Below are positions 1-63,430 of a stretch of DNA of 63,430 nucleotides, piece after piece (within the stretch, counting starts at the first letter, position 1; each line of letters opens with the position of its first letter). The notes below the pieces were generated by a model, which did no database searches, was not told the DNA's origin, and worked only from the letters and a program-made list of their open reading frames with translations. This DNA comes from Abditibacteriaceae bacterium (GTDB lineage: Bacteria; Armatimonadota; Abditibacteriia; Abditibacteriales; Abditibacteriaceae): the NCBI GenBank assembly GCA_031372065.1, contig JANMKN010000273.1, forward strand, positions 1 through 63,430, read 5' to 3'. The position numbers and the translations under genes are program-made.

Positions 1-104
1 AACGCCAAGCTCAGCCGCCGCCGCAGGTAGCGACCAAGCTAAAATTACCCGACACGCTTTAATTTGCCAGAGCTTCGGCGGTCGGTTGCAGCGCCTTGTT
101 AGAC
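1..104 (-). other. attC site 1 (truncated at window edge)
   Basis: AAC...CAAGCTCAGCCGCC...GGCGGTCGGTTGCAGCGCCTTGTTAGAC. The R'' box GTCTAAC (minus strand) contains the stop codon of ORF 99..344. Confidence 0.92.
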
Positions 105-344
105 GGCGGTTGGTGACTTTTGCATCCAGTCCGAGAATTGATAGGCGGTGTCGCCAGCCGCGCCGTTCTCGATTTCATCGTTATCTTCCTGCTCTTGCGT
201 AATCACAAACGGGACGATAATTCCGTGTTTTTCGGCAAGGTCTTGAATTGTGCCGCCATCTTCCTCACCATCCCAACCCCAGCATCGCGTCCGAACAATG
301 GCGCGCACGAACTCTTTTAGCTTTTCGCTTTCGGCTTCTGTCAT
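99..344 (-). CDS. Cassette 1: small acidic hypothetical protein, phage-like (DGGTIQDLAEKHG)
   Basis: 81-aa ORF with AAGGAG RBS (351-356). Stop lies in attC1 R''. Cassette ends GTTAGACGGCGG (98) and CCGCCGTCTAAC (368-379) are complementary. Confidence 0.85.
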   Translation of the reverse strand: MTEAESEKLKEFVRAIVRTRCWGWDGEEDGGTIQDLAEKHGIIVPFVITQEQEDNDEIENGAAGDTAYQFSDWMQKSPTAV

Positions 345-372
345 TTGAATCTCCTTGCGGCAGCGCGCCGCC

Positions 373-473
373 GTCTAACGACTAAACTCAGCCGCCCAAA
401 CAGCGCGGCCACAAGTAATAATTACCCAAAACTAACGGGCGCTGTTTGGGTCGGTTGCAGTGCCTTGTTAGCT
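373..473 (-). other. attC site 2
   Basis: GTCTAAC...GTTAGCT, 101 bp, inner inverted repeat CCCAAACAGCGC/GCGCTGTTTGGG, conserved L boxes. Confidence 0.93.
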
Positions 474-767
474 TGCAGTTGTGAGCGTTTCGACTTCAAC
501 ATCCTCGCTTGTCACGCGTGCATTGATATTTATAAATGGCTCAACCTTCGAGCCGTTTATATGACCGTAACCCTCCGCAAAACCATCCCAACCGAAAAGA
601 TCGCGCGCTGCCATTTGAGCAATATGCTCTGCGTGTTCTTTAAGCGTTGTGAACGGATAAAACGATGCCCGAAATTCGGCCATGAATTTTTCGTCCATAC
701 TTTCATCGTCAATTTCGACTTGAACGACTGATGTTTGAATGACTTCGCACTCAAATTTATGAATCAT
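468..767 (-). CDS. Cassette 2: small acidic hypothetical protein, phage-like
   Basis: 99-aa ORF with GGGAGG RBS. Stop TAA lies in attC2 R''. Ends GTTAGCTTGCAG and CTGCAAGCTAAC are complementary. Confidence 0.85.
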   Translation of the reverse strand: MIHKFECEVIQTSVVQVEIDDESMDEKFMAEFRASFYPFTTLKEHAEHIAQMAARDLFGWDGFAEGYGHINGSKVEPFININARVTSEDVEVETLTTAS

Positions 768-801
768 AAACCTTCGACCTCCCTGAAAGCTGCGCGCTGC
801 A

Positions 802-893
802 AGCTAACGACCAAGCTCACCCGCCGCCGGAAGCGCAGCGAGGAGGAACGACGAGCGAAGATGTAGGCGGTCGGGTGCAGCGCCTTGTTAGGC
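802..893 (-). other. attC site 3
   Basis: AGCTAAC...GTTAGGC, 92 bp, same arm sequences as the other attCs. Confidence 0.93.
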
Positions 894-906
894 CGGTGTT
901 GATGCC

Positions 907-1470
907 TTACGACACCGGCCCGTATTTGATGTGCGTTACTTTCCAAGTTTTGCCCCTTCGTGTGAGTGTATAAGTATTGCTGGTGGCAAAGAGACCGCCG
1001 CCAAAGTAACCTCCTTTGGCTGTGACCTTGTTCCTGCTCAACCACCTGATGCTGGTGACTCTATAAATCAATCCTATATCTTTTGTCTGTTTATCTCTTA
1101 CCCACAAGCCGGAAGTTTTGGGGTCTGTGGATTTGGAATCAATGTAAGATTGGGAAACCCTTTTGATAGGCGGTTTGTGTCCTGCGAACCGCTTTAGCAA
1201 TTTGTCGCTTGGGTCTTTATCGTTTTCAACGGAAAGAAAATAGACCTTGAATGGATCAACATAATCTTTGGGCGCTTGAATTGGAGCAGGTTCTTTTACT
1301 TTCTTCTTCGGCTTCGCGCGAGACGGCAAAGGATACGGATGAAGCTGAAAACGGAATGCGGCTTCTCGAATATCGTCTTCTTGAATTACGCGCGAGGTTG
1401 GCGCAGCGTAAAGCGTGAAAGCACTTAACGAAAGTATGGTTACTGCGAGCAGTGTCGAGAGCCGAATCAT
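907..1470 (-). CDS. Cassette 3: secreted basic hypothetical protein
   Basis: ATG at 1470 (MIRLSTLLAVTILSLSAFTLYA signal peptide) with AGGAGG RBS at 1475-1480. 187 aa, Lys-rich. Confidence 0.85.
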   Translation of the reverse strand: MIRLSTLLAVTILSLSAFTLYAAPTSRVIQEDDIREAAFRFQLHPYPLPSRAKPKKKVKEPAPIQAPKDYVDPFKVYFLSVENDKDPSDKLLKRFAGHKPPIKRVSQSYIDSKSTDPKTSGLWVRDKQTKDIGLIYRVTSIRWLSRNKVTAKGGYFGGGLFATSNTYTLTRRGKTWKVTHIKYGPVS

Positions 1471-1489
1471 AGAACCTCCTGAACACCAT

Positions 1490-1969
1490 TTATTGTAGCA
1501 CACGCGACCAAGCCGCGCGCACCGGCCTAACAACTAAGCTCACCCGCCGCCCGCCGAATCGAGACCAAGTTGAGCGCAAGGCGACCACGCTCGAAAACCC
1601 GCCAAGCTGCGGGCGGTCGGGTGCAGCGCCTTGTTGGGCCGCTGTCAGGGAACCTTTTAATTCCCATGCCAAGTATTCGCGCTCCTTGCCGCCGACGATT
1701 TCTGTTTTGGAAGACCTAAACGAATTGACCAACGATTCTGTTATTCTGCCGCCGATTCGACCTGAATCATCGTAAACAACATAATCTCGACCCTCTTTCA
1801 AATCGTCTTTTACATCCTCATCTTCCACCCATAGAAAATTGAGTATTTTGTTTTCATAACTGATTTTACCTGACACGACACCATCCCACCTATCGCCTAA
1901 CTCAACGACAACAGCCACCAATTCTTCCAGTTCAAGTAATTTCGTTAATCCAATTTCAGGCTTGTTCAT
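1490..1969 (-). CDS. Cassette 4: acidic hypothetical protein whose frame reads through attC4
   Basis: ATG 1969 (MNKPEIG) with GGAGG RBS. AT-rich body. No stop before attC4 (R''=GCCCAAC), and the stop at 1490 lies inside cassette 3. Confidence 0.75.
   Translation of the reverse strand: MNKPEIGLTKLLELEELVAVVVELGDRWDGVVSGKISYENKILNFLWVEDEDVKDDLKEGRDYVVYDDSGRIGGRITESLVNSFRSSKTEIVGGKEREYLAWELKGSLTAAQQGAAPDRPQLGGFSSVVALRSTWSRFGGRRVSLVVRPVRAAWSRVLQ
1492..1500 (-). promoter_or_regulatory. Cassette-internal extended -10 promoter (TGcTACAAT) for cassette 3 gene
   Basis: Minus-strand TGCTACAAT about 20 nt upstream of the ATG, just upstream of the RBS. Confidence 0.5.
1525..1639 (-). other. attC site 4
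   Basis: GCCTAAC...GTTGGGC, 115 bp, closely similar to attC5 and attC6. Confidence 0.93.
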
Positions 1970-1999
1970 AAAATCTTGCCTCCTCGCTTTCGCGCAGCG

Positions 2000-2114
2000 G
2001 CCCAACGACCAAGCTCACCCGCCGCCCGCCAAATCGAGACCAAATTTGACTTAACGCGACCAAAAACGAGAACCAGCCAAACTGCGGGCGGTCGGGTGCA
2101 GCGCCTTGTTGGGC
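2000..2114 (-). other. attC site 5
   Basis: GCCCAAC...GTTGGGC, 115 bp. Confidence 0.93.
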
Positions 2115-2321
2115 AGCACTGAATTTGACGACGCGAACCGAGGCCCAAAAACCCGCGCCGACGCCGAAAAGCCGGCGCACCCGACAACCAAAACGCCGCG
2201 CTGAAACCCGCCAACGATGCGGACAAATGCACGCCGCCGACATGAAAAACCGCGAAAATGAGCCGAAATATGGCCGCCAGAAGCCCAAAAACGCTACCCA
2301 TCAAGCAAATCTCGCGTTGCG
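2115..2321 (-). other. Cassette 5: apparently ORF-less cassette (paralog of cassette 6)
   Basis: 207 bp between attC5 and attC6. No RBS-led ORF conserved with cassette 6. Confidence 0.7.
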
Positions 2322-2436
2322 GCCCAACGACTAAGCTCACCCGCCGCCCGCCAAATTACGACCAAGTTTGACACAAGGCGACCAAAAATGAGAACCAGCC
2401 AAGCTGCGGGCGGTCGGGTGCAGCGCCTTGTTGGGC
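2322..2436 (-). other. attC site 6
   Basis: GCCCAAC...GTTGGGC, 115 bp. Confidence 0.93.
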
Positions 2437-2641
2437 AGCATTGGGTTTGATGACGCGGCCCGATGCCCAAACGCTGCGCCGACGCCGAAAAGCCTCGCTC
2501 GCCACAAAACCAAAACGTATTGCTAAAACCCGCCAAAAGCGGACAAAAGCACGCCGCCGACACGAAAAGCGGGGAAAATGAGCCGAAATATCGCTGCCCG
2601 AAGCCCAGAAACCGCGCAGATGAAGGAAAGCTGGCGTTGCG
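2437..2641 (-). other. Cassette 6 (attI-proximal): apparently ORF-less cassette
   Basis: 205 bp, collinear with cassette 5 but with a 2-nt indel. Confidence 0.7.
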
Positions 2642-2662
2642 GCCCAACTATGTAATTAGACC
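2642..2662 (-). other. attI recombination site
   Basis: Minus strand GTCTAAT-TACATA-GTTGGGC: L-like box, spacer and GTTRRRY core with no attC hairpin, at the intI-proximal end of the array. Confidence 0.8.
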
Positions 2663-2840
2663 GACTTTTTTCCATATAACGTCTCCTTATGCGGTATTAT
2701 ACGGAAAATTGTCGGTTTTAGGGCGATTTTTGCGGTATTATCAGGAAAATATTCTGTAAAATGACGTTAATTAGGCGATTATATAGAATATTTTCCGTAT
2801 AGCGCGCCAAATTGCGGCCAATACGGAAATTTTTCCGGAT
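2658..2840. repeat. Five 20-bp imperfect palindromes (consensus ~ATACGGAAAATATTCCGTAT) at 41/41/41/40-bp spacing
   Basis: Units start at 2658, 2699, 2740, 2781 and 2821. Confidence 0.8.
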
Positions 2841-2854
2841 AACTCCGCTACTAC

Positions 2855-2863
2855 TGGTATAAT
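2855..2863 (+). promoter_or_regulatory. Extended -10 promoter of intI (TGgTATAAT), near-leaderless transcript
   Basis: Perfect TGnTATAAT ending 10 nt before ATG 2874. No SD sequence. Confidence 0.65.
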
Positions 2864-2873
2864 AGCGCCCAGT

Positions 2874-3902
2874 ATGAACGAAAACAATCAGACCTTTGAC
2901 CAAGATCAAACATTACAGGGGCCACTCCATCAGCAGAAAAAATTCACTTCACTCGATGATTTTTTGAGCGATTGTCAGGGCGTTATGCGTTTGCGACGCT
3001 TAAGTTTGCGCACCGAAGAATCGTATTTGTTCTACATCCGGCGCTTTATCAAATTTCATGGCAAGCGGCCCGATGTCATGGGCGTTAGCGAAGTCGAACA
3101 GTTTCTCACGTTTTTAGCTGCCGAAGAAAATGTCGCGGCTTCCACACAAAATGTCGCTTTTTCCGCGCTTTTGTTTTTGTATCGTCATGTTTTAGAGCAA
3201 CCTTTGCCGCCTCTCATTGCAGCCGTGCGCGCCAAACGACAGCGCCGCGCGCCGGTTGTGCTTTCCAAGCAAGAAGTGACGCTGCTTTTGGCTCACTTGC
3301 CCGCGCCGCACGACCTCATGGCCTCACTGCTTTATGGCTCCGGCTTACGTTTGATGGAACTTTTGCGCTTGCGCGTGAAAGATGTAGATTTCGAGCGCGG
3401 TTTGCTGGTTGTTTATCAGGGCAAAGGCGATAAAGATCGCCACACGCTTTTGCCAAATAGTCTGCGCGAGCCGTTGCGCCTTCATTTGCAAGAAACGCAT
3501 TTGCGCTGGCAACAAGCGCAAACCATCAAAAAGCTGCCGGTTTATATGCCCGGCGCTTTGGCGCGCAAATATCCGCAAGCGGCTTTTGAATGGGCATGGC
3601 AATGGGTTTTTCCGGCCTCGCAGTCGGCGCTCGACCCGCGCGATGGAAACGAAAAACGTCATCACTGGCGCGAAGATACTTTGCAAAAAGCCGTCAAAAA
3701 AGCTACGCGCGGAGCGGAAATTCATAAAAATGTCTCGCCCCACACGCTGCGCCATTCGTTTGCCACGCACCTTTTGGAAGATGGCTACGATATTCGCACC
3801 GTGCAGGAATTGCTCGGTCATCAAGACATCCGCACCACGCAAATTTACACTCACGTTATGAATCGCCCCGGTCTGGGCGTGCGCAGTCCGTTGGATAATT
3901 AA
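2874..3902 (+). CDS. intI: Integron integrase
   Basis: LLYGSGLR, KGDKDR, HTLRHSFATHLLEDGYDIRTVQELLGH..TTQIYTHV, plus the IntI-specific insertion (WAWQWVFPAS..DPR..RHH). Confidence 0.97.
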   Translation: MNENNQTFDQDQTLQGPLHQQKKFTSLDDFLSDCQGVMRLRRLSLRTEESYLFYIRRFIKFHGKRPDVMGVSEVEQFLTFLAAEENVAASTQNVAFSALLFLYRHVLEQPLPPLIAAVRAKRQRRAPVVLSKQEVTLLLAHLPAPHDLMASLLYGSGLRLMELLRLRVKDVDFERGLLVVYQGKGDKDRHTLLPNSLREPLRLHLQETHLRWQQAQTIKKLPVYMPGALARKYPQAAFEWAWQWVFPASQSALDPRDGNEKRHHWREDTLQKAVKKATRGAEIHKNVSPHTLRHSFATHLLEDGYDIRTVQELLGHQDIRTTQIYTHVMNRPGLGVRSPLDN

Positions 3903-3920
3903 AATTGTCGAAAGCAATCC

Positions 3921-6197
3921 ATGAAACCATTTTTATTCGGCGCCTTAGCGCTTTTGGCATCTGCAACTTTGCCCGTTTTGGCCCAAAATCAACATCCTGC
4001 GCTGCCACTTTTGCGCGTGCCGCAGGGCGCGGGCATCAATATTCATTTCACCGACCCGCAGCCCGGCGAGATGAAAATGTTGGCCGACGGCTATCGTTTT
4101 GTGCGCATGGATTTTTCGTGGGGCGGCACCGAAAAGGAAAAGGGCGTTTACGATTTTTCGGCGTATGATCGCTTGCTCAAATCGTGCGATGAACATAAAG
4201 TCCGCGCGCTGTTTATTCTCGATTACGGCAATAATCTTTACGACGATGGCCTATCGCCGCACACGGACGAAGGCCGCGCCGCTATGGGAAAATGGGCCGC
4301 CGCTGCCGTGACGCATTTCAAAGGACGCGGCGTGCTGTGGGAAATGTTCAACGAGCCAAATATCGGCTTTTGGAAGCCCAAACCCAATGTGAACGACTAC
4401 ATTTTGATGGACAAGGCCGTGGCCGCTGCGATTCGACAGGCCGCGCCGGGCGAATGCTATTTCGGCGCTGCGACTTCGACGATTGATATGAAGTTTCTCG
4501 AAGCCTGTTTTCAAAGTGGCGCGCTCGAACGCTGGGACGCGGTTTCGGTGCATCCTTATCGGCAAAATGACCCCGAAACCGTTGCTGGCGAATATCGCAA
4601 TTTGCGAATGCTCATTGAGCGCTACAAGCCGAAAAATAAAGTCGTTCCGATTATTTCCGGCGAATGGGGCTATTCGACAGCGTGGGACAAATTCAATTAC
4701 GAGCGCCAAGGCAAATATCTACCGCGTCAATGGATGACGAATTTGATGAACGATGTGCCTATTTCTATCTTTTACGACTGGCACGATGACGGAGTTGACC
4801 CCAAAGAATCGGAGCATCATTTCGGCACCGTCGAAAACCAAACCTTTGCGGGCCGTGACCCGATTTACAATCCGAAACCCAGTTACACCGCTGCCAAAAC
4901 CTTAACTCATTTTTTCGACGGCTACGATTTCAACAAGCGCTTGGCGCTCGTTTCGCCGGACGATTATTTATTGCTTTTCACCAAAGGCGCCAGCCTAAAA
5001 CTCGCGGTTTGGACGACCAAAGAAGCGCATGAAATCACAGTTCCAGCTTCGGCGGGCAGATTTCGCGTGACCGATTATTTGGGCGCCACGCAACCGGAAA
5101 TGACAGCCGTAACCGGCGGCTTAAAATTGCAAATCAGCGACGGGCCGCTGTATTTGGAGCCGACAGTTTCCAACACGATTTTGCGTAGTGCCGCGACGTG
5201 GGCGCGTGTGCCCTTGGATATGTTTGTCAAAGCGCCAAACAGAGTAAAAACAGGCGGATTTTCGTTGATAACTGATCGCACAGGAAACCAAATACCTATC
5301 GCCCAAATCAAAGAGGTTTTGGTCACACGCAACTCATCAAATCAAATGGTGCGGCGCTTCAAGTGGGTTGAAGGTGTCACTCTTAGACAAACCAGCGAAG
5401 CCGTCGTTACCAATCCGTTGCGGCTAACGCTATCGCCCGCCGGACAAAATCTTGTGGTCAAGGTGGAAAACCCATCTGGCGAGGCCCTGTCGGGGCGCAT
5501 AGTCGGCAATTACAATGAGCCGCAAAACATCGTTTTCAATACGGGCGAAACCGAAAAAACCGTATCGCTGCGTGGTGCGCAGGCTACAGGATTCAGCGGT
5601 GGATGGGAAACGAAAGTGCGTTTCGAAGGCACGGATCCACTGGATGTCGTTGAAGAAAAACGCGGTTTTTCTCCGATTTGGCAAATGCACGTTCTCAATG
5701 AAGTATCGCTGCCCAAAGATTACAAAATTACTCCCGATGGGGATGCCAAAATCGAATCCGAGCAAACGCTTTCAGTGGAACAACCCGCTGAAGGCCCATC
5801 GCCCGCCGACGGCCCATCCTTGAGACTGACTTATCGCTTCGCGCCCGGCTGGAAGTTCGCCAATTTACAGCCAATGAACAAAAGTATTCAGAAAATGGCG
5901 GCTCAAGCCAAAGCGCTTGGAATGTGGATTTACGGCGATAATTCGGGCAATGTTTTGCGAATGCGCTACCGCGATGCGGGCGGGCAAACGTTTCAACCCA
6001 ACGGCACGAGCGTCAACTGGCAAGGCTGGAAATATTTCGAGTTTCCTCTTGATGGCAGCGGCGGTCATTGGGGCGGCGCCGCAGACGGCAAACTGCACTA
6101 CCCGCTTCAACTGGAATCGCTGCTCATTTTCGATTCCATCAAAAGCGAAAACAATCGCGGCGCCATCTACCTGAGCGCGCCAATGTGGATTTATTGA
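3921..6197 (+). CDS. Secreted clan-A glycoside hydrolase (GH5/GH39-like) with C-terminal carbohydrate-binding-like domain
   Basis: Signal peptide, WEMFNEPN acid/base motif, SVHPY, ISGEWGY nucleophile, C-terminal LGMWIYGDNSG/VNWQGWK. Confidence 0.8.
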   Translation: MKPFLFGALALLASATLPVLAQNQHPALPLLRVPQGAGINIHFTDPQPGEMKMLADGYRFVRMDFSWGGTEKEKGVYDFSAYDRLLKSCDEHKVRALFILDYGNNLYDDGLSPHTDEGRAAMGKWAAAAVTHFKGRGVLWEMFNEPNIGFWKPKPNVNDYILMDKAVAAAIRQAAPGECYFGAATSTIDMKFLEACFQSGALERWDAVSVHPYRQNDPETVAGEYRNLRMLIERYKPKNKVVPIISGEWGYSTAWDKFNYERQGKYLPRQWMTNLMNDVPISIFYDWHDDGVDPKESEHHFGTVENQTFAGRDPIYNPKPSYTAAKTLTHFFDGYDFNKRLALVSPDDYLLLFTKGASLKLAVWTTKEAHEITVPASAGRFRVTDYLGATQPEMTAVTGGLKLQISDGPLYLEPTVSNTILRSAATWARVPLDMFVKAPNRVKTGGFSLITDRTGNQIPIAQIKEVLVTRNSSNQMVRRFKWVEGVTLRQTSEAVVTNPLRLTLSPAGQNLVVKVENPSGEALSGRIVGNYNEPQNIVFNTGETEKTVSLRGAQATGFSGGWETKVRFEGTDPLDVVEEKRGFSPIWQMHVLNEVSLPKDYKITPDGDAKIESEQTLSVEQPAEGPSPADGPSLRLTYRFAPGWKFANLQPMNKSIQKMAAQAKALGMWIYGDNSGNVLRMRYRDAGGQTFQPNGTSVNWQGWKYFEFPLDGSGGHWGGAADGKLHYPLQLESLLIFDSIKSENNRGAIYLSAPMWIY

Positions 6198-6200
6198 GAG

Positions 6201-6238
6201 TGCAAAACTCTTCCGTTGACCAACGGAGGCGTTTTGCA
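6201..6238. terminator. Hairpin between convergent genes
   Basis: TGCAAAAC..TCCGTTG-ac-CAACGGA..GTTTTGCA. Confidence 0.6.
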
Positions 6239-6282
6239 GAGCTTTTTCACACCAAAAAGCCTAAAAATCCCGATTTTTGGCC

Positions 6283-7092
6283 TTAATTGGCCTGCCAAAC
6301 CAGCGGAAAGTGTTTGCCGCACACCGTTTCGCCGTGCTTTGCTTCGACAAACGGTTTCATCGGATGCGAACCATTTTGATCAAATACGGCGCGCTCTGTC
6401 ATGAAATGCAAGGCGATGGCGCGGCGCGGACGGCCTGATTTGTTGGCTTGTGAGCCGTGCCACGTCAACGGATGATGAAAATGCACCGCGCCTTTTTCGA
6501 CAGGACACAAGCGCACTTCGAGAGATTTATCTTCAAACGCTGCGGGCATCGCCTCGAAATCTTTGAGCGAATGCAGCACGCTGATTTTATCGCCCCAGCG
6601 ATGCGAACCCGGCACCATGCTCATGCAGCCGTTGTCGGCAGCGGCGTCGTCCAAAGCCACCCACGCCGTCAGTTGCACATCTTTGGGCGTGAGAATCGGC
6701 CAGTAAGGTGAATCCTGATGCCACATATTCACGCCGCCAATCGCTGCCGGCTTGTATTGAATTTGGTCGTGAAACAAGCGAATCTCGCGCGCCTGCATTT
6801 CGGCTTGCATCAACTGCGCAATTTCTTCGACAATCAGCGAATTATGCAGCAGATTTTTAAAGGCTTCTGAGCCTTCCCAAATGTTGACGATTTGCCAGAC
6901 CGGAGCCTCGGCTTTGCCCGATAAATTCGCCACACGCACCGGTTTTTTCTCGCGTTCGATGCCGTTTTGATAATCGTCAATCACGCGCAATGTTTCGGCG
7001 CGCAAAATTTCCACTTCGTCGTCGTTCAAAACGCGCGAACCTTTTAAAAATCCATCGCGCCCAAACTGTTCAATCTGTGCCGGAGAAAGCAT
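6283..7092 (-). CDS. Phytanoyl-CoA dioxygenase (PhyH) family Fe(II)/2OG dioxygenase
   Basis: WHQD, WVALDDA..NGCM..PGSH, WHGS..N.S..RRA motifs. Confidence 0.9.
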   Translation of the reverse strand: MLSPAQIEQFGRDGFLKGSRVLNDDEVEILRAETLRVIDDYQNGIEREKKPVRVANLSGKAEAPVWQIVNIWEGSEAFKNLLHNSLIVEEIAQLMQAEMQAREIRLFHDQIQYKPAAIGGVNMWHQDSPYWPILTPKDVQLTAWVALDDAAADNGCMSMVPGSHRWGDKISVLHSLKDFEAMPAAFEDKSLEVRLCPVEKGAVHFHHPLTWHGSQANKSGRPRRAIALHFMTERAVFDQNGSHPMKPFVEAKHGETVCGKHFPLVWQAN

Positions 7093-7121
7093 AAAATAAC
7101 CTTTTGTAGCGGCCAACTTTC

Positions 7122-8720
7122 TTAATGCACCACATAAGTCGCCTGCGGGTTGTCGCTGGTGTGGCGGCGGACGCGGCCTGAAACTTCAAGATGGCGCAGG
7201 ATATGAAAAATCGTTTCGACTTCGCCGGAAACGTGCAACTGTGCGGCGATTTCATCGGCGCGCAGTTCCGAACCGGGCTGTCCATGCAACAATTCCAAAA
7301 CGCGTGCTTGCAACGAGATAATATCTTGCGCGGCGACTTTTCCGGCTTCGACGCCCGGCTGATGATACGCATTGATTTCGATCAAACTCGCGTAAAAGCC
7401 CACGGCGCGTTCGTAAAGTGCGATAAGGCGACCCACTGTTTGCGCGTCCACTTGGCGCACCGTAATCGTCAAACTTTCGCGCCCATTTTCGTATAAGGCG
7501 CGGCGCGTGCCGTGCAGAAAACCAAACAAATAATCGCCACTCGTCACGCCCGATTCGACTTGCAGCGGTTCACCATCGCGCGTTTTTAAAACTTCGATGA
7601 ACGTTGCGAAAAAGTTGTTGATGCCATCGCGCAACTGCTGCACATAAGCGTGCTGATCGGTGGAGCCTTTGTTGCCGTAAACCGCGATGCCTTGATGCAC
7701 GGTGCGGCCTTGCAGGTCTTTTTCCTTGCCCAGCGATTCCATAATCAACTGTTGCAAATAACGCGAAAAAAGTTCGAGGCGATCTTTGTAAGGCAAAATT
7801 ACCATGTCTTTGCGGCCCGCGCCGCCCGTGGCGTGAAACCACATCGCCGCCAAAAGCGCGGCGGGATTTTGCAGGGTGTCGCGGCGACGTGTGGCTTCGT
7901 CCATTTGAGCGGCGCCTTCTAAAAACGCATCTACGTCGAAGCCTTGCAAAAGCGCCGGCAGCAAACCGACAGCGCTGGTAACGCTGGTGCGCCCGCCCAC
8001 CCAATCCCACATCGGAAAACTCGCCAGCCAGCGCTCGTTGACAGCGACTTTATCGAGTTGACTGCCCTCGCCGGTAATCGCCACGGCATGATTTCCAAAA
8101 TGCAAGCCCATTTCGTGATAAGCGGCCTGCGCTTCGAGCATTCCGTTGCGCGTTTCCTTGGTGCCGCCGCTCTTGCTAATGACGACAACCAAAGTTGTTT
8201 TCAAGCCTTCGCCGATTTGCGCCAGCACGCGCTCTATGCCATCGGGATCGGTGTTGTCGAAAAAATACGGCGTCATTTTGTCTTCGCGGGGCTGCGAAAG
8301 CGCGTGCGCCACGAATTGCGGCCCCAAAGCGCTGCCGCCAATGCCAACAATCAGCACGTTTTCAAATTTGCCACCGCGTTGCGGCGTGATTTCGCCTTCG
8401 TGAATCTGCGCAGCGAAGTTTTTGAGATTCTCAAGCGTATCGGTAATTTCCTGCCTCAAATCGGCGGGCGCCAATTGTGGGGCACGCAGCCAATAATGGC
8501 CGACCATGCGATTCTCGTCGGGGTTGGCAATGGCGCCTTTTTCCAATTGTGCCATCGCTTCGTAGGCTTTTTGCAGACGCGGCTCCAGTGACGAGAAAAA
8601 ATTCTCGCCAAAATTCATCCGCGAAATGTCGAGGCTCATTTCCAGAGCATCTTCAAGAAACAAGTATTTTTGGTAACGTTGCCAGAGTTGTAAATCGTTG
8701 GACATTTCAGTTTTTAGCAT
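7122..8720 (-). CDS. pgi: Glucose-6-phosphate isomerase
   Basis: [45 protein letters not shown]. Confidence 0.97.
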
Positions 8721-9636
8721 TTTCTACAGTTTCCATCGCCAGCGCGACAGCGCCCAAAGCAGCGGCATCGTGGCCTAATTGCCCGGCGGCAAAATGCAAC
8801 CCGGCCATGTGCGAGGGCAAACAAAATTCCTTAAGTCGAATACGTAGCGGTTGCATCAACGTTTCACCCAGCGACGACACCAAACTACCGCCTACCACCA
8901 ATTTCGCCGGATTGAGAATCGTCAACGCGGCGCCCAATCCCTGCGCCAAACGGTGCGCAAATTCATCGCACAGCGAACGCGCCGCGAAATTGTTGCCGTA
9001 GCTTTGCCAAATTTGCGCGGCGCTTTGATTGGTGATGCCATAAGTCGCCGCGCGCATTTGAAAACTTTCCTCAGTGCAATAGCCCGACAATCCGCCACGC
9101 TGCCCGTTGGCCGTTAGCGCACCATCGCGGTCAATGCAAAGCGCGCCGATTTCACCGGCGGCATTCGTCGCGCCGCGCAGCAGCTTGCCATTGATTTGCG
9201 CCACCGCGCCGAGGCTGTGACCGACGTGAACATAAAGCCAGTCGGTCTTGTTTTCATTATCGCGCAAGGCGCCAAAACGCGCCTCGCCCACGGCTTCGGC
9301 GATGAGCCGCGTTTCGGCTTTTACATTAGTGATGTGCAAATGCCTGCGGAGCGCATCCGGCACGTCAAAACCTTCCCAACCAATACGCGCACTTTTGAGC
9401 GCCACGCCGTTGACATCCAACGGAGCATCTAAGGTCAGCGCGACGCATTGAATTTGATCAAGCGTAATTTGCGCGCGCTGCAACGTTTCGCGGGCGGCGC
9501 TCATGGCAGCCAACCATTGCGCGGGCGTGCCGCCTTCGCGTGGCAAATCGGCGCGCAAAGCCAGTTCGGCCCGCCCTTGGGCATCGGCTAAAATCGTCGC
9601 CACATCGCGGCGCGCTAAATCAATTCCCAGAAGCAT
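8707..9636 (-). CDS. ROK family protein with degenerate catalytic motifs
   Basis: [37 protein letters not shown]. Confidence 0.85.
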
Positions 9637-9700
9637 AAATACACAAAACAGCGCTCAAAGTATAGCCGACACAGATGCCCTCGCGATGAGGCAAGCCCCG

Positions 9701-9741
9701 AAAAACCAAACCACCGGGTCGCATAAGCGCAACCCGGTGGT
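9701..9741 (-). terminator. Rho-independent terminator after tRNA-Ala
   Basis: CCACCGGG..CCCGGTGG stem followed by TTTGGTTTTT on the minus strand. Confidence 0.7.
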
Positions 9742-9760
9742 GTGAAACTAATAATCGTTT

Positions 9761-9837
<77 letters not shown>

Positions 9838-9868
9838 ATTTACAAAGGCGTTTTGCAACGCTTTAGAA

Positions 9869-9897
9869 ATTATACATAGGGCCGCGCCTTTTGTCTA
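9869..9897 (-). promoter_or_regulatory. Sigma70 promoter of tRNA-Ala
   Basis: TAGACA-17 nt-TATAAT on the minus strand. Confidence 0.75.
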
Positions 9898-10014
9898 TAA
9901 ATTTCAGGGCTAAAAATCTGGACGAAGTAATCAAAGGGGTGCAAACACCACGCGATTTGTGTTGGAATTGTCCCGGCACAACAAAACCAGACGGCATTTT
10001 CAAGGAGATTTTTC

Positions 10015-10995
10015 ATGTTGACAACGGCTTTTTTGGGCGTGGCGCATATTCACACGCCGGGCTTCATCAATACCATCAAAAAGCGCGGCGATGTGCGCGT
10101 GAAGGCGGTTTACGATTGGGACGCCGAACGCGGAAAACGCCGCGCCGCCGAACTGGACGCGCAGTTTGTGGATAATGTGGACGCCATCGTTGGCGACCCG
10201 GAGATTACTTCGGTTGTCATTTGTAGCGAAACAGCGCGACACCGCGAATTGATCGAAAAGGCAACAGCGGCAGGCAAGCATATTTTCGCGGAAAAACCAT
10301 TGGCGACTACAGGCGAAGAAGCCAGCGCCATGCGCGATGCTATCGCCAAGGCGGGCGTGATTTTTCAGACTGGCTTTTTTCAGCGCTCCAGCCCAGCGAT
10401 GCGTTTTATCAAGCAGGAAGTCGAAGCCGGGCATCTCGGCACCATCACCCGGATGCGCCACACCAATTGCCACATGGGTTCGCTCGGTGGCTGGTTTGAC
10501 ACCGAATGGCGCTGGATTGCGGATGTAAACGAAGCGGGAGGCGGCGGTTATGCCGACCTCGGCGCGCATTCGCTGGACATCATTTTGTGGGTTATGATTC
10601 CCGCTTGTGGCCCCGTCAAAAGCGTCTGCGGCAGTCTCGGCACCGCCACTAAACGCTACGGCGAGATTGACGAATACGGCGCGGGCATTATCACTTTTCA
10701 AAGTGGCGCCTTAGCTGTGATGGAAGCCTCATGGGTTGATCCCAAACTGCACGCGCCGGTAGAAATTCACGGCACCAAGGGCGAAATTATCGTGCAGGAC
10801 GGCAAAGTGCGCTATTACAGCGAGTTAGTCGAAGGCGCCGATGGCGGCGAGTGGACAAATTTGCCCGACAGCTTGCCCCACGCTTTTGACCTGTTCTGGG
10901 ACAAGCAACTCGGCCAAGATGTGCCACTGGTGACTATTGACGAAGCCGCCGAAGAATCGCGTGTCATGCACGAGATTTATAAAGCCGCTTCTTAA
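10015..10995 (+). CDS. Gfo/Idh/MocA family oxidoreductase
   Basis: AGKHIFAEKPLA, GGGGYADLGAHSLD, AAGGAG RBS. Confidence 0.93.
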   Translation: MLTTAFLGVAHIHTPGFINTIKKRGDVRVKAVYDWDAERGKRRAAELDAQFVDNVDAIVGDPEITSVVICSETARHRELIEKATAAGKHIFAEKPLATTGEEASAMRDAIAKAGVIFQTGFFQRSSPAMRFIKQEVEAGHLGTITRMRHTNCHMGSLGGWFDTEWRWIADVNEAGGGGYADLGAHSLDIILWVMIPACGPVKSVCGSLGTATKRYGEIDEYGAGIITFQSGALAVMEASWVDPKLHAPVEIHGTKGEIIVQDGKVRYYSELVEGADGGEWTNLPDSLPHAFDLFWDKQLGQDVPLVTIDEAAEESRVMHEIYKAAS

Positions 10996-11013
10996 AATCA
11001 GTTTGAAGGCAAT

Positions 11014-11345
11014 CTGAACGGGTCATCCGCTGACTTGAACCGGCTTCCCGCCGCCAGCGGATGACCCGTTCAGGTCGCGGAATGCCATCTTCAACTGCTG
11101 GAATGGCATCTTCAACTCACGAAATAGCATCTTCAACTGGGGAAATGACGTGTTCAACTACCGGAATGCCATCTTCAACTCGCGGAATACCATCTTCAAC
11201 TGTCGGAATGGCATCTTCAACTGACGGAATGGCACCTTCAACTGACGGAATGCCATCTTCAAGTAACGAAATGCCATCTTCAACTCATCGGACGGCATCT
11301 TCAACGAGGAAAATGCCCTTTTCAGGTCGAAAAATGACTTTTTCG
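11014..11345. repeat. 21-bp tandem array (~13 units, GGAATGCCATCTTCAACTnnn) preceded by a 19-bp perfect inverted repeat
   Basis: Units from 11058/11079 at 21-bp period. IR at 11014-11032 and 11055-11073. Confidence 0.9.
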
Positions 11346-11368
11346 TGCCTTTCGGCTCCCCGCGCAGC

Positions 11369-12265
11369 TTATTTTTCGATGGGTAACGGCTCTGTTTCGT
11401 CGTCGCGCAAGTCCATTTTTTGCTCTGGAGACAGTGGCAAGAGGCCGTTTTTCAAGTCTGCTGCGATTTTCGCCAGCGCGATAACAGTTTGTGGCGCGAA
11501 TTGTGGGGAGGTAGGCGAATTTCGCGTGAAAAAGTCGCTGATTGCCACGATTCCCATTCTTGTGCCTTCGGGCGTTTTGTTTCTCACGATAAATAATTGC
11601 GGCACGCTATCGCTGCCATCGGCGCGATAGGAGCGCATTAAAGGAAAAATTTCCGCGCCGGGGCGAGGCACCAGCCAGCGCGAAGGCAGTTTCTTCTCCA
11701 CAAGCGGCACATCGAACAGTGGCGGGAGATATTTTTTAAAAAGCGGCGTCGCTTCGTGCCGCGTGCCATCGTCGCGCCGCGCGGGAACATCGTTATAAGC
11801 CAAACCCAAAACTTTGCCATAGATTTCGGACGTTTCCCAGCCTTTATCCGGCGTGACAGGCGACGGCATCCACACGCCATCGGGATATTTTTCGATGCCC
11901 GCCAAAAACGGCACCGGCCCGGCGCCCAACGAAATAAGAAGGCCACCGTCAGCAGAAAATTTTTGCAGCGCGAGCGTGGCGCGACGCGGAAACGCATCGC
12001 CGGGCAACATCAGACCATCGAATTTTGCAGCCGAAAACTCTTCGGCGTCTTGCAATTGGTCGATGCTAAGGCGCGAAGTGTCAGCGCCGCTTTCGGCCAG
12101 CCATTGGGCCACTTGATTGAGCCAATCGAGATCAATTTTGAAGCGACTGGAAGAAGTGCTCGTTTCAGGATTCCAAATCGCGATGCGTGGTTTGGCCTCC
12201 GCGACGGCCAACGAACCAGCTAACGAAAACCAAAGTGCCCCAACCAACAGAAAAAAACGTAACAT
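11369..12265 (-). CDS. Secreted hypothetical protein (class I glutamine amidotransferase-like fold, possibly C-terminally truncated)
   Basis: Signal peptide MLRFFLLVGALW..AEA, FDGLMLPG..LQKFSADGGLLISLG. Confidence 0.65.
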   Translation of the reverse strand: MLRFFLLVGALWFSLAGSLAVAEAKPRIAIWNPETSTSSSRFKIDLDWLNQVAQWLAESGADTSRLSIDQLQDAEEFSAAKFDGLMLPGDAFPRRATLALQKFSADGGLLISLGAGPVPFLAGIEKYPDGVWMPSPVTPDKGWETSEIYGKVLGLAYNDVPARRDDGTRHEATPLFKKYLPPLFDVPLVEKKLPSRWLVPRPGAEIFPLMRSYRADGSDSVPQLFIVRNKTPEGTRMGIVAISDFFTRNSPTSPQFAPQTVIALAKIAADLKNGLLPLSPEQKMDLRDDETEPLPIEK

Positions 12266-12297
12266 CACGACCCTTTTGAAAACCTTAAACGCCGTCT

Positions 12298-12417
12298 GCG
12301 AATAGCCGCTACGGTTTCGCTGACGCAAAAACATCTCAAAAACGACGCAAATTTCTATTGAGGTTGCGTCTTTTTTGCGAAATGAAATTGGCGTATCGAA
12401 GATTTGCGGCTATTCGC
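12298..12417. repeat. ~120-bp nested palindromic element (MITE/REPIN-like), degenerate copy
   Basis: GCGAATAGCCGC..GCGGCTATTCGC ends, inner AAAAACGACGCAA..TTGCGTCTTTTT. Homologous to 60028-60140. Confidence 0.7.
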
Positions 12418-12427
12418 CGATAGTTTC

Positions 12428-13987
12428 TTAAGGCCTACGACGGCGCAAGCGATAGGCCACGAAGCAATTTTCCCTGGTGCCGGGCAATGGTGGCCCTTCG
12501 ATTACTTCGCCGCCGGGATGCAAAGCGCGAATGCGAGGCAACATAATTTGATACTTATCGAGTAGCAGCCACACCGAATCGGTGTCGCGGTCATCTTCAT
12601 CAAGACTAAAAATACCATGTTCTTTCGAGCGATCTTCGATCCATATTTCCGGCGCTAAAAACTGGCGGGTTTGATATTCCTGCGACCAACGCTCCGACAT
12701 AAAATAAATGTGTGCTTCGCGCGGCAACTTCTTCACCCACTGCGAGGCTTCGGTAATTCCCGTCACGAAGGCCCATGATTGTTGCTCAGTGCGCGGAAAA
12801 TACTCGTAATAATCGAACAACGTTTTACCGCCGAGAAGCAGTAGAAAACACATCAACGCAAAGTGCCAAGGAACGCGCAAAGACGGCTTCCAGCCTTGAA
12901 TCATGCGCGAGATTTCGCGCACCCCACAGGCGGCGAACAAGGCTAAAACGGGCGCCAAGGCTAAGGTGCGGCGCATGGTGCCATCAATGGTGATGACCGC
13001 GCCGCATGGCAACAAAATAAGCAGGGCAACAAGCAGGATAAGCACGTTATCGCGCCGCGTTTTCCACAGCGCAAAAGCGCCGCCCCAAGCTAACAAAACG
13101 ACAGCAAGCGACATTTGCGGCACGATGCCAGTGCCATCGGCGCTGTCCACCACAGGATGCCAGCAAAGTCGCTCCCAGAAATCTAAATAGCGACCAATCA
13201 ATACGCCAGAGCGCATTCCATAGGATGTTTGCAACCATTCGGCACGCCGGAACAGCGAATACAATTCAAAATGCGCGGTGAAATAAGACTCCGGCCTTCG
13301 CGCGTAAAGCAGCATTGGCACAGCGACGCACAGCAGCGTGATGGCGAAGGCAAAAAAATAGAAAGCGCGAGTGCGCCCTGTTATTTTTTTGTCGCGCCAC
13401 AAACACCAAGCGGCAAAAAGGCCCGCTATCGCCACAAAAAGCACGTGCGCGTTGTAAATATAAAGGCCGCTGCCCAACACCGCGCCCGCGAAAATCCACC
13501 GCAAAAGATGGCGGCGTTCAATCGCTTCAAGCAAAAACCACACGCCGAGCAACACAAAAAGCGGCCACGCCGCGACGGGAAAACCGATGCGCGAAAAATG
13601 CAAATGCCAGTTGGAAATTGTCAGCAGAAAAGCCGCGAGCAACGCCATTTTCCAATCGAAAAAGCGCCGTGCAAAAAAATAAAGAACGACGATAGTCAAA
13701 ACGCCCGCCAGCACCGAAACAAAGCGCACCGCGAAAATTGTCTCGCCGAAAATGCGAATGGCGAGTGCCACAACATAAAGCGGGCCAGTTGGTTCGCCCA
13801 GCGCCGCGCCAGTATAAGGCCCGATGCCGTTTTCGCGCCAAATGCGCTCTGCTTCGAGGCCTGAAACGGCTTCATCGCCGTGAAAACCGTGTGGAATCTC
13901 CGATAAATCCCATAAACGCAAAATCGCCGCGAAAAGCACGACGGCCAAAAGCAAAGCAGTTTCGAGCGCGCGTTCGCCTTTACTCAT
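12428..13987 (-). CDS. ArnT/PMT-like (GT-C) membrane glycosyltransferase
   Basis: RLWDL..P.GFHGDE, many TM helices, HLHFSRIGF. Start MSKGER overlaps the upstream stop. Confidence 0.88.
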   Translation of the reverse strand: MSKGERALETALLLAVVLFAAILRLWDLSEIPHGFHGDEAVSGLEAERIWRENGIGPYTGAALGEPTGPLYVVALAIRIFGETIFAVRFVSVLAGVLTIVVLYFFARRFFDWKMALLAAFLLTISNWHLHFSRIGFPVAAWPLFVLLGVWFLLEAIERRHLLRWIFAGAVLGSGLYIYNAHVLFVAIAGLFAAWCLWRDKKITGRTRAFYFFAFAITLLCVAVPMLLYARRPESYFTAHFELYSLFRRAEWLQTSYGMRSGVLIGRYLDFWERLCWHPVVDSADGTGIVPQMSLAVVLLAWGGAFALWKTRRDNVLILLVALLILLPCGAVITIDGTMRRTLALAPVLALFAACGVREISRMIQGWKPSLRVPWHFALMCFLLLLGGKTLFDYYEYFPRTEQQSWAFVTGITEASQWVKKLPREAHIYFMSERWSQEYQTRQFLAPEIWIEDRSKEHGIFSLDEDDRDTDSVWLLLDKYQIMLPRIRALHPGGEVIEGPPLPGTRENCFVAYRLRRRRP

Positions 13988-14498
13988 CGCTTGAATTATC
14001 GGGCGGCGCCGCAGGTTCATCGCCGCTGTGACGCAGCATTCCTTCGTAAATGCCCGGCGCCGAATCGGGAATGGCTTGCGCACCAGCGACTTTTTCGTAA
14101 AAACCAGTCGGCCCCGCGCCGCCGATAATGGCGTAGCCGTAACCGATATTTCGCATGGCGTGCAGGCAGGCGAGAAGCAAGGCTTCGCCGATGCCCTGCC
14201 CGCGAAACTCCGCGTTCACGCCGGTTGGCCCAAAAAAATCGAGGCACGTCGCATCGTAACAAGCGAATCCGAGCAAACAATTGTCTTTTGTGGCGATGAA
14301 AATCGAAACCGGCGCGTTATTGAAAGCCACATCGCTTTCGCTGGCCCAAAACGCGGAAAAATGGCGTGTGACCCAATCGAGAACGTGATGTTTTTCCGGT
14401 GCCAAAGCGCGCCGAATTGTGATGCCTTTGGCCTTTTGCGCGGCCAAAACCGGCTCCAGCGGCGGCAAATCATACAACTTCACTAACATATCGGGCAT
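13980..14498 (-). CDS. GNAT family N-acetyltransferase
   Basis: FGPTGV..RGQGIG acetyl-CoA motif, GYGYAIIG..FYEK. Confidence 0.9.
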   Translation of the reverse strand: MPDMLVKLYDLPPLEPVLAAQKAKGITIRRALAPEKHHVLDWVTRHFSAFWASESDVAFNNAPVSIFIATKDNCLLGFACYDATCLDFFGPTGVNAEFRGQGIGEALLLACLHAMRNIGYGYAIIGGAGPTGFYEKVAGAQAIPDSAPGIYEGMLRHSGDEPAAPPDNSSDE

Positions 14499-14520
14499 GA
14501 TGTCTCACTTTTTTCGGTTT

Positions 14521-17457
14521 TTATGGGCGCGCGGCCAAATAACCCCAAACGTAAACGTTGGGCGTCCATGCGTCCACGGTAAATTCATTTTGCGCCACAA
14601 AAAGGAAGATGTCGAAATACGCTTCGGGCACCGGCCATTCGTCGGGCGAGGGCGTGCAAATTTTACTGAGATGATACTGAATCGGCCACGTAATCCAACT
14701 CTGATTCCAATTGTAATAATCCACGTTGCCGTAAACCGTGAGGCCCACCGGCGCTTTTTGGCCGGTGTGACGGCTGTCGAGATGCAAAGGATGCAGAATC
14801 GGATTAGTGCCCAGGCCGGTTGTATAAGTCATGTTATTCGGGTTGCAACCGGCCTGAAACTGCGTCGCTTGCACGGCGCCCGCCAGATACTCTTTTTTGC
14901 CGGTTAAAAAATGAGCGCGCGCTAATTCAATGGCATCGGGCGTGGAATAAAATCCTAAAAACATCGGCTTGCCTTTGTCGGGCGTGGTCAAATTAAAAGC
15001 GTTATTTTTGGCGTAATTCAAAGCTGATGACGCTTGGTTTTCGATGGCAGAGACGGCGTTCTTTTTCAGCGTGGCCTCGGTTTTATTAGCGGGCAAACGC
15101 GCATACAAAAAGGCCGCATCGCGCTGAACGGCTTTGCCCCATTGAAAGATATTTGTTGGCTGCGCATTCAAAACAGTGTTCTCCAAAAAGACATCGTGCC
15201 ATTGTTTTTCGCCAGTGAGATCGTAAAGAATCAGCGCCGCGTAATTGCGCGCGTCTTTGATTGTCCAGTCGAGCTTATCGAGCGTGCCCGCCACTTTGCG
15301 CTGGGCGTAATCCTTCTCGGCCCATTGCATCGCATGGAGGGCGCTGTCGCGGTAAAGCGGCGCCATTTGCGGCTTGTATTGCGCCAGCAATTTCGCGGCG
15401 CGGGCACAAACGCCCGCATAAATATAAGTAGCGTTGATGTCGGGCGCGAAAACATAAGCGTCCATGCTTTGCAGCCAACTCACTTCGCCCGCAATCGGGT
15501 CGCCGGGCGTTTCGATGCCATGCGGCACACCGCCATCGGCGTTTTGCAAGCGACGGAAACAATCAATTTCAAAAAGCGCTTCGGTTAAAATATCCGGCAC
15601 ATCGGGCGTGATGGGAATGCTTAATTTCAGCTTGGAAAAATAAGCGGGAAACAGTTCCAGCAGTTCCAATTGTGCCATTGTGACGCTCAGATGCGTGACG
15701 CGGCGCGGATTCCAATCGCCCGCATCGTGATAACCGCCCCACGCATCGGGCAGCAGTTCGCCAGTGCTGCCTTCGGCTAATTCTTTAAACGCCTCGCCGC
15801 CTTTTTCGAGAGCCGAATATTTCGAGCGAAAAACACGCACGCCGTCCGCCGGATGGAAATCGCGCGGCTTTTTGAAATCGCTGTAAGGCGGCCCCACTTC
15901 CACGCCGCTGCGCTGGTTATACAAGCCCTGTATTTGAATTTTGAAAGCGCGCTGCCATGCTTGCTCCTCAATTTGAAACGGATAACTGCAACCGATGTTT
16001 TCCACGCAAACGCGATAAGTGCCGGGCGTTTGGAAGTCGCCGAAATCCATGCGATAAACGTCGGTGCGATTGAAGTTTTGGTCTTTCCACATCAACTCTT
16101 TTTCATCGGCGCTTTTGGCAAGTTCAAGGGCGCCCGTAAAAACCGCTTTGTTGTTTTTGTCGCGGAGGGAAAATTTCAGGCCGTCGGGATATTTCAGCGC
16201 GCCGCCGGTGCCGAGCCAATCGCTGAGAAAAGCGCGCTTAATTGGATCATCGGGCCGGTAACCGATTTGATGCACATGAACGGCTTCGCTGCGCGTTTTG
16301 GTGGCATCAAAATCAAAGTCCATCGTCGCCGGATTGACATTTAAGGCGCCGGTGGCAATGGTGTAATGTTTTCCGCTGGTTAAGGCGCGCGGCATTTTCA
16401 AATAAACCATGTGGCGCATGACAAAACCTTGCGCGGGTTGCGCCCAATCTATCGGCTTGCTTTTGCGAAAAATGTTGATGGGTTGCGCGCTGTTGGCAAA
16501 GGCTGCGTCGTCTTTTGAATGGACGGCAAAGGTGCCTTTTTCATCGGCTAAAAATTCCAAAAGCGGGTCGCCTTCAAATTTTTCGTAAGTGACGCGATGT
16601 GCTTTTTTCGGCCCGATGAGCCAGCCGATTTCGTGACCGCCGCGCAGCAGTTTCACGCCCTGACCATCGGGCTGCGTTTTGTCGTCGGGTTGCGCTTGAT
16701 AAGGCGTCAGCGAAGACGGAATAATGCGGCCCGCTTCAATCGTCAGAGCAATAATATCGGGCGCCACAAGCGCGACTTCTTTGACTTGCGGCGAATTGGC
16801 GTTGCGATTTCCGTATTTTGCTTGAAGCGCTTCACGTTCGCGGCGCGCTTTTTCGAGTTCGGCGTTTTTTTGCGTTTCCAAAGCGGCGCGTTGCTGCATC
16901 AAAGCGGCATCGGGCGCGATTAAAACGATGGATTCAATTTCGACATCAAGCGGCGTATCAGCGCTCCAATCGCCAATCAGTTGCCACTGCATAATGTTCG
17001 CAAGATCGAGTTTCGCGCCCGCTTTGCTGATTTTATTGGGCTGCGAGAGCGGCGCCCCATCTTGCGGCGTAACCAGCGAAAAATTGTCGCCCGGCGCCGG
17101 CAATTCAAATTGCCATTCGCCGGTAATTTCGGCAGTATCACGCAACAGGAGCGTGATTTTTTTCATGGTGTTGCCCGCGCCGGTTTTCAAGCGCAATGCG
17201 GGGCTGGCATTGGGATGAGCGGCTAAATTTAAAGTCTCATTAACGCCCGCGCCGCCACGCGGCGTGGCACCTTTGAGCAGCGCGCGCTTGTTTTCGATGC
17301 CCACTTTTTTGTCCCACGAACCGTAAGCGAACAAAAAAGGCTTATCGAATTGGCTGATGGTGCCGACAATCTGCGGTTGCGCGCTGGCGCGGATAGAAAA
17401 AGCGAATAGCAAAAGGAAAAACAAAACGCGCTGGGGCCATTGGGTCATGGTTTTCAT
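14521..17457 (-). CDS. Secreted glycoside hydrolase family 9 with Ig-like domain
   Basis: HVHQIGY, GGYHDAGD, GCNPNNMTYTTGLG, QNEFT. Signal peptide after MKTMTQW. Confidence 0.9.
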   Translation of the reverse strand: MKTMTQWPQRVLFFLLLFAFSIRASAQPQIVGTISQFDKPFLFAYGSWDKKVGIENKRALLKGATPRGGAGVNETLNLAAHPNASPALRLKTGAGNTMKKITLLLRDTAEITGEWQFELPAPGDNFSLVTPQDGAPLSQPNKISKAGAKLDLANIMQWQLIGDWSADTPLDVEIESIVLIAPDAALMQQRAALETQKNAELEKARREREALQAKYGNRNANSPQVKEVALVAPDIIALTIEAGRIIPSSLTPYQAQPDDKTQPDGQGVKLLRGGHEIGWLIGPKKAHRVTYEKFEGDPLLEFLADEKGTFAVHSKDDAAFANSAQPINIFRKSKPIDWAQPAQGFVMRHMVYLKMPRALTSGKHYTIATGALNVNPATMDFDFDATKTRSEAVHVHQIGYRPDDPIKRAFLSDWLGTGGALKYPDGLKFSLRDKNNKAVFTGALELAKSADEKELMWKDQNFNRTDVYRMDFGDFQTPGTYRVCVENIGCSYPFQIEEQAWQRAFKIQIQGLYNQRSGVEVGPPYSDFKKPRDFHPADGVRVFRSKYSALEKGGEAFKELAEGSTGELLPDAWGGYHDAGDWNPRRVTHLSVTMAQLELLELFPAYFSKLKLSIPITPDVPDILTEALFEIDCFRRLQNADGGVPHGIETPGDPIAGEVSWLQSMDAYVFAPDINATYIYAGVCARAAKLLAQYKPQMAPLYRDSALHAMQWAEKDYAQRKVAGTLDKLDWTIKDARNYAALILYDLTGEKQWHDVFLENTVLNAQPTNIFQWGKAVQRDAAFLYARLPANKTEATLKKNAVSAIENQASSALNYAKNNAFNLTTPDKGKPMFLGFYSTPDAIELARAHFLTGKKEYLAGAVQATQFQAGCNPNNMTYTTGLGTNPILHPLHLDSRHTGQKAPVGLTVYGNVDYYNWNQSWITWPIQYHLSKICTPSPDEWPVPEAYFDIFLFVAQNEFTVDAWTPNVYVWGYLAARP

Positions 17458-17522
17458 TTTTACCGCAAAACCAAACAGGCCGCGACAAAATTTAAATGTC
17501 GCGGCCTGTTTGGTTTTTGCTT

Positions 17523-19832
17523 TCACTCGATTTCGTAAACGAAGAGCGTGACGTTTTCAAAGGAGGGCGAGGAATCTTCGATGGTCAGGCCGGAAGCGGG
17601 CTGCGCGTTCCAACCGACTAAGAGCGTGTCGGCGTCGCCCACGGCGCCGCTGAGAGTGAGGGCCAGCGCTTTGTTGGCGATTTGCGTTAAATCGGTGCCC
17701 GTGGGGGGAAAAACGCGGCTCAGAGACGATAAATTCGCTATCGGCCCGGCCAATTGCGCGCCGTTGGCGCCCGTGCGCGAGGCCAATTCTGCTGTCACCG
17801 TTGTGCCCGCTTTGACATCGCCGCACGTCCACAAAGCGCCATGCCATTTCAAGACGGCGCCTTTGATGTCATAGGGCGTGGCGTTTTTCACTTGCGGCTT
17901 TTGGTCGTTGCCAGTGCCTTGCGCCGTAATCTGCACACCGCCTTTAGTGTTCACCGTGGAGTGACCGACAAAGGCGCGATACGCCCAAAAGTTGACGGCG
18001 GCATCTTCGACACGCAGTGGTTTGTCGTCGCCCGCTTGCGCAATCGTAACCGGCGACTCCGAAGCCGCTTCGTCGGCGATGTAGTGTGATACCACCAGTT
18101 GCGGATTATCGCCGCTGATGGCATACGATGTTTTGCGCGGCGAAAACAGCCAGAGCATCGCATCCGAGCGCGCCTGCGTGCCGCCGGACGGTTCGCCATT
18201 CAAAGTGCCGCTGCCTTGCACGATATTTATTTGTCGCGCGATGAGCGTGTTGCCTTTGATGCGCAAGGCCGCCGCGTAGCTCATAAACGAAAACGCCACG
18301 ACAATCACCGGCACCGTGACCCACGCCAGTTCGCGCTTATCGAACATCCGCAGCACGCAGTAGTTGACGGGCACGAGAAAGAAAACATACAACGCCAAAA
18401 ACCACGCGATAGTCGAAACCGGCGGCGTTTTCAACTGGCGCACGCGGCGCAATTCTTCAAGCAGCGAAAAGGTGGCATCGGGCGGCACGTTGCCGCCGTA
18501 ATTGTAGCCGTAGTTGGGGTTATAACGCGGATTCATACCGGGATTCATGTTGGTATAAAAATCCACCATCTGCGGCGATGTTTCTTGTATCACGGTGGGC
18601 GCGGGGGTCTTATCGAAAACTTCGCCCCAAAAGTAAGGAATGCCACGCCAGCCAGCGAACGGCGGCTGATTGGGGTCGCCCGCTAAAAACACGACTTGTC
18701 CGGCGCCATAAGGCCGCACGGCCATCATCGGCATGGCGCTGCCCCACAAAGCCCGCGCGCCGGGACGCAGCACGCTGTTTGTCAACATCAAAGGCGCACC
18801 CGCTAAATCATCGCCCAATGAAAACTTTTGCAAGGCTTTATCTTCGGCGGCTTTATTTTGCACATAACGCCGGTAAAAGGCTTGCTTTTGATCATTGCCC
18901 GCAGGCGCGGCGCTTTTGGGTGTCACCGGCCACAAATCGGCGAGTGGCGAACGCGCTAAACGATCCCAATTGGCGCCGCCAATGGCAACCAGCGCGCCGC
19001 CACTGGCCGCATAGCCGCGCAAGGCTTCCTGCTGCGCGGCAGATAATTCGGCGTGCGGAAAATCTTGCAAAACCACCGCATCGGCCATCTGCAAACCAAC
19101 CCAGCGCGGCGGCAGGTTTTTGTGGTTCATCACCATTGGCGTGATCAAAGGCGCAGTAGGCACATAGCCTTTTTTCAAATTTTTGGGCTGGTTATTGTTG
19201 CCGTTGTAAGGGTTGTAATAGGGATTATTCGTTTGCTGAAAATCGCGTTTTTCGGCTTCAATCTCTGCTTTAATGCCCAAGGATTCGGGTTTTTTCAAGT
19301 TCATCACGCCGCTCATGTTTTCGCCGCTGGCGCTGACCGATAGCACAATGCGTGAGGCCGTATCTTTTTCCTTTAAGCCAAAGTCCGCTTTCAGGCCACG
19401 GAATCCGCGCCCCGAAAAAGTCACTTCACCGCTGTCGAAAGTGCGATCAACACGGGTGTAAAGCCAAACCTGCTTATTGGAAACCGTCGGCAATTCTACA
19501 TCGGAATAAGTCACCGAGCCGCGCACGGACGAATCGCTTGATTGGGTGAGACGCAATTCCAAACGCCCGCTGACCGGATCGCCGGTGTTGGCGAGCGTCA
19601 CCTGAATCGGAATCCAATGCCCCCAGCGCGCCAACACTTGCAGCGGCTTTTCCACCGATGCAAAAGGCGACGATAAATTCATTTTGATGGGTTGTTTCGG
19701 ATCGGGCGTAGCCGTTGGCGTCGCATCCGCCGAGGCTTCATTGCCCTGCTGCGCCGCTAAAGGCGACCACAAAGCCCCACTAAAACACCAGACCAACAAA
19801 AGAAACAAGCACGAATTACTCGGACGATGCAT
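17523..19832 (-). CDS. Large exported/membrane hypothetical protein with GATase-like domain and C-terminal TM pair
   Basis: GAGG RBS before MHRPS, signal peptide, YAASGGALVAIGG, LALYVFFLVPVNY..AWVTVP TM region. Confidence 0.8.
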   Translation of the reverse strand: MHRPSNSCLFLLLVWCFSGALWSPLAAQQGNEASADATPTATPDPKQPIKMNLSSPFASVEKPLQVLARWGHWIPIQVTLANTGDPVSGRLELRLTQSSDSSVRGSVTYSDVELPTVSNKQVWLYTRVDRTFDSGEVTFSGRGFRGLKADFGLKEKDTASRIVLSVSASGENMSGVMNLKKPESLGIKAEIEAEKRDFQQTNNPYYNPYNGNNNQPKNLKKGYVPTAPLITPMVMNHKNLPPRWVGLQMADAVVLQDFPHAELSAAQQEALRGYAASGGALVAIGGANWDRLARSPLADLWPVTPKSAAPAGNDQKQAFYRRYVQNKAAEDKALQKFSLGDDLAGAPLMLTNSVLRPGARALWGSAMPMMAVRPYGAGQVVFLAGDPNQPPFAGWRGIPYFWGEVFDKTPAPTVIQETSPQMVDFYTNMNPGMNPRYNPNYGYNYGGNVPPDATFSLLEELRRVRQLKTPPVSTIAWFLALYVFFLVPVNYCVLRMFDKRELAWVTVPVIVVAFSFMSYAAALRIKGNTLIARQINIVQGSGTLNGEPSGGTQARSDAMLWLFSPRKTSYAISGDNPQLVVSHYIADEAASESPVTIAQAGDDKPLRVEDAAVNFWAYRAFVGHSTVNTKGGVQITAQGTGNDQKPQVKNATPYDIKGAVLKWHGALWTCGDVKAGTTVTAELASRTGANGAQLAGPIANLSSLSRVFPPTGTDLTQIANKALALTLSGAVGDADTLLVGWNAQPASGLTIEDSSPSFENVTLFVYEIE

Positions 19833-20120
19833 AAAAATCCTCATCGAAGTTCTCATCACAAATCGGCGACACCAACTGCAACAGCGCGTAAAAATCATTT
19901 TCAGCAACACCAATAATTATACAGCGCCACGCCTTTTGACTGCGCTATCTGAGTGCGCCAAGACTCAGATAGTTCGCCACAAAGTTCGCTACGAAACTAA
20001 GCCGATAATGCCGCGTCTAAAGCGGCGCTTTCAATAGACCCTCTATAAAAGCTTGAGTTGTTGCTAACTGTGTTTCACTGCTGGCACGCGTGATTTCAAA
20101 TTGGAAACCAAAAAATTCCC

Positions 20121-21068
20121 ATGAATCCTCGTTTTTTTGCTTCTTTGCCTTTCTGCGTATTAAGCGCAGCCTCGTTTTTTTCAAGCGGAGCCGCACAAAC
20201 GGCGCCGGTCGTTGTGCCACCCAGCACGCCGCTCACCACCGTGTTGGCCACGACAGAACAAGATGCCGCAGTCTTGGCGCGCTATCAACTGGCGCTTGAT
20301 CAGTTGGCAACCGGAGCCACGGCCACGGCGCGTGTGATTTTAGAAGACAGCGTGCGCCGCTACGGGCCGCGCCCAGAAATCAATTTATTGCTTGCCTATG
20401 TTTTGCAACGCGAAGGCAACAACAACGGCGCATTAAATGCGGCTAATCAAGTCGCCTCGGCATCTGCATTGGCGGCTGCGTTCAGTGGCCAATTGCAAGG
20501 CGCCACGTCGATTAACACCACTGTTTTGCATTCCCCACCCGTCACGCCAATAACTGTTGGGCCACTTGGCGTTGGCCCATTGGTCGAAAGCGGACTTGTC
20601 GCAGTAGCACCGAAGAGTAACGCCAGCCTGCCACAAAATGATGCCCGCCTTGCCAAACTGGAGCTTACTATGATGGATATGGTCAACACCGAACGCGCTA
20701 AAGTCGGTCTGGGCGCGCTGCAATGGAACGACGATTTGGCCTCTGTGGCCCGCGCCCACGCTGCCGAAATGCGCGACAAAAATTATTTTTCGCACGAATC
20801 CCCCACACCGGGCATCACTACGCACCTTGACCGCTATCGCGCTGCTGGCTATGAGGCCCCGCGCGTGATTGCCGAAAATATTTTTCGGGCGTGGGGTTCG
20901 CCCAAACAAGTCAGCCTAAGTGATGTTCAACAGGGGCACACTGCGCTGATGCAATCGCCCGGTCATCGCGCCAACATTCTCTACCGCGACATTTCGCAAA
21001 TCGGTATCGGGATTGCCACCGACACCAAAGGCGATATTTGGATTGCCCAAATGTTTCTGCGTCCGTGA
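20121..21068 (+). CDS. Secreted CAP (SCP/Tpx-1) domain protein with TPR-like N-terminus
   Basis: VNTERA..ARAHAAEM..YFSH..AENI..MQSPGHRANIL. Confidence 0.9.
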   Translation: MNPRFFASLPFCVLSAASFFSSGAAQTAPVVVPPSTPLTTVLATTEQDAAVLARYQLALDQLATGATATARVILEDSVRRYGPRPEINLLLAYVLQREGNNNGALNAANQVASASALAAAFSGQLQGATSINTTVLHSPPVTPITVGPLGVGPLVESGLVAVAPKSNASLPQNDARLAKLELTMMDMVNTERAKVGLGALQWNDDLASVARAHAAEMRDKNYFSHESPTPGITTHLDRYRAAGYEAPRVIAENIFRAWGSPKQVSLSDVQQGHTALMQSPGHRANILYRDISQIGIGIATDTKGDIWIAQMFLRP

Positions 21069-21201
21069 AGCCGCTGCTTCTCGTTCTCCTGCCATTTATA
21101 ACCATTAGCAGCCAAAAAGTTTTACCTCTACAAAAAAACCTGTCATAATGGATGGAACCATCGAAAACTACAAACGATGACGACCAATAAATCGGGGGAC
21201 T

Positions 21202-21717
21202 ATGCCGGACACCATCCAAACCTCTATGGCATCCAATGAGGCGCACAAATCGGACGCCGCGAAAATAAACGCTCAGTCTCCTGAACCTTCCACGCAGCAG
21301 AAACCTTCAGAAGAAGCCGCAGTTTCGGCTCCGCAAAATAGAGTTTCGCGCCAATCGAGTGCGCATCATTCTCACAGTTCGCTCAAACATAAGTCACGCA
21401 AACCGAAAAAACGGAATCGTCCGCCCTCGTATCGTTTGTCCTTTTGGTCGCGTGTCAAGTCGCCGATTTTACAGTGCCGCCGCTGTGGTGAACGTTATCG
21501 GGCTTTGTGGACAAAAGACACACGATGCCCCAAATGCGGGCGCCATCCACTGAAAGTGCAACAATGGGAAAAGGCGCTTTACACCTTAGTTTTTCCTGCC
21601 GCACTGATTGGTGCGATGATTCATTTCGGGCGCTCACCTCGCAACGCCGCTCTTATTTTCGGGATGGGATTAGTCGGTTTATCAGCGGAAATTGCGGTTT
21701 ATTTTTTTGTGAACTAA
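21202..21717 (+). CDS. Hypothetical Zn-ribbon membrane protein
   Basis: CRRC..CPKC motif followed by two TM helices. GGGGG SD-like sequence upstream. Confidence 0.7.
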   Translation: MPDTIQTSMASNEAHKSDAAKINAQSPEPSTQQKPSEEAAVSAPQNRVSRQSSAHHSHSSLKHKSRKPKKRNRPPSYRLSFWSRVKSPILQCRRCGERYRALWTKDTRCPKCGRHPLKVQQWEKALYTLVFPAALIGAMIHFGRSPRNAALIFGMGLVGLSAEIAVYFFVN

Positions 21718-21790
21718 CATCGCCGCTCTTTAATAAGCCTATGAAGCGACGCGGCGAAGTTGTGCAAATTTGCCATACTCGTTGGCGATT

Positions 21791-22801
21791 ATGCGCTTGT
21801 TCGTCTCCCGACTTTTCTTATTGGTAATCGCTTTAGCAGTGTGCGCCATATTTATCGTGTTGACGGGCAATAATCCTCTCACGGCGGCGCAAGCGCTCGC
21901 GCATGGCGCGCTTGGCACGCCGCGCGCTTGGGCCGAATCGCTTGCCAAAACAACGCCACTGATTATGACCGGCCTTTGCGTGGCGGTGGCTTTTCGCGCC
22001 GGATTTTTCAACATCGGCGCGGAAGGCCAATTTCTCTTGGGCGCCTTAACCGCGACGGCGCTGGGCACAAAATTCCCGCTTCCGTGGCCTTTTGTCTTGC
22101 TCGGCGGCGCTTTGGCGGGCGCTTTTTGGTCGTCTCTGGCGGGCTGGATGAAACTGCGACGAGGCGCGCCCGAAATTATCACCACCATCATGTTGAATTA
22201 TGTAGCGATTCAACTGGTTTCGTTTTCGCTCCAAATTCCCGACAAACCGGGTGCGCCGCGCGGTTGGCTTTTGGAAACCAAAGCCGTGCAACCGCAAAGC
22301 GATTCGATGGCCGCTCAGTCACAATTGCCTTCGCTGATGGCGAATACCAATTTGCACGTCGGATTATTCATCGCCTTGCTGTGCGCTTTTGGCTGCTGGT
22401 GGTTTTTGTTTCGCAGCGAGCGCGGCTTTTTGGCCCGCGCGGCGGGCGCCAATCCGCTTGCGGCACGAGCGGCGGGCATTCAAACGGATCGGCAAATTCA
22501 ATTTGCCACCGCATTGGCTGGCGCGTTGGCCGGTTTAGGCGGCGCAATGGAAATCGCGGGCGCCACAAAGCAACTCGGACAAACGCCGCCGGGCTATGGT
22601 TACACCGCGATTGCCGTCGCTTTGCTGGGCGATTTAAATCCGTTGGGCCTTTTGCCTGCGGCTCTGCTTTTTGGAGGCCTGAGTGCGGGCGGCGGCGCGA
22701 TGGAGCGCAATGCGGGTGTGCCCGCCGTGACAGTTTCGTTGGTGGTTGGCGTGCTGGTCTGCTTCGTGGCGCTCTTACCGCGCTTGAAAAAGGAATCTTG
22801 A
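21791..22801 (+). CDS. Sugar/nucleoside ABC transporter permease
   Basis: GFFNIGAEGQ, EIITTIMLNY, GYGYTAIAVALLG..NP. Confidence 0.9.
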   Translation: MRLFVSRLFLLVIALAVCAIFIVLTGNNPLTAAQALAHGALGTPRAWAESLAKTTPLIMTGLCVAVAFRAGFFNIGAEGQFLLGALTATALGTKFPLPWPFVLLGGALAGAFWSSLAGWMKLRRGAPEIITTIMLNYVAIQLVSFSLQIPDKPGAPRGWLLETKAVQPQSDSMAAQSQLPSLMANTNLHVGLFIALLCAFGCWWFLFRSERGFLARAAGANPLAARAAGIQTDRQIQFATALAGALAGLGGAMEIAGATKQLGQTPPGYGYTAIAVALLGDLNPLGLLPAALLFGGLSAGGGAMERNAGVPAVTVSLVVGVLVCFVALLPRLKKES

Positions 22802-23415
22802 TGCTGACAAATAAATTTGAAGAAGCCCTGATATTTGCCGCTGAAAAGCATCGCGCCCAAGTGCGCAAAGGCAGCGGAGTGCCGTATCTTTCGCATTTAC
22901 TGGGCGTGGCGTCACTGGTTTTGGAGCATGGTGGCGACGAAGATGAAGCCATTGGCGCGTTATTGCACGATGTCATCGAAGATCAAGATGTCACCGAAGA
23001 CGAAGTGAAAGCCAAATTTGGCCCGCGCGTCGCGGAAATCGTGGTTGGCTGCACCGATGGCGTGCCGGATGCCGCCACCGGCCAGAAACCACCGTGGCGA
23101 GCGCGCAAAGAAGTCTACATCGCACATCTTGATGACTCCAGAGCCGCTTCGATTCGCTTGGTTTCGGCTGCCGATAAATTGCATAATATTCGCAGCATAA
23201 TCACCGATTATCGCACTGTGGGCGAAGAATTATGGTCGCGTTTTTCGGGAGGGCGCGAAACGATTTGGTATTATCGCGCGCTGTCGGAACAGCATTTAAA
23301 CGCCGCTTCGCAAAGTGACCCGCGCGGTTTGCACACTTTGCTCGAAGAACTGCGTGTCGCGGTGTTGGAATTGGAAAAATTAACAGCGAAAACGCGCGCC
23401 GATGCCCCGCCTTAA
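22801..23415 (+). CDS. HD-domain protein, SpoT/Mesh1-like small alarmone hydrolase family
   Basis: H..QVRKG..PYLSH, ALLHDVIED, ADKLHN. ATG overlaps the permease TGA. Confidence 0.88.
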   Translation: MLTNKFEEALIFAAEKHRAQVRKGSGVPYLSHLLGVASLVLEHGGDEDEAIGALLHDVIEDQDVTEDEVKAKFGPRVAEIVVGCTDGVPDAATGQKPPWRARKEVYIAHLDDSRAASIRLVSAADKLHNIRSIITDYRTVGEELWSRFSGGRETIWYYRALSEQHLNAASQSDPRGLHTLLEELRVAVLELEKLTAKTRADAPP

Positions 23416-23479
23416 ATCTCACATTGAAGTAATGCCGCTAATTTGAGAAAATCTAAGCACATCCAAGGATATCCACCCC

Positions 23480-24283
23480 ATGAGCACAACTGAGATGGTC
23501 AACGGCCCCGCAACGGCCACCAACGGCGCAAAAACCGAAGCCGAATATGGCGGACAAGAATATATTGTTCGCGTGCGCGGCGTTAAACGCACTTACGAAG
23601 TCGGCGGCCAACCTGTCCACGCCTTGCGCGGCATTGATCTCGACATTCAGCGCGGCGAATATATTTCGATCATGGGGCCTTCGGGTTCGGGCAAATCTAC
23701 TTTGTTCAACATGATTGGTGGCCTCGACAAGCCCACCGATGGCACCGTGTTCATTGACGAAGTAGACATCGCGCAACTCGACGCCTTTGAACTGGCGTGG
23801 CTGCGCTGCCGCAAAATCGGCTATATTTTCCAAACGTTCAACTTAATTCCGGTGATGACCGCGATGGAAAACATCACGCTGCCGATGATTTTCGCGGGCT
23901 ACGATCTCGACCATCAATTAGCGCGTGGCAAAGAACTGCTGGAAGCCGTCGGCATCTTGCATCGCAAGGACAACAAGCCCTCGCAGTTATCCGGCGGTCA
24001 GCAGCAGCGTGTTGCCATCGCCCGCGCGCTGGCAAACAGCCCATCGATTATTTTGGCCGACGAGCCAACCGGAAACCTTGACCAGAAAACCGGTCAGGAA
24101 ATCATCGAGCTGTTAAAGCGCCTCAACAAAGAAAGTGGCGTCACGGTGATTACCGCCACGCACGATGACAAGATGCTGAAAACCTCGGATCGGGTCGTCG
24201 TAGTGTCGGACGGCACAATTTCGCGGGTTTACACCTCTGAAGAAATTAAGGCGATGCAAGACACCGTTGGCGGCTTCCATTAA
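23480..24283 (+). CDS. ABC transporter ATP-binding protein (LolD/MacB-like)
   Basis: [35 protein letters not shown]. Confidence 0.95.
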
Positions 24284-24364
24284 GTTCGCCCCAGAGAAAA
24301 AACAAGCGCGAGACTGCATAAAATGCGGCCTCGCGCTTGTTTTTTTAGTAACATTCAGTTCATC

Positions 24365-25006
24365 ATGAGCAGTTCGACGACAGTCTCGAAACCTCCAAGC
24401 CAAAGCCGCAAAAACCACGACGAATCCGCTTCTCTGGGCACCGGACTTTTATTGGTGCTATCCGGCCCTTCGGGTGTCGGCAAAGACACGGTCTGGAAAC
24501 AGGCCGCCCCCTGTTTGCCGACGTTTCGCAAAGCCATCACCAGCACCACGCGTGCGCGCCGCGAGCGTGAAGAACAAGGCGTGAATTATAACTTCGTGAG
24601 CGACGCTGAATTTGATCGCATGATTCGCAACGACGAGCTTTTGGAATGGGCGCACGTTCACGGATTCCGTTACGGCGTGCCTGCTGGCCCAGTTTTAGGC
24701 GCGCTCAACGATGGCAACGACGTTATCTGTGTGATTGATGTGCAAGGCGCGCAACGGGTGAAATCCTTGTTTCCCTCCGCCATTTTAGTGTTCCTTACAC
24801 CACCTGAAGTCAAGGTTTTGGAGCAGCGCATCTTAGATCGCGACAACGAAATTGACCGCAAAGATTTGCAAAACCGTTTGGCTATTGTGCATTGGGAAAT
24901 GGAGCATATTCCGCTTTACGATTACACCATCGTCAACGACACTGTCGAACACGCCGCCAAAGAATTGTGCGAAGTCGTCGCGAGGGAAAAGAAAAAGCGG
25001 GCGTAG
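24365..25006 (+). CDS. gmk: Guanylate kinase
   Basis: LSGPSGVGKDT, TTRARR..E..GVNYNFV, IDVQGA. Confidence 0.95.
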   Translation: MSSSTTVSKPPSQSRKNHDESASLGTGLLLVLSGPSGVGKDTVWKQAAPCLPTFRKAITSTTRARREREEQGVNYNFVSDAEFDRMIRNDELLEWAHVHGFRYGVPAGPVLGALNDGNDVICVIDVQGAQRVKSLFPSAILVFLTPPEVKVLEQRILDRDNEIDRKDLQNRLAIVHWEMEHIPLYDYTIVNDTVEHAAKELCEVVAREKKKRA

Positions 25007-25076
25007 GTTTTTGGTCTTTGGTTTTTGAGTTCAGTAATACGCTGTCCAAAGGCCCAAAACCAAAAAACCAAAACCA
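25006..25076. repeat. Inverted heptamer repeat cluster
   Basis: GGTTTTT GGTCTTT GGTTTTT ... CCAAAGG CCCAAAA CCAAAAA ACCAAAA. Confidence 0.6.
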
Positions 25077-26288
25077 ATGCAAGGAAAAACCATTCTCCTC
25101 GGCGTCAGCGGCTCGATTGCAGCCTATAAAGCCTGCGAATTGGCTTCGCGACTGACACAAAACGGCGCGGCGGTGCCTGTAATTCTTACCGAAGGCGCGC
25201 AAAATTTTGTCGCTCCCCTCACTTTTCAAGCCCTGACACGCCAGCCTGTTTATAGTTCGCTTTGGCCTCAAGATGCGGCGGGCGAAAGTGGCGTTGCAGC
25301 GGCGATGGCGCATATTGGACTCGCCGAAAACGCCGATGCGATTTTCATCGCGCCCGCTTCGGCCAATTGCCTTGCCCGCTTGGCACACGGTCTGGCCGAT
25401 GACCTTTTAACGACTTGCATTTTGGCAGCGCGCTGCCCGATTCTCATCGCACCCGCCATGAATCCAGCGATGCTGGAAAACACCGCCACGCAGCGCAATT
25501 TGGACATTTTGCGTGGCTTTGGCTATCACCTTATCGAACCCGATAGCGGGCGCATGGCTTGCGAACATATCGGCCAAGGGCGCCTGCCGGACACCGATAC
25601 CTTGATTTCGCACCTGCAAAAAGTCCTATGGCCCGCGCCGCCGATTTTAGCGGGCAAAACTGTTTTAATCACCGCCGGGCCAACGCGCGAAATGCTCGAC
25701 CCGGTGCGTTATCTCACCAATCGCAGCAGCGGAAAAATGGGCTATGCCTTAGCCGCGACAGCGCAGGCGCGCGGCGCAAAAGTGATTCTGATTAGCGGCC
25801 CCACGCAGTTAAAAGCGCCCGTCGGAGTGCAAACTGAAAACGTGGTCAGCACGCAGGAAATGCACGAAGCCGTGATGCGTCATGCGCCTTTGTGCGATGT
25901 GATTATCGCTTCCGCCGCGCCCGCCGATTTTCGCCCTGCGCAAAGCGCAACGCAAAAGATTAAAAAGCAGGGCAGCGAAAATATTACGTTAGATTTAATG
26001 CCCACGCCCGATATTATCGCCACTGTGGGCGCGCAAAAACGCGATAATCAAATCGTCATCGCTTTTGCCGCTGAAACCGAAAATCTCATGGCCGAAGCGC
26101 GTCGCAAAATGAAAGCTAAACACGCCGATGCCATTGTCGCCAACGATGTCACGCAAGACGGCGCTGGTTTCGATGTTCCAACCAATCGCGTGACGTGGAT
26201 TACAAAAACCGCAGAAGAAAACTGGCCTCTACTGAGCAAAAACGAAGTCGCCGCCCGTATTTGGGACAAAATATGCCGCTTCTGGTGA
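25077..26288 (+). CDS. coaBC: Phosphopantothenoylcysteine decarboxylase/ligase
   Basis: GSIAAYKA, APASAN, PAMN, ITAGPTRE.LDPVRYLTNRSSGKMG, FAAET. Confidence 0.97.
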   Translation: MQGKTILLGVSGSIAAYKACELASRLTQNGAAVPVILTEGAQNFVAPLTFQALTRQPVYSSLWPQDAAGESGVAAAMAHIGLAENADAIFIAPASANCLARLAHGLADDLLTTCILAARCPILIAPAMNPAMLENTATQRNLDILRGFGYHLIEPDSGRMACEHIGQGRLPDTDTLISHLQKVLWPAPPILAGKTVLITAGPTREMLDPVRYLTNRSSGKMGYALAATAQARGAKVILISGPTQLKAPVGVQTENVVSTQEMHEAVMRHAPLCDVIIASAAPADFRPAQSATQKIKKQGSENITLDLMPTPDIIATVGAQKRDNQIVIAFAAETENLMAEARRKMKAKHADAIVANDVTQDGAGFDVPTNRVTWITKTAEENWPLLSKNEVAARIWDKICRFW

Positions 26289-26340
26289 TTCGCCACAGTT
26301 TCAGATTTCGACCAAAATGCGGCAGCCAATTCGCGCCATT

Positions 26341-26560
26341 AGACAAAAATTTGCGTCGTTAGGAGAAAAATACAGCCGTTGGAGAAAAATTGCACCGTTT
26401 GGAAGAAAATTGCACCGTTTAGAGAAAATTTGCACCGTTTGGAAAAAAAATACAGCCGCTGAAAGAAAAATACAGCCGTTAGGCAAAAAATACAACCGTT
26501 AGAAGAAAAATACAACCGTTTAAGCGTTCGCCACACGTTTTAGGCGTTCGCCACGCCGCT
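26341..26560. repeat. 20-bp tandem array with phased A-tracts (~11 units)
   Basis: RGRAGAAAAATACAGCCGTT / ..AAAATTGCACCGTTT units at exact 20-bp period. Confidence 0.9.
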
Positions 26561-26611
26561 TGAACGGCAAAGAAGCGGCGTAAATTGCCGCCCAGTTACC
26601 CTCCTTGATCA

Positions 26612-29344
26612 TCAGCTTTGCAGCGCCTTTTTGCGCAGTTCTTGCAATTTCACAATCGCTTCGAGCGGAGTGAGATTATCGGTGTCGAGTTTTTTCAATT
26701 CTTCGACGATGGGATTTGGCAGTGCTTCGTCAAACAGCGATGGCTTTTGTGAGGGCGAATTGATGGCTTGCGTTTCGACATCCTGACCACGCAAGCGTTC
26801 GCGGCTGAAAATATCGAGCAGTTCTTTGGCGCGCGCGATGACAGGCGCCGGAAGTCCGGCCAAGCGCGCCACTTGAATGCCGAACGAGCGGTCTGTGCCG
26901 CCGCGAATGATGCGCCGCAAAAAGATGATGTGGTCGCCGTCTTCTTTAACGGCGATGCGATAATTTTTGACGCGTGGCAAACGCTCTTCCAATTCGTTCA
27001 AGTGATGATAATGCGTGGCGAACAAGGTTTTGCAGCCGATTTCGTGCAAATGCTCGGCAACGGCCCACGCGATGGAAAGGCCGTCGTAAGTGGAGGTGCC
27101 GCGCCCGACTTCATCCAAAATCACCAAACTGCGCGGCCCGGCGTTATTGAGAATATTGGCGGTTTCGTTCATCTCCACTGTAAAAGTGCTTTGGCCGGTT
27201 GCCAGATCGTCTTGCGCGCCGACACGGGTAAAAATACGGTCAACAAGGCCAATTTTCGCGGCCCGCGCAGGCACGAAACTGCCCACTTGCGCCATCAAAA
27301 CAATTAAGGCAGTTTGCCGCAAATAAGTAGATTTTCCGCTGGCGTTCGGGCCGGTGATAATTAGCACTTGTTGCGACTGCGAGTCCATCACGTTGTCATT
27401 GGGCACGAACGGGTCGTTAATGGCCGCTTCGACAACCGGATGGCGCCCGCTGCGAATATCTAAAATGTCGTCTTCGACTAATTCAGGGCGGGCATAATCG
27501 CGGCGTGAAGCGACTTCGGCCAATGATGCGTAAACATCCAAATGCGCCAAGGCGCGGGCGGTATCCATCAGCGGCCCGGCCTGCGCCGCCACGACGTTGC
27601 GCACTTGCTCAAACAAAGTGCGTTCGCGTTCTTTGCTGCGCTCTTCGGCGCCAAGGATTAAGGCTTCTTTTTCTTTGAGTTCAGGCGTCACAAAACGCTC
27701 GGCGTTGGTTGTGGTTTGCTTGCGCGTGTAGTCGTCCGGCGCAGCGTGCAAATTGGCTTTTGTGATTTCGATGTAATAACCAAAAACCGAAGTGAAGCCG
27801 ACTTTCAAACTTTTAATGCCGGTGCGCAGACGTTCGCTTTCTTCGAGTTGCGCGATCCATGTTTTGCCCTCGCGCATCGCTTGGCGCATTTCATCCAACG
27901 GGGCGTCATAGCCGTCGCGGATTAAATTTCCGTCCGTTAAAATCGCGGGCGGTTCATCGTGCAAGGCGGCAACTAAATGTTCGACTAATTGCGGTGTCGG
28001 ATTTAAGTGTTCGCGCACGTTGGTGAGCGCAGCGGCTTTGACGTTTTGCAGTGCCAAATCTAAATTCGGCATTGTTTGCAACGCGTTGCGCAGCGCCACT
28101 AAATCGCGGGCGTTGCCCTGCCCGGTCACGGCGCGCGAAACAAGGCGTTCGATGTCGGCCATGCCTTTCAATAAATCTCGCACATCGCGGCGCAAAAGAA
28201 TGTTATCCAGCAGTTCGCCGACGGCATCCTGGCGGCGCGCGATGGTATCAATGGAAAGCAGCGGCTGCAAAATCCACTTGCGCAAAAGTCGCGCGCCCGA
28301 ACCGGTGCGCGTATCATCAAGCAGCGAAAATAAAGTGCCGCGCGAGGAGCCGTCGCGCAGCGATTGCACCAGTTCCAAATTGCGCCTCGTCGAGTTATCA
28401 AGCAGCATCCATTTGCCCGCCGACAGCACGCTGATGCGGCGAATATGTCCCAACGCGCCAAGTTGCGTTTCGCGCAAATAATCGAGCGCCAAAGCCGCCG
28501 CTTCCTGCGCTAAATTTAAATCTTCGAGGCCAAAACCACGCAGCGACGCGGTGCGAAAATGCGACAATAATTTTTCTTTGGGCGTGCCGAAACCCGACGC
28601 ATCAAACGAGGTGGCGCGCAATTGCAAAGCCTCCAACATCGGCAAAAAACCGGAGCATTCGCGCAGCTTTTGCGGCACTAAAATTTCCGCTGGCCCAAAG
28701 CGCAAAAGTTCCTCGCGCAAGGCGGCAAAGCGCTGAGAAAACGCTTCGGCAGCGGGCGGCGTTTGGTCGGCATCAGACGAGGAAACCAGCCCCGAAACGT
28801 GACCTTCCGGCTCACAGGCATCTTCTTGTTTTTTGCCTCCGACTGTTTCAATTTCACCCGCCAAAAACTCGCCGGTTGAAATATCCAAAAGCGCGATGCC
28901 AAAACGCGACAAGGTGTTGTCGCACGAGAGCGCCGCTAAATAATTGTTGGCTTGCCCGGCGCCGACGCTGGCTAAAAGTGCGTCTTCGATAACCGTTCCG
29001 GGCGTGAGAACGCGCACCACTTCGCGCTTGACGATGCCGCGCGCGTATTTGGGGTCTTCGACCTGATCGCACATGGCGAGGCGATAGCCTTTGCCGAGCA
29101 GAATAGCGATGTAACGCTCAATGGCATGATACGGCACACCGCACATTGGAATGGCATCGTCGCCGCGCTGCTTGTCGCGCGCGGTAAGCGTCAGTTCACA
29201 TTCGCGCGCCACGGTAATGGCATCATCGCCAAACATTTCGTAAAAATCGCCCATGCGAAACAGCAAAAGCACATCGGGATATTGGTCTTTAGCGCGCTGC
29301 CATTGGCGCATGACGGGAGTTAATTGAGAAGTCTTTTCAGCCAT
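26612..29344 (-). CDS. mutS: DNA mismatch repair protein MutS
   Basis: FRMGDFYEMF, GRHPVVE, ITGPNASGKSTYLRQ, DEVGRGTST, FATHYH. Confidence 0.98.
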   Translation of the reverse strand: MAEKTSQLTPVMRQWQRAKDQYPDVLLLFRMGDFYEMFGDDAITVARECELTLTARDKQRGDDAIPMCGVPYHAIERYIAILLGKGYRLAMCDQVEDPKYARGIVKREVVRVLTPGTVIEDALLASVGAGQANNYLAALSCDNTLSRFGIALLDISTGEFLAGEIETVGGKKQEDACEPEGHVSGLVSSSDADQTPPAAEAFSQRFAALREELLRFGPAEILVPQKLRECSGFLPMLEALQLRATSFDASGFGTPKEKLLSHFRTASLRGFGLEDLNLAQEAAALALDYLRETQLGALGHIRRISVLSAGKWMLLDNSTRRNLELVQSLRDGSSRGTLFSLLDDTRTGSGARLLRKWILQPLLSIDTIARRQDAVGELLDNILLRRDVRDLLKGMADIERLVSRAVTGQGNARDLVALRNALQTMPNLDLALQNVKAAALTNVREHLNPTPQLVEHLVAALHDEPPAILTDGNLIRDGYDAPLDEMRQAMREGKTWIAQLEESERLRTGIKSLKVGFTSVFGYYIEITKANLHAAPDDYTRKQTTTNAERFVTPELKEKEALILGAEERSKERERTLFEQVRNVVAAQAGPLMDTARALAHLDVYASLAEVASRRDYARPELVEDDILDIRSGRHPVVEAAINDPFVPNDNVMDSQSQQVLIITGPNASGKSTYLRQTALIVLMAQVGSFVPARAAKIGLVDRIFTRVGAQDDLATGQSTFTVEMNETANILNNAGPRSLVILDEVGRGTSTYDGLSIAWAVAEHLHEIGCKTLFATHYHHLNELEERLPRVKNYRIAVKEDGDHIIFLRRIIRGGTDRSFGIQVARLAGLPAPVIARAKELLDIFSRERLRGQDVETQAINSPSQKPSLFDEALPNPIVEELKKLDTDNLTPLEAIVKLQELRKKALQS

Positions 29345-29450
29345 AGAGAATCGGGTTTCAAGCGAAAATTGCTCTTCCTTAGGATAGCACCTTTCGCACG
29401 AAAATCGCGTAAAATGGAATTATCAAATTCGCTGCAACAGGAACCAATTT

Positions 29451-29765
29451 ATGATTCGCAAAGCCTTTGTGATGTCGGTCAACGCCGGAAGTGAAGAAGA
29501 ATACGAACAGCGCCATCGCCCCATTTGGCCCGAACTCGAAGCGGTTTTAAAAGAACACGGCGTTGATAATTACTCGATTTTCCTGAACGCCGAATCGCGC
29601 CAGCTTTTTGCGTATGTCGAAATCGAAGACGAAACGCGTTGGAACGCGATTGCGCAAACTGCCGTGTGCCGCAAATGGTGGGCACACATGAAGGACATCA
29701 TGCCCAGCAACGAAGACAACAGCCCGATTTCCGCTGAACTGCGCGAAGTGTTTCACATTGATTAA
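29451..29765 (+). CDS. rhaM: L-rhamnose mutarotase
   Basis: [37 protein letters not shown]. Confidence 0.93.
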
Positions 29766-29783
29766 GCTGCTAAAGGAATCATC

Positions 29784-30452
29784 ATGCAAAATCCCAACGG
29801 CCCGTTTCAAGACCTGCGAAATAATCCTGCTGGACAGCCCGTGGCGCGTATGGCGCCTGCCGAGGACAATCGCTTTCGCTACCCGACTTACACCATCCGC
29901 CGCAAGTTTATGAAGTTGGTGGGCGGCGCCTTTTATGTGGACGATCCATCGGGCACCGTCGTGCTTTTCGCCAACCAAAAAGGCTTCAAACTCAAAGAAG
30001 ATATTCGCCTTTATACCGGCGAAGACATGACGCGCGAACTGATAACCATCAAGGCGCGCAGCATCTTGGATTTGGGCGCGACTTATGATGTGTGGGATGC
30101 GCCAACCAACCAGAAAATCGGTGCCCTGCGGCGTGGTGGGTTAAAGTCCACTTTTATCAAAGATGAGTGGAAAATTTTGGATGCGCAAGACCGCGAAATC
30201 GGCAAAATCGAGGAAGAAAGCCTCGCTTTAGCGCTCATTCGGCGATTTATTGACTACACTACGCTGTTTTTGCCGCAAAAATACAGTGGCGAGATTGGCG
30301 GAAGGCCGGTTTTGCAGTTCAAACAATCGAAAAACCCGCTGTGGATCAAAATCGCCGCCGATTTTTCGATGGACACCGGCAACATTTTAGATCGCCGCCT
30401 CGGCATCGCCGCCGCAATTTTGTTCAGCGCCATTGAAGGCAAGCAAGCGTAA
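29784..30452 (+). CDS. LURP-one/scramblase-like protein
   Basis: QKGFKLKEDIRLY, ARSILDLGATYDV, LDRRLGIAAAIL. Confidence 0.75.
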   Translation: MQNPNGPFQDLRNNPAGQPVARMAPAEDNRFRYPTYTIRRKFMKLVGGAFYVDDPSGTVVLFANQKGFKLKEDIRLYTGEDMTRELITIKARSILDLGATYDVWDAPTNQKIGALRRGGLKSTFIKDEWKILDAQDREIGKIEEESLALALIRRFIDYTTLFLPQKYSGEIGGRPVLQFKQSKNPLWIKIAADFSMDTGNILDRRLGIAAAILFSAIEGKQA

Positions 30453-30456
30453 CGTC

Positions 30457-30568
30457 AGTTTTGAATTTTGAGTTAGGAGTTTTGAGTTAAATTAGTGGCG
30501 CTACACGCGTAACAAACAGCATAAGCGCGAAGCGCACAAGGTCAACTCCTAACTCAAAACTCCTAACT
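30457..30568. repeat. Inverted heptamer repeat cluster between convergent genes
   Basis: AGTTTTG AATTTTG AGTTAGG AGTTTTG ... AACTCCT AACTCAA AACTCCT. Confidence 0.65.
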
Positions 30569-30889
30569 GCCGTTTACCGGGTAGCAAATCAGTTCGATCA
30601 CGTTACCCTGCTCGTCTTCGATGTAAATGCCGGTTGTGCCGTCGCGGTGGTGATCTATCGGTTTTCCGGCGCGCTTTGCGGCGGCGGCCAATTCATCTTC
30701 GTCCACACGCAAGGCAACGTGTGGCGGATGCTGTTCGGGCGTGACTAAGGCTAATTTTCCTTGTCCCAAGCGCAAAAAGGCCCATGTTGCGTCCTGATAC
30801 AAAATTTCGGCGCCGAAAGTCTCGACATAAAAGCGCACGCTGCCTGCAATATCGCGCGTCGGAATGGCGACGTGATCCATTTCAAACAT
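30563..30889 (-). CDS. VOC/glyoxalase family protein
   Basis: DHVAI..SVRFY..FG, HVAL, YIEDEQGNVIEL. Confidence 0.9.
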   Translation of the reverse strand: MFEMDHVAIPTRDIAGSVRFYVETFGAEILYQDATWAFLRLGQGKLALVTPEQHPPHVALRVDEDELAAAAKRAGKPIDHHRDGTTGIYIEDEQGNVIELICYPVNGS

Positions 30890-30935
30890 AATTCTTCTTT
30901 CCCCAGCGCTCCTATTGTAGACCTATTGCCTTGGC

Positions 30936-31856
30936 TCAACGCAATATTGCACTGAGAACAAGGTCTGAGAGCGGCTGATTGTAGGACAGCCTTTTTTCCA
31001 ACGCTGCATAGGCCCAATCAGCGGCGTGATGCACCAGAGGATCAGCGTCTTGCGCCGCTTTCCATAACGGTTCAAGGGCGCGCTTATCGCCCAGCCACAT
31101 CAAACTTAGCGCCGCCGCAAGGCGTGCTATCGGCGCCTCGTCGCGCAGGTGAGGCGCGAGTTCGTCGAACGTTTTGCCGCGCACATTGGCCCACACCCGC
31201 AAGACATGAGTGGCCGAGCAGAACAAATCAAAATCTTTTTCAAACGGGCTATCGCCGTGAAACACCTGCACCAAAAACTCAATGGAGCGCGCATCGCGTA
31301 TTCGGCCCAACGACTGAATGGCGGCACTGCCAACCATCGGCACCGGATCGCGCATCAGGAACAGCAACGCCTCAAACGATTCTTCACTGGCTTCGCAGCG
31401 CCCCAGTGCTTCTGCTACAAAATGGCGCACTACGACTTCCTCATCCCACGCTGCGGAGATTATGGCCGAACGCGCCGCCTCGCCACCAATGATGCCTAAA
31501 AAATGCACCATGATGCTGCGCGTGCCGTAAGGCAGCGATTTATCGTGTAGGCGCGCTTTGAGGGCGGGCACAGCCGCTTCGCCAAATTTTGGAATCTGAT
31601 TCGCCGCGTGCTTAACGCAACCGGCTTGCAGCAACGGTTCGATAGCGCGCGGGTCACGGATATTGCCAAGTGCCACCGCCGCGCGTGATTTAACGGTTTC
31701 GGTGCGATCTTTTTGCAACAGTTCGAGCAGAAAATCTACGGAAGGGCGGTGTTTTTTCTGGCCCAAGACGCGGGCAGCTTCGGCGCGCACTTTCCAGTCC
31801 GGCGACTTCAAATCGGCCATCAAGGCTTCAAAATCAGGCGGAGGCTTGCGGGGCAT
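30936..31856 (-). CDS. HEAT/PBS-lyase repeat protein
   Basis: Repeated VR..AA.ALG.I.D.RA.EPL units. Confidence 0.9.
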   Translation of the reverse strand: MPRKPPPDFEALMADLKSPDWKVRAEAARVLGQKKHRPSVDFLLELLQKDRTETVKSRAAVALGNIRDPRAIEPLLQAGCVKHAANQIPKFGEAAVPALKARLHDKSLPYGTRSIMVHFLGIIGGEAARSAIISAAWDEEVVVRHFVAEALGRCEASEESFEALLFLMRDPVPMVGSAAIQSLGRIRDARSIEFLVQVFHGDSPFEKDFDLFCSATHVLRVWANVRGKTFDELAPHLRDEAPIARLAAALSLMWLGDKRALEPLWKAAQDADPLVHHAADWAYAALEKRLSYNQPLSDLVLSAILR

Positions 31857-31873
31857 GGGAATTACGAAACGTT

Positions 31874-34345
31874 TTACTTGGCGGCCAAAAAGACCATTGT
31901 TAGATCATCGGATTGCGGCGCGCCGGCAACGTGGTCTTCAACGGCGCGCTCCATCGAGAGCAAATCTTCCGGTTCAACGGGCGCAAGAGCGGGGCCGCAA
32001 GGCGACTCTTCAACGCGTTGCAATTTATCGGTAGCTAAAGCCGGGGTTTGTCCGGAGGAAACGGCAACCGGGTGCGCGTTAGCGGTTTGCGTTGGTGTAA
32101 CTTTCACGAGTTTGCCCGTTAACACTTGCGTGTGGCTCATAACGCCCAATATGCGCTGCATCCCGAATTCTTCGCCGTTGGAATTCATAGCTTCGGTCAG
32201 GCCATCGGTGAACAACAAAATGCGATCACCCGATTGCAAAGTGACTGTCTCAACTTCCAGCAATTGATCGAAGTCCGGCGAGCCGAGAACGCCAAGCGCA
32301 AAACCGGCGGGCGCGATAACATCGGTGGAATCGTCGGGATGAGCCACAATCAACGGCTCGTGCCCGGCGCGCGCCCAAGTGAAGCGGCGCGTGGAGACTT
32401 CCAAAATGCCATAAATGCAGGTGATAAACATTTCCTGCGGCAAATCTTTGCCGATGAATTCGTTGACGTTTTGCAGCACTTCTTTGACATCGAGATTATG
32501 CCGTGCCTGCATTCGAAACGCGCTGCGCATCATAGCGACAACCAGCGCCGCATGGACGCCTTTGCCCGAAACATCGGCGATGACAATGCCCAGATGATCG
32601 TCGTCCACTTCAAAAAAGTCATAATAATCGCCGCCCACTTCGGTGGCGGCGGCGCCATAAGCGCCAATTTCGAAACCGGGAATAATCGGGCAATGATCGG
32701 GCAAAAGGCGCTGCTGAATTTCGTGGGCGATTTTCAATTCACGCTGCAAACGTTCTTGCGCGCGCACTTCGGAAATCAGGCGAACATGATTAATGACCAG
32801 CGCGCCTTGATCGGCTAAAGCCTGCAAAAGCGATTGGTCTTCGTTGTTGAAACTGCCGCGTTGTTTTTGCAAAACCGCGATAACAGCTTGCGGCTCATCG
32901 CGCACGCGCAGCGGCGCTACCATCATGGAATAATCGCGAAAATACTGCGTGGTTTTGCCTTGCACGATGCCTTCGGCGCGCACATCGGTTACAAGGCGCG
33001 CTTTGCCGCTTTGCGCCACTTCGCCGATGATGCCTTCGCCCATCGCAAACGTTTGTTGCAGCGATTGCGCTTGCAAAATTTCCGTCGCGCCGCTTTGATG
33101 CTCGGCGTAGGCAGCCGAGGTATCGGTATAAAGCGGCGGGAAAAAATGCCGCATGGTCGGCGGGCCGAGTCGCTTGGTTTCTGGCTGATAAAGATAAATG
33201 GCCGCCGCGTGCGCTTCGGTGGTTTCCAGTGCCGAAGAAAGAATCAAATCTAAAACCGTATTCAGTTCGGGCGCGGTGGAAAAAGCCGAGCCGATGCGCT
33301 GCAAAAACTGAATAATCACCTGCCGTTCGCGGCCCAGACGATGACGCGAACGCTCCATCATTTCGTATTCGGCCAAAACGTGTCGGGCAATCAAAACCAC
33401 GAACAAAATCAGGCTAACGGCCTGCCCCGAAATCAAGGCCGCCGGATTGCCAAAGAAACTGCCAAACAAACTTTCATCGCGCGCGGGCAAGCGGCTCACC
33501 AAAGCGCCACCAAGCCAAAAAACAAAGGCCGCCACCAAAAGCGAACGGCGGAAAGAGGCATCAGCGCGTTCGGCGCGCGATTGACGGACGAGCGCCACTA
33601 ATAACCCCAGCAGCAGCACGGTTCGCATTACATCGGTGATCTGCCGAGTAAGAAGCGCTACGGGAATCCACGATTTGAGACTTTCGCTCATGCCCCGCGC
33701 GATTTCGGCAGGTGTCATTTCACTCAAGGCGCGTCCGGCTTCGGCTACAGCATTGCTGTTGTGTGTCGCTGTAAAAAACGTGACCGAATGCCCGCCCCAG
33801 AACCCGTAAATGCGCGCCATCAGAATGGCAACAACCACAGTCCACAGCGTCACTAAAGCGATGGAAATCGCATCCAGCGCAGACCGCCGCTCGGCGCGCA
33901 AATCGTAGAGCAAACCGATACCGAGCAAAATCAAAGCTAAAACTTCGCTCAAATTCCACCAAATTTGCACGCGCATCGCTTGCAACAGCGCGCCTGACTG
34001 CATGGCCTCGCTTGGCAGTTTCGTGCTTTGCGTGCGCCACCATTCGAGATACGAACCATACAAATTCGGTTCACTGATGACCGCGAACAAATTGGTTTCT
34101 AAAAAGTGATGCAGCGTAAGGAGGATAAACGCCAGCAACAAACGCGTGTAAAGTGCGCGGCGGCGACGGGCAGACGAAAAATAGCTTTGGCCGGGTTTTT
34201 CTTCGGTGAAGACCAGATACAACAGTTCGCGACGACGCGCGGCGCTCCAATCGAAATAAACCAACAGCAACCCCGCCACAACCATGAGCAGGTTGAGGAT
34301 GCTGATGCCAACCACAAAATAGGAAAACGGAAAGGGATTATTCAT
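31874..34345 (-). CDS. Membrane GAF + SpoIIE (RsbU-like PP2C) serine phosphatase
   Basis: N-terminal TM helices, GAF domain, EVGGDYYD, DVSGKG, RAGHEP, LFTDGLTE, QSDDLT. Confidence 0.92.
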   Translation of the reverse strand: MNNPFPFSYFVVGISILNLLMVVAGLLLVYFDWSAARRRELLYLVFTEEKPGQSYFSSARRRRALYTRLLLAFILLTLHHFLETNLFAVISEPNLYGSYLEWWRTQSTKLPSEAMQSGALLQAMRVQIWWNLSEVLALILLGIGLLYDLRAERRSALDAISIALVTLWTVVVAILMARIYGFWGGHSVTFFTATHNSNAVAEAGRALSEMTPAEIARGMSESLKSWIPVALLTRQITDVMRTVLLLGLLVALVRQSRAERADASFRRSLLVAAFVFWLGGALVSRLPARDESLFGSFFGNPAALISGQAVSLILFVVLIARHVLAEYEMMERSRHRLGRERQVIIQFLQRIGSAFSTAPELNTVLDLILSSALETTEAHAAAIYLYQPETKRLGPPTMRHFFPPLYTDTSAAYAEHQSGATEILQAQSLQQTFAMGEGIIGEVAQSGKARLVTDVRAEGIVQGKTTQYFRDYSMMVAPLRVRDEPQAVIAVLQKQRGSFNNEDQSLLQALADQGALVINHVRLISEVRAQERLQRELKIAHEIQQRLLPDHCPIIPGFEIGAYGAAATEVGGDYYDFFEVDDDHLGIVIADVSGKGVHAALVVAMMRSAFRMQARHNLDVKEVLQNVNEFIGKDLPQEMFITCIYGILEVSTRRFTWARAGHEPLIVAHPDDSTDVIAPAGFALGVLGSPDFDQLLEVETVTLQSGDRILLFTDGLTEAMNSNGEEFGMQRILGVMSHTQVLTGKLVKVTPTQTANAHPVAVSSGQTPALATDKLQRVEESPCGPALAPVEPEDLLSMERAVEDHVAGAPQSDDLTMVFLAAK

Positions 34346-34698
34346 AGCAGGATAGCCATCAGGATAGCCGTGCCGCCCTGCTCACTCCACCAATTTCAGA
34401 AGGGACGCTTTTGCCAGCGCAAGACTAAGTGTAGTAAAAGCCTGTCGCCCTGACGCGTCGCCCTTTCTTATGGGTCAATCTTTCTCTGGAACTATCGGCA
34501 CATTATAGCAAGGATTACATCAAACTACACCTACAACCGAGGACGTTGCCAGAGCCATCGCCTGAAGAATTTTTATCGTCAAACGGGGATTCTCAGGCGA
34601 TGAAAATTCTCATCCAATAGCCTTGGCCGCCTCTCTCCGCACGCGTTGAGGCCTCATTTTTCAGGGAGTTTTAAAGGCGGTGAGGCGAAAAAGGCGCG

Positions 34699-34792
34699 TT
34701 GGAAGGCTCGCGTGGGACTCACGCGAGCCTCCAAAGCACGTCGGAAGCCTCGCGTGAGCGTCACGCGAGCCTCCAAAGCACGTCGGAAGCCT
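34699..34792. repeat. Two tandem 42-bp REP-like hairpin units
   Basis: TCACGCGAGCCTCCAAAGCACGTCGGAAGCCT at 34719 and 34761. Each unit folds through CTCGCGTG/CACGCGAG. Confidence 0.75.
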
Positions 34793-34896
34793 TAAAAAGG
34801 CCCAAAATGCCACTTTTGAGCTTATTTTGGCTCTCCGAAGGGCGCTTTTCGCTGCCGTTAGGCCGCAAAGTGTGTAGGAAGGACGCCGAGGCAATC

Positions 34897-35406
34897 ATGC
34901 TGGAATTACACGAAAACGAACAGTATTTTTTCGCACCGCCGACCATTGCTCGTCTGGCCGATTTCGCGGCGCAATTTCCACGTCCTTGTTGCCTTTGCGC
35001 GCCTTTAATCGGCGCCGAACTGGAAAAACGCGGCGTAGATTGCCTCACGCTCGATTGCGACGAGCGTTTTGCGCACTTGAAAAGTTTTCGACGCTACGAT
35101 TTATTTCGCCCGCAATGGCTCGGCGAAGAATTGGGCCTGATTTTATGTGATCCGCCGTTTTTCAAAGCCTCGCTTTCGCAGTTATTTCAGGCGATTCGCG
35201 TTTTGAGCCGCTACGATTTTAAGCAGCCGCTTTTGCTGTGTTATCTCACGCGGCGCGCCGAAAACCTGCGCGGCGCCTTTGCGCCGTTCGGATTGGAAGC
35301 GACAGGCTATTATCCGACTTACCAAACGGTGCGCAACCTCGAACGCAATGAAATCGAATTCTTTGGCAATTTGGGCAAAGAATCGCATCAACAATTGCGC
35401 GCGTAA
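34897..35406 (+). CDS. N6-adenine methyltransferase-like protein (ZCCHC4/EEF1AKMT1-like)
   Basis: QYFF, CLCAP, LDCDERF, YDLF, CDPPF motif order. GAGG RBS. Confidence 0.7.
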   Translation: MLELHENEQYFFAPPTIARLADFAAQFPRPCCLCAPLIGAELEKRGVDCLTLDCDERFAHLKSFRRYDLFRPQWLGEELGLILCDPPFFKASLSQLFQAIRVLSRYDFKQPLLLCYLTRRAENLRGAFAPFGLEATGYYPTYQTVRNLERNEIEFFGNLGKESHQQLRA

Positions 35407-35456
35407 TTCACTTTTCCCTGTTGGAATCGTGGCGCCTTTGTGGTTAATTTAAAGAC

Positions 35457-36338
35457 ATGAAAGTCAAACTTGGATGTCAACCTCTGACGTGGAAAAGCGG
35501 ATTTGAAACGGCGGCGCAGGAAATCGCGGCCATTGGCTATAGCGGCACCGAAGCGCCTGTCGGCGGCTATTTAGATCGTTTAGACGAGCTAAAAAAGCTG
35601 CTCGCCGACAACAATTTGCAATGCTCTTCGACTTACTGCGGCGGCGCGTTTGAAAATGCCGAAGAACTGCCGAAAATCACCGAACGCATCGTCAAAATTG
35701 CCGCCGCTTTGCCCGAACTCGGCTGTGACCGCCTCATTTTGGCGGCGGGCGGGCGCGGAACGCATCCTTTGGACGAAAACGGTGACATTCGCGCCGATAT
35801 TTTGCAGCGTTTCGCCGACGGCGCCAACGAATGCGCGCGGCAATGCTTTGAAAAATACGGCGTAAAATCGGTGCTGCACAATCACGCGTGGACTCTTATC
35901 GAATCGCCGCGCGAAGTGGACGCCTTCATGGAAATGACCGACCCGAATTTCGTTTTGGCAGGCTTCGATACCGCCCAACTCGCCTACGGCGGTTATGAAC
36001 CGGCAGACGCCTTTGCCAAGTGGAAATCGCGCATCGGTTATGTGCATATTAAGGACAACCATCCGCTGCTCCCCACCGCGATGCCGGTCAAAGAAAAAAA
36101 CGCCATCCGCGATTCGCACAAAGACGCGACGCCGAAATTCCACGTTTTCGCCGGTCTTGGTCAAGGCGCGATGGGCGACGCTGGCTTGGATGCCGTGTTA
36201 GAAGTGCTGCGCGCCATTGATTATCAAGGCTGGATTGTCGGCGAACTGGATTCCACCGACAAAACGCCGCGCGAAGGCAATCAGGAAAACTTCGATTGGC
36301 TGCAAGCTCATTTGCAAGCGAATGAGCTTATAAAATAA
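35457..36338 (+). CDS. Sugar phosphate isomerase/epimerase (IolE-like TIM barrel)
   Basis: LHNH..IES..EVD, FDTAQ, YVHIKD, YQGWIVGELD. Confidence 0.88.
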   Translation: MKVKLGCQPLTWKSGFETAAQEIAAIGYSGTEAPVGGYLDRLDELKKLLADNNLQCSSTYCGGAFENAEELPKITERIVKIAAALPELGCDRLILAAGGRGTHPLDENGDIRADILQRFADGANECARQCFEKYGVKSVLHNHAWTLIESPREVDAFMEMTDPNFVLAGFDTAQLAYGGYEPADAFAKWKSRIGYVHIKDNHPLLPTAMPVKEKNAIRDSHKDATPKFHVFAGLGQGAMGDAGLDAVLEVLRAIDYQGWIVGELDSTDKTPREGNQENFDWLQAHLQANELIK

Positions 36339-36351
36339 CGCGCTTTGTCCA

Positions 36352-36392
36352 GCAAAAAGGCCCGCGAAGAAAATCCTCGTGGGCCTTTTTGC
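36352..36392. terminator. Bidirectional rho-independent terminator
   Basis: AAAAAGGCCC..GGGCCTTTTT between convergent genes. Confidence 0.8.
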
Positions 36393-36401
36393 ATACGTAA
36401 T

Positions 36402-38561
36402 TCAAATTTCTTCGACGCGTAATTGGGCTGTTGCTACTAATTGGTCAAGCCATTTGCCATCGGGTGATACGAGGGGAAACCACCACGCCGTCGGGCGATA
36501 ATTGGTATAACGCAAGCCTTCGCTGGTCATGAGGGCATCGCGGGTGCGACGCAGACGTTCAAGTTCGGCTTCATAGCGCAATTCACGGCGCGTTTGACGC
36601 GCGGCGGCAACTTCTTCGCTGCGTTCGATTGATAGTTTCTCGCGCACCTTTTGCTTGGCTAAGGCGCGCTTTTGGCGCGCGGTTTCGCGTAATGCGCTGA
36701 TTTGCGCATCGAAACGCTGCCGTTCGTGTTCGCAGGCCGCAATTTGCTCGCGCAGAGCCGCAAGTTCCTGATTTTCGCGCTCAAATTGTAAGCGCGTGGT
36801 CTCGCGCTCGTCTTTGGAAAGTTTGCGCGGCTTGCCTGTTGCAGCGTCCATTTCGACGTTGCCTGCGCGGTTTGCTTGCCCTTCTTTGATATCGAAAAGG
36901 CGTTGGCGCAGCGGGTTTAGATTGGCACGAAAATCTTCGCCTTTGGTGCGCTCGATTTGTGCCGCTTGTAAAGTAACGCGCCGCGCTTCGTCGCGCAACG
37001 ATTCGATTTCGCTTTTTAACGTTGAAGTTTGCTCGTGCATGGCCGAAATCGTGGCGTGTGCGGCTTGAAATTCTTCGCTGCGCGTTGTCCATGCGCCGCC
37101 AAAACTGCGCGACAAAAACGCCAATAATTCGCGCGGCGAGCGACAATTTTTCAAATCGGCGCGCAAAGCGTCTTGCGACTCGCAAACATCACTCCAACGC
37201 GCCGCGAATTCACCGGCGGGCAGCGATTTCTGACCAAAGGCGCTTTCCAAGTGCGGCGGCAAATCGAATACGGCGCGCGTTTGCGATAGGGCGTCCCACG
37301 TCGCATATTTGAGGCGCAGCATCGGATGCAAATCCAATTCGAGGCCTGCTTCCCGCAAGGCATCGTTCATTTTCTGCGTGCGCGGCGTGTAGCTGGAGGC
37401 TTTTTCGTGAAACACGAAAATAAATTCCTTCGCCAGCATCGAGATCAGCGAAACCGCTTTGCCAACTAAAACGACATCCGCGCCGAAATTGCTTTCGAGA
37501 ATTTCCGCCAATTGCCCGACGTTTTCACAGTTTGTTTGCAGGACGCGGCGCGGTTCGGTGTCAATCGAAAGCGTGCCTTCCTGCAAATGCAAGGTGCCGC
37601 GCCCGTGACCGGGAATAACCACATCAAAGGGCAACGCGCCGGGGCCAAATTGGTCGAGCGTGTAAATGCCGCTGCCGCGCACTGCGTCGTTGTAACAGCG
37701 CGCGGCGATTTCGCGCGTGGCCGGATTCAAAAACAAATCCACAAATTCAAAACGCGGCAACTGACAGGTTTCGCGGTTGAATTTAAAAAGGCGCAGCGAC
37801 GTGCTGGTGGTGAGATTACACGAGCCGGTGCCGCGCACCATCGCCCACAAGCGCGGCGTCAGCCAACGATAAAAATCCGACAACGTGCCATCGGGGTCTT
37901 GATTCAAATAATCGCGCGTCCAGCCAAAAATCTGGTTGGCATTTTCGCGCGCCATTTTCGCGCACGCCTCGCAAACGCCGTTGTCATTGGTCCACGCGAT
38001 TTGCAGGCTCAAATTGATGGCCCATTCAATTTGCCCCACCAAAGATGGCCCCATATCGCGCAATTTCACATCGCCGGCAATCATCGAACGCGCCGAGGTT
38101 TGCACCAAGGCACGCCAGCCCCACGCGTTGGTTTCTGCATTTAATAAGGCCTCGGCGCCACCGGGATAATCGCGCGCCACGCGGTCAAATTCCACGCCGT
38201 TTTCGGTCAAAAGATGGCGCGACGGCACGATTTCGCTGCCGAACAAGCAGGAAATTTCGCCCGCCGCGCTCCACAGGCCGCGTGTGTCACCGTCGTTGTG
38301 CGAGAGTAAGGCGAATTTCTCGCGGCGTTGCGCTTCGCCCTCGAAGTGCGACAATTTGGCGAAGTAATCGGTATCGTGAACCGCAGCCATCATCACGGCA
38401 TCGGGCGCGACGACTTCCAAAATGCGACAAAAAGCGGCTTTGACAGGCTCATCCCATAAAGCGGTTTGGCCCAAAGTAAGAAACGGCGTTTGCGGAAAGC
38501 GTTTGCGCAATTCTTGAATCGCGGACGCAGAAGAATGAAGATCAGGCATTTTTAAGCTCAA
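36402..38561 (-). CDS. Hypothetical protein with long C-terminal coiled coil
   Basis: 719-aa ORF with host-like codon usage and E/R/A-rich heptads in the C-terminal third. Confidence 0.8.
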   Translation of the reverse strand: MSLKMPDLHSSASAIQELRKRFPQTPFLTLGQTALWDEPVKAAFCRILEVVAPDAVMMAAVHDTDYFAKLSHFEGEAQRREKFALLSHNDGDTRGLWSAAGEISCLFGSEIVPSRHLLTENGVEFDRVARDYPGGAEALLNAETNAWGWRALVQTSARSMIAGDVKLRDMGPSLVGQIEWAINLSLQIAWTNDNGVCEACAKMARENANQIFGWTRDYLNQDPDGTLSDFYRWLTPRLWAMVRGTGSCNLTTSTSLRLFKFNRETCQLPRFEFVDLFLNPATREIAARCYNDAVRGSGIYTLDQFGPGALPFDVVIPGHGRGTLHLQEGTLSIDTEPRRVLQTNCENVGQLAEILESNFGADVVLVGKAVSLISMLAKEFIFVFHEKASSYTPRTQKMNDALREAGLELDLHPMLRLKYATWDALSQTRAVFDLPPHLESAFGQKSLPAGEFAARWSDVCESQDALRADLKNCRSPRELLAFLSRSFGGAWTTRSEEFQAAHATISAMHEQTSTLKSEIESLRDEARRVTLQAAQIERTKGEDFRANLNPLRQRLFDIKEGQANRAGNVEMDAATGKPRKLSKDERETTRLQFERENQELAALREQIAACEHERQRFDAQISALRETARQKRALAKQKVREKLSIERSEEVAAARQTRRELRYEAELERLRRTRDALMTSEGLRYTNYRPTAWWFPLVSPDGKWLDQLVATAQLRVEEI

Positions 38562-38693
38562 TTAAGCCTTTAGTTAAGCAAATTGGAGAGTAAAACGTAA
38601 AAAAACGTCGCGCCCATGACGATTTAATGTTTCTCCGGCGCCCTTTTTGAAAAAGATTTAGTAATTACCCAAGTTGCCAAGAATGCCTGACCT

Positions 38694-38731
38694 CAAAACC
38701 ACCGTCCCCAGCGTAGGGGACGGTGGTTTTG
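38694..38731. terminator. Rho-independent terminator downstream of secA
   Basis: CAAAACCACCGTCCCC..GGGGACGGTGGTTTTG. Confidence 0.8.
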
Positions 38732-38746
38732 CTTTGGGCTATGCCT

Positions 38747-38863
38747 TACCTTTCGCAGGTATAGCTCTACCTTTTGAAGGTAGAAGCCAACCTTTTACAG
38801 GTAGAAGCTAACCTTTTGTAGGTAACCCAACAGGTAGAAGCTAACCTTTTGTAGGTAACCCAA
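38747..38863. repeat. 21-bp-period array of WACCT-N5-AGGTA palindromes
   Basis: Units at 38747, 38768, 38789 and 38810, then a ~33-bp duplication. Confidence 0.85.
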
Positions 38864-38982
38864 GTTGTTCCCTGCCTACTGAAAGACAGATGGCTGTAAA
38901 AAGGGCGATGTCTCGTTTGGAAGAGTTAGCCGGTTCCCTTCCTGTTGTTCTGACCTTCAACGCGTTAAGCGCTTAATTTGGC

Positions 38983-41900
38983 TCACGCCGTTTTGCCGTG
39001 GCATTTTTTGAACTTCTTGCCACTGCCGCACGGGCATGGATCGTTGCGGCCAACACCAGCGAATTTGGGGTCAACTTTCGCGGCGTTGGCATTGGTTTGA
39101 GTCTGCGGCGCCGGGCCACTGCGCGTTACAGCAGGATTCGACGGACGCGTGGCGGGCGCTGATGAAATTGGTGCCGCTTGGCGTTGCGTTTCGCGTTGTG
39201 CTTCGCGCTGTGGCGGGCCGCTCATCATGCCTGCGGGCACAACTTCGCCGCTTTCGTCATCCAAACTGCCATCGCCGTCCGCGAATTCCATTGGCAAAGT
39301 GGTGGTGATGCGGTCTTCCTGCATTCCAAACAAATCGGGGCCGGCATACATTTGTGGTGTTGGTGCGCCGATGTCGGCGTCGAAGATGCCTTCGGCGACT
39401 TCCTTGCGAATTTCGCCCAGCATCTTATGGAACAAGGAGTGGCCTTCCTGACGATACACATGAACCGGGTCTTTTTGAGCGTAGCCTTCTTGCCAGATGG
39501 CATCGCGCAAATAGTCCATTTCGGCCAAATGCTCCATCCAATGATCGTCAATCGAACGCGTCACTTGCCAGCGTTCGAGAGAACGCATGGTTTCTTCGCC
39601 GACTAATTTTTCGCGATCTTGATAAAGCTCTGCAACCACGCCATAAAGTGTGCGGCCATCCTGCAAGCGCGCATCAAAATCGGCTTGCCCCAGAGCAATT
39701 TCGGGCAAATCGAAATACTGCATATCTTCCAAATCAGCGGCTCTCAAATGCTTATGCAGCAAACTGGCGCCGAAGATTTTGGCGTAGTTTGCATACAACT
39801 TGTGCGTGTCCCATTCTTCGGGTTTCACTTCGCGCGGGCAATATTTTTCGGCTTCGGCAACGGCGGCTTTTTGCGCCATATCCAGCACCGTTTCGTGCAA
39901 GTCGCCGCCCATCAAAGCGCGACGGCGTTCGCGATAAATCACTTCGCGCTGCACGTTCATTACGTCGTCATATTGCAAAACGTGCTTGCGGCTCTCAAAG
40001 TGGTTCAATTCCACTTTCTTTTGGGCGCGTTCGATGCTTTTGGAAATCAGCTTGGCTTCGACTGGCTCGTCTTCGTCCCAATTCTTCAAAAGAAACTGCC
40101 CGCGCACGCCAAATAAGCGCCACAATTCGTCTTCGAGCGACACATAAAACTTCGATGAACCGGGGTCGCCTTGACGGCCCGCGCGGCCTCGCAACTGGTT
40201 GTCAATGCGCCGCGATTCGTGACGTTCGCTGCCAATAATGTGCATACCGCCGAGTTCTTTCACAGCTTCCTGCTCGCTGGTGTGCGCAATATCTTCGGGG
40301 CGCGCTTCGCTTTCCAAAACGATGTCGGCGCTTTGTCCGGCCACGCCGGTTTCGATAACGACACTGCTGCCCGTGACTACTTCTTGCGGCGCGTCCTCGA
40401 AAGTCGCCACGCGTTCGGCAACGTAATCTTCGAGTAGCAAAGGCGCTGACCACGGCGCGTTTTTTTCTAAATGCGCGATGACTTTGGCCGCGTCGCGCCC
40501 GTTTTGCATAGCGGCTTCGCGCAGTGTTGGCTCCAAGGCGCCCAACGCGTTTTCAAGGCCAACGCGATAAATTAAAACGTCCACCGGCACTTCCTGCACA
40601 TTGCCACGCTCATCTTGCGCTTGGGCCATCATTTGCGCTTGAAAAACGGAATTTTCATCTACCAAACCAAGGCCTATCATCATTTGATGCAGCCATTCGG
40701 GTTGCAGAAAATCGGCTTCGCCGCCGAGCATTTGGCCCATTTGACCGAGCAAAACCAAGTTCGGCATATCCAAAGCCACTTGCGCGCGGCGGAAACCGGC
40801 ATCTTTATCCCACTGACGCGCTAATTTGCGCGCCGCCAAGACGTTCAGGCGATAATGCACAATCGCATTGTCGCCCAAAATCTCTTGAACTTCTTCGGGC
40901 GCCGCAAACGAACGCTGATTGCTGACTATGTCCCAGCGTTGCAAATACTCGCGCACCCAGTTGGCGCCGATGCCTTCGATGCCAAGATTAAACAGAATCT
41001 GCACATCATTGATTTCGATTTCATCGGACGAAAGCGACTGCCATTTTTGCGCGGCGCCAGTGGCGTTTTCGATGTTTAATTCTTTCAGACGCTTGACCAC
41101 CCATTCGGGCGTGACGTTGCCGATGGCGGCAGCTAAATCATTCGCTTTAAAATCAATCGGCGTTTCGGCGCCGCTTTCTTTGGCGTGCTGCAAAAGCAAG
41201 CGGTCAAGATCGGGCAAGTCAATCAGCGTCTTAACCAATTGCGCGACGGCTTCGTAATTCTGGCGCATCGGAAAACCGATGGCGTTCAGCAAAAGCATCT
41301 CGCCAAAGTCGCGGCCTGTGGCTTGCGTGGCGATGCCGTTTTCCAACATCTCGCGCAACTGCTGCGGCGAGAAACTGAGGCCCATCAAGCGTTTCAGGCT
41401 GTTGTTTAAGGCTTCGAGCGGCCCGTTATCGTTGAGCGATTCGTCGTCAAGCGGCAATTTATCCAGCAAATTCAAGCGCTTGGCGCGCGAACGAATGCGC
41501 TGTTTCAAATCCGCCGACGTGAGTTCGGTGCCCAGGGCGTCGCGAATTTCCTTGGCATTCTGACCGAAAAGCTGGCCGCTGTTTTCCAGTTCCTCGGCGG
41601 CTTGCTGCACATTCAAAACCCACGCCAGCGTTTGCAAAGCATCGGGCGTAAAACGACTTTCCAGTTTATTGGTGGTTTCCTGTGTGCGCGAGCGAACATG
41701 AACGCCTTTGCCTTCGAGTTGGCGGCCCATTACCTGTTGCGTCATGACACGCCAACGCGATTCGGTGTCGAGTGTGCCGCCGAGCAAAATGTCCACGCCG
41801 CGTCCGGCCATGTTGGTGGCAATCGTCACGGCAGCGGGCCGCGCGGCTTCGGCGATAATGCGCGCTTCGTTGCGGTGATTCTTGGCGTTCAAAACGTTGT

Positions 41901-44900
41901 GTGGCAAGCCGTTTTTCAAAGCGCTGCTTAAACGTTCGCGGTCAGGATTAGAAACAGTAAACAGACCGAGCAGCTTGTTGATATTTTCATCGGCCACCGG
42001 GTCGGGATTCATGCCGACTGCTTTGGCGATGTTTTTCACTTGCAGCACATTGAGTTGCTGAACCGGCAAGCGCAAGGCCGTAAAAATCGCTTCGCGCTGC
42101 TCGCCGCCGAGGTTTTTGTCCTGCCACAATTGCCACTTGATGAGGTGCGAGAGCGCCAGCGCTTGCAACGGCTGCGCTTTGAGGCGTTCGGACATTTTTT
42201 CGGAAACATCCACGCTGCGAGTGCCGACCAAAACCGGCTGACCCGACGCATGATGTTCGAGGATTTCCAAAGTGATAGCGCGGAATTTCGCTTCGGCGGT
42301 TTTGTAAACCACATCGGGAAAGTCGGTGCGGCTGACTTTGCGATTGGTCGGAATTGAAACGACTTCGATGCCATAGGTTTTGGCGAATTCCTGTTCTTCG
42401 GTTTTGGCCGTGCCCGTCATGCCCGCCAGCTTGTTGTAAAGGCGAAAATAGTTCTGAATCGTAATCGTCGCCACAGTTTGCGATTCGAGTTGCACTTCGA
42501 GGCCGTGTTTGGCTTCGAGCGCTTCGTGCAAGCCTTCGCTGTAGCGGCGCCCCGGCATTTTGTGGCCGGTGTTTTCGTCCACAATAACGATTTCGCGGCC
42601 ATTTTCGATGACGTAATGCACTTCGCGGTGATACAAAGCATGAGCGCGAACGGATTGATCTAATACCGATTGCACTTCCTGCAATTTCGCTTCGCTGACG
42701 CGGCGGCGCCGCTCGGCGGGCAAGCGCAACACCCGGTCAATCACAGTTGACAAATTCTGATTCGGCGTTTCGGCCTGCGCGCGGCGCACAAGGGCCGCTT
42801 CGTCGTCGGTGATAATCTCCGATGAAATCAGCGAATCGAGAAAGTTGTCCGGGTCGGTAAAGGCCGGGCTACCCGCTTCGCGTTCGGCGATGAGCGTGCC
42901 CATGTCGGTCAGCGAGGCCTGACGGCGCTTTTCGTCTTTGTCAGCGAACCAGCCGAGGCTGATGACCATGCGCTTGTAATCTTCAAACTGCGTGACCTGA
43001 AAACTGCGCTCCAGCAAACGCCAAATTTGACGCTCCAACTGCTCGGCACTGCGATTGGTGAAATCCGCTGCTTTGATTTTGTTTTGCGTTTCTTTGGCAA
43101 GTGGAATGCGGCGCTTGATTTCTTCGACGAAAGCAGGCGCGTTTTCTTCAGTCAAAAGCGGCTCCAAGTGACGATTGACGGCATCGGCGGCGAGTTCGGC
43201 GAAAATCGCGTGCTGCAAAAGTCCTTTGATTGGCTTGTTGAGCAAATCGGCGATGGAATATTCCGCATCGGACGACATTTCCAAAATCGCGCTGACATTC
43301 TTGATGAGTTCCGCGTTTTGCCGGGCTTTGAATTCGTCCCACGCAGTGCCCCATTCTTCGAGGGAAGCGGCAAAAGCGGCCGCTTCGGGCGCGGCCAAAA
43401 GCTGGTGGCTGACAAACGCTTCAAAGCCCGTTGAATAAGTGCCTTCCTGAATTGCTTCGCGGATGGATTGCGTGTTTTCGTCGGGCAGTTGAACTGCTTC
43501 TTGAATGCGATGCGCCAGCAAATCGGCGTTTTCGATGCGCCAATCTTGCAACTGGCGTGCGGCTTCGCCCACTAAGGCGGGCAGTTCGGTGTTTTCGCCG
43601 GGTAAGTCGCGCACGGCCAACAAAATGCGCTCGTTTAGTTGCTCGCGCGTGCCGCCTTCGTTCATCATTTCGGCAATGGCACGCTTGGCATCGCGCGGCA
43701 CTTCGACCCATTGCTCTAATTCTTCGACGAGGCGCCCGGCGCTCTCATCGTGGGCGCGTTTTTGATCGGCGGCAAACTGCTTGGCGGCTTTATAGGCTTC
43801 CGCGAGCGCGCCGCTTTTGGTCAGTTCATTTTGCAAGGCGCGCGAGAGTTCATCGGCGTCCTCGCCGCTGGCGGCCCGCTTGGCAATCGTTTCGTGACCG
43901 TGCAATTTCAAGCGCAGCGAATCGGCTTCTTTTTTAAGAAATATTTCGCGCTCATCGTCATATTTTTCGGCAAGCCCGGCAATTTTCTGCGCCACATCGC
44001 CCGGATGCTGAACGATGGCTTGCGCGATTTCTTTGCGCAAACCGTCGCGGCCTTGCGTGAGTCGAACCTGCTCCCACAACTTCTCGCTCATCTCGAAAGG
44101 CAGCAGGCCGCGCAGCGAAATTTGCTCCAAAGCACCAATCACATCGCGCACTTGCGCGGGCGATAATGTATCGCTATCGGGCACCGCTTCGAGCAGCAAA
44201 GTTTCGGCTTCATGCGCGCCACCGGGCACTTCCAGCACGATTTCAATTAAAGCGGGCAACAAGGCGGCTTGGTAGATTTCGAGCGCGCGGCCTACATTTT
44301 CGGGCCGCTCGAATCCAACTAAAGCGGCCTGAATCATCTCCGTCGCGCTTTCCTCCACAATGCCGCGCCGCGCGATTTCTTGCGCCACCAAACGCGCCGC
44401 ATCGGCGTTTTCGTCATCCAATTCAGCATAAACATCGGGCGAAAGGCCCAAATCAGCGGCCAAACGCATCGCATCGAAGCCCAGCACACTGGCGTTGGCA
44501 TAAGCTGCCGCGAATGGTTCCAGCAAATGGCTGATTTCGCGCTGCCACGCGGCGCTGAGTCCGCGTGGGCGCACGGCGTTGGTGGCGATATTTTCGAGTT
44601 GCGCTTTGCCGCCATCGCTAATAAGGCCATCGTTTTTGAATTCGTCGGCCACGTCTAACAAATGCGCGGCGTTTTCGATGCGCGCGCTTTTTTCGCTGAT
44701 AAGATAAGCGTCAATCAAGTAAGAAATCGCTTGGCGGAAGGCACCACGTTTTTCGATTTCGGCCAAAAGCGCGCCGATGTCAATGCGCCCTTTGCTGGAC
44801 AGCATATCCAGCATATTTTCCACTTCGCGCTCGGTGATGGCGGGCATCATTTTGCGCGCGAGGCCGTCGCAAGTTTGCGCCATCGTTTGGCGGCGCAGGG

Positions 44901-45783
44901 CGCGTTCGGTTTTAGCAACCTGCGCCGAAATAATCAGCGGCGTGCGCGCTTCGTCAATGAGAATGTTGTCAACTTCGTCCACAATGGCGAAGTTGAGCGG
45001 GCGCTGCACCATGTCTTCGGGCGTGCGCGCCATGTTATCACGCAGATAATCGAAGCCGACCTCCGAGTTCGTCGCGTAGAGAATATCGGAATTATAAGCC
45101 GCCTGACGCGCCTCATTTTCCATGTCGTTGGTCAAAAACGCCACGGTTAAACCGAGAAATTCGTGAATGGGCCGCATCCAGTTGGCATCGCGCTCGGCCA
45201 AGTAATCGTTGACCGTGATGACATGAACGCCGCGTCCGGTAAGCGCGTTGAGATAACACGGCAGCGTGGCAACAAGAGTTTTGCCTTCGCCAGTGCGCAT
45301 TTCGGCGATGCGTCCCGAATGCAGAACCGCGCCGCCAATAAGCTGCACATCGAAGTGGCGCAGGCCAATAGCGCGATCACCGGCCTCGCGCACAAGAGCG
45401 AAGGCCTCGGAAATGACCTCGTTCAAAACCGCTTTTTCGGCATCGCGGCGCGCTCGAACATAGTCGTCGCTCCACGACATTTCGGTGTCGAGTTCCTGCC
45501 AACCATAGGCTTCGCCGGTTTTGGGGTCTTTCTGCGCGCCAAGGCGCTGCGTGATGCTTTCGCGCACCTTCTTTTTCAGCGTTTGGGAGCGCGCTTTGAG
45601 TTCTTCGTCCGACAAGGCTTTGAGTTCAGGGCCAAGGCGGTTCACTTCGTCCACGATGGGCCGAATTTTGGCGACTTCTTTTTCGTTGCGATCAATAAGT
45701 TTGGACAAAGCGCCCGCAATGCCCGACGATTGTTCGCCCGGCGTTTCGGCGCGCTTGCCGAAAAGATTTTGTAACAGTGACAT
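38983..45783 (-). CDS. secA: Preprotein translocase SecA, giant (~2266 aa) with large insertions
   Basis: [98 protein letters not shown] before ATG 45783. Confidence 0.96.
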
Positions 45784-45929
45784 GGAAACTCCTAACAATT
45801 GGTCTTTGTTTTTGGGCGGGTGCCCTTTGGGCAGGTGGTTTGTAGGTTTTTGACTTCCGGCGCAGACACACAAAATCCTGACGTGATAAGCACGCCAAGA
45901 TCAAAGGCCAAAAACCCAAAGCCGAAAAT

Positions 45930-46400
45930 TCAATTCCGAAAACGATTGGTGCGGATGCCGCTGAGTTTGGCGGCTTCGTGAGAAGAAAGAACACTCGCGA
46001 ATGCGGAGTGCCGAATGCAGAGTGCGGAGTGCGAAAACGGCTTAATTGGTTCAGTCGCGTTTAGAGGAGCCGCAGTTTGAAGCGACGAACCCAACTGCGT
46101 AAGTGGGCTGTCAATGTCGTTGTGCGGGCACAAAATTTCGCACGGCGAATGTAGAATTCCGTATTCATCATTCGGAACTCCACATTCCGAAAGGGCCTGC
46201 TTGAGTAAATCGCGCGTGGGCGCGCCTTCGGGCGATTGCAGCCATTGCCAAACGGCTTGCGGCTGTGTGGCGGCGTTATGAATCGGCGCGGCGGCCAAAA
46301 CCGAGGGGGCGACGGTGAGTAGCGCAAACATCACCAGCAGGAGGGGATTCCATTCTCCCCGTCGCCGGTTGTTAAAGATGTTCGCCGCGTGTCGTCGCAT
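45930..46400 (-). CDS. Signal-peptide uORF directly upstream of secA; candidate SecM-like secretion monitor
   Basis: 156 aa with basic N-region, hydrophobic core and VLA-AA cleavage-like site. C-terminus LSGIRTNRFRN. Has its own extended -10 promoter. Confidence 0.6.
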   Translation of the reverse strand: MRRHAANIFNNRRRGEWNPLLLVMFALLTVAPSVLAAAPIHNAATQPQAVWQWLQSPEGAPTRDLLKQALSECGVPNDEYGILHSPCEILCPHNDIDSPLTQLGSSLQTAAPLNATEPIKPFSHSALCIRHSAFASVLSSHEAAKLSGIRTNRFRN

Positions 46401-46432
46401 GATTTTAATTTAAATTCTGAAAAGCCTTACCC

Positions 46433-46441
46433 ATTATAACA
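46433..46441 (-). promoter_or_regulatory. Extended -10 promoter (TGtTATAAT) for uORF-secA
   Basis: Perfect TGnTATAAT about 32 nt upstream of ATG 46400. Confidence 0.65.
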
Positions 46442-46540
46442 GCGTCTTACTAACAGCGTCCGGCAGAAGCGGAGCAGGCAATGGCGCCTTTAGACGGCAA
46501 AACGCGCGCTGGGTTGCCATTGAAAAAGCGGCCCAATCCA

Positions 46541-49111
46541 TCATATGAAGTAAAGGTTATCGGGGTCACCGTCAAGCTCTACTTCGTTCTCGTCTTCCAA
46601 GGCTTTTTTGGCGCGCTCGTTCATCGCTTTGAGCGGGGCGGAATTGGGATACAAAGTGAAAGCGCGACGCACCGCATCGGCGATAGAAGGCAGCTCCTCT
46701 GGCTCGGCTAAATGAATGACTTGCTCGAATTCTTCGGTGGCCGCCGGTTCGCCGCCGATGCCTAAAGCCAAACTTAAATTGACGTGCGATTCCAAATTCC
46801 CGGCGCTTTCGGCAATGGAACGGCGCAAGGCGGGAATTGCGGCGTCGCTGTGCCCGCTATTGAGATGAATTCTGCCCAAAACGCCCCATGCTTCGCCGTC
46901 GTTAGGCGCCAGTTGTGTGGCTTTTTCGGCGTCGGCTACCGCTTCAGCAACCTGATTAGCTTTGTAACGCGCCCACGCGCGTGTGCTGTAAACCGTCGCG
47001 CGCCGCGCGTCGTTTTCGGCGAATTGAATGGCGCTTTCGTAGTCGGCCATTTGTTTTGCGGTTTCGCCTAAATCCCACCAAACTCCCGCGCGATTAAGAT
47101 AGGCTACGCGATGTTTCGGGTCGCTTGCGATGGCGCGATTAAAATCAGCTAAAGCCAAATCCAACTCGCCGCGATCTTTGTAAACGCCCGCGCGATTGTT
47201 CAAAGCGTCGGCGAAATTCGGGTCGATCATCAGCGCCATGTTGTATTCGGCCAGCGCGCCGCCCATATCGTTTTTGCCGCGCAGAACGTTGCCCGCGTTT
47301 TTGTGATCGAGCGCGGTGCCCGGTGGCACTCTTTTCACGTCCTCTTTTTGCGGAGTCGGCGCCAAAGCGACGTTTTCGACCGGATTTTGCGTGTCGTAGC
47401 GCGAACCCTTGAGCCTGTCGGCGATTTTCGGGTCGCGCGCGATGGCTTCTTTGAGGTCGGCTTTGGCCTTTTCGGTTTCGCTTTTGCCGTCATAGGCCGC
47501 GCCGCGCCACAACCATAATTCGCCGACTTTATCGTTGATTTTTAAAATGCGATTCAAATCTTCAATCGCGCCGTCGTAATCGCCGCGTTGCACGCGCAAT
47601 TTGCCGCGATCAAAACGCGCATCCAGATTGCCTTCGTCCAGAGCAATGACAGCATCGAAATCGGCCAGCGCCGAGGAAAATGCCCCGCGCGTCATGAAAA
47701 TTCGCCCGCGCATGAGATGCGCGTCGGCTAACGCGCTGGGGTTGGGCTTGGCATCGCCCCGCAAAAGCACGTGCCAATCGGTATCCAGCGGCGCCATGTT
47801 TTGTTCAATAGCAGCGGAATAATCGATGAAAAGCGCGTTGTAATCGGGATTTTTTAATTGTTTTTCAAGGCTCGCGCGCTGAAAATGCGCTTCGCCCGCG
47901 TCGGGTTTGAAGTAGATCGCGCGGCTGAAATCGGCAATGGCCAAGCGTTGCGCCTTATCGTGGGCCGCGATTTTTTCGGCGGCGGGCGTGATCAGATTTA
48001 ACACGCCATTTGCTTCCTTTTTCCACAAAACCAAACGTGCCATACCCGATTCAAACCACGCTTCGGCGTTTTTCGGGTCGAGTGCGATGGCCTTTTCAAA
48101 ATCTTTTTGCGTGTCGGCGTAATCAAAGGCGAGGTCGGTGAGTTTGTCTTGCAGATTGACATAAACCAGCCGCATCCGCCCTCGTTCGATGAGAGGCGCC
48201 GCCGAATTCGGCTCAACGCTGACGGCACGATCAAGGTCGTCTAACGCTGGTTCCAGCGCATCGGCCTTTAGGCTGTTGGCGTCGCCGTATAAAAAACTGA
48301 GGACTTCTTTTTGGTATTTGTTCTTGTCGCCTTCTTTTTCCTCGCGCACTTTCTTGAAGGTGTAACGCGCCCGTTCGATGAGCGGCGCGGCTTTGCCGGG
48401 TTCGTCGAAAATGGCTTTGTTGAACGGCGCTTGCGCGGCATCGAAGGTTAATTCGCCGATAGTGGCATCCATTTCTAAAGCGCGAGCGCGTTCGGCGACC
48501 GCCAGCAAAATATCGCCTTTTTGATAAAGCGCCAGCGCCAGATGTTTGTGCCACTTCGCGTCGTCGAAAAGAGCGATGGCAGCCTTGTAATCGACAATCG
48601 CACCGTCGTAATCGTAAAGCGCTTTTTTGACGCTGCCGCGATTGTCCCACAGTTCGCTGCCTTTCCATTTGCCGTTGGCGTAGGCTTTGGCGTAGCCAGC
48701 TTTCTCAGCCTTATCATAAGCGGCGATGGCTTCTTGATACTTGCCCAATTTGTTAGCGGTATAGCCCTGTTGGAAATAAACGGCTGCTTTGCCATTGACG
48801 ACGTGTTTTCCTCCCTCTACGTATTCGTCAATTAAACGCGAGGCTTCAAGTGCGTCGGCTTCGGCTTTTTTCCAATCTTTGTCTTCGGGTTCTTCCATCT
48901 CCTGCGGCAAACGCGAACGCAGATAATAAGCGTTGATTTTTCCAATCAGATCAGTCGCGGCCTGCACTTTGGCGTCGGCTTCTGTGCGCGCTTTGAGTTC
49001 TGCGGCTTTGTCGGCGCGGGCGTTTGGCACGACGGGACACAAAAACGGCGCGGCGAGCAGCGCCCAAAGAATACGCGGCGCGCGGCGCTTAATTTTCGCA
49101 AAATATTTCAT
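46541..49111 (-). CDS. Secreted tetratricopeptide repeat protein
   Basis: Signal peptide (..ARA-D) and many A..NRG..GD..GA..D..AI..DP units. Confidence 0.92.
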   Translation of the reverse strand: MKYFAKIKRRAPRILWALLAAPFLCPVVPNARADKAAELKARTEADAKVQAATDLIGKINAYYLRSRLPQEMEEPEDKDWKKAEADALEASRLIDEYVEGGKHVVNGKAAVYFQQGYTANKLGKYQEAIAAYDKAEKAGYAKAYANGKWKGSELWDNRGSVKKALYDYDGAIVDYKAAIALFDDAKWHKHLALALYQKGDILLAVAERARALEMDATIGELTFDAAQAPFNKAIFDEPGKAAPLIERARYTFKKVREEKEGDKNKYQKEVLSFLYGDANSLKADALEPALDDLDRAVSVEPNSAAPLIERGRMRLVYVNLQDKLTDLAFDYADTQKDFEKAIALDPKNAEAWFESGMARLVLWKKEANGVLNLITPAAEKIAAHDKAQRLAIADFSRAIYFKPDAGEAHFQRASLEKQLKNPDYNALFIDYSAAIEQNMAPLDTDWHVLLRGDAKPNPSALADAHLMRGRIFMTRGAFSSALADFDAVIALDEGNLDARFDRGKLRVQRGDYDGAIEDLNRILKINDKVGELWLWRGAAYDGKSETEKAKADLKEAIARDPKIADRLKGSRYDTQNPVENVALAPTPQKEDVKRVPPGTALDHKNAGNVLRGKNDMGGALAEYNMALMIDPNFADALNNRAGVYKDRGELDLALADFNRAIASDPKHRVAYLNRAGVWWDLGETAKQMADYESAIQFAENDARRATVYSTRAWARYKANQVAEAVADAEKATQLAPNDGEAWGVLGRIHLNSGHSDAAIPALRRSIAESAGNLESHVNLSLALGIGGEPAATEEFEQVIHLAEPEELPSIADAVRRAFTLYPNSAPLKAMNERAKKALEDENEVELDGDPDNLYFI

Positions 49112-49154
49112 CTTGCCCCATATTTTAACGTTTCTGGCGGAAGTTGTATTGACC

Positions 49155-49634
49155 TTATTTCAAGTCGGAAGTTTGTCGTTCCAGCAACGCTTTCAGCGCA
49201 GCATTGCGCCGCGTTAGCGTGTTTTGCAAATGGCGATGCACCATCAAAATATCGGCAATCCAGCCGAGCGGCCCCAGCGGAGAAATCCATTGCAAGGTAT
49301 CGCGCATCAGCGTGCCCTTTTGCCCGTTTTGCGTGGCGTTTTCAAATTCGTGAATATGTTTCAGCGCCTTGAAAGTGCCCTGCGTCATTTCGTCTACAAA
49401 ACGATGCGGCGCTTCAAATTCAACGATTTGCGCCGTCAAACGGCGGCGCAAGCCCAAATGCTTGCCTTCAAAAGTGACCGATTCGCCTAATTCAATGCGC
49501 CCACTTGTCGTGCCAGCGACGGCACGCTCACCCGTTTCTTTGAGTGTTTCGCAATGCAGGCCAATATCGCGCGCATAATCGAAACACATTTGCGGTGGCG
49601 CGATGATAAAAGTTTCTATGGTAATTTGCGGCAT
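49155..49634 (-). CDS. SRPBCC family protein
   Basis: FDYARDIGLH, GESVTFEGKHLG, FVDEMTQGTF..HIHEF. Confidence 0.88.
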   Translation of the reverse strand: MPQITIETFIIAPPQMCFDYARDIGLHCETLKETGERAVAGTTSGRIELGESVTFEGKHLGLRRRLTAQIVEFEAPHRFVDEMTQGTFKALKHIHEFENATQNGQKGTLMRDTLQWISPLGPLGWIADILMVHRHLQNTLTRRNAALKALLERQTSDLK

Positions 49635-49703
49635 AAGGTTTTCCAAACAATGCGGACAAAAGTATAGACTCTTGCACCATTCGGCTAAACAAAAATCCTA
49701 TTC

Positions 49704-49850
49704 GACTCTTCTCAAATCGTTCGGGAGTCTTCTTGAATTGCTCTGGAGTCTTCTCGAATGCTTGCGGAGTCTTCTTGAATGCTTGCCGAGTATTTATACA
49801 AGGCTTTCGCGTGCCTAAAAATCGTTTTCGAGTCGCCCAAAAACAGTGCC
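49704..49850. repeat. 21-bp tandem array (GAGTCTTCTYGAATGCTTGCG-like, ~7 units)
   Basis: Units at 49704, 49725, 49746 and 49767, degenerate to 49830. Confidence 0.85.
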
Positions 49851-49952
49851 GCCTGATAAACAATTATTGCATTGGCAAAGCATAATAAGAATTTGTTATG
49901 ATTGAATATTAAGCTGTTTACTTCATGTTTATTTTTATAAGGAGAGTGCATT

Positions 49953-50668
49953 ATGCCCGAAACTACGGCTGCTACAACAGCCGGGGCGACCAAACCCAAA
50001 CGTCAGCGCAACCCGCTGAACAAAGTGCAAGCGGCAGAGGTTTCCAAGGCCGAAAAAGTCGGTCTTGCCGCCAAAATCGCCGAAAACCTCACCAAATTGG
50101 AAGCGCGCCGCATCACGGCGCCCTTTATCCAGCAATTGCTGGACGACGTGCAAACCGCGCGCGGTTTAGGCGGCGCGGCAGTCAGCAAAGACACCACGGC
50201 TAACAGCGCCACCATCAACGAAAGCGCTTTGACCACCCAACTTCTCAGCGGCCTCGCCGAAATTCAATCCGCTGCCCGGCAAGAATTTTACGACGACGAG
50301 CCACAACGCTTGAAAGCCTTTTATTCCGGCGTAGATTTGCACACCAGCCGCGACCTGCTGACGACAATGGCGCAAGGCATCTTAACCGAAGCCGACGGCG
50401 CCGATTTGCCCGGCATCACCGCGACAAAACTGACCGCACATTGGGCAACGTTTTCGAGCAGTGGAAAACTGCCGACGAAACGCAAGGGGGCGCCCAAACC
50501 GGTAGCGCCACTATCCGCATCAATCGCAACAACTTGATAGAGTCCATCGAAAAGCGCCGCCGCAAAATCCAATTCGCCGCCGACGCCGAATGGCCCTACA
50601 CCAACCCCACCAACGTCCCGATTCGCCGCGCCTTCCAACTGCCAACCGACAGGCCGTTTGTAGGGTGA
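49953..50668 (+). pseudogene. Helical hypothetical protein split by a 2-bp (CA) insertion
   Basis: Overlapping ORFs 49953-50537 and 50441-50668. Removing CA from GCACATTG (50436-50443) gives a continuous ..KLTALGNVFEQW.., 237 aa. AAGGAG RBS. Confidence 0.75.
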
Positions 50669-50736
50669 AATGAATAATGCGCCCATTTCTTCAAGAAGAA
50701 ATGGGCGCGTGTCGTTTTTCAACAAGGAGATTTCAA

Positions 50737-52554
50737 ATGTCTGATGTGCTATTTTGGCGTAGAAAAGTTGCAGAAGCATGGCAAGAAAAGACGCATCCTC
50801 AACAACCGTATATGCGGCCTTATCAGTTCAAAAGTTTGGTTGCTGAACGTGGTTTTCATATATGGGAAGATAATCTTGAGACTTGGGATTGCCTCGGTGT
50901 TTTTCATCCGTTGCTTCGTGTGAAATACGCATACTCAATGCATCGCGCTACAGATGATAACACTTGGCCGGGTTGGGAAGGGCCACCTATTGCTGGTGAC
51001 ACTCCTGCGGACTCTAATCTGGCTACTGTTATTCACGAATGGGATCCGCAGAAGGAACAGGAAGTAGCTGGAATTTTTCCTGCTATTGTAGAAGTGCCCT
51101 CAATTGATAATTTTGTAACTTGGCAGAACTATGAAGAAAGGAACGAGAAGTGGGGAATGAGAGTGAACACAGGGACCATACTCTATCATCCCTATCAGAT
51201 TTTTCGTTTCAAAGTTGTAGCGGAATCTTGTTCACCAATCGTTCACTACAATAATTTCTCTGTCCCAGATGATACTACAGCCTTTACTAAGCAAGAGATT
51301 GAAAATGCAAAGACTGGTCTCATACAAAATGAAACAGGCTATTTAAAATGTTTACTTATTCTCTTGTCAATCGAAGACCGCTATCTCCCAGCATTACGTG
51401 GAGAACGGCATTCCCTGCATCTGACCAGCTTTGGTTTTAATTCTAAGACAAATGGCTGGTTTGAATTCCAAGCTAATTTCAATGCCACATCAGTTTTAGA
51501 TTCTCTGCCATTCTCAATTGATGAAATTAAAGAGTTTCGTAGAGATTTAGCTCAAAAAGGCTCATGGATTGATCCTAACCGTGCTTGGTTTGATTTAATA
51601 CGTCACATTCCGTATGCGAGGCGCCAAAAGCTGCATGGTAATGCTCTCTTAGCTTGGGATTACTATGAGGCGGCTGAGATTATAGGTGATTTTTTGGGTG
51701 AGGCGACAGGTGAGGCTCAACCACACGTTGATGACCTACTACATGGTGGACATTGGAAGAAATCACTCTATGGAGTGGCCGCACAAGATATTGACTATAA
51801 GTCAGGAAATGCTCTTAAAAATATTTTAGCCCATTATACAATTGATCCTCGCCTTAAAGTTCTCTTGTTAGTTGAAGGTGAATCAGAAATCCAATACATC
51901 CAAACTTGGTGTGACCAACACGGCTTAGATTTGAGTCTTTTTGGTATCCGTTTGTTTAATTTGAGAAGTGTGGATGCATTAAAAGCAGAACACGTTAAAC
52001 AGATTGTCCGCGCAGCCCGCCAAGATAGTGCTGCTGTTGTTGTAGTTGTAGATGACGAACACAAATCACTTGACGAGTTGCAAAATTGGGTAACAGAAGG
52101 CCTAATTCGTCGTATATTTTCATCTTCTGATTTACAAGGACCTAATCATCCCGTTGGCGGTATGGTATGGACGCCTTGTTTTGAAGATGCAAATTTCCCT
52201 GAATTAGATGACTTGCTACTAGGTTGGAGTGATTTTATCCAAGCGCATCCCAAAAATTTCATTGTTGATCTACCTCTTATGAAGTTAGAAGTTCAGAAAG
52301 CGCGTGCCGCAGCCACTGCTCAGAAACCCTGCGATTCTTGGATAAAAGCTATGGAACTATCAGTGAGGACACTACACTACCCATTCAAAAAGCCTGAAAT
52401 TGCGAGGTGTTTAGCTTTACGTTTTGGCGACACAGAGCGCCCGCTTCACCGTCTTATCAATCATGCTATAGGTTGCGCAGTCCTCTCCACAAATTATGGG
52501 CCTACAGATGCACATGGCGGCTATGGTGGCCCTGACGTCCGAGTTAATAATTAA
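50737..52554 (+). CDS. AT-rich protein with C-terminal OLD-type TOPRIM domain
   Basis: AAGGAG RBS, LLVEGESE, VVVVDDE, FED motifs. Visibly lower GC than the flanks. Confidence 0.75.
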   Translation: MSDVLFWRRKVAEAWQEKTHPQQPYMRPYQFKSLVAERGFHIWEDNLETWDCLGVFHPLLRVKYAYSMHRATDDNTWPGWEGPPIAGDTPADSNLATVIHEWDPQKEQEVAGIFPAIVEVPSIDNFVTWQNYEERNEKWGMRVNTGTILYHPYQIFRFKVVAESCSPIVHYNNFSVPDDTTAFTKQEIENAKTGLIQNETGYLKCLLILLSIEDRYLPALRGERHSLHLTSFGFNSKTNGWFEFQANFNATSVLDSLPFSIDEIKEFRRDLAQKGSWIDPNRAWFDLIRHIPYARRQKLHGNALLAWDYYEAAEIIGDFLGEATGEAQPHVDDLLHGGHWKKSLYGVAAQDIDYKSGNALKNILAHYTIDPRLKVLLLVEGESEIQYIQTWCDQHGLDLSLFGIRLFNLRSVDALKAEHVKQIVRAARQDSAAVVVVVDDEHKSLDELQNWVTEGLIRRIFSSSDLQGPNHPVGGMVWTPCFEDANFPELDDLLLGWSDFIQAHPKNFIVDLPLMKLEVQKARAAATAQKPCDSWIKAMELSVRTLHYPFKKPEIARCLALRFGDTERPLHRLINHAIGCAVLSTNYGPTDAHGGYGGPDVRVNN

Positions 52555-52565
52555 AAAGTCAGGTT

Positions 52566-52710
52566 TCATCTTTGGGCGCGACTTGCAGGGGTTCGGCGAT
52601 GCTGTGTTTCACCCCCAACGTAAACGGTGGCGTCCCAGCGGAGGCCGAGGGCTTCGGCGATTTCTTGGGCGCGGGATAAGGTTATGGTGCGTAGTCGGTG
52701 GTGCGTAGTC
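52566..52710 (-). pseudogene. Possible remnant of an XRE-family HTH gene (C-terminal fragment)
   Basis: Minus strand TDYA/TITLSRAQEIAEALGLRW with a frameshift at a 14-bp duplication. No start codon. Confidence 0.35.
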
Positions 52711-52834
52711 GGTGGTTCGTAACGTTGAATTTGCTGGGGTCTGAGGCCGAGTTTTTCGGAGAGTTGCTTTTATTTTGCCAATCCACCCGAACTCGCCAGA
52801 TCATTTTTTGCCGCCGCAAGTAAACTAAGCGCCT

Positions 52835-53830
52835 ATGAAGTCTTTGTTTGAGTCGGCGGAGGACGCGGCGTTTCAAAGTCGGGTTGCCATCGCAGCGGAT
52901 TATGCGCCGGAGGCTGAAGCGGTGATTGCACACGACGAGGCGCTGGATGTTTTGCGGCGGGCACCGGCGGGGTTTGCCAAGCTGATTATCACGTCGCCGC
53001 CTTATAACATCGGCAAGTCTTATGAAAAAGCAACCTCACTGGACGCATACCTTCAAGCGATTTGTCCGATTATCGAAGAGTTGGTGCGGGTTCTTTCGCC
53101 TGAAGGTTCACTGTGCTGGCAGGTGGGAAACTACGTCGAAAACGGCGAAGTTTTTCCGTTGGACATCTTCTATTACCCGATTTTCAAGCGGCTCGGCTTG
53201 AAACTGCGCAATCGCATCATCTGGCACTTCGATCATGGCTTGCACGCCTCCAAGCGCTTTTCGGGGCGCTATGAAACGTTGCTTTGGTTCACCAAAAGCG
53301 ACAACTACACCTTCAATCTCGACCCGGTGCGCGTGCCCTCGAAATATCCGGGCAAGCGGCATTTCAAAGGCGACAAAAAAGGTCAACCGTCGTGTAATCC
53401 GTTGGGCAAGAATCCGGCGGATATTTGGCGTATTATTACTGAAGATTGGGAGCGTTCGCTGTGGGATATTCCCAACGTGAAAGCCAACCATCCCGAAAAG
53501 ACCATTCATCCCTGTCAGTTTCCTATCGAATTGGTCGAACGCTGCGTTTTAGCCCTCACCAATGAAGGAGATTGGGTGTTAGACCCGTTTTCGGGTGTCG
53601 GGTCGGCTTTACTTGCAGCGCGCGGCCACAACCGGCGCGCGATGGGTTGCGAAAAAGAAGCGGACTATGTGGCTATCGCGCGAGAGCGCCTTGCCGATTT
53701 AGCAAGCGGCGTCTTGCGCTATCGTCCTTTGGGCAAACCGATTCATCAGCCAACCGGACGCGAAAGAGTCGCCCAAATTCCCCTGGAATGGACAAATGGG
53801 CATACTGCCAACGGAAACCAAAAACCATGA
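52835..53830 (+). CDS. Beta-class DNA methyltransferase (probably N4-cytosine)
   Basis: ITSPPYN precedes HPCQFP and VLDPFSGVGS. Confidence 0.93.
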   Translation: MKSLFESAEDAAFQSRVAIAADYAPEAEAVIAHDEALDVLRRAPAGFAKLIITSPPYNIGKSYEKATSLDAYLQAICPIIEELVRVLSPEGSLCWQVGNYVENGEVFPLDIFYYPIFKRLGLKLRNRIIWHFDHGLHASKRFSGRYETLLWFTKSDNYTFNLDPVRVPSKYPGKRHFKGDKKGQPSCNPLGKNPADIWRIITEDWERSLWDIPNVKANHPEKTIHPCQFPIELVERCVLALTNEGDWVLDPFSGVGSALLAARGHNRRAMGCEKEADYVAIARERLADLASGVLRYRPLGKPIHQPTGRERVAQIPLEWTNGHTANGNQKP

Positions 53831-54396
53831 TTATCGCCGCCCAGTATTCTTTCAATCAAGGCCGTGAAGAAGTCACCAAACGTTTTCCCGACCTACTGCC
53901 GGAAATCAACGCCGCCATAAAATCCATTGACGCCGAGCAACATCGCGTCAAAGTCAGCAAAGAAAAAACGAAGCAGGGGCGGATGCTTTATAGTCCGGTT
54001 TCCATCAATAAAGCCTTCAAAGCCGAACTTGCCAAATCGGAATGGGAAACGGTGCGCGTGAAATGCGATTACGAAACGATTCACTACGAACCGGATTACA
54101 CGCCGAAAGATTTAAACGCGGGTGCTTTCCGTGAAATGGACTTTGTAAAAAATAAGTTGGGCGTCGAAGTGCAGTTCGGCAAGTATTCGTTCATGGTCTA
54201 TAACGTCGCGGCCAAGATGACAATTTTCCGCAATCTGGGGCACATCGAATGTGGCATCGAAATCGTGCCCGTCAAAGCATTTGCCGCTCATATGTCGTCC
54301 GGCGTGTCCTATTTCGAGCAGTTCGTTTGGGATTTGAAAAATCGTGGCGTCGCGGATATTGATATTCCTGTGCTGATTTTAGGAATTGACGCTTAA
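53827..54396 (+). CDS. BglII/BstYI-family type II restriction endonuclease
   Basis: REMDFVKNKLGVEVQFGKY (D..ExQ active site), GIEIVP, DIPVLILGI. ATGA overlap with the MTase. Confidence 0.88.
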   Translation: MIIAAQYSFNQGREEVTKRFPDLLPEINAAIKSIDAEQHRVKVSKEKTKQGRMLYSPVSINKAFKAELAKSEWETVRVKCDYETIHYEPDYTPKDLNAGAFREMDFVKNKLGVEVQFGKYSFMVYNVAAKMTIFRNLGHIECGIEIVPVKAFAAHMSSGVSYFEQFVWDLKNRGVADIDIPVLILGIDA

Positions 54397-54407
54397 TCGC
54401 TCAAAAG

Positions 54408-54451
54408 CAAAAAGGCCAGAGCGCAGTTTTTGCACTCTGGCCTTTTGTTTT
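54408..54451. terminator. Bidirectional terminator
   Basis: AAAAGGCCAGAG..CTCTGGCCTTTT. Confidence 0.8.
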
Positions 54452-54461
54452 CGCAACTGCC

Positions 54462-56903
54462 TTACTTCGTTTTCACGCGCAGCACACTGGCCGAATGGGC
54501 GGGGAATTCTTGCGTGAAATTCGGCGAGGTGAAGGTGAGTTTCATCGTCTTGGGCGCGACTTTCATCGGTTCGGCGATGCTGTTGACATCGGCGGGGTCG
54601 CCGCTGATGGTTTCGAGCCATGCGCCTTTTACTTTGGCGACGCCTTGCAGATTGACGTTTAGTTGTTGCGGCGCGGCGCTGACGTTGACGACTTTAACGA
54701 TTACATCGCCGGTCTTGTCGTCGCGGCTGGCGGTGGCATAAAGCGGGTCGGCGGGCATTCCGGGGTCGTCGGTGGCCTGCGCCACTAACTTGCCGTCGAG
54801 ATAGGCTTTAATGTCGCGGCCTTGGACTTCGATTTTGATGTCATACCAACGGCCCGTTTCGATAGTGACTGGCAACTGCGGGCCGATTTCGGTTTTGTTG
54901 CCGCCGTGCGCGCGTTCGATAACGCTGCGCGAATTGCCCCAGCCGCCCAAATTCCACCAGATGTAATCGTTGTTGTTTTCGACGTGAAATAAAATCAAAA
55001 ATCCTTCGGCGCCGCCGGTTTTGCGCGCCTTGACTTCGTAGGTGTAATCCGTCCAGTTCACGTCGCCTGTGGTCAGGCGAATGTTATCGTCGTTGCTGCT
55101 TTGAATGAGCGTGCCGTTTTGCGTTTTCCAGTCGCCACCGGCTTTTTTCCAGCCGTTGATGCCGTTTGAAAAATCGCTTTGCAACAGCACTTTATCGCCG
55201 CTGGTCACTTTGGCGTCTTTGAATTCGGCTTGTGTGAGCCACGTTCCCACGCCCACGCCGCCTTTGGGCACAAATTTCGAAGTCATGTCCACTTTTTGCG
55301 GATTCACTTCCACCGGAAGCACCACACTACCCGCGTTATTGCCGAACATTTTCTGCACATAATAACTGGGCGAAGCAAAGCTGTTCAGCGCATCGTAGCC
55401 GATAAGGTTGGTGCCCCACTGCCGCGCGCCATTGTTTACATTTACCAGAAGCGGCGCGTAGCATTCCATCACTACGACATCGGAATTGCGTTCGAGGCCA
55501 GTCAGCCATGCGGCATCGCCAAGGGCGGCTTGCATGGTCGGCGTCGGGCTGCCTTCGGTGGACGCCCATTCGCCGACGAAGATTTTTGGGCCGTTGCGGT
55601 CGGTGTTGTCGTAGTGATGCACGTCGCGCGCCATCGCTGCGGCGCTGCGGTAATAATGGTCGTCCAGCGCATCAGGCTTGCTCGAAGTCACTTTTTTGCC
55701 GCCGTTTACGCCATTAGTCGAAATCAATTGCAGCTTGGGATATTTGGCTTTGATGGCATCGTGAAACTGCGTGAAGCGACCATCATAACTGCCAGTGCGG
55801 TCGAACCAATCTTCGTTGCCGATTTCGACATAGGTCAGATTAAACGGTTTGGGATGCCCCAAACGCGCGCGTTCGGCGCCCCATTTGGTGTTGACATCGC
55901 CGGTGACGAATTCGATTTCATCTAAAGCATCTTGCACGAACGGCTGCAATTCGGGGCCAGCTTTTACCACTTCGCCGCGCAATGCATAGCCCGCGAAAAC
56001 GGCCAGCACCGGCTCCATGTTGAGGTCTTCGCACCAACCGAGAAATTCCATTAAACCCATGCCATCGGTGGAGCGATAACCCCACGGACATTGATGGCCG
56101 GGGCGATTTTCCAGCGGGCCGATGGTCTTTTTCCAATCGAAACGCTCGGCGATGGTGTTGCCTTCGAGGTAATTGCCGCCGGGAAAACGCAAATAGGCTG
56201 GCTTCATGTCGCCCATCAATTGCATCAAATCGGGACGCAAACCGTTCGGGCGATTTTTAAAAGTCGGCGGCATCAACGATACCAAATTCAGCCAGAGCGT
56301 GCCGGGCTTGTCCGTCCAAATCGTGAAGTGGTTCGCCGTGGACGGCGCGACTTTGTTGGTTTTGAGCGCGACCTCATATTTCTGCCAATCGGTGCCGATT
56401 TTTTTAATAGTGGCGCCAATAATCGTTACATCATTGTTGTCAATGCTAACGTGCAGCGGGCCGGTGAATCCGGGAGACGCCTTCGCGTAAAAGCTGGCGC
56501 GATAAGTGGTGTTCGGCTTGACAGGAATGCCCCAATAGCCATCATTTGTCACGCCAATGCCTTTACCGGAGTCGGTAATTTCAAGTTTCAAACTGACCGG
56601 CAAATTTTCGTTGAGCGGCGCTGTTTTATCGAGTGAAATTGTGCCCGCACCGCCTTCAACCTGTAGCAACGACCAATGCACCGGATTTCGCGCGTTGTCC
56701 TTGAAGGCGCGGTTTTGAATCAATTCGGCATACAGCCCGCCATCGTAGGCGTGATTGATTTCTTCGGTCATCAGGCCGTAAAACATCGGGCTGATTTTCA
56801 CGCCGGGTTGGTCAACTTTCACCGTCAATTGGCCCGGTTGCGCCCATGCGACACTTGCAAGGGCGCTTAAAGTGCAGGTGGCGAAAAAACTTTTTAATTT
56901 CAT
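54462..56903 (-). CDS. Secreted alpha-L-arabinofuranosidase (GH51) with inserted lectin-like domain
   Basis: EEINHAYDGGLYAELIQNR, LRFPGG, VEIGNED, FVGEWA, ERNSDVV..YAPL. Confidence 0.93.
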   Translation of the reverse strand: MKLKSFFATCTLSALASVAWAQPGQLTVKVDQPGVKISPMFYGLMTEEINHAYDGGLYAELIQNRAFKDNARNPVHWSLLQVEGGAGTISLDKTAPLNENLPVSLKLEITDSGKGIGVTNDGYWGIPVKPNTTYRASFYAKASPGFTGPLHVSIDNNDVTIIGATIKKIGTDWQKYEVALKTNKVAPSTANHFTIWTDKPGTLWLNLVSLMPPTFKNRPNGLRPDLMQLMGDMKPAYLRFPGGNYLEGNTIAERFDWKKTIGPLENRPGHQCPWGYRSTDGMGLMEFLGWCEDLNMEPVLAVFAGYALRGEVVKAGPELQPFVQDALDEIEFVTGDVNTKWGAERARLGHPKPFNLTYVEIGNEDWFDRTGSYDGRFTQFHDAIKAKYPKLQLISTNGVNGGKKVTSSKPDALDDHYYRSAAAMARDVHHYDNTDRNGPKIFVGEWASTEGSPTPTMQAALGDAAWLTGLERNSDVVVMECYAPLLVNVNNGARQWGTNLIGYDALNSFASPSYYVQKMFGNNAGSVVLPVEVNPQKVDMTSKFVPKGGVGVGTWLTQAEFKDAKVTSGDKVLLQSDFSNGINGWKKAGGDWKTQNGTLIQSSNDDNIRLTTGDVNWTDYTYEVKARKTGGAEGFLILFHVENNNDYIWWNLGGWGNSRSVIERAHGGNKTEIGPQLPVTIETGRWYDIKIEVQGRDIKAYLDGKLVAQATDDPGMPADPLYATASRDDKTGDVIVKVVNVSAAPQQLNVNLQGVAKVKGAWLETISGDPADVNSIAEPMKVAPKTMKLTFTSPNFTQEFPAHSASVLRVKTK

Positions 56904-56971
56904 ATTGTTTCCTTTGGTGCGCGGGCGTCTTGCCCGCAAAATTAAAGGCGAGCGAGATGCCCGCACTCCGT

Positions 56972-58408
56972 TCACATCAAAACCGAAACTTGCGTCGGTT
57001 TTAATTCAAACTGCGGCAGCCATTGTTCCTGCACTTCAAAAAGTTCATTTACCATGTCGCGAATTTGCGGCAAGGTTAAAAGTGCGCCGGTTAGCGGGTC
57101 GAGCGCAATGGCTTGATGCACGGCGTCACGTTCGCCACTCATGCCGCCCAAAACGGCTAATTCTTGCACATTGATGTTGGTGCGATTGATAGCGGCGCAT
57201 TGTGGCGGGAGCGGGCCGGGAGCGGTTGGCTGCACGCCGTTGCGGTCAACCAAACAAGCGACTTCAACACAGGCATTTTGCGGCAAATTCGGGATTAAAT
57301 GCGACTGCGTCAGGCTATTTTTGCTGCCCGGCGCACCAAAATTGGGCACGTTGCCATAAATCACGGTTGGCTCGCCCGTCACCATCGCATTGATGATGCG
57401 CGCACCGTATTCTTCCGAAAGTTTCGGCTCGTCCGCGATGAGTTTTTCCAGATATTCATCCGTCTCATCGGCGCCCGCTTTGTGGTGCTGGCAAGAGATT
57501 TCATAGTAATCCCAGCGCTTCCAAATGTAGGCGTCAATCGTTTCGGGATTCTTGCGAAACCACGGCACATATTCGCCACCGTGATGACTGGATTCCGTAT
57601 GAAAATAACCGAAAGTGCGCAGAATTTCGGTGCGCACGCGCTCGTAATAATAATGCTCGTCTTCGATTTGATGATCGAGGCCGCGCTGCTCGAATGCTGT
57701 GGCGCTCGCCTGATGGCCGTTTTGATTTTCAAAAGGCGAAGGATTCTGGCGCAGCATGGTTTCTTGAATCAGCGGATAAACGTCCTGGCCCTTGTGCTTA
57801 AATTCGGTAATCCACGCCTGATGATTAATGCCGTAGCATTTAAAATTGCACTCTTCGTAAGGCAATTCAGCGCGATGGGCCAGCATTTTGGTGGTGCCTT
57901 GCACGCTATGGCAAAGGCCAACCACTTTCAAGCCGCGATTATTGATTGACCAGCAGTTAATCGCCATCGGATTGGCATATTGCAAAATGAGCGCATCGGG
58001 GCATTCGTCTTCGATGGTGTCGCAAATGTCTTTGAAAGCGGCAATCGAACGCAAGCCGCGAAAAACGCCGCCCGGCCCCAAAGTGTCGCCCACGCACTGG
58101 TCAAGACCATATTTGCGCGGGATTTCCACGTCGAATTTGTAAGCATCCACGCTGCCGACTTGAAACGCCACAATGACAAAATCGGCGCCGCGCAAGGCCT
58201 CGGCGCGGTCTGAGGTCGCTTCGATACGCGTCGGCAATTTGTGCGTTTCCACCATGCGGTCAATGCGCTTTTTGGTGGCGTCCAGTCGCCCTTCGTGAAT
58301 GTCGAACAGCATAATCTGGCAATCGCGCAAAGCAGGCATCGCCACAATATCCACACACAATCGCACGGGAAACACATAGCCGCCCGCGCCAATAATCGTT
58401 ACTTTCAT
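56972..58408 (-). CDS. melA: GH4 alpha-galactosidase/alpha-glucosidase
   Basis: IIGAGG, VGDTLGPGG, YANPM, GLCHSVQ, GINHQAW, TESSHH. Confidence 0.88.
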   Translation of the reverse strand: MKVTIIGAGGYVFPVRLCVDIVAMPALRDCQIMLFDIHEGRLDATKKRIDRMVETHKLPTRIEATSDRAEALRGADFVIVAFQVGSVDAYKFDVEIPRKYGLDQCVGDTLGPGGVFRGLRSIAAFKDICDTIEDECPDALILQYANPMAINCWSINNRGLKVVGLCHSVQGTTKMLAHRAELPYEECNFKCYGINHQAWITEFKHKGQDVYPLIQETMLRQNPSPFENQNGHQASATAFEQRGLDHQIEDEHYYYERVRTEILRTFGYFHTESSHHGGEYVPWFRKNPETIDAYIWKRWDYYEISCQHHKAGADETDEYLEKLIADEPKLSEEYGARIINAMVTGEPTVIYGNVPNFGAPGSKNSLTQSHLIPNLPQNACVEVACLVDRNGVQPTAPGPLPPQCAAINRTNINVQELAVLGGMSGERDAVHQAIALDPLTGALLTLPQIRDMVNELFEVQEQWLPQFELKPTQVSVLM

Positions 58409-58537
58409 TGGTTCTCCTGCTTGGATTTTCCCACAGAGTATACGGCCTGCCGTGAGTTTTCATCTTGAATTTCATAAAACGGTTTGCGCCCGTTTCGCTA
58501 AACTAAGCGCACTTTAATCGTCCCAAGGAATGCCTTT

Positions 58538-58822
58538 ATGTGGATTAAGGCCGAAGACGGCAGCTTGCACAACCTCGATCATATTCACACGCTCGAAGTC
58601 AATATCGAACCCGGCGGTTATTACATTGTGAAAGCGCGCTTCGCACAAGCTGGCGGCGCCACTGCCGAACTAACCCGCCACGGCGCCCGCGCGCAAGCCA
58701 AACGCACCTTGGACGCCATCGCCGAGGCCATGCACGATCAAGGACATCGCGAAGGCTTTCTCGACCTCAACAGCTTGCACAATCCCAAAGGCCCGCACGC
58801 CAACGTCATGCCAGATTTGTAG
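58538..58822 (+). CDS. Small hypothetical protein
   Basis: 94-aa ORF with AAGGA RBS and host-like codon usage. Confidence 0.75.
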   Translation: MWIKAEDGSLHNLDHIHTLEVNIEPGGYYIVKARFAQAGGATAELTRHGARAQAKRTLDAIAEAMHDQGHREGFLDLNSLHNPKGPHANVMPDL

Positions 58823-58828
58823 CAGCAT

Positions 58829-58953
58829 CAGTGGGCGGCGAGCCGTGGTCGGTGAACAGAACAAAAACGATAACGCGCTATGAGAAATATTACTTTCTCA
58901 TAGCGCGTTTTGCGTTCGATGCTGACCACCGATCACGGCTCACCGGCCACTGC
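58829..58953. terminator. Bidirectional hairpin nested in inverted heptamer-like arms
   Basis: AACGCGCTATGAGAAA..TTTCTCATAGCGCGTT flanked by GAGCCGTGGTCGGTG/CACCGATCACGGCTC. Confidence 0.7.
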
Positions 58954-60015
58954 CTACTTCGCCATTTCCAATTCTTTCATCTTTGCCAAAGCGTCGGTGC
59001 CGTGGGTGCGCACGCGGGCTTGCACGTCTTTGTCTATGTAGCGTAAGATGCCATCTTTATCAATGAAAAACGTCCAGCGCTGCGAGACTTGCTCAATGTT
59101 TTGCACCGTCCCATAAAGCAAACACACGTTGCGGCCCGTATCGGGAATAAGTGGAAAATCAAGGTTCAACGACTGCGCGAAGGCGATTTGGCCGCGATCA
59201 ACGCCGGTATTTGCATCAATATTGCGCGCCGGGTCAATGGAAACGGCCCAAATTTCGGTATCGGCTTCGGTAAAGGCGGGTCGCTCAACACGGAGCGAGG
59301 TAAGCTGATTCGCTCAACCACCGGTGAAGCACTTTGGGAAAAAGGTCAGCAGCAAATTTTTCTGACCACGCAAATCCGACAGGCGCCGCACCGTGCCGTT
59401 CATGTCAGAAATAGAAAAATCGGGCGCCGGTTTGCCAACTTCCAATTTCGGCGTCGGCTCGGCCATTTTGAACATCATCGGCGCCACATCGGCCACATCT
59501 TGAATAGTTTGCATCGAGCGCAAAAAGCCCGCGCTATCAATGGAAACCAGCGTTAAACCTGTCGGGCTGACGTTGAATAGCTTCGCCATCTCGCCTTTTT
59601 CGTCTTTGAGCGCCAAAAGTCCCAAATTCTCGTTAAAATCGCCGATATTGAGGCCGACAGCCGACGAAATCAAAACCGATTCGACGCCGGTTTTTTGCAA
59701 ATCTTTGGCGGCTTCGACCATCGCCACCAAAGCCACTGCCGGGTCGGGCACTTTGTTGGAAACCAAAACAGGCGCTTCACCGGTGAGAATCAGCAACACC
59801 GATTTTTGCCCGCGCCGTTCGCGCAAACTCCATAATTTACCCTGCGCGCCCGGAAAGGCAAATTGCGGCGCCATATCGCCAACACGCACTGCCGGATAGG
59901 GCGCGATTTTCACGCCGCTTGTCACTGGTTCGGCAGGCGTAGCGGGCGCCGCTTCCTCGGCCCAAACGGGCGCCGTTAAAGCGAAGGCAGCTAAAATAAG
60001 AAGTTTTTGTTGCAT
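58954..60015 (-). CDS. Exported tandem AhpC/TSA (peroxiredoxin-like) selenoprotein; UGA at 59314-59316 = Sec
   Basis: FFPKCFTGG-UGA sits at the peroxidatic Cys position. The frame continues ANQL..AVSID..FPLIPD..RWTFFIDKDGILR into ORF 58954..59169. Confidence 0.88.
59281..59298 (-). promoter_or_regulatory. Bacterial SECIS-like hairpin
   Basis: UCGCUC-CGUGUU-GAGCGA after a 15-nt spacer following the UGA, with G near the 5' side of the loop. Confidence 0.7.
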
Positions 60016-60027
60016 AGTTGAAAATAT

Positions 60028-60140
60028 ATGAGCCGCTAAGGCTTCGCCTACGCAAACTTACGGCTCGCAAAAACCACGCAATTATTAAAGTTGCGTCGTT
60101 TTTGCGCTGTTTTGGCGTAGGCGAAGCCTTAGCGGCTCAT
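60028..60140. repeat. 113-bp nested palindromic element (MITE/REPIN-like)
   Basis: 26-bp perfect terminal IR ATGAGCCGCTAAGGCTTCGCCTACGC and inner IR CGCAAAAACCACGCAA/TTGCGTCGTTTTTGCG. Confidence 0.85.
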
Positions 60141-60151
60141 TCCCGTAAAAA

Positions 60152-61939
60152 TTAACTCACACGGCGCGCTTCTTTGACATTCAATTGCAGTGTGACGCTG
60201 TTGTTCCAATGATTCAATTCCGGCACGAAACATAAATCAAGGCGCGAACCCGCTTGACAGCCTTCGGCTTTTTCGCCGGGACGCCACCACACGGCTTTGA
60301 AACGCTGCCCATCGGCTTCAAGATTCAAACGCAAATGCTCGCGCGCTTGGCCCATCGGCTGCGCATCCACTAAAAACACGTTTTGCAAAAGCAGTTTCGG
60401 TTCGGGATTGCCCGTGCCGCACGGCTCTAATTTTTCCCATTCCTGCGCGAGGCGCGCTGTGACATCGCGGCCTTGCACCGAAACATCGGCTTCGACAGCC
60501 AACGCCAAATCTTCAAAGGAAAGTTTTTCGCCCGCCACTTGCAAAGCGCGTTTGCGAAACGCCTCCAGTCTATCGCTTGGCAGCGACAAACCGCACGCGG
60601 CCTGATGCCCACCGCCCGATAGAAGCAAATGGCGCGTGGCATCTAAAATCTGGTGCAAATCGAAGGTGATCGGCGAGCGCCCGCTGCCGTGCGCGATGCC
60701 GTTTTCCTGCGACATGACAATGGCCGGGCGCGCGTAGATTTCGGCCAAGCGGCTGGCGACCAAACCGACAATGCCGCGCGGCCAATTTTCGCCGCACACG
60801 ATAACCGCCATGTCGCGCTCCCAATCGGCGTCGCGTTCAGCGATGGCAATCGCTTCGTCCACAATGCGGCGCGTTTCTTCCTGACGAAAGCGATTGTGTT
60901 CATCCAGTTCCAGAGCCAGCGCCGCCGCTTGGCCTAAATCGGCGCACATCAATAAATCGAAGGCTTTGCGCGCCGAATCTATGCGCCCGGCGGCGTTAAG
61001 GCGCGGCGCGAGGCCAAAACTGACGCTGCGGCCCGTGACATTGCCCGCTTTCCAGCGTGCCACTTTCATCAGTTCGATCAGGCCCGGCTTTTTGGTGGCG
61101 GGCAAACGCTGCAAACCTTCGCGCGCGATAATGCGGTTTTCATCGGTCAGCGGCACGCAGTCGGCAATGGCGGCAATGGCGGCAAATTCAACGTATTTAT
61201 TCCAAAACGAAGGCTCATGTTGCGGCCAATGTTTGAGCATCAAGGCTTGCACTAATTTGAAAGCCACGCCGCAACCAGACAATTCGCGAAAACCATACTG
61301 CGAATCGGCCCGCTTGGGATTGATTACCGCGATGGCGGGCGGCAATTCGGCGTCCGGCTCGTGATGGTCGGTGATGATCAGATCAATTTTCAATTCGCGG
61401 GCGCGGTGCGCCGCTTCGTGCGCTGTGATGCCGCAATCGGCGGATAAAATCAGCGTCGCGCCGCTTTTTTGCGCTTCTTCCACAGACGCAGCACTGAGGC
61501 CATAACCTTCGTGCCGTTCGGGAATGCGCGGCACAACGCTGGCGCCCAAAGCACGCAAGGAGCGCGTCAAAAGCGCGGTGGAGGTGACGCCATCCACATC
61601 GTAATCGCCGAAAACCCAAATTTGCTCGCGCTTTTCCACGGCGCGATGCAAACGCGCCACAGCTTTTTCAATATCGGGCAAGCCAAACGGGTCGCGCAAG
61701 CCGTCGCGTGACGGATTGAAAAACGCACGCACATCGGACGGCGTGGCATAACCGCGTTCGCGCAAAATCGCCGCTGTAACCGGCGTAATGCCGCAGGCGA
61801 ACGATAAATCGTGATCGGCGCTGATGACTTCGGTGCGCGCCAAAAAACGCGCCGCGCGCGGCATCCGTCCCGATGGGGTGCTACTAAAACTTTGAGATTT
61901 CACGGCAGACAATGGCAGTGGTTCAGCGATGGGCGTCAT
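60152..61939 (-). CDS. recJ: Single-stranded DNA exonuclease RecJ
   Basis: GDYDVDG, DCG, ITDHH, APRLNAAGR, GSGRS, GGHQAACG. Confidence 0.97.
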   Translation of the reverse strand: MTPIAEPLPLSAVKSQSFSSTPSGRMPRAARFLARTEVISADHDLSFACGITPVTAAILRERGYATPSDVRAFFNPSRDGLRDPFGLPDIEKAVARLHRAVEKREQIWVFGDYDVDGVTSTALLTRSLRALGASVVPRIPERHEGYGLSAASVEEAQKSGATLILSADCGITAHEAAHRARELKIDLIITDHHEPDAELPPAIAVINPKRADSQYGFRELSGCGVAFKLVQALMLKHWPQHEPSFWNKYVEFAAIAAIADCVPLTDENRIIAREGLQRLPATKKPGLIELMKVARWKAGNVTGRSVSFGLAPRLNAAGRIDSARKAFDLLMCADLGQAAALALELDEHNRFRQEETRRIVDEAIAIAERDADWERDMAVIVCGENWPRGIVGLVASRLAEIYARPAIVMSQENGIAHGSGRSPITFDLHQILDATRHLLLSGGGHQAACGLSLPSDRLEAFRKRALQVAGEKLSFEDLALAVEADVSVQGRDVTARLAQEWEKLEPCGTGNPEPKLLLQNVFLVDAQPMGQAREHLRLNLEADGQRFKAVWWRPGEKAEGCQAGSRLDLCFVPELNHWNNSVTLQLNVKEARRVS

Positions 61940-62055
61940 GGTGTGGTTTTACGGTTTTGCTTTGTCGAAAAGTGCGATGTTATTTTACCTACAGATTATC
62001 ACAGGCGCGTGTGACATAGCAGTGGACAGAAGGCATTAGTTGATGGTCGGAAACT

Positions 62056-62343
62056 TTACTTCTCACTTTCCTCACGTTTGCGCAGTTTCAAGGCAGCGAA
62101 ACTGCCCGCGATAGCCGCCAAAACGCCAAGTCCGGCTAATCCCGCGCGGCGCATTTTGACGCGGCGGCGTTTGCCGAGCAGTTTTTCGACTTCATGGCGC
62201 GGAATGCGAATCGCGGCATCAACCATGTCATGCGCGATTTCGCCGCCGTGCGCCAATTTTTCAATGGCCGCATCGGTCACGCGCAGCACTGCCGCCAATT
62301 CTTCGACGGTGTAATATTCTTTTAATTCGTCTTTGAGTCCCAT
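62056..62343 (-). CDS. Excisionase-like HTH (HTH_17) protein with C-terminal TM anchor
   Basis: YYTVEELAAVLRV..IRIPRHEV followed by AGLAGLGVLAAIAGSFAAL. GAGG RBS. Confidence 0.75.
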   Translation of the reverse strand: MGLKDELKEYYTVEELAAVLRVTDAAIEKLAHGGEIAHDMVDAAIRIPRHEVEKLLGKRRRVKMRRAGLAGLGVLAAIAGSFAALKLRKREESEK

Positions 62344-62494
62344 AATTTCCTCTTAGGATGAGTTTTAACTCCGTTTGTGGCAAGTGTTGCTCCCGTCGCC
62401 AAGCAGATTAAGGCTAAATTGCAACCTTGCCTTTTAGTGGCGTTATGCTCTGCTGATTCTGCACAAGCCGTTCAATTATTGAACACTCTTGAAA

Positions 62495-63271
62495 ATGACG
62501 AAAGCCAAAACCACAAAAAACTGGGATGAAGAAGCCCAAATCCTGGCAGCCCGCGAGCAATGGCGCGACGCCGCACGCGTCTTAAAACGTGCCGCGCAAG
62601 CCGCGCCGCAAGACGCCGCGCGCTGGAAACAAATCGCCGAGTGGCAGGCGCGCGGCGGCGACATTAAAGCCGCCCTTCGCACCTTGGAAAACGCGCTCGA
62701 AATCAACAGTCATGCGGCGCAGCACACACGCATCGAATTGTGGCTGGCGCTGGCGGAAGCCAATCTCAGCGCCCAAAACTGGCAACTCGGCGCGCAGGCT
62801 TGCGGTGAAGTTTTGCGTTTGGATTCGCGCCATCATGCAGCGCTGGAACTGCTGGCAACAGCTTATTTGCAAAGCAACGAACTCGAAAACGCCGTGGACA
62901 TTATGGAACAATTGCTGATGCTTTCACCGCGCGACCCGTTGCATCGCCTAAAACTCGCCACGCTTTTGCAATTGCAAGGCAAATTGGGCGAAGCCTCGGC
63001 GGAGTTTCAGCGCGTGCTGGATTTATATCCCGATATGCCCTTTGCCGAAGACGCCTCTGAAGCCGTCGAAGCCTTAGATCGCCTGCAAACCCAGCAAATT
63101 CTGATGATGGCCGCCGAGCAAAGCACATTTCGCCTGAATCTCGAACGCCAATTCGATTTAGCGTTGGCCGAAGGCGGCTTTTACCTTTCCGATAATGGCC
63201 GCGAATCGCTGCGCCACATGGTCGCCGATGTCAATTTCGAGGCGCCTTCTTCACCAATACGCTTTCATTAA
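62495..63271 (+). CDS. Tetratricopeptide repeat protein
   Basis: Successive TPR-like helix pairs. Confidence 0.85.
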   Translation: MTKAKTTKNWDEEAQILAAREQWRDAARVLKRAAQAAPQDAARWKQIAEWQARGGDIKAALRTLENALEINSHAAQHTRIELWLALAEANLSAQNWQLGAQACGEVLRLDSRHHAALELLATAYLQSNELENAVDIMEQLLMLSPRDPLHRLKLATLLQLQGKLGEASAEFQRVLDLYPDMPFAEDASEAVEALDRLQTQQILMMAAEQSTFRLNLERQFDLALAEGGFYLSDNGRESLRHMVADVNFEAPSSPIRFH

Positions 63272-63312
63272 GAGAGTGGTCGGTGGGCGGTGGTCAGGGT
63301 TCAGATTTTGTG

Positions 63313-63430
63313 CCACTGACCACTGACCACTGACCACTGACCACTGACCACTGACCACTGACCACTGACCACTGACCACTGACCACTGACCACTGACCAC
63401 TGACCACTGACCACTGACCACTGACCACTG
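63313..63430. repeat. (CCACTGA)n heptamer microsatellite, at least 16 copies, runs off window end
   Basis: Direct reading. Preceded by inverted-type units (GTGGTCG GTGGGCG GTGGTCA) at 63276-63296. Confidence 0.97.

Follow-up and report, generated by a model that had tools for sequence, protein, structure and literature searches.

The integrase IntI1 binds four places in attI1, namely R, L, DR1 and DR2 (PMC12901181). The two repeats DR1 and DR2 favour recombination between attI1 and attC and are thought to be rare (PMC8946536; 10.1101/2020.11.24.395434); most attI sites are said to be without accessory repeats, and attI1 may have acquired its own (PMC3146285, PMC8946536, 10.1101/2020.11.24.395434). 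The recombinase TnpI uses its own accessory repeats beside the core as a topological filter (PMC2847244). As for regulation, many intI genes are controlled by LexA, and it has been called open how intact integrases without LexA are restrained (PMC3108266). 

Here, we analyse a stretch of 63,430 nucleotides from an Abditibacteriaceae bacterium (contig JANMKN010000273.1), which we call the window (Table 1). It contains an IntI-family recombinase, an attI simple site between intI and the first cassette, and a cassette array bounded by attC sites. The catalytic residues of the integrase are intact, as R159, K184, H290, R293, H316 and Y325 are all invariant compared to IntI1. We infer that the crossover, G/TT, lies between positions 2648 and 2647 in the attI R box. 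The first attC folds into a long hairpin, with a z-score of only -1.6. The first two cassettes (2007–2647), both about 320 bp long and 79% alike, have neither a Pfam match nor another copy in the genome and possibly contain no ORF. On the other side of intI, at 3921–6197, a secreted protein of 758 aa is encoded that has a glycoside-hydrolase-like NEP motif by eye and matches neither Pfam nor NCBIfam at E 0.001.

Table 1. Features of the integron in the window, with positions counted from its first nucleotide (+ and -, strand;., no strand)
Feature	Position	Strand	Remarks
Remaining cassette array	1..2327	-	Exits the contig end; five more attC-like ends
attC ending first cassette	2322..2436	-	
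First cassette	2328..2647	-	About 320 bp; 79% like the second cassette; without Pfam match
attI R box	2642..2648	-	GTTGGGC on the minus strand (GCCCAAC on plus); related loci share its position and a GTTRRRY-like consensus
Central spacer of attI simple site	2649..2654	.	6 bp
Box 1	2655..2680	.	Left arm 2655-2665, the attI L box with its flank; right arm 2670-2680, the minus-strand arm at +15
CCGCA family-type arm	2690..2700	-	At +35 from L; shares 5 bp with box 2; 13.8 bits with the motif from relatives only
Box 2	2696..2721	.	12 bp at 2714-2725 match the L box of attI1 and its flank exactly
Second family-type arm	2731..2741	-	41 bp after the arm at 2690; 13.8 bits
Box 3	2737..2762	.	
Box 4	2778..2803	.	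Best box of the genome under the matrix from metagenome loci only
Box 5	2818..2843	.	Lies over 2835-2840, the -35 zone of the presumed promoter of intI; -35 consensus absent there
Weak family-type arm pair	2839..2863	.	2839-2849 plus, 2853-2863 minus; 6.5 and 4.2 bits; ends in the -10 hexamer
Extended -10, TGgTATAAT	2855..2863	+	10 nt ahead of the start codon of intI; in several relatives, TATAAT lies 7-11 nt ahead of the probable ATG
intI	2874..3902	+	Integron integrase of 342 aa; TIGR02249 418.7 bits (cut-off 265)

Between the attI core and intI, a first-pass annotation made from the letters of the sequence had placed five palindromic boxes with a regular spacing. All five 20-mers are found there, at distances of 41, 41, 41 and 40 bp. 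The sequence identity at lag 41 over 2649–2873 is 0.51, compared to a mean of 0.35 for the best lag of shuffled sequences, and was reached by none of 1000 dinucleotide shuffles; the G+C/A+T pattern of the array has a period of 10.25 bp, which was also reached by none of 1000 shuffles. The palindromes are imperfect (8–16 of 20 positions are self-complementary), and the core that had been proposed for them, CGGA-N6-TCCG, is exact in box 5 only. Each box is more accurately described as 26 bp long, consisting of an 11-bp arm, 4 bp and an inverted arm, with an identity of 6–7 of 11 positions between arms. The contact between box 1 and the L box had thus been recognized but understated, as the whole left arm is the L box plus flank. 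This L arm is among the weakest of the window (2.7 and 6.1 bits). The position of box 5 over the -35 zone of a presumed TGgTATAAT promoter was correctly described. Further minus-strand arms at 2690, 2731, 2813 and 2853 had been omitted.

The array had been said to match neither the direct repeats of attI1 nor LexA control. The part on LexA holds, whereas the part on attI1 does not: relative to L, the inverted GTT arms of an attI1 sequence are located at +16 and +35, and the first two minus arms of the window at +15 and +35. The attI1 arms at +16 and +35 have the sequences given for DR1 and DR2 (PMC3146285). This shared register suggests an extension of known accessory sites rather than the operator of a new protein. 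The 12-bp identity of box 2 to the L region of attI1 was noticed after the fact. We thus consider 2655–2863 to be probably an extended accessory part of attI, that is, an array bound by IntI. The array is regular in its architecture, conserved, and linked to attI; binding by IntI is our reading of these sequences.

Lack of conservation of motif and spacing in related integrons had been named as part of the grounds for rejecting the proposed role of the array, and we find both conserved elsewhere. Among 26 other genomes of the family that were searched, 12 have intI. The 41-bp CGGA/TCCG pattern is absent from the attI-intI intervals of these relatives; in its place, copies of a related half-site, ATTATRCCGCA, recur there, starting with the L box. 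A matrix built from 13 related intervals, with the window excluded, has 22 matches in the window including overlapping double ones (shuffle mean 7.4), a number reached by none of 2000 shuffles and none of 416 GC-matched genomic tiles. TATAAT forms the end of the last minus arm in six relatives (L011, L012, L013, L014, L020 and L009) and in the window, and in each it lies 7–11 nt upstream of the probable ATG, whereas the distance to attI differs among them. Contig C218 of the same genome carries a near-identical partial copy, which starts within box 3 and runs into the first codons of intI, ahead of a decayed integrase; its version of the last arm pair (2839..2863 in the window) scores 18.2 as a pair. 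The decayed gene lies at a contig end (L002:1-600) and is chimeric, with promoter and first codons almost the same as those of the window and a broken C-terminal part that is 51% identical.

Arrays of this kind could also be a by-product of tandem amplification of the L side of attI, by slippage or aberrant recombination between attI sites, with little function past the first one or two arms. The number of boxes ranges from one to five among loci, the unit in the window is a degenerate tandem repeat, and one cryptic R-5-L pair, which could be a secondary crossover, lies within the array at 2674–2696. Nevertheless, we regard such an origin as improbable, since the arms are conserved while linkers diverge, a period of 40–41 bp occurs in unrelated integrons with different linkers, and arrays within the family have other near-helical spacings (10, 14, 20, 52 and 63).

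A scan of metagenomes with a pattern for the box alone, which had no attI term, found at least 121 loci. Among the 121 matches listed, AAC occurs 4–6 nt before the box in 70, in 67 of these at exactly 5 nt, compared to a median of 6 loci over all 64 trinucleotides; the next two trinucleotides, ACT and TAA, are the AAC site shifted by one base. Among the 48 non-redundant anchored loci in these listed matches, the next L-oriented arm follows at +40 (15 loci) or +41 (8 loci) in 23, and an inverted arm lies at +54/55 in 11. The linkers are mostly 15 bp long (20 of 24) and have conserved CC and GG. An IntI hit at E 1e-5 is present in only 5 of the 29 anchored loci whose sequence extends for 1 kb on the side of intI. 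Under more permissive settings, an IntI hit occurs in 15 of 65 box-bearing regions, and IntI is the only recurrent ORF family. A separate pattern, which was too strict, matched only 2 of 104 loci. The nearest named record to the metagenome integrases is that of the plasmid pB of Kovacikia minuta (NZ_CP083584.1, Cyanobacteriota), which is 70% identical to the integrase of one metagenome locus (L184).

The same plasmid is the top plasmid hit to the integrase of the window, and its integron has an R box followed by four boxes whose left arms start at 922, 962, 1001 and 1041, about 40 bp apart. Selecting loci by their integrase also yielded an integron from Ignavibacteriota (L042) and one from the Ignavibacteriota phylum (L315) with three boxes about 40 bp apart and a different arm sequence, and one with two boxes from the class of a Nitrospiraceae genome (L348). 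To the protein-selected loci we applied a rule for calling attI that is blind to downstream repeats. It called 60 of 135 loci, of which 48 were non-redundant, with the window excluded. The L arm of the same integron recurs inverted at +13–16 in 8 of the 48 (1.3 with swapped arms, 0 of 300 reaching the observed count), at +24–29 in 6 of the 48 (1 of 300) and in direct orientation at +39–42 in 4 of the 48 (0.64 with swapped arms, 0 of 300). No significance was found over the 48 at +53–56, at +79–83 or in three control windows, and the mean identity of 25-nt boxes has no peak at lag 40. A previous run, in which 29 of 76 loci were called (window included) and 23 sites were non-redundant, had an excess of the own arm on the intI side (0 of 1000) and none on the cassette side (574 of 1000). 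Protein-selected loci are related in groups, and the counts are not independent; the caller also missed or miscalled L042 in the 23-site run and L013, L316 and L328 in the 48-integron run, all of which were kept in. The layout of the array is recurrent, not universal.

Two further observations concern these loci. Most of the 30 loci of the Nitrospira class have long N-terminal extensions and no attI call; L284, L285, L301 and many of L334-L362 encode IntI-family proteins with such extensions (open frames of 400–570 aa) and no attI call nearby. Ten integrons of the Ignavibacteriota phylum (L318, L320, L321, L325-L329, L331 and L332) have a conserved TGTAAG just upstream of intI, in several cases followed by CTTAC or CTAAC about 20 nt on, which is a possible lineage-specific operator.

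If the arms are bound by IntI, a correspondence between arm and integrase might be expected, and IntI proteins are reported to be attI-specific (PMC2095811). In a quick tree of 69 rows, from which 9 near-duplicates and proteins under 240 aa were left out and in which distant integrases from the genome-contig scan served as outgroups, GGAA-type and CCGCA-type arms need three changes each. The integrase of the window lies inside the CCGCA-rich family clade, distant from the GGAA group of the metagenomes. Thus, tight co-evolution of arm and IntI is not apparent.

This poor tracking of the IntI tree by arm type would suit a different protein acting in trans on the boxes, either assisting recombination at attI or repressing intI. 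Candidates are a host Xer-type recombinase, a nucleoid protein that wraps DNA on the 10.25-bp lattice, and a small protein dedicated to this accessory role. The arm is indeed Xer-like, and the genome has 14 matches to the XerD model, none of them over the cut-off; the strong 10.25-bp period suits wrapping; and host factors are suspected for attIA of Vibrio (10.1101/2020.11.24.395434). However, no conserved small ORF or accessory gene was found behind the 65 box-bearing regions or between intI and attI of the window, where the two short ORFs over the interval have no Pfam match. The layout is the same in several phyla, with arms that follow the L box of each integron. Furthermore, no strong dif-like inward pair of window-type arms stands out in the genome, and a pattern of attI plus arm has no credible match in any of the nine family genomes with a completeness of 90% or more and no intI hit (one match, L149, was judged false). 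We therefore think a separate trans-acting protein unlikely, and retain IntI as the probable ligand.

Across all 27 genomes of the family, the strict version of the attI-plus-arm pattern matched 15 places in 9 genomes, compared to 2 for a reversed control, and three of its matches were judged false (L149, L152 and L153). In the genome of the window, the relaxed version gave 17 matches, of which 11 were judged attI-like by eye. The top family-type arm pairs elsewhere in this genome are likewise attI-like, with core and cassette and without intI (contigs C43, C356, C402, C236, C125 and C53). Under the box matrix built from metagenome loci only, boxes 4, 5, 3 and 1 of the window rank 1, 3, 4 and 6 among 152 genomic pairs, and the copy on C218 ranks 2 and 8; box 2 is outside the best 14 of the 152. 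Some attI sites without intI retain a decayed intI start, from which we conclude that many are remnants.

In total, about 12 attI-like sites without intI were noted in this genome (contigs C16, C43, C53, C55, C125, C211, C228, C236, C277, C356, C369 and C402). Many of them then carry one cassette that ends in half an attC (AACAAGAGACTATG, 16 copies in the genome), and a terminator-like hairpin, also with 16 genomic copies, is common to the single-cassette units. These dispersed units are possibly served in trans.

Next to an accessory role in recombination, the first-pass annotation had proposed an operator linking attI with the intI promoter. Our results back the accessory array but not control by LexA or membership in a regulon. 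As both lexA and recA are present in the genome, the boxes might be operators of a lineage-specific LexA or of another damage-response repressor. As had been stated, the interval has no canonical LexA box: none of nine SOS-box patterns matches 2640–2900. The array motif is not clustered upstream of 24 recA or 10 lexA-like genes, where single matches reach 14 bits at most, and the best sites of the genome lie at attI. The recA genes have a different palindrome, TCAYTG-N4-CARTGA, which in a loose pattern occurs in 23 of 24 family upstream regions and in none of 14 intI intervals. It lies directly downstream of the recA -10 (L027, i.e. G000:C88 at about 5190–5205, and L108-L130), and in many cases another half-copy is present between -35 and -10. 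As it has only four strict matches in this genome, it is a candidate recA operator rather than an established SOS box. Two lexA-like loci (L139 and L140) have an upstream ATACGG half-site, in the opposite polarity. The palindrome CCGTAT-N4-ATACGG, found upstream of these below-cut-off lexA homologues and more weakly in L137, is a candidate autoregulatory operator. Taken together, we judge control of the array by a damage-response repressor to be very improbable. A reading modelled on Deinococcus RDRM/DdrO, whose sites the 17-bp junctions of the array resemble, was dropped because genome scans gave no regulon, although Peptidase_M78 genes exist.

The inverted arms might also act as DNA structures, i.e. 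hairpins or cruciforms in single strands as in attC, or as stacked promoters. The minus strand of the array folds at -41.9 kcal/mol (z -4.8), and several TATAAT hexamers are present on both strands. However, dispersed inverted repeats yield such folds anyway, and compensatory pairing is absent at one of two free arm positions and in the linkers of the metagenome loci (observed value reached by 4589 of 5000 swaps). An Rfam search of window positions 1–4200 gave no match. Regarding promoters, two minus-strand TATAAT hexamers (2696–2701 and 2778–2783) had been suggested as -10 elements of Pc. Both are present, but they belong to the arm consensus and are not reported by the promoter scan, which gave one site compared to 0.9 expected. 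A general promoter motif was also tried and rejected: GCGG is not enriched before 1250 genomic TATAAT hexamers, so that this flank of TATAAT is not a general promoter feature. Structures or stacked promoters thus appear extremely improbable to us as the purpose of the arms. On the plus strand, TGgTATAAT (2855..2863) is presumed to be PintI with a short leader. Separately, cassette 5' ends at 1492–1520 of the window (minus strand) and on C402 and C53 share GCGCGC, 17 nt and TACAAT shortly before the ATG, which suggests cassette-borne promoters; if so, Pc would be needed less.

Under the reading that we prefer, with IntI on its own half-sites, the array would consist of half-sites that are copies of the L arm and follow each other in phase with the helix. 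R and L, the only pair adjoining the cassette junction, would be occupied by IntI monomers, and more monomers would load behind them, two per 41-bp box and on one helical face. Since the arms of a box point outwards and are 4 bp apart, they would be expected to bind but not to cleave. The bound row could retain IntI in the vicinity of the crossover and make the DNA bend or wrap, which would favour insertion by recombination between attI and attC, in analogy to DR1 and DR2 in attI1 and to the accessory repeats for TnpI. TnpI also represses its own promoter. For IntI, a rising concentration could similarly damp its own promoter, since the -35 zone lies under the last boxes, which finish in the -10 hexamer. 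Such autorepression is plausible and, on the whole, a tentative proposal, inferred from the overlap; this overlap may be incidental, as the arm consensus inherently contains TATAAT and the interval is short. The arm closest to the -10 is weak as well (4.2 bits).

What might this mean for integrons in general? A bolder idea, which we hold to be possible but doubtful, is that in integrons of several phyla without a LexA box, half-sites for IntI, lined up in phase between the crossover and the intI promoter, serve both as an accessory to capture and as a negative feedback switch for intI, and that DR1 and DR2 of attI1 are the trimmed form of an older, widespread design. If this is true, the arm-pair signature would find attI sites throughout genomes, including the many that are left without an adjoining integrase. 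An accessory array in several phyla, in the register of DR1 and DR2, challenges the view that the repeats of attI1 are rare or acquired, and it offers a testable answer to how intact integrases without LexA are restrained. We found no description of inverted attI arrays phased at 40–41 bp or of IntI autoregulation in the openly accessible main texts and abstracts searched, among them PMC8876359, PMC4792948, 10.1101/427781 and 10.64898/2026.03.17.712381.

Lastly, we compare the array to the known systems. The LexA-controlled PintI of class 1 and Vibrio integrons resembles the window in that a candidate repressor site overlaps the intI promoter beside attI; unlike there, no known SOS box is present, and the palindrome of the family's recA genes is absent. 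The likeness to Xer and dif consists of 11-bp arms with TTAT adjoining a 6-bp spacer. An arm of the array matches 9 of 11 positions of the E. coli dif arm (ATTATGCGGAA); as the record carries no annotation of dif, the site compared is a putative one. In cer and psi, the accessory proteins PepA and ArgR/ArcA act on unrelated sequences, whereas the accessory sequences of the window are outward-pointing copies of the recombinase arm. With TnpI and the IRS of Tn4430, the proposed likeness is that a tyrosine recombinase itself takes the accessory role by occupying repeats next to the core. Nevertheless, the IRS carries two accessory motifs in direct orientation and serves to resolve cointegrates, with both recombining sites double-stranded, whereas the window has an attI with paired inverted arms. 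The likeness to attI1 includes the order R, spacer and L, the core-like sites in R orientation that follow at +15/16 and +35, and similar L arms. attI1 has two accessory sites, which are direct repeats only, within 65 bp; the window has five 26-bp boxes at 41 bp with arms in both orientations, plus further minus arms, in an array of about 210 bp that extends to the intI promoter and has no LexA box. Judged by these sequence comparisons, the array is best seen as a variant of the accessory-site design of attI1 that recurs in several phyla, and its inverted, phased form appears to be new.

Follow-up and report, generated by a model that had tools for sequence, protein, structure and literature searches.

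The secA gene of an Abditibacteriaceae bacterium codes for a protein of 2266 amino acids which, judged from its sequence, is the housekeeping SecA of the class Abditibacteria. The evidence supports an intact translocase motor bearing large, folded, selected and non-spliced domains, and the reading that we prefer, with a probability of about one half, is that the motor itself is ordinary and that each jaw of its clamp bears a docking scaffold which arose by self-duplication. SecA is regarded as a size-conserved essential motor; in Abditibacteria the protein has grown to about 2.5 times its normal length.

Gene Structure and Authenticity of the Giant SecA

The gene occupies positions 38983..45783 of the window (the whole stretch of 63,430 nucleotides that was analyzed) on the minus strand, on which all the features given below are located. 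Its frame was single and stop-free over 2266 amino acids, a purine run resembling a ribosome-binding site preceded the ATG, and the product exceeded the Pfam cut-offs of SecA_DEAD, PP_bind, P-loop, SW and SEC-C, the frame and the domain matches thus confirming the original prediction of one giant SecA. The checks proposed with that prediction for a second secA and for SecA length in the phylum were carried out. Only one SecA was found in the genome (94% complete) and a second one was absent from all 29 same-class genomes. The giant frame belonged to the class Abditibacteria, nearly all other genomes of the phylum having a SecA of normal size. It measured 2143–2356 codons in 23 of the 29 same-class genomes, the remaining six being cut or frameshifted, and this length did not scale with genome size, which ranged from about 2.4 to 8.0 Mb.

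Misassembly, or inteins spliced out to leave a product of about 100 kDa, is an explanation that we consider hardly credible. Its sole point is the unusual length of a protein known here from DNA sequence. Against it, insert-bearing SecAs formed 48 independent protein clusters and appeared at 27 loci in named genome records, one of them complete; the record L121, a complete genome without a metagenome-assembly label, carries the giant gene. Contigs of run X1, which may be the source sample, tiled the entire secA with overlapping ends and zero differing letters, contigs of run X2 covered parts of both large inserts, again with zero differing letters, and 22 relatives from four families were colinear with the giant (insert identity 24–83%). 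Misassembly, named beforehand as a possible refutation, is thus discarded by the tiling and by the conserved frame. With respect to splicing, sequence profile searches for intein/Hint families gave no match in the giant SecA, in agreement with the intein termini that had been reported as not visible. Insert 1 was predicted to be all-helical, the NBD2 insert was accounted for by duplication and the insert ends lacked splice-junction residues; cysteines occurred only at 176, 305, 1982 and in SEC-C, and GC3 was the same in the core and in the large inserts. We therefore regard the 2266-aa SecA as neither a misassembly nor an intein-containing precursor.

The Core Motor

Housekeeping equivalog cut-offs were exceeded for TIGR00963 (864.6 bits, cut-off 800) and PRK12904 (920.4, cut-off 814), and the full domain order was present (NBD1, PPXD, NBD2, scaffold, and wing). 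An accessory SecA2 was ruled out, all four SecA2 models scoring under their cut-off and the gene being single copy. The first part of NBD1 (residues 28–288; 44920..45702), with Walker A and B, displayed a mean identity of 73% in the 22 relatives. It is followed by the PPXD stem and first helix (289–311; 44851..44919), the PPXD chain 5k94 aligning over positions 20–825 of the model, by the canonical PPXD hairpin and helix (about 940–980; 42844..42966), recognized in 64/64 giants (median 12 bits, reversed control <0), and by the C-terminal part of the PPXD (1036–1090; 42514..42678) with the C loop as well as the PP loop. The end of NBD1 and the first half of NBD2 (1091–1336; 41776..42513) constitute a conserved working copy, with 93% mean identity at 1293–1336. 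The second half of NBD2 with motif VI (1836–1906; 40066..40278), a stretch comprising scaffold, single wing domain and two-helix finger (1907–2135; 39379..40065), and a variable linker with the SEC-C metal-binding motif (2136–2264; 38992..39378) complete the protein.

The claim that all core motifs were intact held for the most part, since of the 227 positions that 23 outgroup SecAs have in common 210 were kept, but the C-loop arginine, equivalent by alignment to B. subtilis R322, is replaced by His1074 (42562–42564) here and in 4 of the 64 giants. This arginine is reported as necessary for translocation in PMC9926265, and its replacement counts against the reading that we prefer. SEC-C was retained here, as had been stated, but in only 21 of the 64 giants, one of them a partial sequence. 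SecY, SecD/F, trigger factor, Ffh, and FtsY were of ordinary size in the three same-class genomes tested; SecG gave weak matches in two of five genomes and none in G000 or in a genome with a normal SecA.

As compared to the housekeeping SecAs of B. subtilis (1tf2/1m6n), E. coli (2fsf), and T. thermophilus (2ipc), the giant shares the domain order, ATPase motifs, PPXD loops, scaffold, wing, two-helix finger, and SEC-C, as well as a single copy and normal SecY/SecDF. In contrast, the longest solved full-length chains reach 841–997 aa, and they have neither the PPXD gain of about 680 aa, nor the 440 aa or so added at the variable position, nor the tandem degenerate copy of half NBD2.

Inserts in NBD2

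An extra stretch of about 90 aa had been noticed, and the span was right (88 aa, residues 1203–1290; 41914..42177), but it is phylum-wide and Thermus-type rather than special to the giant: its profile matched 11/11 normal-length SecAs of the phylum tested and it aligned weakly with the Thermus SecA 2ipc. The Thermus thermophilus NBD2 contains a 76-aa conserved signature insert described as specific to Thermales and Hydrogenibacillus (PMC7023208), the inserts discussed in that comparative SecA paper having 50 and 76 aa. The site is the same and the identity low; contrary to such specificity, inserts of similar size also occurred in the tested Armatimonadota and Anaerolineae-type SecAs. This element accounts for just 88 of the extra residues of the giant.

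The large NBD2 insert lies at the variable position and adds about 440 aa; the original prediction had rightly placed a span of about 500 aa there. Residues 1340–1510 (41254..41766) aligned with residues about 1160–1310 as a degenerate tandem copy (hhalign probability 97.7, E 1.7e-12), followed by three helix-turn-helix-like repeats (1535–1755; 40519..41181) and by a highly conserved strand (1805–1830; 40294..40371), found in 58/64 giants with weak scores (best 6.9 bits, control 0.3), which is probably the remnant of a duplicated helicase motif V. By sequence comparison, the NBD2 insert thus derives from the first half of NBD2, of which it is a tandem copy that has degenerated and carries three helix-turn-helix-like repeats. 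The extra sequence had been taken for client-binding or chaperone domains; much of it is duplicated SecA, which had been missed. One family is without about 110 aa of the insert. In predicted secondary structure, the order helix-strand-helix-helix-hairpin was seen twice, with no fold or family match beside it, and a part of the insert scored 0.76–0.77 in the ESM Atlas, under the usable range.

Inserts in the PPXD

The span of about 750 aa reported for the PPXD was also right, but it contains normal pieces: it counts as two inserts (312–935 and 981–1035, about 680 aa net) because the normal helix 289–311 and the hairpin-helix at about 940–980 remain inside. The N-terminal part of insert 1a (312–595; 43999..44850) is all-helical and acidic, with a weak internal repeat at an offset of 84–96, and it is continued by four to five tandem helical repeats of about 68–72 aa (596–935; 42979..43998); the overlapping pair 809–876 and 862–935 was discarded. 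The last repeat (862–930) resembled a SecA wing-domain unit, and this resemblance suggests that the repeats of about 70 aa were probably seeded by a wing-unit copy. The origin is weakened by the hhalign probabilities behind it, which were 88 when the wing profile was rich in repeats from a different lineage, 43 when it contained normal wings alone, and 0.2 vs. the protein's own wing. Copies of the PPXD bulb were not found in the giant SecA. Stand-alone relatives of the PPXD inserts were absent among proteins of 30–380 aa (six matches, all fragments), and in 1.84 billion representatives the 17 matches corresponded to giants or their fragments plus one low-complexity helical protein (E 4e-4); proteins of 381–1245 aa were covered by one of the representative searches only. 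The ESM Atlas gave no usable match for insert 1.

Insert 1b (981–1035; 42679..42843) is a small helical knob similar in shape to the MshEN c-di-GMP-binding domain, with a degenerate motif and four conserved arginines at its end. A regulatory add-on was considered on this basis, in which the knob would sense c-di-GMP, or the helix-turn-helix units would bind RNA or DNA (e.g., the secA message), coupling export to the state of the cell; we find it very unlikely. The knob matched 8pdk and 5htl with Z values of 7.1 and 7.0 (rmsd 1.9 over 56 aligned residues for the former), but a Z of 7 lies in the background for helical models. MshEN-N profile matches clustered at 960–1010 (45/64) and 1680–1720 (39/64), with best scores of 4.5 and 9.2 bits vs. 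−0.1 in the reversed control, two wrong-frame ORFs being left out; the region looked more canonical in basal members, and the genome held 22 GGDEF matches. Nevertheless, hhalign probabilities for MshEN were only 42–51. The MshEN signature is a tandem one, with Arg-Leu-Gly, which was missing from the knob alignment. As for nucleic acids, two of the three repeats displayed the predicted winged-helix strand order, but they are net acidic with recognition helices near neutral, and none of the helix-turn-helix families was matched by more than 2 of the 22 members.

Growth of SecA in Other Lineages

Two other groups of giants, also of the housekeeping type, have likewise grown by internal repeats: the SecAs of family f18, of the same phylum (2494–2608 aa, with 17–20 wing units), and Anaerolineae-type SecAs (about 2180 aa, with repeats of about 63 aa). 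In both of them the wing was expanded, whereas in Abditibacteria PPXD and NBD2 were expanded and a single wing was kept. The independence of these giants rests on their different insert sites and not on the tree, because Abditibacteria and f18 giants as one clade were not rejected (p-AU 0.54).

Structure, Selection, and Charge of the Inserts

Fold prediction followed by structure searches, as had been proposed, indicated that both large inserts fold confidently (pLDDT 85.5 and 84.9; pTM 0.71 and 0.54), the inserts being modeled apart, without a set orientation to clamp and membrane. PPXD and NBD2 still assembled around the inserts (NBD2 vs. 3bxz: Z 13.8, rmsd 2.5, 140 aligned). Foldseek against PDB and BFVD, together with VIA-align, matched nothing above background except SecA itself, the models of 746 and 831 residues being too large for single domains; PDB sequence profiles gave no match to the inserts below E 1, and neither SecB/trigger-factor-like nor other chaperone families matched them by sequence. 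In the eight closest pairs, dN/dS was 0.08–0.19 in the two large inserts vs. 0.04–0.10 in the core, values indicating that the inserts are under purifying selection. Near-invariant columns made up 4–22% of the inserts vs. about 60% of the core; this low conservation and the gap of about 110 aa in one family would fit a loose structural role. The insert charges were −47 and −23, a modest acidity (−5 to −9 per 100 aa vs. −4.7 in the core). Conserved Arg/Asp/Glu patches at 725–733, 867–892, 1025–1035, and 1811–1830 suggest contacts beyond folding.

These data bear on entrenched accretion, that is, duplications in tolerant loops fixed by drift and kept for buried surfaces or folding, without any function. 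We hold it to be somewhat unlikely. The duplicated origin of the insert sequence and its low conservation speak for it, as does growth at other sites in f18 and Anaerolineae-type SecAs, indicating that SecA tolerates bulk. On the other side, an essential protein has kept some 1200 additional residues at near-constant length over four families, including genomes of 2.4–3.8 Mb, and charged patches are conserved.

Possible Role of the Inserts

The docking scaffold that we favor would have arisen in the class ancestor by growth at two surface sites. The first half of NBD2 was duplicated in tandem, the second copy losing its motifs and gaining the three helix-turn-helix-like units, and the PPXD gained a helical insert that was then lengthened by repeats. 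To judge from the conserved parts, ATP turnover between NBD1 and NBD2 would drive the PPXD/NBD clamp and the two-helix finger, and preproteins would be fed into a normal SecYEG as by any SecA. The inserts are located on the two domains, PPXD and NBD2, that clamp the substrate by closing around it (PMC5963308, PMC9926265). The unspliced protein of about 250 kDa would carry them as folded appendages on both jaws, where most likely they would dock arriving preproteins, or the ribosome or trigger factor that carries these, and bias clamp closure, with no chemistry of their own; these acidic helical domains may thereby bind clients.

A dedicated built-in holdase in place of SecB, serving large secreted enzymes, appears quite unlikely. 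SecB was found in none of the 11 same-family genomes searched, the inserts are acidic helical domains, and glycoside hydrolases are encoded within the window. The proposed check for secB gave no match in these genomes, but SecB was likewise unmatched in 108 of 110 other genomes of the phylum (found in 2/121 overall), nearly all with a normal SecA, so that replacement of SecB was not discriminated because SecB is also missing where SecA has normal size. Moreover, trigger factor is present. A connection with the large secreted enzymes encoded close by found no support, as neighboring genes differ between genomes and SecA length varies little with genome size.

A more ambitious version, which we judge unlikely, would have the inserts co-evolved as a cage of SecA's own parts at the clamp mouth, a PPXD helical arm and an NBD2 pseudo-domain with three winged-helix units surrounding the preprotein as a single-chain holdase-translocase, its level being controlled through an arrest peptide of a new class, and repeated SecA gigantism in several phyla being a general, overlooked extension of the Sec motor.

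That a whole class lives on a 250-kDa SecA shows how large a load PPXD and NBD2 can bear while they move, and this limits the models of how the clamp closes, how the dimer is arranged, and how the ribosome is bound. It provides a natural test of whether duplicated motor parts become new client- or partner-binding surfaces; were the inserts inert, it would still be a case of long-lived accretion in an essential enzyme. With L121 carrying the gene, proteomics and cloning look feasible.

A Conserved Upstream ORF

The sole conserved neighbor of secA was a small ORF of 156 aa upstream (45930..46400), with a signal-peptide-like start, judged from hydropathy and basic residues, a variable middle, and a conserved C-terminal motif before the stop. 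The searched supplements of PMC10987492 contained no Abditibacteria rows. Unmasking of the ribosome-binding site by a stalled ribosome was not seen consistently (unpaired probability from 0.44 to 0.53, mean of 17 loci, and from 0.41 to 0.42 here), the intergenic fold having a z of −1.15. Four screening criteria for Sec-monitoring arrest peptides are given in PMC10987492, and their counterparts were found here: a small unannotated upstream ORF, a localization signal, a conserved C-terminus, and a spacer >30 aa. With SecM/RQH-family and stop-adjacent arrest peptides (PMC10987492) it shares the position before secA, the signal-like start, the conserved C-terminus, and the spacer (here >100 aa), but it has no proline-containing RAPP-like motif. 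The ORF is thus a candidate SecM-like secretion monitor, and its C-terminus may offer a new arrest motif.

The gene and its distribution

The secA gene (38983-45783, - strand) formed a single open frame of 2266 residues, with a purine-rich stretch of the ribosome-binding-site type before its ATG. Matches to SecA_DEAD, PP_bind, P-loop, wing/scaffold and SEC-C were all above the Pfam cut-offs; with NCBIfam, the protein exceeded both broadly applicable housekeeping SecA cut-offs (864.6/800 and 920.4/814) and stayed below those of all four SecA2 models. Contigs of sequencing run X1 (possibly the source sample) tiled the gene with zero differing letters, and in those of run X2 (a different sample, same study) each large insert was partly covered, as was codon 1074. 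The giant SecA of about 2266 aa claimed in the original prediction was confirmed at the sequence level by this frame, its domains and the X1 contigs; its design is unspliced, and an assembly artefact or a spliced product is extremely improbable. The suggested check for a second secA left it as the sole SecA above cut-off in the 94%-complete source genome, a third match being sub-threshold.

A length survey, also proposed there, found open frames of 2143-2356 codons in 23 of 29 same-class genomes (its own plus 28). Five of the remaining six genes were cut by contig ends or split across two contigs, and the sixth consisted of frameshifted pieces still covering both inserts; a contiguous SecA_DEAD match occurred in 0/29. 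Among the rows listed for other classes of the phylum (144 more lay outside the listing), frames were at most 1277 codons except for three from another Armatimonadota family, f18. Four families supplied 22 complete relatives, all colinear with the window SecA (40-84% identity). Residues 300-1025 as protein query retrieved 48 clusters of 1887-2350 aa, from Abditibacteriaceae or Abditibacteriota wherever a source was named, and scanning genomes recovered 27 loci, whose record names read Abditibacterium, Abditibacteriaceae, Abditibacteriales, Armatimonadetes or unclassified bacterium. Abditibacteria SecAs made one branch among Armatimonadota SecAs (support 100, core-only quick tree), a placement that fits vertical inheritance. 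We regard the giant SecA as a real, class-wide form of a known machine, any function of its inserts being putative; searches of an open-access library found no account of a giant SecA in this group, subscription papers, including the species description, being outside the scope. Frameshifts or a stop broke secA in genomes G002, G092 and G104 (L060:5616-13105; L056; L057), most likely through assembly errors, given that these genomes have no other copy.

Inserts in the preprotein cross-linking domain

The preprotein cross-linking domain (PPXD) was split rather than replaced. Insert 1a (residues 312-935) directly followed the first helix (289-311). Next came the hairpin and helix of the canonical PPXD (about 940-980), recognised by a profile of normal SecAs in 64/64 giants; insert 1b (981-1035) then led into the C-terminal part, which carries the clamp loops. 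In a predicted model of residues 275-1105 (mean pLDDT 85.5) the inserts were helical throughout and the PPXD reassembled (5k94; Z 7.0, rmsd 3.9, 130 aligned). Residues about 600-935 contain 4-5 tandem repeats of 68-72 aa, with offsets of 72, 132-144 and 204 and pair probabilities of 53-92 among the non-overlapping 669-740, 741-808, 809-876 and 862-935; for the first ~70-aa unit the value was only 20 or less. Repeat copies of the PPXD bulb were looked for and not found. The last repeat matched normal wings plus f18 repeats (probability 88, score 32; reversed-tile maximum 18.7) and normal SecA wings alone (probability 43), and did not match the window SecA's own wing; an origin from a wing unit is suggested. 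In the predicted model insert 1b took a shape resembling the N-terminal module of MshEN (Z 7.1, rmsd 1.9, 56 aligned); the MshEN profile matched it weakly (probability 42), and the signature of c-di-GMP binding was absent.

Inserts in the second nucleotide-binding domain

The ~90 extra residues noted in the original prediction are present but not special to giants: an ~88-aa NBD2 insert was common to 11/11 normal-length Armatimonadota SecAs tested and aligns with Thermus SecA at low identity. PMC7023208 describes an insert of 76 aa on the periphery of NBD2 in the Thermus protein, and this segment is excluded from what is new here.

At its start the ~500-aa insert repeated residues about 1160-1310 in tandem, in degenerate form (E 3e-9; 64/64 giants; profile probability 97.7, E 1.7e-12), and it closed with a highly conserved strand (1805-1830) weakly matching the motif-V region (58/64 giants, best 6.9 bits, control 0.3). 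NBD2 was therefore duplicated over its first half, and the second copy acquired about 300 further residues. Within these lay three helix-turn-helix-like units that resemble one another (probability 71-94), two with winged-helix strand order in a predicted model (pLDDT 84.9); family and profile searches gave no family support for them. That the inserts sense a ligand, as the MshEN shape might suggest, or nucleic acid, as these units might, is quite unlikely. Of the two copies, the first is functional: its identity averaged 93% at 1293-1336, and in the model it combined with the C-terminal half to give an NBD2 like that of E. coli 3bxz (Z 13.8, rmsd 2.5, 140 aligned, 54% identity).

Selection and core residues

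In the 8 closest pairs, core dN/dS was 0.04-0.10, against 0.11-0.19 in insert 1a and 0.08-0.15 in the NBD2 insert, with GC3 alike in all three (0.62-0.63); the inserts are under purifying selection. Near-invariant columns made up 4-22% of the inserts vs. 58-62% of two core segments. Entrenched accretion with no new function, to which such variable inserts could correspond, is somewhat unlikely.

The motor anatomy is intact, 210 of 227 positions conserved among 23 outgroup SecAs being retained. The claim that all core motifs are intact held for these positions but not for the clamp C-loop arginine: His1074 (42562-42564, - strand; codon confirmed by contigs from two samples) aligns with B. subtilis R322, needed for translocation according to PMC9926265. 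Arginine was retained there in 60/64 giants and histidine occurred in 4/64. The two-helix finger tip showed class-specific changes at 2095 and 2098. SEC-C is kept in the window SecA, as the original prediction noted, but was found in only 21/64 giants.

Possible role of the appendages

PPXD rotates towards NBD2 and thereby clamps the substrate (PMC5963308 and PMC9926265). Because the appendages hang on PPXD and NBD2 and keep charged patches, the reading we consider most likely (probability about 0.5) is a scaffold on which preproteins or their carriers would dock and which, sitting on both clamp domains, would tune clamp closure. A narrower form, a dedicated SecB-like holdase, is unlikely: SecB was matched in 2/121 phylum genomes and 0/11 of the window's family, and its absence was independent of the size of SecA in this check, which the original prediction had proposed. 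In three same-class genomes tested, SecY (437-461 codons), SecD/F, trigger factor, Ffh and FtsY were of ordinary size. Glycoside hydrolases are encoded within the window, yet the predicted link to large secreted enzymes nearby was unsupported, since each neighbour was shared by at most 4/23 secA loci (the upstream ORF excepted) and the length of SecA did not vary with the size of the genome within the class.

Other oversized SecAs

Family f18 holds a second giant type in Armatimonadota (L054:5005-12588, L053:5322-12977, L055:1157-8980; 2494-2608 codons; intact in 4/7 genomes of its class), grown at the wing by 17-20 tandem units, whereas the Abditibacteria type grew at PPXD and NBD2. A common branch of both was not rejected (p-AU 0.54), and their independence thus rests on the differing insert sites. 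Among 8000 candidates, 526 SecAs reached at least 1485 aa, and 80 of the 120 listed from these were analysed. A group of about 2180 aa (P0087, P0124 and about 25 similar; one member named Anaerolineae) had a wing region enlarged by about 1240 residues and showing ~63-aa repeats, and no SEC-C; further groups lay at 1490-1640 aa. Other long types (the P0082-P0147 group of 1487-1534 aa, P0098 of 2009 aa, P0073-P0077 and P0069) had the NBD2 insert and the wing enlarged, were extended at the N-terminus or bore five wing units, and P0098 carried an additional 500 aa with the MgtE_N Pfam label.

An upstream ORF

A 156-aa ORF (45930-46400, - strand) ended 146 nt before secA. ORFs of 131-237 aa occurred likewise in 17/18 same-family loci with upstream sequence and in 0/4 loci from three other families. 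All 17 began with basic and then hydrophobic residues, continued through a spacer >100 aa and finished in a conserved, proline-free end, with Leu at -20 (16/17), Gly at -10 (17/17) and Asn at -6 (16/17) from the stop. They have the four features screened for in PMC10987492 (small unannotated uORF, localisation signal, conserved C-terminus, spacer >30 aa), and are a candidate new class of SecM-like arrest peptide. The main text of that paper mentions neither Armatimonadota nor Abditibacteria; its supplements, file 8 left out, hold 37 occurrences of Armatimonadota and zero rows for Abditibacteria. The Leu, Ser and Arg positions of the motif vary synonymously; since four positions use one codon only, RNA-level constraint may contribute to its conservation. 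Folding of the upstream regions gave no consistent signal of ribosome-binding-site unmasking for secA. Signal-bearing upstream ORFs were also seen at L053 and L054 (f18; Arg-Pro-Pro motif end, 40-48 nt before secA) and at L071, a normal-length Armatimonadota secA (100 aa, RAPP-type motif end).

Elsewhere in the window

In the intergenic stretch after secA (38560-38983), an inverted repeat at about 38700-38730 was strong and rich in GC, and short tandem repeats lay at about 38770-38860; contig depth rose at 38768-39084, which suggests a repeated element. Beyond it lay a 719-aa ORF (36402-38561, - strand) that matched no Pfam family, had a coiled-coil-like region at its C-terminus and was not conserved next to secA. 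The segment 2874-6197 (+ strand) carried a phage-type integrase and, after it, a 758-aa ORF lacking a Pfam family.
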